Both the position numbers and the translations under genes were made by a program. From contig DAOVVL010000001.1 of the NCBI GenBank assembly GCA_030637205.1, forward strand, positions 1 through 37,506: a DNA stretch of 37,506 nt, in the 5' to 3' direction. The notes beneath the pieces are model-generated. The model was not told the DNA's origin. It searched no databases and worked only from the letters and a program-made list of their open reading frames with translations. This DNA comes from Thalassospiraceae bacterium (lineage in GTDB: Bacteria; Pseudomonadota; Alphaproteobacteria; Rhodospirillales; Magnetovibrionaceae). Positions 1-37,506 of the stretch are shown in pieces. Each line of letters begins with the position of its first letter. The stretch's first letter is position 1.

Positions 1-244
1 ACCTGGACGCAGGATATGAACCGGGTGGTTCCATTGATCGGCACAGGCAGCCCCGAGGGCAACGTAAGCGCGCGACAGGGCCAAACCTATATGGACGATG
101 CCGGGGGGGCTGGCGCTATCCTCTACACCAAGAAATCTGCCGATATCGGCGGAGACACAACCCAAGGATGGATACTGGTATGATGGACATTGCCAAAAAA
201 ACCGTTTCAGGTTACAAGAATGAACGGCCTTTGAATATTATCGA
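1..244. repeat. Terminal direct repeat, copy 1 (equals 37263..37506 except G107 vs T37369)
   Basis: Aligned the window start and end by eye. The 244 nt are identical apart from one base, giving a unit length of 37262 nt. Positions 1..183 duplicate the 3' part of CDS 37194..37445. Confidence 0.95.
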
Positions 245-293
245 AGACGGCTTTATCCATCCTGAACAGGAGCAAGATAATGTCGGTATTTGA
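180..293 (+). CDS. Possible 37-aa micro-ORF (MMDIAKKTVSGYKNERPLNIIEDGFIHPEQEQDNVGI)
   Basis: Its ATG overlaps the upstream stop (ATGA) and its stop overlaps the next gene's start region. No motif recognised and no clear SD. Confidence 0.2.
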   Translation: MMDIAKKTVSGYKNERPLNIIEDGFIHPEQEQDNVGI

Positions 294-1185
294 TGATATT
301 CTAGGAACCATTTTCGGGGGCGCAGATACGAGCGCCCAGGAATTTCAAAGGGCCGCTAATCTGGAAGCCAGACGAGCGATCGATGTAAGCACCGAGCAGG
401 CCCGCGCTGACGCGCTTTCTCTTTTCCCCCAAGCCGATGTAAGCAGAAACCTTGGGTTTCAGGCCGCTTTGGACGTCTTGGGCCAGACTATTCCCTCACA
501 ATTGCAGGCATTCCAGCAGGGGAATGTCGCTGCTCAGCAAAACCTTCTGGCTGGGCTACCGCAAGCCCGCGCCGCAATCCTTGGCGGTCAGTTTGATCCA
601 GCGGGATTTCAGGCCACAGAACTAGCATTCGACCCCAGCTTCGCCCAGCAGACTCTTCCAACCTTCCCCACAGGCGCGGTTCCGCGCACAGCAGCCCAAC
701 AGCAGGCTCAAGGCACTCAGGCCCTCACACAGCTATTGGCTGGCGCACAAGGCGCTGGCGGCGGCGGAGATGGGTTTGATTTTGAAAGCACAACCACAGG
801 CACCGGCGACATTTTGGCCGATTTGTCAGCTTTCTTGGAAACAGGCCCCGGCAAAATCGCAGGTTTGGCTCTTCCTGGCGGTGGCATAGCTGCGCTGGTG
901 AATGAACTCTTTGGTGGTGCTGGTTCAACATCAGCGGGCCAAATCGGAACCAGCAGTGAACCTGGCATTGATCCGAGGACCAGATCAGCTCGGCTCCAGG
1001 CCGAAAGTCGTGCAAGGGCTGGTGTGCGTGGGACCACCCAAAGGGCCGGATTTGAGCGTGATATTACCAGACGTTCCAGAGAAAGATCACAGGCCACCAG
1101 AGAGGCAATCGATCGCCTTCGTGACCCATCGACGGGGCGCGTAAGAAGCGCGCGCGAAACCGGAAGCGCATTTGCGCGCAATTGA
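280..1185 (+). CDS. Virion internal/ejection-protein candidate 1 (301 aa, A/G/Q-rich)
   Basis: AGGAG lies about 8 nt upstream of the ATG. It is the first of four tightly packed ORFs after the gp10-like hub, the position held by the ejection-protein block in P22-type genomes. No specific motif recognised. Confidence 0.55.
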   Translation: MSVFDDILGTIFGGADTSAQEFQRAANLEARRAIDVSTEQARADALSLFPQADVSRNLGFQAALDVLGQTIPSQLQAFQQGNVAAQQNLLAGLPQARAAILGGQFDPAGFQATELAFDPSFAQQTLPTFPTGAVPRTAAQQQAQGTQALTQLLAGAQGAGGGGDGFDFESTTTGTGDILADLSAFLETGPGKIAGLALPGGGIAALVNELFGGAGSTSAGQIGTSSEPGIDPRTRSARLQAESRARAGVRGTTQRAGFERDITRRSRERSQATREAIDRLRDPSTGRVRSARETGSAFARN

Positions 1186-1200
1186 TTGAGGATTTGAGAC

Positions 1201-2031
1201 ATGGCACTCGCACCAACCACCGTCGCCGCAAACGCAATCCCAACGGGCCTTTTGGGGTCAGAGGACGCTTTGCGCCGAGCTTTATCAGGCGCGCTTACAG
1301 GCGTTGAAGCGGGAGCCGTTCGGGGAACCCGGACGCTTCGACCTTTCACACGCGGCGGCGCGCAGGCATTTGAGCTTCAGACAGCTTTATCGGGCGCTGG
1401 TGGCGCACCGGCACAGGCACAAGCCTTTGAAGAATTTACAGCCTCGCCCGGTCAGCAATTCCTGCGAGATGCAGCCGAGAGGGCGCTGTTGAGGAATGAG
1501 GCCGCTATCGGTGGCTTAGGCGGTGGCCGTGTCCGCACAGCATTGCAGGAACAAGGTGTTGGCTTGGCGGCGCAGGACTTTGGTGAGCAATTCGGTCGTT
1601 TGGGCCAGGTTGCCGGATTGGGCGGTCAATTAGCTGGCCAACAGGCAGGCCTTGAGTTCGGCGAGGGCCGCGACGTAGGGCAGTTGGCGTTTCAGACGGG
1701 CCAAACCCTAGCCAGTGGGCGCACGCGCGCTGGTGAGCAAATAGCGGGCCAGATCGGGGGCACTACAAGCGCCCTTGCCAACCTTGCGGCCCAACAGGGC
1801 CAGGGCTTGGCTGATATTTTCGGCGCCGGTGGCGGAAACCTCGCTAATCTATTATCAGCCGCCGGGCGTGAACAAGGCTTGAGCGGACAGCAATTGGCAA
1901 CGCTTCTGGCCAATATCTCGACGGGTTCGGCTGCACAAGTCGCAGGCCTGCCGGGCATCCCCGGTATTCAGCAAACGGAATCGAAATTAGGCGATATCGG
2001 AAAACTCGTCACCGCATTTGGGACTTTGTAA
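1201..2031 (+). CDS. Virion internal/ejection-protein candidate 2 (276 aa, G/A/Q-rich low complexity)
   Basis: Long ORF collinear with its neighbours. The function call rests on synteny only. Confidence 0.5.
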   Translation: MALAPTTVAANAIPTGLLGSEDALRRALSGALTGVEAGAVRGTRTLRPFTRGGAQAFELQTALSGAGGAPAQAQAFEEFTASPGQQFLRDAAERALLRNEAAIGGLGGGRVRTALQEQGVGLAAQDFGEQFGRLGQVAGLGGQLAGQQAGLEFGEGRDVGQLAFQTGQTLASGRTRAGEQIAGQIGGTTSALANLAAQQGQGLADIFGAGGGNLANLLSAAGREQGLSGQQLATLLANISTGSAAQVAGLPGIPGIQQTESKLGDIGKLVTAFGTL

Positions 2032-2032
2032 A

Positions 2033-3124
2033 ATGGCAGATGATACAGAACAGCGGTTTGGATTATTCAGCCCGGAAACTGGCACAAAGGTCCAGCGGTT
2101 TGGCGCTGCCCTGAGTGGCCGTTTGCCGGAATTTGATGTGGCAGCCCAAACGCGCCAAGAAGAACTGAGCGCAGAGCGCAAGAAGGCATTTTTGCTTGAT
2201 AACCGTGGTGCGCTTCGGTTGCTTCGTGGTGGGAACACCCAAGGCGCTGTTGATTTGCTCAGAAACCGTGTCGGCGAAATAAACCGTCTCGGCGGTGATG
2301 CCACACAGTCAACCCAGCTTCTTGCCATGGCCGAGGCTGGCGAGACCGAGGCGTTAATTTCTGGCCTTCAAACGATTGATAACCGGGCCGTTGATGCAGG
2401 TATCTTTGATGCGCTTCCAGGTTCAGAAGATGTCGCGCTTGTGGTCAAGTCGTCTGATATCCTGCCCGATGGCACTGTGATCCAATCCACAAGCGAAGGA
2501 GTGCGGGTAATTGCCGCCACTGGGGAGCAATTGCATGGCCAAGATGTGGTCGATGCGATCGAAAAGGGCCGCAAATTCGGAGTTACAATTGCTGGCGACA
2601 CGGCTGCAGCCAAAGCCGAAGCAGATCGCGTCAAACAGGGCATCAGGATTTCGGGCGAGATGTTCAAACAGGTTGGGCCCATCCGGCAATCTTTGCTCAC
2701 GATTGGCAAAGCGCGGCAGGCTCTTGCAGAAGGCGCGGAAACGGGCGCGATCGACAAATTCCTGCCTGATTTACGGGAATCCTCAATCAAACTCACCAAC
2801 CTGATGAACCAGTTGGGCCTTGAGGTAATCAGCGGGGCCACCTTTGGCGCTCTGTCTGCTGGTGAACTTCGTTTGGCTTTGGACACTGCATTGCCTACGG
2901 GCCTACAACCAGAAGCACTGGACAAATGGTTGGCGGATAAAGGATTGGCTCAGACCAAGCTTTTAACCGAGCTTCAGGACGACATTATATTCCTTTCCAA
3001 TGGTGGGACTATCGCCGGGATCGTGCAAAGACGCCGTGCCCAGGCGGAAACAACACCACCCTCCGTGGATAAACCTATTGATCAGTTGACCGACGAAGAA
3101 TTGCTGGGGGCATTGAGGCAATAA
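2033..3124 (+). CDS. Virion internal/ejection-protein candidate 3 (363 aa)
   Basis: ATG 2033 lies 1 nt after the upstream stop, so the track start at 2018 would overlap the previous gene. The function call rests on synteny only. Confidence 0.5.
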   Translation: MADDTEQRFGLFSPETGTKVQRFGAALSGRLPEFDVAAQTRQEELSAERKKAFLLDNRGALRLLRGGNTQGAVDLLRNRVGEINRLGGDATQSTQLLAMAEAGETEALISGLQTIDNRAVDAGIFDALPGSEDVALVVKSSDILPDGTVIQSTSEGVRVIAATGEQLHGQDVVDAIEKGRKFGVTIAGDTAAAKAEADRVKQGIRISGEMFKQVGPIRQSLLTIGKARQALAEGAETGAIDKFLPDLRESSIKLTNLMNQLGLEVISGATFGALSAGELRLALDTALPTGLQPEALDKWLADKGLAQTKLLTELQDDIIFLSNGGTIAGIVQRRRAQAETTPPSVDKPIDQLTDEELLGALRQ

Positions 3125-5241
3125 TGGCAACCCAAGAGGAACTTTTGGCAGAAGCGCGACGCAGGGGCCTTGCACCGAGGCCATCGATTGATGAATTGCG
3201 CGCGGAGGCAAACCGCCGTGGCCTTACAACCCCGCAGGACATTCTCGAAACCCAACCGCAGGAGGCGATAACAGCCCCAGCCCCAACTATTGATCTGCCG
3301 GCGCCCACTGAGGACGCAGGTGTTCTGGAACAATTTGGAGCAGGATTCAGCCGTGGCGCACAAACGATCGGTCGTGGCTTGGGCTTGCTCGAACCTGAAA
3401 CTGAAGAAGAAAAAAAGCGTTTTGAAGCGCTTGGCAATGATTTTTTCGCTGCTTCGGTAGGTGAAATCGTAGGCGAAGCTCTCCCATTTGTCCCGCTGGC
3501 GGCCATTGGGCCTGCCGTTGGAGTCACGTCATTTATTGGTCGCGCGCTTATAGGCACGGGCTTGGGTGCCCTCGAGGGTGGCGTGATTACGCGCGGCAAG
3601 GGTGCAGAAGAAATTGAAACAGCTATTGGTGCTGGAATTGGCGGGACAATAGGTGGAGTTGCGGAGGCGCTTTTACCTTCATTTGGCCGTTTGGTGTCCC
3701 GCGTGTTTAAGAAAATTGGTCGCGCGCCAAAAGGTCAGCTCATCACCCCGGAAGGAACCCCCACCCCTGAATTTCAGGCGGCGCTTGACGAGACGGGGAC
3801 CAACTTTGATGATTTAACCAAGGAAGCGGTGGAAACCCTTTCCCGCGCGGCGCCCGGCACTGTGCCTGAACAAGCGGCGCGGCAGGCCCGCTTTGAAGCG
3901 CAGGGCATTCCCGCAACCACAGGCGACATCACACAAACCATGGCTGCCCAGACCGCAGAACAACGCGCGCTGTCTATGGCCACAGGCGAAGCCGGCGAAC
4001 CCCTGAGACAGTTGAAGCTGGAACAGAGCGAAGCATTCAAACGCCAGGTGAATCAATTGGTCGATTCCCTTGGCGTTCCATCAGAAACCGGCACTTCATT
4101 GAAGGCGGCGCTTGAAGGCAGAAAAAAGATTTTAACCACGCAAAAAAATGCGCTTTATCAGGAAGTCGCGGACGCTTCCCCTGAGGCTGCCAATTTCCCC
4201 ATCTTGACGGATACGATTGAGGACTCATTGCCTGACCGCAAAACATTGCGCCGCCTTTCCAGAATTGCAGGAAGCCAGATCGAAGGCGTTAAGGATCTGC
4301 TTGTTGAGTTTGGTATCGACAAAAGCGACGAAGCCCTGGAGCAATTTGTCAAAGATGGTGGCGAAGTAACCCCCCTCACGCTTGGCAATTTTGATGAGTT
4401 CCGGCAGGCGTTGGGCCAACTTGAAAGGGCTGATACAACGGGCGCCACAGGTGTTGCCATTCGCGGCATCCGTGATGCACTTGATAATGAAGCTGGGCTT
4501 ATTGATGATGCAGTGCAGGCCGCAGGCATTACCGATGAAAGCATTGTCAGCACCCTGAAGGCCGCGCGGGCCACGGTTCGAACAATCAAAACGGAGTTTT
4601 CCCCTCAATCAATCACAGGCCGCTTGATCGCCACAAAACGCGATGGCGTCACCCCTGTTATTGAAGCATCCAAGGCAGCCAATGAATTGTTGAAGCCGAC
4701 AGCACCGATTGAAAACTTGCAGCGCACCCTGCAAAGCCTCAAGGATTCCGGTTCGGTTGGATCAAGGGCAGTTGGTGATCTTCGCGCGTCTATTATTCTG
4801 GGAGCTTTGGATGCAGGACTGAAAGCCCCATCACGCAAAACAGCAGGCATTGAAACGATTGGCGGCAATCAGTTCGCCAAGTTCCTGAACAAGTTTGGCG
4901 ATGACAAACTGGAATTATTGTTCAGAGGCAACGAGGCGTCCTTGGATACTCTGAACAACCTGAGACAGACCGCGCTTGATATCACCCCGGCTGAACGCGC
5001 CACTCCCAAAGGTTCTGCTGCGGTTATTCTTGATCTTGTCAATCGGTTTGGCAGTATCCCAGGTCTTGCTGCCATCAGGGACGTCGGGAATCTTGTGATT
5101 AACGCTGGCGCCGATGAGCGCGCTGTGAGAAAAGCAATCAAGGCAAAGCCGGAAATCATTGAACAGATTTCCAAGTTGCGTGAGAGTTTTCCGGGTATCG
5201 TATCGGCACTTGGCGTACCAGTAGCATTGGAGCTTGAATAA
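3124..5241 (+). CDS. Large virion internal/ejection protein candidate (705 aa) with a glycine-zipper-like hydrophobic segment
   Basis: ATG overlaps the upstream stop (TAATG). The N-terminus has a duplicated motif, EELLAEARRRGLAP / DELRAEANRRGLTT. A G/A/I-rich hydrophobic stretch reads GPAVGVTSFIGRALIGTGLGALEGG...AIGAGIGGTIGG. It is the largest protein in the block, as in podovirus ejection proteins. Confidence 0.55.
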   Translation: MATQEELLAEARRRGLAPRPSIDELRAEANRRGLTTPQDILETQPQEAITAPAPTIDLPAPTEDAGVLEQFGAGFSRGAQTIGRGLGLLEPETEEEKKRFEALGNDFFAASVGEIVGEALPFVPLAAIGPAVGVTSFIGRALIGTGLGALEGGVITRGKGAEEIETAIGAGIGGTIGGVAEALLPSFGRLVSRVFKKIGRAPKGQLITPEGTPTPEFQAALDETGTNFDDLTKEAVETLSRAAPGTVPEQAARQARFEAQGIPATTGDITQTMAAQTAEQRALSMATGEAGEPLRQLKLEQSEAFKRQVNQLVDSLGVPSETGTSLKAALEGRKKILTTQKNALYQEVADASPEAANFPILTDTIEDSLPDRKTLRRLSRIAGSQIEGVKDLLVEFGIDKSDEALEQFVKDGGEVTPLTLGNFDEFRQALGQLERADTTGATGVAIRGIRDALDNEAGLIDDAVQAAGITDESIVSTLKAARATVRTIKTEFSPQSITGRLIATKRDGVTPVIEASKAANELLKPTAPIENLQRTLQSLKDSGSVGSRAVGDLRASIILGALDAGLKAPSRKTAGIETIGGNQFAKFLNKFGDDKLELLFRGNEASLDTLNNLRQTALDITPAERATPKGSAAVILDLVNRFGSIPGLAAIRDVGNLVINAGADERAVRKAIKAKPEIIEQISKLRESFPGIVSALGVPVALELE

Positions 5242-5242
5242 A

Positions 5243-7168
5243 ATGGGCAGAAACGTAAACCCCCGTCCACAGCTTTTGGACAGTGCAGGCGATCCGCTCA
5301 TAAGCGGCAAGATGTATTATTTTGAAAGCGGCACCGACACGCCCAAGGCCACGTTTGCAGATGTGAACATGACCATTCAGAATACGCATCCTGTTATTCT
5401 TACGGGCGATGGCAGGCTGCCCAATGTCTTTCTGAGCGGTACAGCGAGAATGAAACTCACTGATGCAGATGATGTACAGATTTGGGATATTGACCCGACC
5501 GGCGGTGAAGACATTGGCGGGGACTTTGAGGAATGGGTGCCTTCGGTTGTTTACAACACCAACGACATCGTTCAAGGGAGCGATGGCGCTTTTTATATTT
5601 CATTCACCAATGGCAATTTGGGGAACGATCCCACTTCCACGCCCACAGAATGGCAGGAAATCCAATTTATCAATATCTGGAACACGAATGTCACTTATCA
5701 GATTGGTGATACGGTCAAGGGATCGGATAATCTGTTTTATGTTTCTCAGACCGCCGATAATCAAGGGAATGATCCAACAAGCGACGCGGTTAATTGGGGG
5801 CCTCCATTTGATGGTGTTGTTTCAATAACAGGCGGCACTGGCATTACCGTTTCTGGAACTTCTTCTATCCCAATTGTAACCGCTGATAACAACGGCACTG
5901 TGACAAGTGTATCGGGCGGTACGGGCATTACGGTTGGCGGCACTGCCGCAGACCCTATTATTAATGCTGATAACAACGGTACAGTCACAAGCGTAAGCGG
6001 TGGCACAGGCATTACTATTTCAGGCACCGCATCTGACCCAATAGTTAATAATGATTTCCCTGAATTGCTTTCAGATACCACACCACAGCTTGGCGGGTTC
6101 CTTGATGCTAATGGCAAATACATTGGCCGTGATGTTGGCGCCGCTATTCCCTCGGCCAGCCCTTTGGTGCTAGGCACAGATGGTGACCATTTCTCAATTA
6201 CTGGCACGACTGGCTTTAGCGCCTTTACCGTTGCTGCTGGTAGGCATTTTACTTGCACATTTGCAGGCATCCTAACCATTACGGTTGGGGCAGGCATAAC
6301 CATTAACAATGATGGTGAAGATTACACAACAGCACCAGGCGATATTTTTGTCGGCCAATCAACAGCATCCAATGTGGTTACGGGGTATTTTATTAAAGCC
6401 GATGGTTCAGCTTTGGCCCCGCAAGTTTTATCCACCGGGTTTATCACCGGACTTGAAACCGCCAACAATACGATTGTTGATACTCTACATGATATTGATA
6501 TTACTGCGGGTGCGGCGCGTGATGCATCTGACACTGAAGATATGGTTTTGGCTTCCGCGTTAGGAAAACAGCTTGACGTAGCATGGGCGGTGGGCGGTAC
6601 TCCCGCTGCACCCCTTGGCGGTTTGGATACTGGCTCAATCGCCGCCGATAGCTGGTATTATGTATGGCTTATCAAGCGCACCGATACGGGCGTGGTTGAT
6701 GTTTTGTTTTCGTTATCATCCACCGCGCCAACGATGCCAGCCGATTACGACACCAAGCGTTTAATCTGGGCGGTTAAAACCAAAGTAGCAGCCACCGAAA
6801 TTGAACTTTATAAACAAATTGGTAATAGTCTTGAATGGGGAACAGACCAGCAAGATTTTAACGGAACAGGTAGCACCGGGGGCGCTTTATTAACGGTCAA
6901 GGCTCCCGTTCTTCCTGTTACTGCCAATGCCGCTATTTATATAAATAAGTCTACTACTGTGTTTGCCATAGTACAAAGCCCCGATAAAACAGCGGTAGTC
7001 CCCTCTGTATCCAATCTTGATATAATGGCTACCGGAGGGGCTGACCGCACCACGATAAACAAACCCATCTTAACGGATACAGGGCAGATATATCATAGGG
7101 TTAATATTGCTGCGACTACTTTTCAAATTATTATTAAAGGCTTTATCCTAGACAGGAGCATTATCTAA
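5243..7168 (+). CDS. Tail fibre / receptor-binding protein
   Basis: The N-terminus (LLDSAGDPLISGKMYYFESGTDTPKATFAD) is typical of phage tail-fibre anchors. Two CBM5/12-like W..Y..GD.V.....Y......G..P.....W repeats lie at 5534..5797. Three GGTGITVSGT...NNGTVTSVS repeats lie at 5831..6058. The C-terminal part is AT-rich. Confidence 0.75.
   Translation: MGRNVNPRPQLLDSAGDPLISGKMYYFESGTDTPKATFADVNMTIQNTHPVILTGDGRLPNVFLSGTARMKLTDADDVQIWDIDPTGGEDIGGDFEEWVPSVVYNTNDIVQGSDGAFYISFTNGNLGNDPTSTPTEWQEIQFINIWNTNVTYQIGDTVKGSDNLFYVSQTADNQGNDPTSDAVNWGPPFDGVVSITGGTGITVSGTSSIPIVTADNNGTVTSVSGGTGITVGGTAADPIINADNNGTVTSVSGGTGITISGTASDPIVNNDFPELLSDTTPQLGGFLDANGKYIGRDVGAAIPSASPLVLGTDGDHFSITGTTGFSAFTVAAGRHFTCTFAGILTITVGAGITINNDGEDYTTAPGDIFVGQSTASNVVTGYFIKADGSALAPQVLSTGFITGLETANNTIVDTLHDIDITAGAARDASDTEDMVLASALGKQLDVAWAVGGTPAAPLGGLDTGSIAADSWYYVWLIKRTDTGVVDVLFSLSSTAPTMPADYDTKRLIWAVKTKVAATEIELYKQIGNSLEWGTDQQDFNGTGSTGGALLTVKAPVLPVTANAAIYINKSTTVFAIVQSPDKTAVVPSVSNLDIMATGGADRTTINKPILTDTGQIYHRVNIAATTFQIIIKGFILDRSII
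5831..6058 (+). repeat. In-frame 84-nt tandem repeat (2.7 copies) inside the tail-fibre gene
   Basis: Units at 5831..5914, 5915..5998 and a partial unit at 5999..6058 encode GGTGITVSGTSSIPIVTADNNGTVTSVS, GGTGITVGGTAADPIINADNNGTVTSVS and GGTGITISGTASDPIVNNDF. Confidence 0.9.
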
Positions 7169-7875
7169 TGCCATTTGTAGAACGTGATGCACAGAATAAA
7201 ATAAAAGCTATTTATGGTACATCCCACCCGCAAGCGCAGGAATATTTGCCGGATGATGATGCAGAAGTTTTGGCTTTTCGCGGCGAAGATTTAGTGGGAA
7301 TTAAGCTTATCAAAACAATCGCCATTGATACTTTGCGTGATGCAAAGAAACTTCTCCCAATATTAACCGAAGGCGAACAGGTTGATGCTGGCACTCTTAG
7401 TTCTGGGGCAATGGCCAATGAGTTGTTTGCTTATGACGGCAAGAGCATGGCAATCACCTCAATCACTCGCAGCGGGTCAGAGGCTACCGTTACCTTTGAT
7501 AAGAACCATCATTTGGATGAAGAGCAATCATTCTCTATCTCCGGGGCTGGCGAAGCAGAATATAATGATGACTTCGCCGCCGAAACCATTGTGGACAAGA
7601 AAATTGTCACTATCACCGTTGCCGGAACTCCAGCTACGCCAGCAACAGGAACCATTACAGCCCTAGTGAAAGATTATCCGTGGATTGATTACTTGAACAA
7701 CACCGTGTTCTGGAGCGCACCTAAGTTTAAGGCCATTCACCGTGACACAACAAAATATGAACGTGATTGCGTGAAGCGTGGCCGAGTATTGAAAAATCTT
7801 GTTCTTGCCGCCGCCGACGTCGCGGCGGTCGATGCCATTGATATAACCGCCGGCTGGCCCGACACGGGAATTTAA
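7168..7875 (+). CDS. Hypothetical protein (235 aa), possibly tail-fibre associated
   Basis: ATG overlaps the tail-fibre stop (TAATG). No motif recognised. Confidence 0.6.
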   Translation: MPFVERDAQNKIKAIYGTSHPQAQEYLPDDDAEVLAFRGEDLVGIKLIKTIAIDTLRDAKKLLPILTEGEQVDAGTLSSGAMANELFAYDGKSMAITSITRSGSEATVTFDKNHHLDEEQSFSISGAGEAEYNDDFAAETIVDKKIVTITVAGTPATPATGTITALVKDYPWIDYLNNTVFWSAPKFKAIHRDTTKYERDCVKRGRVLKNLVLAAADVAAVDAIDITAGWPDTGI

Positions 7876-7886
7876 GGGGAAATGAT

Positions 7887-7973
7887 ATGGGACGCAAACC
7901 GAACGACGCTCGAAAACCTAAGCCTAAACCAAAACCCAAGCCCAAACCAAAAGGGAAGGGCAAACGTAAATGA
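7887..7973 (+). CDS. Possible 28-aa highly basic (KP)n peptide, MGRKPNDARKPKPKPKPKPKPKGKGKRK
   Basis: AAGGGGAA lies 5 nt upstream of the ATG. Its stop overlaps the next gene's start (ATGA). Confidence 0.3.
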   Translation: MGRKPNDARKPKPKPKPKPKPKGKGKRK

Positions 7974-8683
7974 TGGCTTTCGCTGCCATATTGATATGCG
8001 CCATAGAACTTTCGTTGGCCCATCTGCTCAACTTATCAAGTGAGCAGTATTTTACTGTATGGCAAATTGAGTTGGTGCTTCTCGCCCTTGTTGGGCTGAA
8101 ATCTGATGGCAGCCAAAGGGACCGATCTGTATTTGCAATATTTCTTTTGTGGTTTGGCTGGATTGCCGCGACAGATTGGGCGATTGATTATGCGGAACCG
8201 TTGCTTGTCCAATACGAGGCGGCGATTTTCAGTTCTCTGGTATTGTGGGCACTCGCCCGGCCATATCTTTATCCATCGGCAGAACTGGTTGGTGAAAACG
8301 TATTCATAGGATTTTACCAAGGAACCTACGCCCCATTTCTTTCGTCATTGGGGGCGCTTTTCGGCCTTCCATTTTCATCCATTGTGATCGCCAGCGGGAC
8401 CGTAGTATTGAGGGCCTCCAAAGTTGGAAAGCTGGTGACAAACAACATCGCCGTTGTGGGTAATGGAAACTATGTTTTCGTGGACACTGGCGTCAAAGCA
8501 ACCCCAGAAATATTTGCCACGATGGCTAAATGTTCCGGTCAACCAACTAAAGCTTTCGGCATATTTAGAACCAATTGTGTCAAGGGGTGCGGGCCTGTGC
8601 TTGAATTGTTAGGCCTAAAACCAAAGTCATGGCTTCACTATCTGCCATCAGTTTTCTATTACCAAGCCGTTAGGGGGACATAA
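7970..8683 (+). CDS. Multi-pass membrane protein (237 aa), holin candidate or other lysis-cassette membrane component
   Basis: About four hydrophobic helices fill the first ~110 aa, followed by a soluble Cys-containing C-terminal domain (..RTNCVKGCGPVLELLGL..). It lies directly upstream of the TM/coiled-coil proteins and the endolysin. Confidence 0.5.
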   Translation: MMAFAAILICAIELSLAHLLNLSSEQYFTVWQIELVLLALVGLKSDGSQRDRSVFAIFLLWFGWIAATDWAIDYAEPLLVQYEAAIFSSLVLWALARPYLYPSAELVGENVFIGFYQGTYAPFLSSLGALFGLPFSSIVIASGTVVLRASKVGKLVTNNIAVVGNGNYVFVDTGVKATPEIFATMAKCSGQPTKAFGIFRTNCVKGCGPVLELLGLKPKSWLHYLPSVFYYQAVRGT

Positions 8684-9015
8684 TGGCAAGTCCAGACACA
8701 CAGCCAGAATGGATTAAAGACGTAGTAATGTTTGCTGCTTTCGTGTTGACCATGCTTGGCATCCAATACAAAGCCAGCAAAGCTCATCGTGATAAAATAG
8801 AAGCTCTCGATGCTGATATAAAAGAAGCTGAAAAAAAAGCCGCCCAGGCAATTGCTGCCGCCGCAGAAACAGATGCAAAGCTTGCCCATTGTCGTCTTGA
8901 CGTTGAACAGAACTTTGCGCCACGCGATTATCTCAAAGATGCAGAGGTAAGACTTTTTGCAGTAATTAAGGAGATAAAGGGTGATATCCGCGCACTCAGA
9001 GAGTCGATAAAATGA
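8683..9015 (+). CDS. Single N-terminal TM plus coiled-coil protein (110 aa), holin/antiholin or i-spanin-like
   Basis: The TM segment is VVMFAAFVLTMLGI, followed by a charged helical region. ATG overlaps the upstream stop (TAATG). Confidence 0.5.
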   Translation: MASPDTQPEWIKDVVMFAAFVLTMLGIQYKASKAHRDKIEALDADIKEAEKKAAQAIAAAAETDAKLAHCRLDVEQNFAPRDYLKDAEVRLFAVIKEIKGDIRALRESIK

Positions 9016-9338
9016 CCATCAAAGAACTCGCAACAAACATGAAATTCTGGATTGCTGTGGGAGCTGCTGTAGCCGGCGTCCTTATCGCTTTGGGAATGGA
9101 AATTGACCGCCCCGCTTGGGCAAGCGATGTTGAGCCTCTAGAACAGCAAGTCGGCATGAATCAGAAGATGATCCTGCAGATCCAGATTGACCAAGTGCAA
9201 CGTTCAATTTGGGCACAGGAAGATCGCAACACCATGTCGCCAACGCAATCTGGCAAGGATCGACTCCGGGATATGGAATTGCATTTGAAGCGATTGCAGG
9301 ATCAAAAAGAGGCGCTGTCGGATAAGAAGGACGGCTGA
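9012..9338 (+). CDS. Single N-terminal TM plus coiled-coil protein (108 aa), i-spanin-like or holin-like
   Basis: The TM segment is FWIAVGAAVAGVLIALGM, followed by a Q/E/K-rich helical region. Starts and stops overlap on both sides (ATGA, TGATG). Confidence 0.5.
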   Translation: MTIKELATNMKFWIAVGAAVAGVLIALGMEIDRPAWASDVEPLEQQVGMNQKMILQIQIDQVQRSIWAQEDRNTMSPTQSGKDRLRDMELHLKRLQDQKEALSDKKDG

Positions 9339-9748
9339 TGCCAAAGTTTGGGCCAGCATCGACTGAGCGCCTTGCAACGTGTCACCCTGATATTCAGCTT
9401 GTTTTTAATCTTGCCATTCAGGAAGCGCCTGCTGATCTGGATTTTTCCATTGTTTGTGGCCGGCGCTCAAAGAAAGCCCAGAACAAAGCCTATGATGAAG
9501 GCAATTCCCATCTGAAATGGCCTGATGGGAAACACAATGTTGACCCCGACAATCCCCGTGATGAAGAATTCCCCGATAAAGCCCACGCGGTTGATGCTGT
9601 GCCTTGGCCAGAACTTTATGAACACATGGGAAAATTCAGGCGGCTGGCTGATCACATCAAGGCGATCGCCAAACGTGAGGGAATAGATTTGCATTGGGGC
9701 TGGGATTTATGGAATTGGGATCCGGCTCACTGGCAATTGGGAAAATGA
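9338..9748 (+). CDS. Endolysin, peptidase M15 (VanY / L-alanyl-D-glutamate peptidase-like)
   Basis: Family pattern present: CGRRSKKAQNKAY...GKH....AHAVDAVPW....IDLHWGWDLWNWDPAHWQL (Zn ligands H/D/H and the WGG-W...D..H-Q-L tail). No signal peptide. Confidence 0.8.
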   Translation: MPKFGPASTERLATCHPDIQLVFNLAIQEAPADLDFSIVCGRRSKKAQNKAYDEGNSHLKWPDGKHNVDPDNPRDEEFPDKAHAVDAVPWPELYEHMGKFRRLADHIKAIAKREGIDLHWGWDLWNWDPAHWQLGK

Positions 9749-9751
9749 TCG

Positions 9752-10642
9752 ATGGCAAACACTCTAATCGTGAATTGTGATGGCACATGGCTGAATGATA
9801 AGGATGCGCGCCCATCAAATGTGAGAAAGTACCACAATGTACTTTCACCCCGGAATCAATTGGCCCTATATCTGCCCGGTGTGGGCGCTGAGAGAGGCCA
9901 ATCACTTATCGGCAAGTGGTTGGGTGGGGCGTTTGGTTTAGGCGCTCACGGCCTCAGAAATCGGGCCTACAAATGGATTGCCCGCTATTGGAGACCAGGG
10001 GATAGGATTTGCCTTTCCGGGTTCTCACGGGGCAGCGCGGTGGCCAGAATGACCGCTGCATATATTTCCAAAAAGGGCATCAAATATCAGGGCAAAACCC
10101 ATTTCCCATCGATCGATTTTCTTGGGTGCTGGGATACGGTTGCATCATTTGGAATCCCCATCAATTTAGGCCCCATTCCATTTCAGCGCATTAATCTGTT
10201 TTCCAATCTGGAAGTTGGCCAGAACGTCAAGAATGCGGTTCATATTGTTGCCCTTGATGAAAACCGTGAGGGCTTCATTCCCAGCCTGATGAACAATCGC
10301 CCAGGCATAAATGAAATATGGGCCATTGGCACTCATTCTGATGTTGGGGGTGGTGAGCCTAATTCCGGCCTATCAGATATCACGCTTTCATACATGATGC
10401 GGGAAGCCCAGAAAGTCGGGGTGATGTTCAAGGATGATGCATTTGATGGCTTGGCGCCTAATCCTGATGGCACAATCCATGTCCACAAGTTCAATCCCAA
10501 GCCTGGGGTTCGGACAGTTCATGTTCTGAAAAATGATGCGGTGAGTGGGTTAAGCCCCAAGGTGCATATTTCAGCAACCACCCGGCAGAATTACAAACCG
10601 CTTTCCAAGGTTGATATGGGGCGCGTTCAGATTGTGCCTTGA
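9752..10642 (+). CDS. DUF2235 / Tle1-like alpha-beta hydrolase (putative phospholipase)
   Basis: Family hallmarks present: N-terminal LIVNCDGTW, nucleophile elbow LSGFSRGSAVAR (GxSxG), FLGCWDTVASFG and GTHSDVGGG. It starts 3 nt after the endolysin stop and is the last gene of the rightward late transcription unit. Confidence 0.75.
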   Translation: MANTLIVNCDGTWLNDKDARPSNVRKYHNVLSPRNQLALYLPGVGAERGQSLIGKWLGGAFGLGAHGLRNRAYKWIARYWRPGDRICLSGFSRGSAVARMTAAYISKKGIKYQGKTHFPSIDFLGCWDTVASFGIPINLGPIPFQRINLFSNLEVGQNVKNAVHIVALDENREGFIPSLMNNRPGINEIWAIGTHSDVGGGEPNSGLSDITLSYMMREAQKVGVMFKDDAFDGLAPNPDGTIHVHKFNPKPGVRTVHVLKNDAVSGLSPKVHISATTRQNYKPLSKVDMGRVQIVP

Positions 10643-10809
10643 GGATCAAATTCCCACACACACAGCAGTAAATCGAAAAAATTCAGGGTAAGCGGCCAAG
10701 GCATTAACGCATTCGCCCAAGCTAGCGTAGGATTTTGCCAGCACTTCATTCGGTGCATTTATCCAGTTTGGCGCGATATACCAAGTCATGGGCGATTCCG
10801 CTCCCAAAG

Positions 10810-11082
10810 TTACGCTGGTTCGGGCGTCCCGCCCAAGTTTTCAATCTGCACTTTCAACTGCTTTATTCGGTGGTCTTGGTCTTCAATCAGTCGGGCGGTT
10901 CTTTGAAGATCGCTAGTGGTGACGTTGATTGTTTCGCCTCGGCACTTCATTTGCCGGATAATGTCGCCCTTGCCGATTGTCCCAAGCCACACCGAAGCGG
11001 CGTTACGTAGGTGCTTTGCCATTTCGTCAACCGTCTGCGGTTCATCAGCAGCGGGAAAATCTGGGCTTATTCGTGTATCCAT
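10810..11082 (-). CDS. Hypothetical protein (90 aa), last gene of the leftward operon
   Basis: AAGGAGA SD upstream of the ATG, within the conserved leader repeat. Confidence 0.6.
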   Translation of the reverse strand: MDTRISPDFPAADEPQTVDEMAKHLRNAASVWLGTIGKGDIIRQMKCRGETINVTTSDLQRTARLIEDQDHRIKQLKVQIENLGGTPEPA

Positions 11083-11184
11083 GTCGCTCTCCTTGAGGCT
11101 CCTTTAATAGACGGTTGATTTGCTACGCTGGCTCAACCGCCAAAGCCTCGGTACGGACAGACGCCGATTGGCGCTGCCCCCACA

Positions 11185-11376
11185 CTACTTCCAGAACTGC
11201 CACCATTTATGTTCTGGTATTAAGTTGGTTAGGCATAATTCATCAATTCCCAGCTTCTCACGGATAGCGCGCTCAACCTCTGCTGCATCATCCGGCTTGA
11301 ACCGCTTGGATAACTTGACGCAAGCGCGCCCCCATCCAGTTTTATGTGCATATACGGCCATGTAGTCCGTTGCCAT
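11185..11376 (-). CDS. Hypothetical protein (63 aa)
   Basis: AAGGAGA SD upstream of the ATG, within the conserved leader repeat. Confidence 0.6.
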   Translation of the reverse strand: MATDYMAVYAHKTGWGRACVKLSKRFKPDDAAEVERAIREKLGIDELCLTNLIPEHKWWQFWK

Positions 11377-11398
11377 TTCTTATCTCCTTGAGGCTCGT

Positions 11399-11545
11399 TT
11401 ACGCGCCGATTTTCTCAGCGGTTAAATCCAAATAATCAAGTTCCGGGTCGTCCGCCATTGCTTCTTGTTTTGCGTCCGGTTCGCTGTCGGCCCTGTAATG
11501 GCCAATAAGTTCCCCGTCATTGGTTTTCACTTCGTACATTGGCAT
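11399..11545 (-). CDS. Hypothetical small protein (48 aa, MPMYEVKTNDGELIGHYRADSEPDAKQEAMADDPELDYLDLTAEKIGA)
   Basis: Not in the ORF track because it is under 60 aa. AGGAGA lies 5 nt upstream of the ATG, and the ORF fills an otherwise empty gap in the operon. Confidence 0.5.
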   Translation of the reverse strand: MPMYEVKTNDGELIGHYRADSEPDAKQEAMADDPELDYLDLTAEKIGA

Positions 11546-11572
11546 TATTTTCTCCTATGCCGATTACGGCTC

Positions 11573-11887
11573 CTAAACGACAGACCCGTGCATCAAGCCG
11601 GGATAACCCCAGCCCGAATGAACACGCGGGTCTTTCTTCGGTTCCATTTCTCGTTTCAACGCATCAAGCTGGCGGCGCGAACAGACAAGAACGGTCTTGT
11701 TGTTCAGCATGAATGGTTCGCCATCCACAAATTCCGGGTATTTGGCTTCGATGTACGGCGTGATTGGCAACCACCGGGCAAGCCACTTGATCACGGGATG
11801 CACCGGGAACTGGCGTGTTCGCATCTTTCCCGTTGCTACTTGCGGCCACGGCTCAAATACCTGCACTTTCACTCCAAACACATCCAT
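11573..11887 (-). CDS. Hypothetical protein (104 aa, start MDVFGVKV)
   Basis: The track ORF extends to 12052, but that extension overlaps the upstream gene. ATG 11887 has GAGGG 7 nt upstream. Confidence 0.55.
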   Translation of the reverse strand: MDVFGVKVQVFEPWPQVATGKMRTRQFPVHPVIKWLARWLPITPYIEAKYPEFVDGEPFMLNNKTVLVCSRRQLDALKREMEPKKDPRVHSGWGYPGLMHGSVV

Positions 11888-11900
11888 CAGAAAACCCTCG

Positions 11901-12143
11901 TTACTGTGACAGCGCACGGGTGCATGATGGGCAAGTCCAATCATCACCGTGAACCTCGTTGTTGCAGAAGTCGCACAAACGCCTTCCGTTGGCATTGGCC
12001 CGTTTAAGGCGATCCGCAGCTTTGAATAAACTACGTGGTGAAACGGCCCCACAAGGGAAGGGCGTCATAGCCCAAAGGATATATTCGCAAAGATCATTAT
12101 TGGCCTCTGGGATAGCCTTTTGGATGATTTCTTGCGCGTTCAT
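11901..12143 (-). CDS. Hypothetical Cys-rich protein (80 aa), C-terminal CDFC..X..CPSC zinc-ribbon-like
   Basis: ATG 12143 (MNAQEIIQ) is preceded by TGGAGG. The C-terminus has two CxxC pairs. Confidence 0.55.
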   Translation of the reverse strand: MNAQEIIQKAIPEANNDLCEYILWAMTPFPCGAVSPRSLFKAADRLKRANANGRRLCDFCNNEVHGDDWTCPSCTRALSQ

Positions 12144-12158
12144 ACTGGCCTCCAAAAG

Positions 12159-12251
12159 TTACAGCGCAGCGACGGCAATAATCGCTGCCGAGACGCCAAG
12201 GCCCAGCACGACACCGATTGCGCCAGGGTGGTTGAAAAGCAAATGCTTCAT
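12159..12251 (-). CDS. Possible 30-aa single-TM peptide (MKHLLFNHPGAIGVVLGLGVSAAIIAVAAL)
   Basis: GGAGAA SD lies 7 nt upstream. The ORF fills the gap between the ASCH gene and the next gene. Confidence 0.4.
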   Translation of the reverse strand: MKHLLFNHPGAIGVVLGLGVSAAIIAVAAL

Positions 12252-12269
12252 GGTTCGTTTCTCCGTTAC

Positions 12270-12737
12270 CTATCGAGACGCCATAGCAGGCGTTGTTTCG
12301 TTCGTTGGCGGATGCGTGTCGCAAATCTCGCGGAAATGAACTCGGTCAACGCTTAAAATATTGGAGCCTTGACCTTCGGAAAGTGTCCCGTCGTGCCATA
12401 GCGCAGCGACCTGGGCGCTTATGTCAGGCGTGAAGAAACTCAGCGCGCCCTTGCAAGGCATGAAGGGCAGTTCCTTGACGTTTTCCAGCACAAAACCCCA
12501 CGGCCCAAAGAACCAGCGGCTTTCCATTTCCTGAACGCAATCAACGATTTCGGCCATACCGACGATGCCGCCGAATTGGTATTGCCCGCGTTCGTCTTTG
12601 TCCAATTCCGCCGTGCTTTTGCTGGCGTGGATAAGCACCGGCCCCCGGTAATGGGTGCGCCAATCTCTATTCTCAACGTCTTTGCCGTCGAAAATGATAT
12701 TGTGGGCGTAGGGCTGGCGGATGCTGATTGCCTTCAT
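12270..12737 (-). CDS. ASCH (PUA-like) domain protein
   Basis: The N-terminus MKAISIRQPYAHNIIFDGKDVENRDWRTHYRGPVLIHA matches the classical ASCH pattern. Confidence 0.7.
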   Translation of the reverse strand: MKAISIRQPYAHNIIFDGKDVENRDWRTHYRGPVLIHASKSTAELDKDERGQYQFGGIVGMAEIVDCVQEMESRWFFGPWGFVLENVKELPFMPCKGALSFFTPDISAQVAALWHDGTLSEGQGSNILSVDRVHFREICDTHPPTNETTPAMASR

Positions 12738-13081
12738 TGTTCATTTGTTCCTTTGTCGGACAGAGCCGCTCGGGCTGATTGCAGCGCCTTGATAAAGGCG
12801 TCCTCAGTTTCGCCGGGCCGGTCATTCCAGCCACCAATGACTGCGCCGCCAGTCGGCCCTATGATCCCGATAGGCAAGCCGTTGTATTCAATAGCGGCGT
12901 TGTAGGGCGGTACTTCTGCCCCCTTGCTGTTGTTGGTTGGTTCCTTGTGGGCATTGAGGGAAAACCACCAATTTTCATCAACCTGATGTTCCCAACACCC
13001 ATCAAGTTTGCTGATATCCGTTATGCCGAGCGACCCAGCCAATTCGGCAATTTCCGAAAATGCGACAGCTATTTGCATCAT
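12734..13081 (-). CDS. Hypothetical protein (115 aa)
   Basis: Overlapping start and stop couple it to both neighbours. No motif recognised. Confidence 0.6.
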   Translation of the reverse strand: MMQIAVAFSEIAELAGSLGITDISKLDGCWEHQVDENWWFSLNAHKEPTNNSKGAEVPPYNAAIEYNGLPIGIIGPTGGAVIGGWNDRPGETEDAFIKALQSARAALSDKGTNEQ

Positions 13082-13230
13082 CTTTCCTTTGCTCGTTCAG
13101 GGGACGTTTCATCTTCCATTTCATGGCGGCAATCTTGACAGTGCCATTTATCCAGAAGTTCATTATATGCCAAAACATCGTCGTCGGTGTCGATCAGTTC
13201 ACCGCATCTATCGCAGGCCAACATACTCAT
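13078..13230 (-). CDS. Small zinc-ribbon-like protein (50 aa, CDRC...CQDC)
   Basis: Not in the ORF track. GAAGGGA SD upstream, and its stop overlaps the next ATG (ATGA). Confidence 0.5.
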   Translation of the reverse strand: MSMLACDRCGELIDTDDDVLAYNELLDKWHCQDCRHEMEDETSPERAKER

Positions 13231-13243
13231 GGTTCGTATCCCT

Positions 13244-13864
13244 TCAAATGGTTTTCAGAACCTTCATGATGCCATCCCGAGCCGAGCAGACGTTTTTGAT
13301 TTCCTGCTGCAAGGCTTCGTATATTTTCTCATCCGGCTTCTGCCGAATAATCAGGGATGGAAGGTGGGGGTGGTAGAATAATATGTCACACCACTTTCTT
13401 TCGCAGAGCATCATCTGGCCTTGGGTTTGGGGAACGTAGGTGGTGGGGCATTTTTTGTTTTTCCTGAGATACATAATCGTCTTGATGTGATTCTCGGCCT
13501 TGAGGCACTTAATTTCGACCATGCCCACCTTGCCGACCAAGCCATCCGGGGAGCAGCCTGCCGAGCCTTCGTTGTTGGTTACAAAGCCAACTCTTTCAAC
13601 CCTGATGTTCTTTTTCATCTGGTAGTAGGCAACTGCCTCGTCCTCAAGGTCTTGGCCCCGATTAGAGAATTGGCTGCCCGTCCAGGCGTCCAGCTCGGCA
13701 ATGCCGGAAAAAGCCTCGGCAGCGAGTGAACGGGCATATTCCTCTGATGATTTGGATGGCTCACCCTTGGACGTCACCAGCTTGGAAAATGCCGAAGCGG
13801 TAGGAACCCCGGACCTCAAGGCCCGCCACTCGTCGCTGCGTTGCTCTGCTTCGTGGATAATCAT
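13244..13864 (-). CDS. YqaJ / lambda-Exo-like recombination exonuclease
   Basis: Start MIIHEAEQRSDEWRALRSG. The PD-(D/E)XK core reads CSPDG...VEIKC. ATG 13864 overlaps the ERF stop (ATGA). The track start at 13951 lies inside the ERF gene. Confidence 0.8.
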   Translation of the reverse strand: MIIHEAEQRSDEWRALRSGVPTASAFSKLVTSKGEPSKSSEEYARSLAAEAFSGIAELDAWTGSQFSNRGQDLEDEAVAYYQMKKNIRVERVGFVTNNEGSAGCSPDGLVGKVGMVEIKCLKAENHIKTIMYLRKNKKCPTTYVPQTQGQMMLCERKWCDILFYHPHLPSLIIRQKPDEKIYEALQQEIKNVCSARDGIMKVLKTI

Positions 13865-14604
13865 TTTTTGGCCTGCTTGGAGAGCAGCTCTTTGTGGACC
13901 TTGTCGAAGTTGGTGGCCAGAATATCTTCGACCTTTTCCGCCTTGGCCCATTCAAGGAACAGAGCTTTATCAACCCCCGTTTCGTCGAGCAGATCATTGA
14001 TGATTGTTTCTTCGTCCAACGAAAGCGTGTCGGTGTTTTCAGGCTCATCCCCGTCAAGGTCTTGATCTGAAGAGGCCAGCCCAAGCACCGCGAAAAGCGT
14101 GTAGCGTTCAAGGTATGTGACCGTTGAGGCAATCGCCTGAATGGTGTTTTTCTTTCCGCTATCGTCAGCCGGCGCGTTCATCGATGTGCATTCTTGGTGG
14201 CCCAGGGCGTGGGTCACGCAGCACGTTACTTCAATTCCCGGACCCGCCTGATTGGTCTTCCAAGAATGGGAAAGTCCGCACTTGCTCAGCAACCCCTGAA
14301 CCTGATTGATGGTCTCAGCAAGGCCAGCATATTTGGAATTATGACCCGTCCGTGTCTTGTCGATAATCGGACACTCGCCGCGAAATTGGGTCATAGCCAG
14401 AACATAGGCTTTGCGGGCCTCGTTGGCTTCGTAGCGTTCCTGCATGCCCATATACCGCTCAAGCGTTTCGGGGTTGGCGCCCTGCTGGGTTGCCATCTGC
14501 AAAAGATGCATTGGCGTTGCTGCTGGTCCTTCCACAATTTGGAGGTCGCCCGACCCTTTGTCTGTCGGGTCCATGATTTCCTGCTTTTCCTGTTCTGCGC
14601 TCAT
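13861..14604 (-). CDS. ERF-family single-strand annealing protein
   Basis: The pattern ..NSKYAGLAETINQVQGLLSKCGLS...KKNTIQAIASTVTYLERYTLFAVLGLASSDQD resembles P22 Erf (..KYKYRSCEDIL...GATSSYARKYCLNGLFGIDD). It is paired with a YqaJ exonuclease. Confidence 0.75.
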   Translation of the reverse strand: MSAEQEKQEIMDPTDKGSGDLQIVEGPAATPMHLLQMATQQGANPETLERYMGMQERYEANEARKAYVLAMTQFRGECPIIDKTRTGHNSKYAGLAETINQVQGLLSKCGLSHSWKTNQAGPGIEVTCCVTHALGHQECTSMNAPADDSGKKNTIQAIASTVTYLERYTLFAVLGLASSDQDLDGDEPENTDTLSLDEETIINDLLDETGVDKALFLEWAKAEKVEDILATNFDKVHKELLSKQAKK

Positions 14605-14777
14605 GTTTCTTTCTCCTGTTTCAAACTATATTTTTCTAGCAATAGGTGGGCAGCTCGTATGTGGCGCAAGGCGTCTTCAGAAAGCTCCTCCCCTCTCAGG
14701 TCTATGGCCAGTTGTAGCAGGCACTTGGCGTCAACCTCGGCGTCCTTGCCGTCTTCGTGTTCCATTTCATTGTTCAT
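14601..14777 (-). CDS. Hypothetical acidic protein (58 aa)
   Basis: Not in the ORF track. AAGGAG SD upstream, and its stop overlaps the ERF ATG (ATGA). Confidence 0.5.
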   Translation of the reverse strand: MNNEMEHEDGKDAEVDAKCLLQLAIDLRGEELSEDALRHIRAAHLLLEKYSLKQEKET

Positions 14778-14934
14778 TTGCCTGCTCCTTATCCGGCCAC
14801 TTCAGCTTTCGGGCATCGTGTTCGGCTCTGACTGTCGCTCTAAGTTCCCTGATTTCCAAGCTATCTATTGGGCCACAATGTGGGCAGATATGCTTTCTCA
14901 GGTTCGGTTTTCCGCAACACGGGCAACTGGCCAT
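14767..14934 (-). CDS. Small zinc-ribbon protein (55 aa, CPCC...CPHC)
   Basis: Not in the ORF track. GAGGAG SD lies 8 nt upstream. It is the first gene after the 218-nt structured spacer. Confidence 0.5.
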   Translation of the reverse strand: MASCPCCGKPNLRKHICPHCGPIDSLEIRELRATVRAEHDARKLKWPDKEQANEQ

Positions 14935-15152
14935 TTAGAAATCTCCTCGGAAACAATGCGGCGCGGTCCTTCGCCAATCCATCAAAACCAATCCCATGGA
15001 CCTTGCCGCATCTTTCCCGCTTTACTGAAGCTTAGATCTTCTAAGCGAAGTACATATTGCGAATGCAATATGCGGACCCCGCCGACCTTTCCTATGGGAC
15101 TGCTCTTCTGCAAGCAGGCTGGCACTAGGTCAAAGCGGTGGGGGTCTGTGCG
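14935..15152 (-). promoter_or_regulatory. Structured non-coding spacer inside the leftward operon
   Basis: No credible ORF. It holds perfect hairpins at 15030..15046 (7-bp stem) and 15053..15072 (8-bp stem, 4-nt loop), and CCAATCC direct repeats at 14974 and 14988. Confidence 0.35.
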
Positions 15153-15647
15153 TTAGGCCTCCTTTTCTGTCTCGGGTTCTGGCTCCGTTTTGTTGAGCAT
15201 CGGGATTTGCTTTGCGTTGTTGCCCAGGTTGGCAATCAGAGACTTGCTCAGCTCTTCCCGCTTGGTGTTCACCTCGGCAGCCTTGATCGCCAGGATGGCC
15301 TTCTCTTCCTGCTGCCGGATTTCTTCGAAGTTGGCCGTGTTGACCGTGCCAATCAGCCAGTGGCATTCCTTGTCGCTGTCGTAGTCGATTTCAATGTCGG
15401 TAGCGACCACCTTGCAGACCGTCATGCCGTGGCGGGTATCGGTGGGGACAATAACGAAGTCGCTCACCTTGATATCTTTGTTCATGGTTTTGAAAACCAC
15501 CGCATCTTTGGGAAGCTGGCCGCCCGCCAGATAGGCCGGCTGGTACTTCATCTGCGTGGTGTCTTGGGCGAGGTCGATCTTTTCGTATGTGACCGCGATT
15601 GCCCGGACGTCTGTGTTGATCAGAAAAATAGCTGTGCTGTAGTTCAT
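15153..15647 (-). CDS. Hypothetical protein (164 aa) with an acidic C-terminal tail; a possible ssDNA-binding role is inferred from context only
   Basis: ATG 15647 (MNYSTAIF) has AAAGGA upstream, and the longer track ORF overlaps the upstream gene. The C-terminus EPEPETEKEA and the position upstream of ERF/Exo are the only hints. Confidence 0.5.
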   Translation of the reverse strand: MNYSTAIFLINTDVRAIAVTYEKIDLAQDTTQMKYQPAYLAGGQLPKDAVVFKTMNKDIKVSDFVIVPTDTRHGMTVCKVVATDIEIDYDSDKECHWLIGTVNTANFEEIRQQEEKAILAIKAAEVNTKREELSKSLIANLGNNAKQIPMLNKTEPEPETEKEA

Positions 15648-15703
15648 AACGTATCCTTTCACTTTCAGTTTCAAATCAGAGCGCCATTTCTTGGCGGTCT
15701 GGG

Positions 15704-16006
15704 TTAATCTTTCTGCCACCAGTAGCGCGGCCTTTCCTTTTCTAATTCTTTTTTGATGATCCGGGGTTTGGTGTCTTTGACACCATAACCGTGGCCATCC
15801 TTCCAGCGTGAAGTCAACCACTCATGCTGGGCTAATATCTCAGGCGGTTTGCTTATGCCGTGCGAGGCCGCGTTTATCCCAGAAAGCATCGCCAGCGTCC
15901 CTGCGTCGTCTTTCTCGCCGCGCCTTAATGCGGCCACACTTTCCAGCGCGCGCTCCTGATCGGAGTCGGGGCCTGGGCGGAAGTCCTTAATCATCTCGGC
16001 CTGCAT
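15704..16006 (-). CDS. Hypothetical protein (100 aa)
   Basis: ORF collinear with the operon. The start is uncertain (ATG 16006 or 15994). Confidence 0.5.
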   Translation of the reverse strand: MQAEMIKDFRPGPDSDQERALESVAALRRGEKDDAGTLAMLSGINAASHGISKPPEILAQHEWLTSRWKDGHGYGVKDTKPRIIKKELEKERPRYWWQKD

Positions 16007-16208
16007 AATTCGCTTCGCCTATCAGTTTGAGTTCAAGTTTGGCTTCTTCAATTGTGGTCTGGCAGATGGCGATCATCGTCGCCGTTTCCTCATCGTAAAC
16101 GCCTGCCTTGCGCGCCTTGTCCCGTCTTTCCAATAACCCGTCCAGCGTCTTTTCCTCTTGGTCGACGGTGCGGGTCAATTCCTCGGTTCGGTTCGCGGGG
16201 ATGGACAT
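15987..16208 (-). CDS. Hypothetical coiled-coil protein (73 aa)
   Basis: ORF collinear with the operon. Confidence 0.55.
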   Translation of the reverse strand: MSIPANRTEELTRTVDQEEKTLDGLLERRDKARKAGVYDEETATMIAICQTTIEEAKLELKLIGEANYAGRDD

Positions 16209-16218
16209 GGGAGCCGTC

Positions 16219-16572
16219 CTAACGAACGCCAGAACAAGCGTCTTCGATTACGCCGCTGATGGCGGTCATTACCTTGGCGCGGGTTTCTGGGTTGGCCTTG
16301 AGTTTATTGACCTGCTTTTCAAGTTCGCCGCCCATGCGACCGATAAGGATTTTTGCCAGCTTTTGATTAAGGGCTTCGCGCAATGCATCCTTGAAACCGT
16401 CATTTTTGATAAGCGCGGCAAATTCATCATTGATCAGGTTGTAAAGTTCCTGCTCATTGGCATCTATGACGTTGTTGCAGAGTTTTCCAAGCTGGGAATT
16501 ATAGCCCGTCAGTTGGTTAATGATGGCCTCGGAAATTGCTTTCTTGGCAGTGTCTAAAATCTGTTGTTCCAT
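16219..16572 (-). CDS. Hypothetical helical protein (117 aa)
   Basis: ORF collinear with the operon. Confidence 0.6.
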   Translation of the reverse strand: MEQQILDTAKKAISEAIINQLTGYNSQLGKLCNNVIDANEQELYNLINDEFAALIKNDGFKDALREALNQKLAKILIGRMGGELEKQVNKLKANPETRAKVMTAISGVIEDACSGVR

Positions 16573-16575
16573 CGT

Positions 16576-16740
16576 TCAAAATCCCTCATGCCTAATATCG
16601 GTTAAAGAATCAGCCGGGTGGTTCTTCGCATGGCGGATAATGCGGCGAACGCGGCCTCGGCGCCAGATCAGGAGCCAGAGGCCGATCGCCCCAAATGCGG
16701 TCAAGATGATGGCGATGAGAAAGGTTAAAAATCCGGTCAT
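16576..16740 (-). CDS. Small single-TM protein (54 aa, MTGFLTFLIAIILTAFGAIGLWLLIWRRGR...)
   Basis: ATG 16740 overlaps the upstream stop (ATGA). The longer track ORF (to 16869) overlaps the upstream gene. Confidence 0.5.
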   Translation of the reverse strand: MTGFLTFLIAIILTAFGAIGLWLLIWRRGRVRRIIRHAKNHPADSLTDIRHEGF

Positions 16741-16946
16741 GCCGCCCTCTCTTGCCGCCTGAAGGACAATTCCCTTTCGATCAGCGTAATGAGGCGCTTC
16801 TCGTCGGGCGATTGCATGTCCGCGTTGTAAATCTGGCTGTGCCGGCTTTCCAGCTGCCATTGCGGCCAAGAGTGAAGCGGGCGGTCCAGGTTTTTACCCT
16901 GAACCAAGTCGTTCATCTTTTTGATGTCTTCGGTCTGGGCGCTCAT
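16737..16946 (-). CDS. Hypothetical protein (69 aa, start MSAQTEDIKK)
   Basis: GAGGA lies 7 nt upstream of ATG 16946. The track start at 17081 overlaps the upstream small gene. Confidence 0.55.
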   Translation of the reverse strand: MSAQTEDIKKMNDLVQGKNLDRPLHSWPQWQLESRHSQIYNADMQSPDEKRLITLIERELSFRRQERAA

Positions 16947-16956
16947 GATAATATCC

Positions 16957-17133
16957 TCAATCATCAAGGTTGACGCGGCCAGTATCCCAAAGGGCGGCGC
17001 GTAATTTAGAGGCGGACACGGTGAGTTGATCGGGCATAGAGAGGCGATCAAACGCAGCTTGCATATCGGCCTTGGCAACATGCTGACCGTCCTGTACGGC
17101 CTTTGCGGTCTTGGTGGCGGTTATGATATTCAT
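16957..17133 (-). CDS. Hypothetical protein (58 aa), first gene of the leftward operon
   Basis: Not in the ORF track. AAGGGGAAAG SD lies 6 nt upstream of ATG 17133. Confidence 0.5.
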   Translation of the reverse strand: MNIITATKTAKAVQDGQHVAKADMQAAFDRLSMPDQLTVSASKLRAALWDTGRVNLDD

Positions 17134-17280
17134 GATTTTCTTTCCCCTTTAGGTTAGTAGTTTCCGTCCTCTTCAACTTTGGATATATTCCCACACAAAG
17201 GGGAAAGGCGCAAGTGAATAATCCCAATATAATGAGATTTTTTCCTTGCATCCCCCAAACGGATGGGATTAAGGTGGGGC
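17134..17280. promoter_or_regulatory. Divergent early control region
   Basis: A 147-nt gap separates the first leftward gene from the HTH gene. It contains a perfect TATAAT at 17228..17233 (+), inverted AATCCC/GGGATT at 17220..17225 and 17265..17270, and a TTCCC..GGGAA inverted repeat at about 17189..17206. Confidence 0.4.
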
Positions 17281-17502
17281 ATGACCGATATCAACCAAAA
17301 CATTCTGGCTGTGCGCGAATATATCGCCCAGAAGCCAATGAAACCCTACAGATTGGCGATCAACGCCGGATTATCCAAAAACGCCCTTGCGGGGGTGGAT
17401 AGCGACGCCTGGTCGCCCACTGCGGACACTTTGCGGACTGTGGAGGCCTATATGAAGGAAAACCCTCCACCGCCCCCACAAGCCAACGACGGGGCAGATT
17501 AG
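17281..17502 (+). CDS. Cro/CI-type helix-turn-helix regulator (73 aa)
   Basis: MTDINQNILAVREYIAQKPMKPYRLAINAGLSKNALAGV is an XRE-like HTH. AAGGTGG lies 4 nt upstream. The gene is divergent from the leftward operon. Confidence 0.6.
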   Translation: MTDINQNILAVREYIAQKPMKPYRLAINAGLSKNALAGVDSDAWSPTADTLRTVEAYMKENPPPPPQANDGAD

Positions 17503-17607
17503 CCCCATTTATTCAGGGTCGAGCATTCGCCGCCCTGATAGGCTGGGGCTACCACCTCAGCCGGGTCGAGCCTTATTCAACCCAAGGCTCCAACCTCCCA
17601 TTGACTA

Positions 17608-17657
17608 CCGGACCCGGCTCCCGTTCCCCCCTCCTCTCGCCGGGTCCGGGCTTTTTT
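17608..17657 (+). terminator. Rho-independent terminator
   Basis: CCGGACCCGGC (17608..17618) pairs with GCCGGGTCCGG (17639..17649), followed by GC and TTTTTT (17652..17657). Confidence 0.7.
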
Positions 17658-17678
17658 AACCCAAACGGAGAACTCCCC

Positions 17679-18041
17679 ATGGCAGAACAATTGAAGGCCG
17701 GAACGGTCGACAACCCGAAGCACAACGTGCAGGCGATGAACAAGGCCATCGTTGATGGCTTTCAAGAACGCTTTAAGCAGGAAATGGAAGTCGCCAAGGC
17801 CGAAGAACGCCACATGAAGCCCCTGAAAGACACCCTCAAAAAACACAAACGGAATATGAAGGCCGACACCGGCATCGATGGCATTGATCTGGACAACCAG
17901 TATCGAGTCTACAAGCGCCAGGAACAGGCCAAACTTCTCGAAGAAGACGACTCCATGCGGATTGCCGATAATCTCCGCATTGTTTACGAAGCCATGGCCC
18001 AAGGCGGCCAGTTGGACTTCGTCGACAGTCTGGGCAAATGA
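17679..18041 (+). CDS. Coiled-coil protein (120 aa), possibly DUF2312/GapR-like
   Basis: ATG 17679 has GGAGAA upstream. The segment KADTGIDGIDLDNQYRVYKRQEQAKLLEEDD loosely resembles the GapR core (..GFDVKVLKKVVRIRKQDRAKRQEEDA). The similarity is weak. Confidence 0.4.
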   Translation: MAEQLKAGTVDNPKHNVQAMNKAIVDGFQERFKQEMEVAKAEERHMKPLKDTLKKHKRNMKADTGIDGIDLDNQYRVYKRQEQAKLLEEDDSMRIADNLRIVYEAMAQGGQLDFVDSLGK

Positions 18042-18042
18042 T

Positions 18043-18561
18043 ATGACGACTGTGCTGGCCCTTGATATTGCCTTTGTGACCGGGTTTGCTTATGGCCCGG
18101 TCACGGCACAATCCCTGACAGCATTGGAGGCTGCGGCGACTAAAACAATAAAACCTTTTTCCGGCGAAGAACGTGTGGTCCCCAAAGGCTCAAGCATTGG
18201 TGAGGCCCTTGACCATTACGAAAAATGGCTGAGCGAATTGATTGAGATCGTCCAGCCGGAGATCCTGATTTTTGAAGCGCCCATTTTCACATCCAAAACA
18301 GCATTCGACACCGCCAGAAAACTGATCGGCATGGCCGGGATTACAGAAATGGTGGCGAAAAGAAAAGGCATCCGGGACCGTGATGTTTTTGAAGGCAACA
18401 ACCAAACAGTCAAATCACATTTTGCAGGCACAGGCCGCGCCGATAAGGGCGCCATGGTCGCCGCCTGCCAGCAGCGCGGCTGGGATATCGAAGCCGGCAA
18501 CCATAATGAAGCAGATGCTTTGGCGTTGTTTGATTACGCCACGGCCTGTCTGGTGAAATAG
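18043..18561 (+). CDS. RuvC-like Holliday junction resolvase
   Basis: MTTVLALDIAFVTGFAYG (catalytic D), ILIFEAPIF (E) and NHNEADALALFDY (C-terminal acidic/His motif). ATG 18043 lies 2 nt after the upstream stop. Confidence 0.75.
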   Translation: MTTVLALDIAFVTGFAYGPVTAQSLTALEAAATKTIKPFSGEERVVPKGSSIGEALDHYEKWLSELIEIVQPEILIFEAPIFTSKTAFDTARKLIGMAGITEMVAKRKGIRDRDVFEGNNQTVKSHFAGTGRADKGAMVAACQQRGWDIEAGNHNEADALALFDYATACLVK

Positions 18562-18570
18562 GAGGACAGC

Positions 18571-18678
18571 ATGAAGGACGCGCTAGGAATTGCCTTAGGG
18601 ATAATTGGTGTTATTGGATTGACACTTTTTGCATGGCGTATGTATTCCGGCACTGCGCCGGGCACTCCGCTGTTTTGA
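18571..18678 (+). CDS. Possible 35-aa single-TM peptide (MKDALGIALGIIGVIGLTLFAWRMYSGTAPGTPLF)
   Basis: AGGAGG SD lies 5 nt upstream. The ORF fills the gap between RuvC and the next ORF. Confidence 0.45.
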   Translation: MKDALGIALGIIGVIGLTLFAWRMYSGTAPGTPLF

Positions 18679-18690
18679 AACGAGGGAACC

Positions 18691-18897
18691 ATGGGAAACC
18701 ACCCAAAGATCGACAAATGCCCGATTGAGAACCTCCGGGACGTAATCCTAGCAGGCGAAGAGCCAAGGGAAGTCGAGGTCACGGCGGCGATGGTGAAGGC
18801 CCAAGATATTAAAACTCTCGCCAAAGGGCTGCTCAAACCCCAAGCCCAGAACGTGAACCAAGTGCGGCGCGTTCCCCACCTGGGCCTGATCGCATGA
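18691..18897 (+). CDS. Hypothetical protein (68 aa)
   Basis: GAGGGAA upstream, and its stop overlaps the HNH ATG (ATGA). Confidence 0.55.
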   Translation: MGNHPKIDKCPIENLRDVILAGEEPREVEVTAAMVKAQDIKTLAKGLLKPQAQNVNQVRRVPHLGLIA

Positions 18898-19271
18898 CCA
18901 AGCGCCGCGCCATGACTCCGGCCCGGAAGGCCCGGATTATGGTGGCGCATGACGAGAAGTGCTGGCGCTGCAAGGAAGGCTTTGAGAACGCCGAAAAGGT
19001 CGAGTTCGATCACAAGCTGGCCCTTGCAAGGGGAGGCACCGATGACGACGAGAATATTGGCCCTTGCCATGTTCATTGCCATAAATTGAAAACCTTTGGA
19101 GGTTCCACCAAGCTGGGCGCCGATATATTTGAAATTGCCAAGACCAAGCGGCTGGCGAAGAAGCACCGCGAACCGAAGAAATCAAAACACAAATGGCCCA
19201 GTCGGGGCTTTGGCAATTCTGGTTTCAAGAAGAAGTTGAACGGCACAGTGGTGAGAAAGGAGGAGGAATGA
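18894..19271 (+). CDS. HNH endonuclease
   Basis: CWRC...FDHKLALARGGTDDDENIGPCHVHCHKLK is a canonical HNH/zinc-finger core. Confidence 0.8.
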   Translation: MTKRRAMTPARKARIMVAHDEKCWRCKEGFENAEKVEFDHKLALARGGTDDDENIGPCHVHCHKLKTFGGSTKLGADIFEIAKTKRLAKKHREPKKSKHKWPSRGFGNSGFKKKLNGTVVRKEEE

Positions 19272-19609
19272 GACTTGTGATTGTGGAAAGCCCGTTTGCG
19301 GGCGACGTCGAAACCAACACCACCTATGCCCGCGCAGCCCTGCGCGACTGCCTGAACCGTGGCGAGGCTCCTTATGCAAGCCACCTCTTGTATACACAGA
19401 TCGGTGTGCTGAATGACAACAACCCAGAAGAGCGGCAGCACGGGATTGACGCTGGTATCGCTTGGGCTGCTCTTGCCGACGCGGTAGTTGTGTATACAGA
19501 TTTGGGCATATCCGCAGGCATGAAATATGGCATCAATGAACACGCAGAAGCTGGCCACATCATTGAATACCGGACCATCCCTGGATGGCGCGAAAGGATC
19601 AAGCCATGA
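19268..19609 (+). CDS. Hypothetical protein (113 aa), nucleoside 2-deoxyribosyltransferase-like (DUF4406-type) fold suspected
   Basis: GGAGGAGGA upstream, and ATG overlaps the HNH stop. The pattern VIVESPFAG..N..YA......RGEAPYASHLLY....ADAVVVYTDLGISAGM resembles that family. This rests on memory only. Confidence 0.4.
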   Translation: MRLVIVESPFAGDVETNTTYARAALRDCLNRGEAPYASHLLYTQIGVLNDNNPEERQHGIDAGIAWAALADAVVVYTDLGISAGMKYGINEHAEAGHIIEYRTIPGWRERIKP

Positions 19610-20004
19610 GCGGGCGCCACATCTTTTACGTTGGGGCAGATCCGGAACGGTATAAAACCGAGATTGCCGCCATTCGAGAATGCTTCGCCAGCCTCGACAA
19701 ATCGAAACGCTGGAAGGTGGTGCTGGAGCCATACGTCAAACGCCGAAGCAAGGGCCAAGACGGGCTGGTGAGAATTTGGGACGGAAAAATTGCGGACTTC
19801 ACAGGCGACGACCAAGCGTCGGTCCATGATTATCTGGTCAAGAAGTTCTGCCCGGTGAAGCATGTCACGATCGCCGGGGATGAGGTGGAGGTCCAATCCA
19901 CCAAGTATCTCAACACCCAAGAAATGAGCGATTATATGACGCGGATGGAAGCCTGGGCGGCCACAACGCTTCACTTCACGCTGCCGCCGGCTGAGAACAA
20001 ATAG
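19606..20004 (+). CDS. Hypothetical protein (132 aa), possibly NinB/Orf-like recombination mediator
   Basis: ATG overlaps the upstream stop (ATGA). Weak pattern: RRSKGQDGLVRIW....STKYLNTQEMSDYMTRMEAWAA. Confidence 0.35.
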   Translation: MSGRHIFYVGADPERYKTEIAAIRECFASLDKSKRWKVVLEPYVKRRSKGQDGLVRIWDGKIADFTGDDQASVHDYLVKKFCPVKHVTIAGDEVEVQSTKYLNTQEMSDYMTRMEAWAATTLHFTLPPAENK

Positions 20005-20013
20005 GGGGACAAA

Positions 20014-20142
20014 ATGTGGGACGATTGGGAAAACTTTGACTTTGAAGTCGAAAGGCTTCTGTGGATATTCGGTGTGGTGATTGTCGGAATAATCGCCGCC
20101 ATCTTTGTCATCAGCATTGCCGCAGGGATTTTAGAACCATGA
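20014..20142 (+). CDS. Possible 42-aa single-TM peptide (MWDDWENFDFEVERLLWIFGVVIVGIIAAIFVISIAAGILEP)
   Basis: GGGGGA SD lies 5 nt upstream. Its stop overlaps the DnaB ATG (ATGA). Confidence 0.45.
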   Translation: MWDDWENFDFEVERLLWIFGVVIVGIIAAIFVISIAAGILEP

Positions 20143-21599
20143 ACGACGCCGAACAATACCAACCAGAACCAGAAGAACAGCCCGAAGAGATGCCCGCCAA
20201 CATAGAGGCAGAAATGGGGCTGCTCGGCACAATAATGAACCAGAACGAGGTTTATGATCAGATTTGCGACATCGTGAAGGCAGAGCATTTCGCCTATCCA
20301 GAACACGCCCGGATATTTGAGGTCTGCACTGATCTGATCAACAGCGATCACTCCGCCGATGTGGTCTCGGTGGGCCACAAATTAAAGCCCGAGGACGGAG
20401 TTGACGGTGAGCTTTTGGCCGCCATCTTTGCCAGCTTCGCCGGCCCGGTCCACGCGCGGGGGTACGCCGCAGTTATTCGCGATCTGTTTTTAAGGCGGAG
20501 TTTGATTGTGCTGGGCCGCGATATAGAGGCCTCGGCACACGAAGAACAGGACGGGGCCCAAATTGTCGAAGAAGCTGAACGGCACCTTTCGGAACTGGTT
20601 GGTGACAGCGCCACGGAAAACACCAAGACCCGGAGCGAATTATCCAGCCAAACCCTCACCATCCTTGAGCGCAAATACAACGACCCCCACAAATTGACGG
20701 GCCTGTCCACTGGCATTGCAACGCTGGACCGAATCGTGATGGGGCTGGAAGCGCCGCATTTGATTATTCTGGCAGGGCGCCCAGGGATGGGAAAGACCGC
20801 CTTGGCCCAGCTTATGGCGATGACCGCAGCCCGGAAACACGCAGAAACGGATGGAGAGGAGGGCGCGCCGGTTGGGTTCTTTTCCTTGGAAATGTCGGCG
20901 GACGAACTGAACACTCGGTTTATCGCCGATGAGGCAAATATCCCGATCGGCACTCTGCGCTCTGGCCTATACGATAAAATGAACCGCGTCGCGGAATGGA
21001 ACAAAGTGGTTGAGCATGGCCAGAGGTTGGCCACGTATCCCCTTTATATCGATGACAGGGGCGGGGCCAGCGCCATGGCCATCAGGGCGCGCGCAAGGCG
21101 CATGAAACGCCGCCACGGGCTGGGTCTGGTGGTTGTTGACCAGTTGAGCCATATCGTGGCTGATCCGCGCTTAAAACGTGTTGAGGCGCTTGGACAGACA
21201 ACCAAAGATATGAAGATGATGGCGAAAGAACTTGAGGTTCCGGTGGTGTTGCTTCATCAGCTTTCTCGCGCGGTTGAAATGCGGGACGATAAGCGCCCCG
21301 TGCTTTCAGACTTGCGGGATAGCGGAGAAATTGAACAGGACGCCGATGTGGTTCTATTTGCCTTCAGGGAGCAATATTATCTGGAGCGCGAAGAGCCAGC
21401 CCAACGGGCCACCGAGACCGTCGAACAATTTGTTGGCCGCCAGGGGATTTGGTCGGAGAGACTGAGACACGCCACCAACCGGGCCGAGATCATTGTTGGC
21501 AAGCAGCGTATGGGCGGGATTGGACGGGCCAAGGCCTCATTTGAAGGCCAATATACCCGGTTTGGAAATATTGAATACCAGCAGGAGGAGATGCTCTGA
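20139..21599 (+). CDS. dnaB: Replicative DNA helicase DnaB
   Basis: N-terminal NIEAEMGLLGTIM, Walker A GRPGMGKTALA, Walker B LVVVDQLS, and LSRAVEMRDDKRPVLSDLRDSGEIEQDADVV. Start taken at ATG 20139, coupled to the upstream micro-ORF. Confidence 0.9.
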   Translation: MNDAEQYQPEPEEQPEEMPANIEAEMGLLGTIMNQNEVYDQICDIVKAEHFAYPEHARIFEVCTDLINSDHSADVVSVGHKLKPEDGVDGELLAAIFASFAGPVHARGYAAVIRDLFLRRSLIVLGRDIEASAHEEQDGAQIVEEAERHLSELVGDSATENTKTRSELSSQTLTILERKYNDPHKLTGLSTGIATLDRIVMGLEAPHLIILAGRPGMGKTALAQLMAMTAARKHAETDGEEGAPVGFFSLEMSADELNTRFIADEANIPIGTLRSGLYDKMNRVAEWNKVVEHGQRLATYPLYIDDRGGASAMAIRARARRMKRRHGLGLVVVDQLSHIVADPRLKRVEALGQTTKDMKMMAKELEVPVVLLHQLSRAVEMRDDKRPVLSDLRDSGEIEQDADVVLFAFREQYYLEREEPAQRATETVEQFVGRQGIWSERLRHATNRAEIIVGKQRMGGIGRAKASFEGQYTRFGNIEYQQEEML

Positions 21600-22621
21600 T
21601 GGCCGAACTACCGCAAATGCCATGGTTCCCGAGGGATTACCAGGCCGACACCCGGCACTTGACCCTCGAAGAACACGGCGCCTATCGGATGCTGCTGGAC
21701 CTTCTCTGGATCGGAAACTGCAAGGGGCTGCCCACTGATGACAAGCGGCTGGCCCGGATGCTTGGGATCACCGAGCGCAAATGGCTAACCATAAAAGAGG
21801 CAGTTTTGGAGTTCTTCGACGAAAGTGGGGGGAGCTTATTTAATTCCCGTGTGCTTAAGGAGTGGGAATTTGTTTCGCGAAAGGTCGAGGCGAACAGAGC
21901 CAACGCGATAAAAGGTGGAAAGGCTAGAGCTTTGAAAAACAAACAAACCGCTCCAGCCAACGGCGCAGCCAAAGGGGTGCCAAACCCGAGCGAAACCCTG
22001 CTAACGCAGACGCATACGCATACGCATAAGAACTTAACCGAAACCGAGGACGACGCTACCCCGTTGCCTGACGAGGCGACACCCGAGGTGCTTGATGAGA
22101 TAGATTTGGAAATACCAGAAAGTATGCGCCGAGAATCTAAACCGAAAGCCACCGACCTGATCGCGGCCTTCGATAAAATCCGGGCCGAGATTTATGGCGA
22201 AAATATGGCGCGGCCTTGGCCCAATCAATCCGACCACACCACCGCCCAGCAATGGCTGGACAACGGCGCCACCGTCGAAATGGTGGAGGGCGTGCTGCGC
22301 GGGGCGATGGCCGGGATGCAGGGGCGCAACGACGATCCTCCCGAACTGCTCAAGTTTTTCCAGAGGTCGATCGCTGGGGCCATCAAGCAATCCAAGCAGC
22401 CAATGCCCGAAGGCTTCCCAGAACGCAAGGGTGGGCGCCAAGGCCCGGTTGGCTTACACGCCGACGCCGAGACAAACCGATGGGACGGCTTGGTCGCTGG
22501 ATATTTCAAGGATGGCTTCTGGCCGGGGATGGTTGGGCCAACTCCACATGAGGACGGATGCGAAGCACCGCCAGAATTGATTGAAAAATACAGGCCGAAA
22601 GAGGAAACCAATGGGTTATAG
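21599..22621 (+). CDS. DUF1376 (YdaU-like) replication-associated protein, putative replisome organiser
   Basis: The N-terminus MPWFPRDYQADTRHLTLEEHGAYRMLLDLLW is the DUF1376 signature. ATG overlaps the DnaB stop. Confidence 0.65.
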   Translation: MAELPQMPWFPRDYQADTRHLTLEEHGAYRMLLDLLWIGNCKGLPTDDKRLARMLGITERKWLTIKEAVLEFFDESGGSLFNSRVLKEWEFVSRKVEANRANAIKGGKARALKNKQTAPANGAAKGVPNPSETLLTQTHTHTHKNLTETEDDATPLPDEATPEVLDEIDLEIPESMRRESKPKATDLIAAFDKIRAEIYGENMARPWPNQSDHTTAQQWLDNGATVEMVEGVLRGAMAGMQGRNDDPPELLKFFQRSIAGAIKQSKQPMPEGFPERKGGRQGPVGLHADAETNRWDGLVAGYFKDGFWPGMVGPTPHEDGCEAPPELIEKYRPKEETNGL

Positions 22622-23471
22622 GCTGCAGGTTCTCGATCTTTTCTCAGGAATCGGCGGTTTTTCGCTTGGCTTAGAAAACACAGGTGGTTTTGAAACCGTG
22701 GCCTTCTGTGAAATTGACCCATACGCCCAGAAGGTTTTGAAAAAACACTGGCCTGATGTGCCAATTTTTGAAGACGTTAAGGAATTGAAGGGAAACGAAG
22801 TTGGACCAATTGACCTTATTTGCGGCGGATACCCATGCCAGCCCTTCTCCGTTGCCGGGGAGCGACGAGGCACGGAAGATGACCGCCACCTCTGGCCGGA
22901 AGTGTATCGGATCGTGGTTGCCGAACGGCCCGATTGGTGCCTGTTTGAGAATGTTGTTGGGCACATCACGATGGGCCTCGACGAAGTGCTTTCTGACTTG
23001 GAAGCCGCAGGATACACCGTCTGGACGTTTGTTATTCCGGCTGTCGCCGTCGATGCCCCGCACCGCCGCGATCGGGTCTGGATTGTGGGCCACCGCCAGC
23101 GCGAGGGATTGGAAAGACACGCCGGGCATGGCAACGACCGGGATCAACCCGGACGGCAGCGAGAGAATGCGCCTCGACCAACTGGCGCGCCAGGTCTACG
23201 CATCCCTGTGGCCGACGCCAACGGCCTGTTGCCACCAGAACCCCGGAGAACACGGCCAGGGGGGGCAAAATCTGGTAACGGAAGTGTGCCGGCAACCAGA
23301 CGGGGCGATGCCGACTACTGGCTCCCTGAATCCGCAGTGGGTCGAGTGGCTAATGGGATTCCCCGAAGGGTGGACCGACTTAGATGCTTAGGAAACGCGG
23401 TGGTTCCTCAAGTAGTTGAAATGATCGGTCGTGCAATTTTAGAAGCAGAAGGAGAAAGCCCCAATGGATAG
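22611..23471 (+). CDS. DNA (cytosine-5) methyltransferase, short form
   Basis: Motif I LFSGIGGFSLG, motif IV GGYPCQPFS, motif VI ENV, motif VIII APHRRDRVWIVG and motif X LGNAVVPQV are all in one uninterrupted frame. GAGGAAA SD lies upstream of ATG 22611. Confidence 0.9.
   Translation: MGYRLQVLDLFSGIGGFSLGLENTGGFETVAFCEIDPYAQKVLKKHWPDVPIFEDVKELKGNEVGPIDLICGGYPCQPFSVAGERRGTEDDRHLWPEVYRIVVAERPDWCLFENVVGHITMGLDEVLSDLEAAGYTVWTFVIPAVAVDAPHRRDRVWIVGHRQREGLERHAGHGNDRDQPGRQRENAPRPTGAPGLRIPVADANGLLPPEPRRTRPGGAKSGNGSVPATRRGDADYWLPESAVGRVANGIPRRVDRLRCLGNAVVPQVVEMIGRAILEAEGESPNG
22801..23391 (+). CDS. Candidate overprinted ORF in the +1 frame of the C5-MTase gene (196 aa from TTG 22801, or 170 aa from ATG 22879)
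   Basis: The frame is open from the stop at 22786..22788 to TAG 23389..23391. GAAGGGA lies 7 nt upstream of the TTG. The translation contains SGLWATASARDWKD, WPTPTA and a C-terminal LNPQWVEWLMGFPEGWTDL, which I recognise as signatures of phage MTase-associated proteins. See findings. Confidence 0.4.
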   Translation: MDQLTLFAADTHASPSPLPGSDEARKMTATSGRKCIGSWLPNGPIGACLRMLLGTSRWASTKCFLTWKPQDTPSGRLLFRLSPSMPRTAAIGSGLWATASARDWKDTPGMATTGINPDGSERMRLDQLARQVYASLWPTPTACCHQNPGEHGQGGQNLVTEVCRQPDGAMPTTGSLNPQWVEWLMGFPEGWTDLDA

Positions 23472-23760
23472 CCCCACCGAAGCGGAGAAGGCGGCTGCGT
23501 ACGCGGCCACCAAGATTGAACTGCCCTTAACGGATGACGGTGAGATTGATTGGATGAAAGCACGAATCTTGGTGGCGTCCGAAGTCGAAATGGCAAAGTT
23601 TGGCGCCGGTGATCCTGTGGGCATTCTCAAAGCCATCGCAGCCCACGAACGTGGACAATGCGCGAAGGTGGCCGAAAAAGACTGGTCTGCCTTCTCTTTC
23701 GCTTCGCCAAGATATATGAGGCGCACCGCCCAAGCCATCCGAAAAAGGCGTCCACTGTGA
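23464..23760 (+). CDS. Hypothetical protein (98 aa)
   Basis: ATG overlaps the MTase 3' end by 8 nt. No motif recognised. Confidence 0.55.
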   Translation: MDSPTEAEKAAAYAATKIELPLTDDGEIDWMKARILVASEVEMAKFGAGDPVGILKAIAAHERGQCAKVAEKDWSAFSFASPRYMRRTAQAIRKRRPL

Positions 23761-24065
23761 AAGCCGCTGGCATAAACAAATTGGCAAAGCGCGTCACCCT
23801 GAAGGCGCCATTCATGCTGATTGCCCCGGGGCGGAGGCAGCCACTTAGCCCCCAAGAACATACGATATTGTTGGCTTTGATGGGGCGCCCGTATTGCAAT
23901 GCCGAATTGCTGGCTGAAGCCGTATGGCCAGACCCAGACGATATGCCGGATTCCTGGCACGATGCGCTTTCGGTTCTTGTGTGTACATTGCGGCAGAAAT
24001 TAAGATATTTCGGCTGGATTATCCCAACTTCCAACCGTCGTGGCTGGACTTTGGAATCAGAATAA
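23757..24065 (+). CDS. Stand-alone OmpR/PhoB-type winged-helix DNA-binding protein
   Basis: LSPQEHTILLALMGRP....LAEAVW.......ALSVLVCTLRQKL...GWIIPTSNRRGWTL matches the trans_reg_C pattern, and no receiver domain is present. The start is uncertain: GTG 23757 (GTGA coupling) or ATG 23814. Confidence 0.6.
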   Translation: MKAAGINKLAKRVTLKAPFMLIAPGRRQPLSPQEHTILLALMGRPYCNAELLAEAVWPDPDDMPDSWHDALSVLVCTLRQKLRYFGWIIPTSNRRGWTLESE

Positions 24066-24113
24066 GAACGACCGACGCTGGGCGGTCCCCGGCAATTGAA
24101 AAAGGAAAAGATC

Positions 24114-24428
24114 ATGAGCGAAGGAAACACTCAGGCGCCAGGCCTGGTAGCAGGGCAAGCCAACAGGATAAACGCCCAACGCGAATCAATCAGCAAACGC
24201 ATCGTTGACCAGTTGCGGACGGTGAATTCCCGCTTGGCTCAGCTCAGCAATGGGTATGATGATGCAAACTCCAACCTGACCGGCTCACTGCCGACGGCCT
24301 GCAGTGAAGGCGCCACTCCCGAAGCGCCTAACAATTTCCAAACTGCCGTTGAGCGTGAGCTTATGGAAATCAATCAGCAGATTGATAACCTCCAGCATCA
24401 ACTGGAACGCCTGAACGAGTTTGCTTGA
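24114..24428 (+). CDS. Hypothetical coiled-coil protein (104 aa)
   Basis: AAAGGAAAAG lies upstream of ATG 24114. It is the last ORF before a terminator. Confidence 0.55.
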   Translation: MSEGNTQAPGLVAGQANRINAQRESISKRIVDQLRTVNSRLAQLSNGYDDANSNLTGSLPTACSEGATPEAPNNFQTAVERELMEINQQIDNLQHQLERLNEFA

Positions 24429-24434
24429 CCCGAT

Positions 24435-24472
24435 ATGGCTCCGGGCCTAAAAATCCGGGGCCATTTCTGTTT
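24435..24472 (+). terminator. Rho-independent terminator
   Basis: ATGGCTCCGG (24435..24444) pairs with CCGGGGCCAT (24455..24464) with one G-U pair, then TTCTGTTT follows. Confidence 0.65.
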
Positions 24473-24544
24473 CACATGAAACATTTTGCCAATTAACAAA
24501 AATCAGGTTAACCTCTGCTCCATCCATATTCAGGAGCATTAGCC
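24473..24544 (+). promoter_or_regulatory. Putative late-operon promoter/operator region
   Basis: This gap lies between the terminator and the first late gene. It has a GTTTCA-CA-TGAAAC inverted repeat at 24469..24482 and TTGCCA at 24486..24491. No convincing -10 was found. Confidence 0.25.
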
Positions 24545-25819
24545 ATGCACGGCGCGTTAAACCAAAAGATGAAGATTGCCAGCCTTCCGCTTGAAGACCT
24601 TATCCCCTACGCCAGCAACAGCCGCACCCATTCCGACGAACAGGTGGCCCAGATAGCCGCCTCAATCAGCGAATTTGGTTTTAACAATCCAGTGCTGATC
24701 GACGAAGCCGGGGGCATCATCGCAGGGCACGGCAGAGTATTGGCCGCCCGGAAGCTGGGGCTGACTGATATTCCGACCATTCGCCTCACCCACCTCACCG
24801 AAAACCAGCGCAAAGCCTATGTGATAGCCGACAACAAGCTGGCCCTGAATGCCGGCTGGGATATGGGCGTCCTTCAACTGGAAATGCAGGCGCTCGACAG
24901 CGAGGGCTTCGATCTTTCCCTGCTTGGCTTCGATGAGACCGAGCTGATCAGCATATTCGCCACCGAAACCGAAGGCCTCACCGACCCAGACGAAATCCCC
25001 TACCTCCCAGACACCCCGGTTTCCCAGCTTGGCGACGTGTGGCTCTTGGGCGAACACAGGCTCATGTGCGGCGATAGCACCGACACCACCAACGTGGCGG
25101 CCCTGTTGGAAGGCCGTGAGGCCGATATGGTGTTCACCGACCCGCCCTGGAACGTGAACTATGGCGCAGTCGAGAAGGGAAACGCCCAAGGCTACAAGGT
25201 GCGAACCATCCTCAACGACAGCATGACCGCAGACGATTGGGTTAAATTCTGCGCCGACGTTGCCGTGTCTCTTCGCAGCGCAACAAAACCCGGCGCGCCG
25301 CTTTACTGCGTCATGTCCGCGCAGGAATGGCCCGTGATCGACAAGGCTCTGCGCTTGGCCGGCTTCCACTGGTCCTCGTCCATTATCTGGGCCAAGGACA
25401 CGCTGGTTCTAAGCCGAAAGGACTATCACACTCAGTATGAACCCATCTGGTATGGCTGGAACGCGGCAGCAGCCCGATTGGCGAAGGTTCCTGATCGGAA
25501 GCAGTCCGACCTCTGGCAGTGTGACCGACCCAAGAAATCAGAGCTGCACCCCACCACAAAGCCCGTGGAATTGGTGGAGCGGGCAGTCAACAATTCATCC
25601 CAGCCCGGAGACCTTGTCCTTGATCTATTCGGGGGATCGGGCACCACATTGATCGCTGCACAGCAAACCGGACGCAAAGCTTGCTTGATGGAAATGGACC
25701 CGAAGTATGCCGACGTGATCGTTAAACGCTGGCAGAACTTCACCGGGCAGCAGGCCAAACGAGAGGGCAGCGGGGAAACTTTCTCCCAGCGCAGCGGAGT
25801 TTCTGAAAATGGCACGTAA
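24545..25819 (+). CDS. ParB-like nuclease domain fused to a beta-class N6A/N4C DNA methyltransferase
   Basis: The N-terminus is LPLEDLIPYASNSRTHSDEQ...NPVLIDEAGGIIAGHGRVLAARKLG (ParB/Srx). It is followed by motif IV FTDPPWNVNYG and C-terminal motif I LVLDLFGGSGTTLIAAQQTGRKACLMEMD. Confidence 0.9.
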   Translation: MHGALNQKMKIASLPLEDLIPYASNSRTHSDEQVAQIAASISEFGFNNPVLIDEAGGIIAGHGRVLAARKLGLTDIPTIRLTHLTENQRKAYVIADNKLALNAGWDMGVLQLEMQALDSEGFDLSLLGFDETELISIFATETEGLTDPDEIPYLPDTPVSQLGDVWLLGEHRLMCGDSTDTTNVAALLEGREADMVFTDPPWNVNYGAVEKGNAQGYKVRTILNDSMTADDWVKFCADVAVSLRSATKPGAPLYCVMSAQEWPVIDKALRLAGFHWSSSIIWAKDTLVLSRKDYHTQYEPIWYGWNAAAARLAKVPDRKQSDLWQCDRPKKSELHPTTKPVELVERAVNNSSQPGDLVLDLFGGSGTTLIAAQQTGRKACLMEMDPKYADVIVKRWQNFTGQQAKREGSGETFSQRSGVSENGT

Positions 25820-26192
25820 AGCTACCGGGAACCCAAACGGACGGCCACCTTTCAAGCCAACGGCTGAGGAGAGAAAGACTGTTGAAATGATGGGGGCTGT
25901 CGGGGTGCCACAGGCAAGCATCGCCATGTGCATAAGGGACGGGATAGACGTCAAAACTCTCAAGGAACATTTCGGACCCGAATTAAAAACGGCCCTGATC
26001 AAAGCCAATGCGAAGGTAGCCGGCGCCATGTTCAACAAGGCAATCAAGGGTGACGTCGGCGCAGGACGCTTCTGGCTCAATTGCCGCGCGGGCTGGAAAG
26101 AAACCAACGTCAATGAAATGACCGGGAATCCTGTGGTCAATCAGTTTGTGTTTGTCCCGATGGGGGTCGACGATGAACCAAATAAAGATTGA
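25809..26192 (+). CDS. Terminase small subunit candidate
   Basis: A 127-aa basic N-terminus with an HTH-like segment (VGVPQASIAMCIRDGIDVKTLKEHF), immediately upstream of and overlapping TerL. Confidence 0.6.
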   Translation: MARKATGNPNGRPPFKPTAEERKTVEMMGAVGVPQASIAMCIRDGIDVKTLKEHFGPELKTALIKANAKVAGAMFNKAIKGDVGAGRFWLNCRAGWKETNVNEMTGNPVVNQFVFVPMGVDDEPNKD

Positions 26193-27681
26193 ATACGTCC
26201 AGAACCTCCATCCCATATTCACCAAAGAAAAGCGCATTAAGATCATTGTTGGCGGGCGCGGTTCGTCCAAGTCAACTGGCGTGGCGGATTATGTGGCGGC
26301 CAAAGTATCAAGCGGGGAATTGTGGTGCTGCGCGCGTGAGACCCAGAACTCCATTGAGGAAAGCGTACACCGCACGTTGCTTGAGGAAATCGAGCGCCTT
26401 GGCATATATGGATTCGAGGATACCAAGACCGGAATTAAGCACCTCGACACCGGGGGCCGCACGTTCTACCGGGGGCTATCGCGCAACATTACAGCCCTGA
26501 AGTCCACCCTATCGGGCATTGACGGCCTGTGGATTGAGGAAGGCGAGGACATATCCCACGACACGCTTAGGGTTCTCACCGCCTCTGTGCGCTTGAATGC
26601 GACCGATACAGCCCGCAAGATCGCCGGCGAAGAGGTCAAGCTTCCTGAGATCATCATCACCATGAACCGAGGCACACGGGCTGGGGCTATCGCTGAGAAA
26701 TGGTTGGCCCGAGCTGAACGGGATCTGGGGCGCTGTGGGTTCTACGAAGACGAAAACATTATGGTAGTCGAAATGAACTATACCGATATGCCGAAGGGAT
26801 GGTTTCTTGAGTCGGGTCTGGAATCGGAGCGCCGAGACGACGAAGAGAAAATGTCGCGGGCGGAATATGACCACAAATGGGGGGGCGCCTATCTGGATGA
26901 AATCGAGGGAACGATTATCAAAACCGAGTGGTTCGACGCCGCGATCGATGCTCACCTAAAGCCCAACCTTGTCGAAGTATTCAAGCCCCATGGTTCCATT
27001 ATCGCCTCGCATGATCCGTTCGATGACGGGAACGACGCCGGGGGCTTCGCCACACGCCACGGCTCAATCATCACACAGGTGGATTCCAAGACCTCGGGTG
27101 AGATCGATGAGGTCTGTGATTGGGCCACAGGGCTGGCTATTGCTGCTGGGGCGGATTGGTTCACATGGGATGGGGATGGCATGGGAACGGGCCTCAAGCG
27201 CCAGGTGGCCCTCGCATTCGAGGGGACCAAGACCAAGTACCACATCTTCAAGGGGTCTCTGTCTGGATTAGGACAGGACAACGCCAAGAGGATATATATG
27301 CCTGAGGGTGGGGATAAGGACACCAAGCCCAAGAATTACGCCCAAACCTTCAAGAACAACCGTGCGCAGTATTATTCCGAACTGGCCCGGCGGTTTTTCA
27401 ACACCTACAACTGCGTGGTGAAGGGCAAATATGTGGACCCCGACGATATGATCAGCCTCGCCAGCGCGGGCATTGAGGATATGACAGGCCTCAGAACCCA
27501 GCTTTGCCGCATCCCGCGCAAGCCGAATGGAACGGGTCTGGTCCAGATCATGAGCAAGGTGGAAATGGCCAAATTAAAAATCTCTTCCCCAAACGAGGGG
27601 GACGCGGTTATGATGAGCCTGTTTTCGCCAACCGAGGCAGCCCAATTCAAGGGCCTAGATTTTGATGGATGGAATGGTTGA
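26173..27681 (+). CDS. terL: Terminase large subunit
   Basis: Walker A VGGRGSSKST and Walker B GLWIEEGED, with a C-terminal nuclease-like half. ATG 26173 was chosen because GGGGG lies upstream, but the track start at 26146 is also possible. Confidence 0.88.
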   Translation: MNQIKIEYVQNLHPIFTKEKRIKIIVGGRGSSKSTGVADYVAAKVSSGELWCCARETQNSIEESVHRTLLEEIERLGIYGFEDTKTGIKHLDTGGRTFYRGLSRNITALKSTLSGIDGLWIEEGEDISHDTLRVLTASVRLNATDTARKIAGEEVKLPEIIITMNRGTRAGAIAEKWLARAERDLGRCGFYEDENIMVVEMNYTDMPKGWFLESGLESERRDDEEKMSRAEYDHKWGGAYLDEIEGTIIKTEWFDAAIDAHLKPNLVEVFKPHGSIIASHDPFDDGNDAGGFATRHGSIITQVDSKTSGEIDEVCDWATGLAIAAGADWFTWDGDGMGTGLKRQVALAFEGTKTKYHIFKGSLSGLGQDNAKRIYMPEGGDKDTKPKNYAQTFKNNRAQYYSELARRFFNTYNCVVKGKYVDPDDMISLASAGIEDMTGLRTQLCRIPRKPNGTGLVQIMSKVEMAKLKISSPNEGDAVMMSLFSPTEAAQFKGLDFDGWNG

Positions 27682-29894
27682 TGGTAGATTTTGCTGACCA
27701 CCAAGAAGTTGTGACGCTTTTCAATGAGGCGCAACGTGTTGAAATCGACAACCGAGCGCGCGCGGCAGATGCCCATAGTTTCATCGACGACCCGAGCGGC
27801 CAGTGGGAAACCAACTTCACCACTGACGACAAAAAGCCCCGCTATACCTTCGACCTTACCAACCCCATCGTTGAGCAGATTGCCGGCGAAATGGAGCAGG
27901 CCGACTTCGATATCCGCATCAAACCAGCCGGCGGCGAAGCCACCAAAGACGACGCCCAGCTAATCGATGGCATGATCCGGAATATCGAAAACATATCCAG
28001 CGCCTCAGATATCTTTAATGCGTCCGGGCGCAGCATGGTAACGGCAGGGATCGACGGGTGGCGCGTGGAGCAGAGATTTGTCGACCACAACAGCTTTGAC
28101 CAAGACCTGGTTATCGCCCCCCTTCTGGACTTTGCCAACCGGGTCTGGTTCGATCCCAACGCCAGGAAGCAGGACAAATCCGACGCCAAATATTGCTTTG
28201 TGATCCAGCCCATCGGCAAAGAGGAATATAAGGAAAAGTTCCCCGAAGGCTCGGAGCAATCAGTGAGCGGCAACAACGGCTCGATCTGCTCCACCACTTC
28301 AAACGCCGAATGGGGCTACAAGCCTGACGATATCTTCATTGGCCAGATTTATTTCAAGAAGGAAGTGAAGCGCGATATCCACCTGCTATCCGATGGCCGG
28401 GTGGTTGAGGACGATGAGGACTTTGCAAAGATCAAAGACGACTTGGCCTTGAACGGAATCGTTGTCGAGCAAACCCGCAGCCGTCCCAAGATTGTTGTGG
28501 TATCACGCCTGTTCGATGCAAACGATTGGCTGATTGGCCCAGAAGAAACTGTGTTCAGTTGGATTCCTGTGGTCCCGACCTACGGCAACTACAAAATCAA
28601 CCGCAACAAAACCATGTATCGCGGCGTGGTCCAGAAGCTGATGGATCCCCAGCGCGTGATGAATTACAGCCTGAGCCGTGAGATTGAGGAAGGCGCCCTT
28701 GCCCCCCGCGCCAAGTTCTGGATGACTACCAAACAGGTGGCTGGCTTCGAAGACACAATCCAGACCTTGAACACCAACGCAAACCCGGTTCAGCTTTACA
28801 ACTTTGATTCCGACGTCCCCGGCATTCCCGGCACCACCGGCGGCGCGACAGTGAACCCCGGCCTTCGCACCATATCGCTGGCCATGAAGGATATGATCAG
28901 CTTTTCGGCTGGTTTGTTCGCGGCCAATATGGGGGACAACCCCGGCCTGCAATCAGGCATTGCTATTGAACGGCTGCAGAACAAGGGTGACACCGGCACC
29001 ATTAACTATTTCCAATCCCAAGAAATCGCCATCTGCCACACCGCGCGCATCCTGATTGATGCGTTGCCCAAGGTCTACGATACCAAGCGCCAGGTTCGCA
29101 TCCTAAAAGAGGACGGCTCGTTCGATATGAAGATGTTGAACGATATGGAACTCGACCAGGAAACCCAAGAAATGGTCAAGGTCAACGACCTATCCAAAGG
29201 CAAGTACGACGTGACCTGTTCCGCCGGCCCATCGTTCCAGAACAGGCAGCAGGAAGCTGTCACGGGCATTGTCGAGGCATCCAGCGTCAATCCGGAAATC
29301 AGCTTGGTCGGCAGCGATATCCTGATGAAGAACATGACCTTCCCCGGATCCGAACAGATTGGCGATCGCTTGAGGGCGCAGCTATTTGACCAAGGCATGA
29401 TCCCGGTCGATCAGATGACGGACGAAGAAAAAGAAGAAATGCTGGCCGCTCAACAGGCGAGGGAAGAGCAGGGCGACCAACCCACTCCGGACCAGATGAT
29501 CGGCGAGGCCGAGCTTATCAAGGCCCAGAACGAACAGGACAAGACCCAGATCAGCGTTGAGGAAAAGAGCCAGAATATCCTGCTGGCCCAGAACAAGGAA
29601 CGCCGCGAGGACGCCAAGTTCAGGGAATCGGTGAGAAGCGGCGCCGCTACCTTCGCCCAGACCGAACAGCAGAACCAGTTCGAGCGCATCGCCGCTACCC
29701 AGAAGCAGCAATCAGTGGATCAACAGGCTTTGCTTGATTCGGTGAAGACCATGGCCGAGACCCTGAAGCTCATCCAGGAGGCCGCCCAAGGCCCCGTGGT
29801 GGGGCCGGGCTTCGTCAGCAACGTCAAGGAGCAGTCCGATCTTGTGACGGACGCCCAAGACGCTGTTGAACATGGTGCGGTTAATCTTCCCTAA
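27669..29894 (+). CDS. Portal protein (P22 gp1-like size and position)
   Basis: 741 aa, overlapping the TerL stop, with the Q/E-rich helical C-terminal extension typical of P22-type portals. Confidence 0.8.
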   Translation: MEWLMVDFADHQEVVTLFNEAQRVEIDNRARAADAHSFIDDPSGQWETNFTTDDKKPRYTFDLTNPIVEQIAGEMEQADFDIRIKPAGGEATKDDAQLIDGMIRNIENISSASDIFNASGRSMVTAGIDGWRVEQRFVDHNSFDQDLVIAPLLDFANRVWFDPNARKQDKSDAKYCFVIQPIGKEEYKEKFPEGSEQSVSGNNGSICSTTSNAEWGYKPDDIFIGQIYFKKEVKRDIHLLSDGRVVEDDEDFAKIKDDLALNGIVVEQTRSRPKIVVVSRLFDANDWLIGPEETVFSWIPVVPTYGNYKINRNKTMYRGVVQKLMDPQRVMNYSLSREIEEGALAPRAKFWMTTKQVAGFEDTIQTLNTNANPVQLYNFDSDVPGIPGTTGGATVNPGLRTISLAMKDMISFSAGLFAANMGDNPGLQSGIAIERLQNKGDTGTINYFQSQEIAICHTARILIDALPKVYDTKRQVRILKEDGSFDMKMLNDMELDQETQEMVKVNDLSKGKYDVTCSAGPSFQNRQQEAVTGIVEASSVNPEISLVGSDILMKNMTFPGSEQIGDRLRAQLFDQGMIPVDQMTDEEKEEMLAAQQAREEQGDQPTPDQMIGEAELIKAQNEQDKTQISVEEKSQNILLAQNKERREDAKFRESVRSGAATFAQTEQQNQFERIAATQKQQSVDQQALLDSVKTMAETLKLIQEAAQGPVVGPGFVSNVKEQSDLVTDAQDAVEHGAVNLP

Positions 29895-30129
29895 GCGGAA
29901 GGTGAAAGACCATCCCGTTCGCACAGGTGCCTGAGATGGCGTATTTGCCCTCGTAATACCATTTGTATGGCTCACCGTTGCAGAACGTGCCGCGCAAGGA
30001 AGCGGATTTTTCAACATGACCATTGAGCTTCCAGTTTTCATAATCGGCGCGGTCGGAATCGATGGTGTTTTTATCTGCGGCACAGGCTGAAAGCGCCAGT
30101 GCAAGCAGAATGACGGATAAATGTTTCAA
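29881..30129 (-). CDS. Lipoprotein (82 aa precursor)
   Basis: TTG start is coupled to the HNH stop (TTGA) with AAGGAG 7 nt upstream. The signal peptide and lipobox read KHLSVILLALALSAC, with Ala at +2 after the lipidated Cys. The mature part has 3 further Cys. Confidence 0.65.
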   Translation of the reverse strand: MKHLSVILLALALSACAADKNTIDSDRADYENWKLNGHVEKSASLRGTFCNGEPYKWYYEGKYAISGTCANGMVFHLPLRED

Positions 30130-30470
30130 TTTGTTTCTCCTTTGGTTGATTGAGGAAGTTCCGTTTGGCATGGGTGTTCGCTTGCTTCGATAAGCGCCAT
30201 CATTGCCACTTTGTGGTCTTCTGGCGTTGCTTCGCCGCGGCTGGAATTACAGTAATGGCAGGCCCTCACGATATTGTCCCTACGGGTGCCCCCATCAACC
30301 CGACGAATAAGATGTTCGTCTGAAGCCAAGCGCCAGTACAAAAGCCTTCTTGCGAACCGGGCGCCTTTCATGATCCCAAACCGCTTCCGCGCTTGGTGCT
30401 TGGTGCATAGCTTTTTGCTCCACATTTCCTGGCCACAATAAAAGCAAGTCTCAAACATCAGTTTCCCCAT
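30126..30470 (-). CDS. HNH endonuclease
   Basis: CFYCGQE......SDEHLIRRVDGGTRRDNIVRACHYCNSSRG is a canonical HNH core. The start may instead be ATG 30458. Confidence 0.8.
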   Translation of the reverse strand: MGKLMFETCFYCGQEMWSKKLCTKHQARKRFGIMKGARFARRLLYWRLASDEHLIRRVDGGTRRDNIVRACHYCNSSRGEATPEDHKVAMMALIEASEHPCQTELPQSTKGETN

Positions 30471-30618
30471 ATCCAGCCTTGGTTAAAAGGAATTTGGACC
30501 GGTTCATGCGGCCTCTGGCCTTGTCGATCGCCTCAAGGGTCTTGGGCGGGATGCTGATGGATAGCTTGATAACTGGCCCACCGGGCTTCTTGGGTCGGCC
30601 TGGCTTGCGTTTGGCCAT
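30451..30618 (-). CDS. AT-hook plus ribbon-helix-helix (CopG-like) DNA-binding protein (55 aa)
   Basis: Not in the ORF track. MAKRKPGRPKKPGG is an AT-hook-like segment, followed by VIKLSISIPPKTLEAIDKARGRMNRSKFL (RHH beta-strand and helix pattern). It is tightly coupled to both neighbours. Confidence 0.55.
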   Translation of the reverse strand: MAKRKPGRPKKPGGPVIKLSISIPPKTLEAIDKARGRMNRSKFLLTKAGYGETDV

Positions 30619-30620
30619 GG

Positions 30621-30902
30621 TCAATCCCCCCCGGTCAAGGTAGCTAAAAAGTCCTGCTTGGACACCTCAAGAAGGGCCACGACTTCACTGGCTCGCAAAT
30701 CTGATAAAAACCATTTTACAAGATACCCAGCGCCAGGCTTGGCTTTGTTTGGAGGGTCGGTATCCAAGGATATAACCATGAGTTTGTCTGGCTTTATTTC
30801 GCCTGCCTCAATGGCCTTGATGGCGTCTTTCAACGTATCAATCGGAGAAATGAGGGTGTTGTCATTTTTGATATCGGCCATGTGTATGATGTTATCAGCC
30901 AT
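30621..30902 (-). CDS. Hypothetical protein (93 aa, start MADNIIHM)
   Basis: ORF collinear with the reverse-strand island. No motif recognised. Confidence 0.55.
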   Translation of the reverse strand: MADNIIHMADIKNDNTLISPIDTLKDAIKAIEAGEIKPDKLMVISLDTDPPNKAKPGAGYLVKWFLSDLRASEVVALLEVSKQDFLATLTGGD

Positions 30903-31065
30903 AAGATTTCTTCGCTCCAAAAGTTATATCGCGGGCCGGGCTTGATACCGACTGACATGGATTGCTGACCGTCATGCGCCGCTTGTGGCGTCTTACATCC
31001 AAGTACCGTGTCGCTTCATCTGCTGTGTGTCCTTCCACACCGCCGCGATAAATGCTCGCTTTCAT
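30895..31065 (-). CDS. Possible small HTH protein (56 aa, ..HTADEATRYLDVRRHKRRMT..)
   Basis: Not in the ORF track. Weak excisionase/MerR-like HTH pattern. The SD is poor (GGAG 11 nt upstream). Confidence 0.25.
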   Translation of the reverse strand: MKASIYRGGVEGHTADEATRYLDVRRHKRRMTVSNPCQSVSSPARDITFGAKKSYG

Positions 31066-31123
31066 TGACCAATTAACTCCATACCAAAACCCGTCTATTT
31101 AGTCAACACCGAAATTGAACGGT

Positions 31124-31152
31124 TTGACACATTAACCAAGTAGTGGTTAAAC
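31124..31152 (+). promoter_or_regulatory. Candidate promoter with an embedded perfect palindrome upstream of scaffold/coat
   Basis: TTGACA lies at 31124..31129, followed by a 17-nt spacer and TTAAAC at 31147..31152. The spacer contains TTAACCA-N5-TGGTTAA (31132..31150). Confidence 0.35.
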
Positions 31153-31199
31153 TTCCCCCACGCCAATAATGGCGGTGAATCCTACCTATTGAGGGCAAT

Positions 31200-32030
31200 A
31201 TGACCGAAAATACCGCGCTGCAAGCAGAAGATGAACAGAATGGGGAAGCCCAGGCTGCAAAAGCTCCTGCCGAAGCCACCGAATCAGCACCGGTGGGCAA
31301 TGAGGACGACAATCTAAACGACAACACCGATCAGGAAGAAGGCGGCGAAGCGAAAGCTGCGCCTTTCTCCCCTGAACAACAGGCCATTTTCGATAACGCG
31401 ATTGGCAAGAAAGTCGGAGCGACCAGGGCCGCCGAACGACGGGCGGAGGCAGCCGAAGCAAGGGCTGCTGAATTGGAAGCCAATCAACCTATCGAAACCC
31501 GGCCCGATATCCCGCCGATGCCGGATCAATTCGCCGACGGTTTCGACGAAAAGTTAAAGGCACGGGACCAGGCAATCGCCAAAGCATCCGCGTTCGATAC
31601 CCGGCAAGAAGAAGCCAGAACGCGGCAGGAAGGCCTAGACCAACAGGCCACCACTGAGCGCCAGCAAGCCGTTACGACCGTGATCAATACCTACACTGAC
31701 AGGGCCGCAAAATTGGGCATCACGCCTGATGAGCTGGAAAAGTCAGGCCAAGCGGTCGGTGCATACGGATTGAATGACGCTGTCACCCTTCACATCCTTG
31801 GAGATGAAAAAGGGCCGGCGATCACAAAATTCCTTGCTGAAAACCCGATTGCCATGGACAAGCTGAATGGAATGAACCCCATGCAAGCCGCTGCCCATAT
31901 CGAAAGTGTTGTCAAACCAGCCGCCCTCAAAATGAAGAAAACCACCAATGCACCGCCCCCCTCAACGAATCTTGATGGCGGGGGTTCACCCCCATCTGAG
32001 CGTGGCCCGAAAGGAGCTACGTTCGAATAA
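31200..32030 (+). CDS. Scaffolding protein candidate
   Basis: A 276-aa acidic, A/E/Q-rich helical protein between portal and coat. GAGGG SD upstream. Confidence 0.6.
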   Translation: MTENTALQAEDEQNGEAQAAKAPAEATESAPVGNEDDNLNDNTDQEEGGEAKAAPFSPEQQAIFDNAIGKKVGATRAAERRAEAAEARAAELEANQPIETRPDIPPMPDQFADGFDEKLKARDQAIAKASAFDTRQEEARTRQEGLDQQATTERQQAVTTVINTYTDRAAKLGITPDELEKSGQAVGAYGLNDAVTLHILGDEKGPAITKFLAENPIAMDKLNGMNPMQAAAHIESVVKPAALKMKKTTNAPPPSTNLDGGGSPPSERGPKGATFE

Positions 32031-32047
32031 TGTAGGATACCACCGTT

Positions 32048-37506: not shown

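Follow-up and report, generated by a model that had tools for sequence, protein, structure and literature searches.

A gene nested in the +1 frame of a phage DNA cytosine-5 methyltransferase gene probably encodes the small domain of a two-subunit enzyme

The DNA analysed here (the window) is a stretch of 37,506 nucleotides from a Thalassospiraceae bacterium, and the locus described below sits within a phage replication module. Two genes share one piece of its forward strand: α, in frame 0, and β, which lies inside α in the +1 frame (Table 1). The ORF listing extends the α start to TTG 22581; in the database, gene call P0121 has the 286-residue form. The features that the first-pass annotation had listed in the two frames were all found where it had placed them.

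Table 1. Features of the α/β locus. Positions are those of the window.
Feature	Position	Strand	Remarks
α gene, frame 0	22611–23471	+	ATG start, 286 aa; C5-methyltransferase large domain, motifs I–VIII, 81-residue spacer, motif X
α-only 5′ part, holds motif I	22611–22800	+	unconstrained baseline, four-fold synonymous difference fraction 0.70
α motif I, LFSGIGGF	22638–22661	+	
+1 open frame	TGA 22786–22788 to TAG 23389–23391		
SD-like GAAGGGA	22787–22793	+	ends 7 nt upstream of the β TTG start
β gene, nested, +1 frame	22801–23391	+	196 aa from TTG 22801; alternative start ATG 22879, internal
β N-terminal arm (LFAADTHASPSPLPGS..TWKPQDTPSGRLLFRL..) over α motifs IV–VIII	22801–23090	+	dual-constraint zone
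α GGYPCQPFS	22824–22850	+	
α ENV	22947–22955	+	
α RRDRVWIVG	23064–23090	+	
β SGLWATASARDWKD	23077–23118	+	
β WPTP-type modules (putative target-recognition domain) over α spacer	23091–23325	+	β-driven zone
β WPTPTA	23209–23226	+	
β motif IX-like LNPQWVEWLMGFPEGWTDL	23326–23382	+	pattern LNPQWVEWLMGFPEGWT; overlaps α string PESAVGRVANGIPRRVDRL
α string GRVANGIPRRVDRL	23340–23381	+	followed by RCLGNAVVPQV
α motif X (RLRCLGNAVVPQV)	23376–23414	+	α-only past the β stop at 23389–23391

Motifs I (FxGxG), IV (PCQ), VI (ENV) and VIII (RxR) of C5-methyltransferases are found in this order on the single α chain. The protein matched TIGR00675 at 1.5e-42 and was covered over its full length by phrog_363 (1.8e-80), and the Pfam model PF00145 matched residues 6–168 only, which correspond to motifs I–VIII (1.9e-48). 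An AF2 model of α had pLDDT values of 64–96 per 10-residue block over residues 1–167, with most blocks above 84, and of about 73–95 across residues 260–280. When this model was used as a Foldseek query, the top matches were M.HhaI and M.HaeIII over approximately 165 columns that comprise the large domain only (31% identity, E 9e-14). The α profile aligned with M.HhaI over residues 10–176 at 1e-26. It also aligned weakly with motif X of M.HhaI (residues 299–318), where the LGNAVVPQV region of α is paired with YKQFGNSVV, and G261, N262 and P266 of this motif (GNxVxxP) were invariant in 111 homologues. The segment between these two parts, residues 168–248, had no Pfam match, was unconserved and had pLDDT values below 50; it is rich in Arg, Gly, Pro and Ala, has 26% hydrophobic residues and is predicted to be disordered. 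The target-recognition domain (TRD) and motif IX were not found on the α chain. M.HhaI and M.HaeIII resemble α in the fold of the large domain and in having motifs I–VIII and X, but they are single chains that have the TRD and motif IX, without a change of frame, between motif VIII and motif X.

The +1 translation, for which DWKDTPGMATTGINPDGSER is an example of a peptide, had been judged not to look like off-frame noise, and database searches bear this out. It was matched by phrog_1008 at 1e-31 and over its full length by 2,863 database proteins (best E 6e-62). A profile search with the β family found 43,924 cluster representatives, and the family comprises 28,493 clusters at E ≤ 1e-10. No match to β was detected in Pfam, NCBIfam or the PDB, and comparison of its profile with PDB sequences gave nothing relevant. 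AF2 modelled β by itself with low confidence (pLDDT 64.8, pTM 0.32), and the model had no Foldseek match in the PDB at E ≤ 0.001. An hhalign comparison of the β profile with M.HhaI aligned only β residues 171–192, which were placed on M.HhaI residues 269–290, the position of motif IX; this alignment was weak (E 0.12). Similarly, a hybrid of β motif IX and α motif X matched the C-terminal end of PF00145 weakly (E 0.088), and the C-terminal part of α by itself did not match it. The β start codon, TTG, is a weak one. Relatives have an ATG, accompanied by an SD-like motif, at the same offset from a conserved LTLF sequence as the β start, and an ATG lies at most 30 codons upstream of LTLF in 57 of 75 loci. 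The Met at position 27 of β is conserved.

The nested frame was examined in 80 IMG/VR loci that were chosen by α residues 1–170 alone, blind to the +1 ORF. These loci provided 70 unique complete α ORFs with GC contents from 38% to 65%. All but two of the 70 (68) had an open run of 150 codons or more in the +1 frame, and the median longest run was 236 codons. The +2 frame, which served as a control, had a median of 45 codons and reached 150 codons in none of the 70. The +1 frame is therefore open in homologues beyond expectation, a check that the first-pass annotation had suggested. For 54 of the 70 loci, the length of the +1 ORF was never reached in 300 synonymous shuffles; in the window taken alone length is suggestive at most, as 23 of 300 synonymous reshuffles of α reached 200 open codons. 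The overlap is 196 codons long in the window and up to approximately 540 codons in relatives. Nesting was also seen in Paenibacillus, Rhodobacter, Vibrio, cyanobacterial and acidobacterial phages. For the spacer zone (23091–23325), tblastn searches against phages gave coverage of 80% or more in 60 of 71 records with the +1 frame, compared to 2 of 50 with frame 0. When E. coli genomes were searched with DNA of the window, the sole match was a pseudogene of this family in a prophage.

Both ORFs are under purifying selection, and which frame dominates differs from segment to segment. In the flanks that encode only α, the four-fold synonymous difference fraction of α was 0.70 on the 5′ side and 0.71 past the β stop. 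Within the β ORF the corresponding values for three successive segments were 0.46, 0.34, and 0.33, and the drop and recovery coincide with the β start and stop. The suppression of frame-0 synonymous variation across 22801–23391, which had also been proposed as a check, is thus present (0.33–0.46 inside compared to 0.70–0.71 in the flanks). In the first segment, 22801–23090, the fraction was 0.46 for α (0.31–0.39 over residues 111–150) and 0.29 for β, from which it follows that both frames are constrained, α more strongly. From 23091 to 23388, β was nearly free at synonymous sites, with values of 0.61–0.69 in a sliding window. The value of 0.64 for 23091–23325 indicates that α barely constrains β in this zone, where amino acid identity among relatives was 0.17 for α and 0.40–0.42 for β at the WPTP blocks. 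In the motif IX segment (23326–23382) the fractions were 0.24–0.33 for α and 0.61–0.63 for β, and a per-codon table of this segment showed that the α residues follow from the β codons. The α string GRVAxGxPxRVDRL and the β string WVEWLMGFPxGWTD had been described as frameshift images of each other. We agree, and a direction can be added: the β motif is selected and the α string mostly follows. Of the earlier suggestions, the data thus favour an overprinted second gene expressed from the +1 frame, given a conserved nested ORF, suppression of α synonymous variation within its borders, a start signal of its own and a large family.

Taken together, we consider it very likely that the product of the locus is a heterodimeric DNA cytosine-5 methyltransferase, the two subunits of which are specified by one stretch of DNA in two frames. 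The α gene would be translated straight through to give an AdoMet-binding catalytic large domain with motifs I–VIII, an unstructured spacer of approximately 80 residues and a motif X helix. Translation of β would start independently at TTG 22801, using its own SD-like site, and possibly also at ATG 22879, probably on the same transcript as α. The N-terminal arm of β, about 95 residues that are overprinted on α motifs IV–VIII, probably docks onto α. Its WPTP-type modules would form the TRD, and its C-terminal end would supply motif IX, which is missing from α, such that β is probably the small domain (TRD and motif IX). The two chains would then rebuild the canonical arrangement of a large and a small domain. 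The arm alone looks like a de novo overprinted sequence; TRD and motif IX resemble the native small domain, moved to the other frame. We infer that the chains form a heterodimer and that both are needed for activity. With regard to the role of the enzyme, the neighbouring genes that were examined included none recognisable as encoding a restriction enzyme, and the locus belongs to a replication module. These two observations suggest that the most likely substrate is the DNA of the phage itself, which methylation would shield against host restriction.

The first-pass annotation was not aware of a description of any such arrangement, but the nested two-frame layout is already known from 1995. 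The subunits of M.EcoHK31I are 309 and 176 residues long, near the 286 and 196 residues in the window. This enzyme of E. coli HK31 (YGGCCR; Lee, Kam & Shaw, 1995; Fung et al., 2006) is described as a C5-methyltransferase made of two polypeptides, with motifs I–VIII and X on α and motif IX on a β that is encoded wholly inside the α gene in another frame (PMC2836561, PMC3404938). Judged by these published descriptions of its layout, it is like the window both in an α chain that has motifs I–VIII and X without motif IX and in a β gene that is contained in α in a different frame. According to the same sources, N-terminal deletions of its β subunit weaken binding to α, and the internal Met codons 17 and 26 can be used as alternative starts (PMC2836561, PMC3404938), which may be compared with the conserved Met27 of β in the window. 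Two differences were noted. M.EcoHK31I is a member of a restriction-modification system, whereas the enzyme in the window is an orphan phage enzyme. Furthermore, published summaries place the TRD of M.EcoHK31I on α (PMC2836561, PMC3404938), whereas in the window the part of α that links motif VIII to motif X is not conserved and is predicted to be disordered, and the conserved WPTP modules are on β. A TRD on β in the window would thus depart from, or reinterpret, the M.EcoHK31I precedent.

A second natural two-subunit enzyme for comparison is M.AquI, the two ORFs of which overlap in different frames. This methyltransferase from Agmenellum quadruplicatum (CYCGRG; Karreman & de Waard, 1990) is described as split in the variable region, with motifs I–VIII on α and the distal TRD, motif IX and motif X on β, in a tandem rather than nested arrangement (PMC3404938). 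Motif X of M.AquI is therefore on β, whereas in the window it is in the α frame past the β stop. A distribution of motifs like that of M.AquI was encountered in several relatives (L064, L090/L091 and L092), in which α ends directly past motif VIII and a β-type chain consisting of arm, WPTP modules and motif IX runs in frame into motif X, yet the β arm still overlaps α motifs IV–VIII. The in-frame fusion to motif X indicates that β-type sequence is integral to the methyltransferase. We considered whether an in-frame "pre-X" element in L090 and L092 could be motif IX DNA duplicated in the other frame, but the nucleotide identity was no better than random. To look for relatives with a single chain, we searched with a hybrid query (β TRD and motif IX joined to α motif X). 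Of the 528 matches, the best 120 included none with PF00145; nearly all of these covered the β part only, and a few were M.AquI-like β chains with motif X. Outside methyltransferases, the A/B and D/E pairs of phiX174 resemble the window in having a gene nested on the same strand in an alternative frame and lowered synonymous variation in the host gene. They differ in that the two products of the window are probably subunits of one enzyme and in that its overlap is much longer.

Other explanations fare less well. The β gene could encode a real, selected, overprinted protein with a role apart from methylation, for instance a regulator or an anti-defence factor. The failure to match β in Pfam, NCBIfam and the PDB, the low confidence of its model and the statistical weakness of the motif IX similarity would all fit such a role. 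We nevertheless regard it as improbable, because α has neither motif IX nor a folded small domain, the terminal motif IX-like block of β sits where a canonical enzyme has motif IX, and β-type chains are fused in frame to motif X in the relatives just described. In addition, β accompanies α in 68 of 70 loci, and the β subunit of M.EcoHK31I is required for methylation.

Recoding had been proposed as well, in the form of a +1 shift past motif VIII followed by a −1 shift near GAT-GCT-TAG, which would yield one canonical long-form methyltransferase. A frame 0/+1/frame 0 hybrid does have the canonical order of motifs, and the C-terminal end of PF00145 fits the hybrid of β motif IX and α motif X better than it fits α alone. 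No slippery heptamer or stop-stimulated shift site was found near 23090 or 23385, however, and frame 0 has no stop past motif VIII in nearly all relatives (in the window it is open to 23471), unlike genes with a programmed +1 frameshift. Moreover, the β ORF reaches approximately 95 codons upstream of the would-be shift; this part would not be used if recoding occurred, but it is under selection and has a start and an SD-like site of its own. M.EcoHK31I functions with two polypeptides that are expressed separately, and we know of no precedent for two efficient shifts within one gene. Recoding is accordingly very unlikely. The only X_XXY_YYZ site, GGGAAAC at 22790, was rejected as a −1 frameshift site as it leads into the +2 frame.

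Finally, a decaying frameshift remnant or sequencing indels, with the +1 frame open by chance in GC-rich DNA, can practically be dismissed: the gene in the window is GC-rich, the shuffles mentioned above did produce equally long +1 ORFs and a G7 run at 23259 is indel-prone, but the +1 frame (and never the +2 frame) is open in independent loci with GC contents down to 38%, most of these loci were unmatched by shuffling and the synonymous suppression is specific to the β borders. The G7 run was also considered as a site of programmed slippage or phase variation, but it is not conserved in relatives.

The two-subunit reading places the locus in a known layout that is very common in phages. In the literature searched, we found no description of a phage-wide nested family; what is new there is a very large β family that has no Pfam model, is annotated differently from record to record and is the probable carrier of the TRD. 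Records for Cr-LKS3 and Tunturi_1 list only β, most phages list only α and Paenibacillus phages list both. We lean, by a modest margin, towards the view that the M.EcoHK31I layout is the norm in a very large clade, found mainly in phages, that at 50% identity comprises at least 28,000 clusters. In such a clade, in which usually one gene is called, β would hold the whole small domain (modular WPTP-type recognition units and motif IX), and the variable region of α would be a disordered placeholder kept open for motif X. If so, specificity would evolve by changes in β within the α spacer, and the clade would be among the largest sets of long (200–540 codon) same-strand overlapping genes in prokaryotic viruses.

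Since only one gene of a nested pair is kept by gene callers, annotations of phage methyltransferases show α only or β only in thousands of cases. If α and β were recognised as a pair, such annotations could be put right, and common strings such as GRVAxGxPxRVDRL and SETPSSRKS would be understood as frameshift images. Naturally split methyltransferases already serve in targeted methylation (PMC2836561). If the TRD is indeed on β, this chain alone could suffice to predict or engineer methylation specificity. The family also offers tens of thousands of natural long same-strand overlaps with a clear division of labour between the frames, and comparison of its related architectures, the nested one and the M.AquI-like one in which β holds motif X, could reveal how a domain is transferred to another frame.

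The frame-0 C5-methyltransferase ORF, alpha, and the +1-frame ORF nested in it, beta, are listed with related features in the table; the coordinates that the first-pass annotation had assigned to both frames were all borne out on rereading the sequence. The +1 frame is uninterrupted between TGA 22786-22788 and TAG 23389-23391, and GAAGGGA precedes the TTG at 22801 with a spacer of 7 nt. A start at 22801 is favoured by sequence comparison over the second possible start inside the ORF (ATG 22879), because the 26 residues upstream of the latter include the nearly invariant A13, P19, and G20. In 57 of 75 relatives, the 30 codons preceding the conserved LTLF include an ATG, often exactly at the position of the window's TTG and with an SD-like motif. 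Pfam and TIGRFAM matches to alpha were confined to residues 6-168 (motifs I-VIII), and its PHROG match was phrog_363 (1.8e-80). Searched separately, the +1 protein had no match in Pfam or NCBIfam and a significant one in PHROG (phrog_1008, 1e-31).

Coordinates of the nested ORFs, regions of synonymous variation, related loci, and neighbouring genes
Feature	Sequence	Coordinates	Strand	Remarks
alpha	window	ATG 22611 to TAG 23471	+	frame 0, 286 aa; same protein called in public data (P0121, a database protein)
beta	window	TTG 22801 to TAG 23389-23391	+	+1 frame, 196 aa
alpha only	window	22611-22800		synonymous fraction alpha 0.70, beta not applicable
alpha motifs IV-VIII / beta arm	window	22801-23090		synonymous fraction alpha 0.46, beta 0.29
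alpha spacer / beta WPTP modules	window	23091-23325		synonymous fraction alpha 0.34, beta 0.64
beta motif IX	window	23326-23391		synonymous fraction alpha 0.33, beta 0.61
alpha only	window	23392-23468		synonymous fraction alpha 0.71, beta not applicable
DnaB helicase	window	20061-21599
DUF1376 primosomal protein	window	21599-22621
alpha/beta methyltransferase	window	between DUF1376 gene and ParB_N + N6/N4 methyltransferase
ParB_N + N6/N4 methyltransferase	window	24545-25819		PF01555 1.2e-30; phrog_498 8e-153
Terminase	window	26146-27681
Portal	window	27669-29894
Nested pair	Cylindrospermopsis phage Cr-LKS3 (L002, OM373202)	alpha 888-1802; nested 1015-1752		annotated: nested ORF only
Nested pair	Tunturiibacter phage Tunturi_1 (L006, PP887698)	alpha 1023-2111; nested 1108-2085		annotated: nested ORF only
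Nested pair	Paenibacillus phage BN12 (L007, MG727695)	alpha 1278-2348; nested 1480-2184		annotated: both, 'DNA-cytosine methyltransferase'
Third architecture	L090; L091; L092; L064	L090 2008-3136; L092 1891-3076		+1 ORF 319-470 aa: arm, WPTP modules, motifs IX + X

Both translations of 23077-23468 were used as tblastn queries against GenBank phages, and both frames matched phage METHYLTRANSFERASE genes. Coverage of at least 80% was reached by the +1-frame translation in 60 of 71 phage records and by the frame-0 translation in only 2 of 50, with only its last ~48 residues matched elsewhere. The nesting was repeated in the matched phages, the second ORF being always in the +1 frame, and the closest beta homologue (database protein P0001, 51% identity) is nested within an alpha ORF of a Mu-like contig. 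Phage records are inconsistent: in some, the beta-type ORF alone is entered as 'methyltransferase' and the full alpha ORF is missing, and most carry alpha only, among them Rhodobacter phage RcCWillis, phage C72C1, MW202733, and Vibrio phage Vaitephage. Both ORFs are annotated in Paenibacillus larvae phages, on which the accompanying paper does not comment (PMC6070908).

To avoid circularity, 80 IMG/VR loci were fetched with alpha residues 1-170 only. Among the 70 unique complete alpha ORFs from these loci (GC 38-65%), the longest +1 open run had a median of 236 codons versus 45 codons in the +2 control, and runs of at least 150 codons were present in 68/70 loci in the +1 frame versus 0/70 in the control. 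Synonymous codons were then reshuffled with the alpha protein unchanged (300 shuffles per locus), and the observed +1 ORF length was reached by 0/300 shuffles in 54 of the 70 loci. For the window alpha by itself, 23/300 shuffles reached it; the length of the window's +1 ORF alone is suggestive, whereas the family evidence is decisive.

Synonymous variation, which the first-pass annotation had proposed to test, was scored in two codon alignments, one guided by alpha (77 loci) and one by beta (75 loci), as the fraction of differing pairs at four-fold degenerate third positions with identical amino acid. The sliding-window value for alpha dropped at the beta start and was back to 0.70 directly 3' of the beta stop, a suppression in frame 0 that is bounded by the beta ORF. 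Constraint acts on both frames, and more on alpha, across 22801-23090; across 23091-23388 the selected frame is beta, and alpha does little beyond staying open. A chance or relic ORF, which the first-pass annotation had offered as one explanation, was a rejected ALTERNATIVES: it is contradicted by the +2-frame control, by the relatives of low GC, and by the synonymous suppression specific to the beta borders. The dual-coding zone also holds a G7 homopolymer (23259-23265), a hotspot for indels or sequencing errors, where gain or loss of one G by replication or transcription slippage would alter the frame 3' of the run. Relatives do not share a run at this position; a homopolymer of 7 or more occurs in 22 of 77 ORFs, mostly as an A7 close to the 5' end, and the G7 is probably incidental.

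The idea that the conserved signatures of the two frames are frameshift images of each other held up, and a per-codon table of motif IX gave it a direction, with the beta motif selected and the alpha string mostly derived from it. The beta wobble bases vary (at V181, for example, C 32, A 26, G 14, T 1), and the alpha residue follows as set by the structure of the genetic code (R/G; I/V/L; D/H/N); the T that would give an alpha TGA stop is avoided. In essence, then, the widespread alpha string GRVAxGxPxRVD is beta WVEWLMGFPxGW read in a shifted frame. In the same way, longer beta homologues end in 'SETPSSRKS', which is the +1 image of alpha LGNAIVPQVA. In the related locus L090, a 26-aa element, FPNEPEIARVTTENQYRKDRLKALGN (about 2990-3067), lies in frame 3' of motif IX and is colinear with alpha WLPEPxVGRVAxGxPxRVDRLKALGN (window 23319-23399), a stretch that in the window shares its DNA with motif IX read in the other frame. 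In L090 this image-like string is present without any overlap; a test for an origin by DNA-level duplication was negative.

The AF2 model of alpha (111 homologues) was confident at residues 1-167 and 260-280, and residues 168-248 had pLDDT <50 and no secondary structure. Foldseek matched this model to M.HhaI and M.HaeIII across about 165 columns, the large domain only, and the alpha profile aligned to M.HhaI 10-176 and weakly to 299-318 (motif X). Profile and model both point to alpha as the large domain. The solved E. coli prophage CP-933R methyltransferase (PDB 3g7u) was matched by the alpha profile at residues 2-175 of 376 only (E 3.3e-20).

The beta profile aligned to M.HhaI in a single segment, beta 171-192 (PTTGSLNPQWVEWLMGFPEGWT) to HhaI 269-290 (GKTRKLHPRECARVMGYPDSYK), corresponding to motif IX, and weakly so (E 0.12). 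Of the M.HhaI sequence used here, residues 10-176 and 299-318 agree with those printed in the alpha-profile alignments. The C-terminal end of PF00145 had no match in alpha's own C-terminal part, but it did match a hybrid in which beta motif IX was joined to alpha motif X (E 0.088). The 80 residues from beta W96 to motif IX, which contain one to six 'WPTPxAxD'-like modules in relatives, are comparable in size to the TRD of M.HhaI. From the motif IX alignment, the hybrid match, and this TRD-sized stretch, we infer that beta comprises a putative N-terminal docking arm followed by a small domain (TRD and motif IX). A model of beta alone was poor (pLDDT 64.8) and had no PDB match, which would fit folding upon the partner subunit and is not evidence for it.

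In L064, L090/L091, and L092, alpha terminates about 10-14 codons past motif VIII, and the chain of beta type, with its arm, WPTP modules, and motif IX, runs in frame into ...RLKALGN(S/G)xVP, motif X. The beta-type sequence is therefore physically part of a C5-methyltransferase, which argues against an unrelated overprinted protein. Their motif distribution is like that of M.AquI, the other natural two-subunit enzyme, which is summarised as having motifs I-VIII on alpha and the distal TRD with motifs IX and X on beta (PMC3404938). Unlike the tandem layout of M.AquI, the arm in these loci still overprints alpha motifs IV-VIII. Elsewhere, an in-frame stop interrupts beta in L010 and the alpha spacer in L015. 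In L079, the TRD and motif IX are read in the frame of alpha and motif X in the third frame. L089 (E. coli 23CRST032 prophage, 1876-2656), flagged by RefSeq as a pseudogene, has a stop in each frame, the two lying a few bases from each other. Decay of the copy, misassembly, or yet other architectures may account for these four.

Recoding, with a +1 shift after motif VIII and then a -1 shift, was another rejected ALTERNATIVES from the first-pass annotation: no shift site was found at either frame junction, frame 0 is open throughout, the beta arm is under selection although it lies 5' of the supposed shift position, and beta has a start of its own. The sole X_XXY_YYZ heptamer in the alpha frame, GGGAAAC at 22790-22796, overlaps the SD-like site just 5' of the beta start; as a -1 shift site it would enter the stop-filled +2 frame, not the beta frame. 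The overprinted gene is the option that stands, with a conserved nested ORF, suppressed frame-0 synonymous sites, and a start of its own.

The locus is thus a real dual-coding gene, of a kind of which the first-pass annotation knew no description and that was reported in 1995 for M.EcoHK31I. In that enzyme, as summarised, the beta chain carries motif IX, and its coding sequence lies wholly inside the alpha gene (motifs I-VIII and X) in a different frame. As far as published summaries go, the window reproduces the layout of that enzyme feature by feature, a likeness by layout. In the same summaries, N-terminal deletions of M.EcoHK31I beta weaken association, and beta can start at internal Met codons 17 and 26 (PMC2836561; PMC3404938). 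The M.EcoHK31I literature, as summarised, places the TRD on alpha, whereas the evidence from the window assigns the recognition modules to beta. Relative to the literature searched, the size and poor annotation of the phage family, the frame-by-frame division of selection, and the probable placement of the TRD on beta look new. The beta profile search (1.84 billion) gave 43,924 cluster representatives at E<=1e-3, 28,493 at E<=1e-10, and 3,723 at E<=1e-30; the alpha search gave at least 8,000 matches at E<=1e-3 (all 8,000 scored candidates).

At 37.5 kb, the window looks like a complete phage contig. The DUF1376 primosomal gene contains an (ACGCAT)x3 tandem repeat (22010-22027; protein THTHTH). 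A second DNA methyltransferase, in which a ParB N-terminal domain is fused to an N6/N4 methyltransferase, is encoded 1 kb downstream of alpha/beta, so that two orphan methyltransferases of the phage lie just upstream of terminase. Among the neighbouring genes examined, none was recognised as coding for a restriction enzyme; three small ORFs close by gave no match. The likely role of alpha/beta would be self-protection of phage DNA.

Follow-up and report, generated by a model that had tools for sequence, protein, structure and literature searches.

A probable cargo hot spot with a three-layer reverse-strand operon between the portal and scaffold genes of a P22-like podophage

The portal-scaffold slot of the phage genome examined here is filled by five closely packed ORFs on the reverse strand, encoding a lipoprotein, a small HNH protein, an AT-hook-like/RHH protein, orf93 and a doubtful orf56 (Table 1). 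This raises the question of whether these genes entered the slot together as one accessory cassette, and how the scaffold and coat genes beyond them are expressed. The window (the whole stretch of DNA that was analyzed, 37,506 nucleotides) is a complete P22-like podophage genome of ~37.3 kb, which closes circularly by a terminal overlap of 244 bp. An initial annotation, made from the sequence alone, had placed five opposite-strand ORFs at these positions, and all five were recovered there; its naming of the flanking portal and scaffold genes was upheld by the PF16510 and phrog_8865 matches, and the P22 coat gene was found by PF11651 (E 5e-52). The AT skew over the island is -0.146, against +0.15 to +0.28 in the flanks, a change of sign that is expected of genes on the opposite strand. 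The native coding (codon-usage) score has an in-frame mean of 0.29; the scores of the RHH gene (0.24), the lipoprotein gene (0.16) and orf93 support reading these three as native coding sequence, and forward-strand ORFs antisense to the island scored negatively.

Table 1. Positions of the island genes, their borders and the associated control elements in the window.
Feature	Position	Strand	Description or evidence
Main late promoter-like site TTGCCA-17-TAACCT	24486-24514	+	Identical in C79
P22-type portal gene	27669-29894	+	PF16510, E 1.4e-128; phrog_156, E 5e-109; left border of the slot
Lipoprotein precursor, 82 aa	29881-30129	-	TTG start; LSAC lipobox; three invariant Cys, among them Cys16
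HNH (H-N-N) zinc-finger nuclease gene, 110 aa	30126-30458	-	HNH_5, E 7e-5; PHROG HNH families down to E 2e-6
HNH segment absent in C79	30141-30468	-	328 bp; pairwise alignment with C79
AT-hook-like/RHH protein, 55 aa	30451-30618	-	Basic GRP-core N-terminal arm KRKPGRPKKPGG, then ribbon-helix-helix pattern; putative regulator
Swapped block	30613-31100		488 bp; unalignable with C79
orf93	30621-30902	-	Unknown protein in the variable part; its native coding score (0.34) exceeds those of the other four ORFs
orf56	30895-31065	-	Doubtful ORF in the variable part of the cassette
Conserved divergent control region	31101-31199		92% identical to C79
-35-like TTGACT	31101-31106	-	Within the divergent control region
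Scaffold promoter-like site TTGACA-18-TAAACT	31124-31153	+	Promoter scan, 10/12
Perfect palindrome TTAACCAAGTAGTGGTTAA	31132-31150		Inside the forward spacer of the scaffold promoter-like site; palindrome search
Scaffold gene	31200-32030	+	phrog_8865, E 3e-27; right border of the slot

Whether portal and scaffold are adjacent in related genomes, a comparison that the initial annotation had proposed, was examined directly. The two genes are neighbours in three cultured relatives (Vibrio phages 234P9 and 1.211.A and Shewanella phage X14) and adjoin in about one third of the uncultured relatives, so that the flanking genes, as at moron sites, are adjacent in related phages. Among ~60 relatives with 47-56% portal identity the gap can be as short as 12 nt or as long as 4.6 kb, with other cargo inside, and none of these genomes contains a homologue of an island gene. 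In Pseudoalteromonas phage H6/1, to which the phage is most closely related among cultured ones, the slot contains four different small reverse ORFs. Because the gap varies over this range and holds differing cargo in the more distant relatives, the portal-scaffold junction is an accessory-cargo hot spot in the lineage.

The history of the island itself was read against C79, a sister phage contig from the same assembly that is ~88% identical to the window in the flanking DNA and encodes a portal protein 95% identical. In pairwise alignment the lipoprotein and RHH genes of C79 adjoin directly and the HNH gene is absent. The missing 328-bp segment is bordered in the window by an imperfect 8-nt direct repeat (GGGGAAAC at 30461-30468, GGAGAAAC at 30133-30140), and identity on its flanks is 83-94%. 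Between the two phages dS is alike for the lipoprotein, RHH and portal genes (~0.6), and dN/dS is 0.058 for the mature part of the lipoprotein, 0.069 for the RHH protein (93% identical) and 0.055 for the portal; by these ratios the first two genes are under purifying selection, like the portal. The promoter-proximal part behaves differently: the counterpart of the swapped block in C79 is an unrelated 736-bp segment in which ORFs of 81, 110 and 50 aa replace orf93 and orf56, sliding identity is ~50% within the block and 85-97% outside it, and the borders read from the C79 alignments are the RHH start codon and the TTGACT hexamer.

On these alignments, the island is best described as three layers of differing history and not as a single inserted cassette. 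The initial annotation had proposed a moron or homing cassette; accessory cargo in a variable slot, which the relatives with adjoining portal and scaffold genes bear out, and a mobile or dispensable HNH gene both stand, and the single cassette does not. The arrangement amounts to ordinary phage mosaicism, unusually well documented owing to the HNH-less sister phage.

The explanation favored here, at a probability of about 0.6, is a cargo hot spot occupied by a three-layer reverse operon in a P22-like podophage. The cargo would be an operon of four or perhaps five translationally coupled genes. Its first layer would be a resident pair, the RHH/GRP-arm DNA-binding protein and the outer-membrane-type lipoprotein, descended from the common ancestor with the sister and maintained by purifying selection. 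The second would be the 328-bp HNH gene, which lies exactly between the resident pair, re-using a duplicated Shine-Dalgarno-like 8-mer and overlapping both neighbours. It is most likely a selfish, free-standing homing-type nuclease gene that would not be needed for packaging; it could have been gained by this phage or lost by C79, a deletion in the latter by way of the 8-nt repeat being equally plausible. The third layer, promoter-proximal orf93 and the doubtful orf56, would be an exchanged one, with unrelated genes in its place in the sister. Because the late operon is broken by the cassette, transcription of scaffold and coat would depend on a duplicate late promoter that matches the first in its hexamers and its 19-bp palindrome.

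The island resembles phage morons (lambda bor and lom) and the cargo slots of lambdoid and P22-like phages in placing extra genes between genes that are adjacent in relatives, in running opposite to the late operon, in encoding an envelope lipoprotein and in varying in content among close relatives; bor is likewise a reverse-strand lipoprotein gene. It differs from morons in being a multi-gene operon, in having no detected terminator and no confidently identified promoter, and in the stable inheritance of its lipoprotein and RHH part. The morons of P22, Sf6 and lambda are not classically found between portal and scaffold.

The HNH gene was considered first as a protein. Its product (110 aa, or 114 aa from an alternative upstream ATG at 30470) scores 23.1 bits when searched alone, under the Pfam cutoff of 27.5; 27 of the 34 family members match HNH or HNH_5, and the family profile matches PDB 4h9d (E 6.8e-7). 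The CxxC, EH, DGG, N and CxxCN motifs conserved in the family are intact in the window. In the 34-sequence alignment H49 (in EH), N62 and N71 are invariant or nearly so, giving the H-N-(H/N) triad, and both zinc-binding CxxC pairs (C5/C8 and C67/C70) are present, with C5, C8 and C70 invariant and position 67 Cys or His. Catalytic residues, CxxC pairs and profile matches thus all agree with membership of the HNH endonucleases (PF01844 / PF14279, beta-beta-alpha-metal fold). The protein aligns with its family over its full length as an HNH core plus a short C-terminal helix, and no additional DNA-recognition domain was detected by profile search or in the family alignment. The gene is single-copy in the assembly, and its native-codon score of 0.03 suggests a foreign origin. 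The family has 190 representative relatives, at most 56% identical, and relatives were seen in differing genomic settings that are unrelated to one another: some upstream of terS/terL, others between a lambda-type portal gene and a gene for the capsid, near an integrase, beside an intein-bearing gene or beside AAA ATPases.

The initial annotation had also raised a packaging-associated HNH, which would here be a nuclease of the HK97 gp74 type that aids terminase and portal. The protein shares its size class and zinc-finger HNH core with the HNH nickases HK97 gp74 and Geobacter Gmet_0936 (PDB 4h9d), and its gene is likewise situated among the head and packaging genes; the IMG/VR relatives most similar to it (45% identity) are directly upstream of terS/terL, another adjoins a portal gene, and HNH genes stand beside cos and terminase genes in many phages (PMC3592412). 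Unlike the genes of those nickases, the one in the window is not beside terS/terL, as it lies 2.4 kb downstream of terL on the opposite strand, and it is not conserved in the close relative: C79 has no HNH gene, even with a TerL close to that of the window (dN 0.015) and a 95% identical portal, and the assembly contains no second copy. The terminase is of the P22/Terminase_3 type, and headful packaging of this type is not known to need an HNH. Together with the relatives found in non-packaging contexts, these observations make a packaging role very unlikely. A unit in which the RHH protein regulates the HNH, as had been suggested, is also unlikely, given that the layers have separate histories and the HNH gene is a separate 328-bp segment between older genes.

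The distribution of the HNH gene speaks for a mobile nuclease gene that the phage can do without, one of the readings offered by the initial annotation, and not for a packaging factor: of two collinear close relatives one has the gene and the other lacks it, with a precise junction and intact flanks. Free-standing HNH genes are found in T4-type phages (PMC2988022), and homing endonuclease genes cluster both near essential phage genes and at the boundaries of exchange (PMC10448857). The gene in the window resembles such free-standing HNH homing genes (T4 mobA-E, I-HmuI-type; PMC2988022, PMC2790892, PMC10448857) in its placement between conserved genes and near essential structural genes, its presence/absence polymorphism with precise junctions, and its foreign-looking composition. 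It differs from characterised homing enzymes in consisting of the nuclease core without an evident DNA-binding extension, and its own nearest relatives are at most 56% identical.

The lipoprotein gene is tightly joined to its neighbours. Its TTG start shares TTGA with the HNH stop, AAGGAG lies 7 nt upstream of that start, and its stop (29881-29883) and that of the portal gene (29894) give a convergent overlap of 14 nt; these details and the LSAC lipobox had all been read correctly from the sequence. The precursor begins with MKH, a hydrophobic stretch and LSAC, as in a signal peptidase II substrate. Homologues form 14 clusters (59-94% identity) on contigs of up to 37.5 kb; the lipobox and invariant Cys16, C50 and C69 are present in all 15 family sequences, which have A, S or M at position +2 but in no case D. 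No match was obtained in Pfam, NCBIfam or PDB sequences and no significant one in PHROG, and a fold search with a medium-confidence model (pLDDT 68) returned nothing at E <=0.001 or Z >=5; the mature part is predicted to be a helix plus a small sheet. The protein is a member of a new, phage-restricted family.

An o-spanin encoded far from its i-spanin partner was considered for this protein, as the lysis cassette (7970-10642, forward strand) encodes two TM/coiled-coil proteins and no lipoprotein, and the outer-membrane-type lipobox, the conserved cysteines and a faint PHROG match to an Rz-like spanin (E 0.045) would fit. That match is not significant, the mature part is not proline-rich and has the predicted helix and sheet given above, and the gene belongs to another operon, ~20 kb from the lysis cassette and on the opposite strand, whereas o-spanin genes of the Rz1 type lie within or beside the i-spanin gene; this identity is therefore highly improbable. 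As a small phage lipoprotein with an outer-membrane-type signal and conserved cysteines it is like Llp (T5) and Cor (phi80, N15) (PMC9586334); unlike them, it is not encoded beside a receptor-binding protein gene, and no sequence, profile or fold similarity to them was found. The protein would presumably act at the host envelope, for instance by modifying it, by excluding superinfecting phages or masking a receptor, as the initial annotation had suggested, or by some comparable benefit to fitness.

The other resident gene encodes a putative RHH protein, assigned by a sub-threshold Pfam match (RHH_1, PF01402; E 0.0033, 17.8 bits, cutoff 20.5) and by a sequence pattern of an alternating strand (IKLSISI), a helix, a G-R-M-N-R-S (G-x-x-N-R-S) cap and a second helix. 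PDB sequences gave no match, and the AF2 monomer model contains only one long helix (25-47, pLDDT 75). The arm KRKPGRPKKPGG includes the GRP core P-G-R-P-K-K, and Pfam AT_hook (PF02178) did not match the protein at E <=0.1. It is like the P22 Arc, Mnt and CopG-type repressors in being a phage protein of ~55 aa with a strand-helix-helix pattern and a basic N-terminal arm, encoded beside a divergent promoter region; it is unlike Arc and Mnt in the GRP-core (AT-hook-like) arm and in matching Pfam below threshold.

The initial annotation had argued that scaffold needs its own promoter, and a promoter-like site does lie upstream of it (Table 1). On alignment this site has a common architecture with the main late promoter-like site, which is 31 nt upstream of the first late gene (24545). 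Each contains TTAAC-N9-GTTAA, at 31132 and at 24493 (24493-24511); these are the only two such sites in the genome, against a chance expectation of 0.02 matches. On the reverse strand no promoter passed the consensus scan, a weak TTGACT-17-TATGGA not being listed by it, and no convincing terminator was found 3' of the lipoprotein gene; independent expression of the cassette is therefore only putative. The RHH protein may regulate the divergent control region, and possibly both palindromes.

These sites bear on a counterpoint to the cargo reading, namely that the conservation of the lipoprotein and RHH genes would suit lineage-core functions, perhaps, rather than dispensable 'morons', with, for example, the RHH protein repressing both late promoters via TTAAC-N9-GTTAA and the lipoprotein needed for the phage cycle. 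Both genes have diverged in step with the portal, and purifying selection acts on them just as strongly; the lipoprotein family has its 14 clusters on phage-sized contigs, and the palindrome is confined to the two late promoters, where it lies in the promoter core, one copy adjoining the RHH gene. Against this, both genes are absent from all relatives with <=56% portal identity and from the GenBank phages searched, and further candidate regulators exist in the genome. The half-sites of the palindrome are 14 bp apart centre to centre, wider than in classic RHH operators (Arc, Mnt, CopG). A core role for the pair is, on balance, unlikely. More speculative is a fuller version in which the AT-hook/RHH protein binds the palindrome at both late promoters and the antisense cassette slows or times late transcription as a built-in device, in combination with envelope-altering (exclusion) lipoproteins of a new family, the HNH having parasitised the conserved pair; this is doubtful.

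Within the cargo reading, the exchanged layer holds two ORFs of different standing. For orf56, which had been read as a possible HTH protein, nothing supports that reading: no family was matched in Pfam, PHROG or NCBIfam, and its coding score of 0.02 is at the 5th percentile of real frames and below the 95th percentile of wrong frames. The region matched no RNA family and its fold is not out of the ordinary (z 0.74), and orf56 may be a 5' leader instead of a gene. In a set of 5.8 billion proteins orf93 found only itself, and its nearest neighbours in the ESM Atlas are unnamed viral clusters (score 0.91).

The 37,506-bp contig (C2), part of a metagenome-assembled genome, carries a 244-bp repeat at its two ends (99.6% identity), which shows it to be a phage genome of ~37.3 kb (37.26 kb) that is closed or circularly permuted. 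Two further contigs of the same assembly, C79 and C254 (loci L004 and L177), are fragments of a second, related phage with 88% identity in terL-portal DNA and 84% identity in the coat protein; two sister phages have thus been binned together. Alignment of C79 (6,992 bp) with the window began at the late promoter and ran across terL and portal at 88.5% identity, and a second stretch, covering the scaffold promoter and the 5' end of the scaffold gene, aligned at 94%.

Features of the window, with Nei-Gojobori substitution estimates for window versus C79
Feature	Position (strand)	Match or content	dN/dS	dS
Terminal repeat	1-244; 37263-37506			
Homologue of C79 110-aa gene	11576-11896 (-)	leftward operon		
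Late promoter-like site	24486-24514	TTGCCA-17-TAACCT		
Palindrome, second copy	24493-24511			
TerL	26146-27681	Terminase_3	0.037	0.40
Portal, P22-type	27669-29894	PF16510, E 1e-128	0.055	0.66
Lipoprotein (mature part for dN/dS)	stop 29881-29883, start 30129 (-)	lipobox LSAC	0.058	about 0.6
8-nt repeat	30133-30140	GGAGAAAC		
HNH segment	30141-30468	328 bp		
8-nt repeat	30461-30468	GGGGAAAC		
RHH	30451-30618 (-)	55 aa	0.069	about 0.6
Replaced block	30613-31100	orf93, orf56		
Conserved region	31101-31199			
Scaffold promoter-like site	31124-31153	TTGACA-18-TAAACT		
Palindrome in its spacer	31132-31150	TTAACCAAGTAGTGGTTAA		
Scaffold	31200-32030	phrog_8865		
Coat, P22-type	32048-33328	PF11651		

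As the initial annotation described, ORF calls and reading of the sequence placed five reverse-strand ORFs between the portal and scaffold genes: a lipoprotein, an HNH nuclease, a ribbon-helix-helix (RHH) protein, orf93 and orf56. Their packing is operon-like. Overlaps of 8 nt join orf56 to orf93 and RHH to HNH (the latter counted from the second HNH ATG), orf93 and RHH are 2 nt apart, and HNH and lipoprotein overlap by 4 nt, the TTG start of the lipoprotein gene sharing TTGA with the HNH stop and having AAGGAG 7 nt upstream. Given the positions of their stop codons, the lipoprotein and portal genes overlap convergently by 14 nt. The sign of the AT skew was reversed across the island. Codon-usage log-odds, trained on the window's long genes (real-frame average 0.29), gave coding scores of 0.34 for orf93, 0.24 for RHH and 0.16 for the lipoprotein, and of 0.03 and 0.02 for HNH and orf56, both at the 5th percentile of the real-frame distribution. 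ORFs on the forward strand, antisense to the island, were rejected on their negative coding scores. No longer direct or inverted repeats were found to frame the island as a whole; the pairs recovered were short and at chance level.

Pairwise alignment with C79 revealed two independent differences within the island. In C79 the RHH gene is immediately followed by the lipoprotein gene, whereas in the window the two are separated by the 328 extra bp that bear the HNH gene. GGGGAAAC and GGAGAAAC lie at the two sides of this segment, while C79 has a single GGAGAAAC; each copy of the 8-nt repeat is the Shine-Dalgarno-like element of the next gene, and the segment alters only the last one or two residues of the RHH protein. 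The second difference is a block containing orf93 and orf56, bordered by the RHH start codon and a TTGACT hexamer, that could not be aligned with the matching 736 bp of C79, in which ORFs of 81, 110 and 50 aa were found. The 110-aa gene (L004 6009-6341 (-)) has a 70% identical homologue in a different module of the window, so accessory genes evidently move between slots.

The substitution estimates for the lipoprotein and RHH were close to that for the portal. Both are genuine genes under constraint whose divergence has kept pace with that of the structural genes, and both were already present in the common ancestor of the two phages. HNH was set apart from them in three ways: it is absent from C79, has atypical codon usage and is present as a single copy in the assembly. 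The island is a layered accessory cassette, in which a probably mobile HNH gene splits a conserved pair made up of a putative regulator and a lipoprotein. The earlier proposal of a moron or homing cassette finds support for the HNH gene, which is probably mobile, and none for the island as a single inserted unit, the lipoprotein and RHH being ancestral residents.

The k-mer search yielded no candidate relatives of HNH, and tblastn against GenBank phages gave no match; relatives were recovered only by an exhaustive search of representatives, which returned 190 at E 1e-3 or better (best 56% identical), almost all of 90-160 aa. The family alignment retains CxxC, EH, DGG, N, CxxCN, R and H, the core of an H-N-N zinc-finger nuclease; Pfam HNH or HNH_5 was matched by 27 of 34 members, and the family profile matched the small phage HNH 4h9d in the PDB (E 7e-7). 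In IMG/VR the relatives occupy unrelated contexts: directly upstream of terS/terL, near another TerL, beside an integrase, beside AAA ATPases, in the interval that separates a lambda-type portal from a protease-capsid fusion gene (locus L103:1792-2125), and directly upstream of an 824-aa ORF with a LAGLIDADG (intein-like) domain (loci L099:3933-4166 and L101:4001-4234). Promiscuous contexts, presence/absence polymorphism and the precise junction together suggest that the window HNH is probably a selfish free-standing nuclease gene, comparable with other free-standing phage nuclease genes (PMC2988022, PMC10448857), albeit one whose protein has no evident DNA-recognition domain. The presence/absence difference could equally reflect a deletion of the HNH segment in C79 by way of the 8-nt repeat.

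A packaging role (compare PMC3592412), which the initial annotation had offered as an option, is disfavoured, since the sister phage has nearly the same TerL and portal and does without HNH, and the terminase of the window is of P22 type.

The RHH protein, 93% identical in C79, has a basic arm containing a GRP core, followed by a strand-helix-turn-helix pattern that includes a G-x-x-N-R-S cap. Its match to Pfam RHH_1 fell just below threshold, no match was found among PDB sequences, and the strand-helix-helix topology was not resolved in an AF2 monomer model. The HTH suggested for orf56 gained no support, and family profile searches gave no match. The initial interpretation was upheld in part: accessory cargo with a probably mobile HNH is supported, the orf56 HTH is not, and a packaging HNH is disfavoured. 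The orf56 region may be an untranslated leader; as an RNA element it had no Rfam match and folded no better than shuffled sequences (z 0.74). For the reverse operon, the candidate promoter TTGACT-17-TATGGA is weak in its -10 element.

It had also been argued that scaffold and coat would need their own promoter, and a promoter scan of the conserved region upstream of scaffold found a forward site with a 10/12 match. Its spacer holds a perfect palindrome, TTAACCAAGTAGTGGTTAA. The genome has just two instances of the motif TTAAC-N9-GTTAA (0.02 expected by chance), the second of them in a promoter-like site a short distance upstream of the first late gene. The two sites can be aligned over ~38 nt and both are conserved in C79. 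They share an architecture in which TTG(C/A)CA is followed by ATTAAC-N9-GTTAA, which merges into a TAA(C/A)CT -10 element. The palindrome is probably a late-gene operator or activator site, and scaffold and coat look to be served by an apparent second copy of the late promoter, which supports the argument for a promoter of their own. Read-through from upstream could also supply their expression, no convincing forward terminator having been found. The locus offers a natural example of a phage structural operon that tolerates and accumulates cargo: a resident regulator/lipoprotein pair, a nuclease gene probably inserted to the nucleotide, and an apparently duplicated late promoter that would restore downstream expression. 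Nothing in current understanding is overturned by these findings; the duplicated, palindrome-bearing late promoter and the new lipoprotein family are the most useful leads.

Lipoprotein homologues were found in ENA, Logan and NCBI data as 14 clusters of 59-94% identity, some on contigs whose length (35.6-37.5 kb) is that of a complete phage genome. No match was found in Pfam, PHROG, NCBIfam or PDB sequences, in alignment scans of IMG/VR, GTDB genomes and JGI metagenomes, or by tblastn against GenBank phages. On these comparisons the lipoprotein represents a new phage-restricted family of 15 members, with the lipobox, Cys16, C50, C69 and a C-terminal block invariant. Residue +2 is never Asp. 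In E. coli, a residue other than Asp at +2 directs sorting to the outer membrane, and by analogy the protein would be sorted there. An AF2 model (pLDDT 68, medium confidence) shows one helix and then a three-stranded sheet; Foldseek against the PDB found nothing at E 0.001 or better, and VIA-align wide nothing at Z 5 or above, its top rows being generic helix-plus-sheet folds.

That the lipoprotein is an o-spanin is suggested by a lysis cassette that contains no lipoprotein, but is unlikely from the position and composition of the gene; complex prediction of the mature protein with the two TM/coiled-coil lysis proteins scored 0.02 and weighs neither way. Only analogy with Llp and Cor (PMC9586334) makes a role in exclusion or receptor masking plausible; among marine-type P22-like phages the family is a candidate superinfection-exclusion factor.

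In wider relatives the portal-scaffold junction varies. The comparison proposed initially found the two genes 38-114 nt apart in Vibrio phages 234P9 and 1.211.A and Shewanella phage X14. In Pseudoalteromonas phage H6/1, the closest cultured relative (37% portal identity), the slot holds four unrelated small reverse-strand genes. These genes, gp05-gp08 (L005 4789-5478), include a Cys-rich 71-aa protein, a membrane peptide and an ORF that is HTH-like by eye; none is homologous to the window's genes.

Among ~60 IMG/VR and GTDB loci with 47-56% portal identity, the gap ranged from 12 nt to 4.6 kb. Portal and scaffold were adjacent in about a third; many had one large forward ORF in the slot, and a few had small reverse-strand ORFs, some with signal peptides. 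No homologue of any island gene was found in these loci, JGI metagenomes held no closer relatives (best portal identity 53%), and the scaffold protein had no match in IMG/VR. The junction is thus a hot spot for cargo across a large clade of uncultured phages, and the cassette is specific to a narrow lineage. Two slot ORFs were scanned, and an LPD23 polyvalent-protein domain was found in one and a methyltransferase domain in the other, placing polyvalent-protein genes at this junction elsewhere in the clade. Large forward slot ORFs of 441-1099 aa were seen in the IMG/VR relatives L026:2793-4355, L038:2234-3559, L067:2154-5096 and L011:7432-10731, and such ORFs may encode head-packaged, injected proteins.
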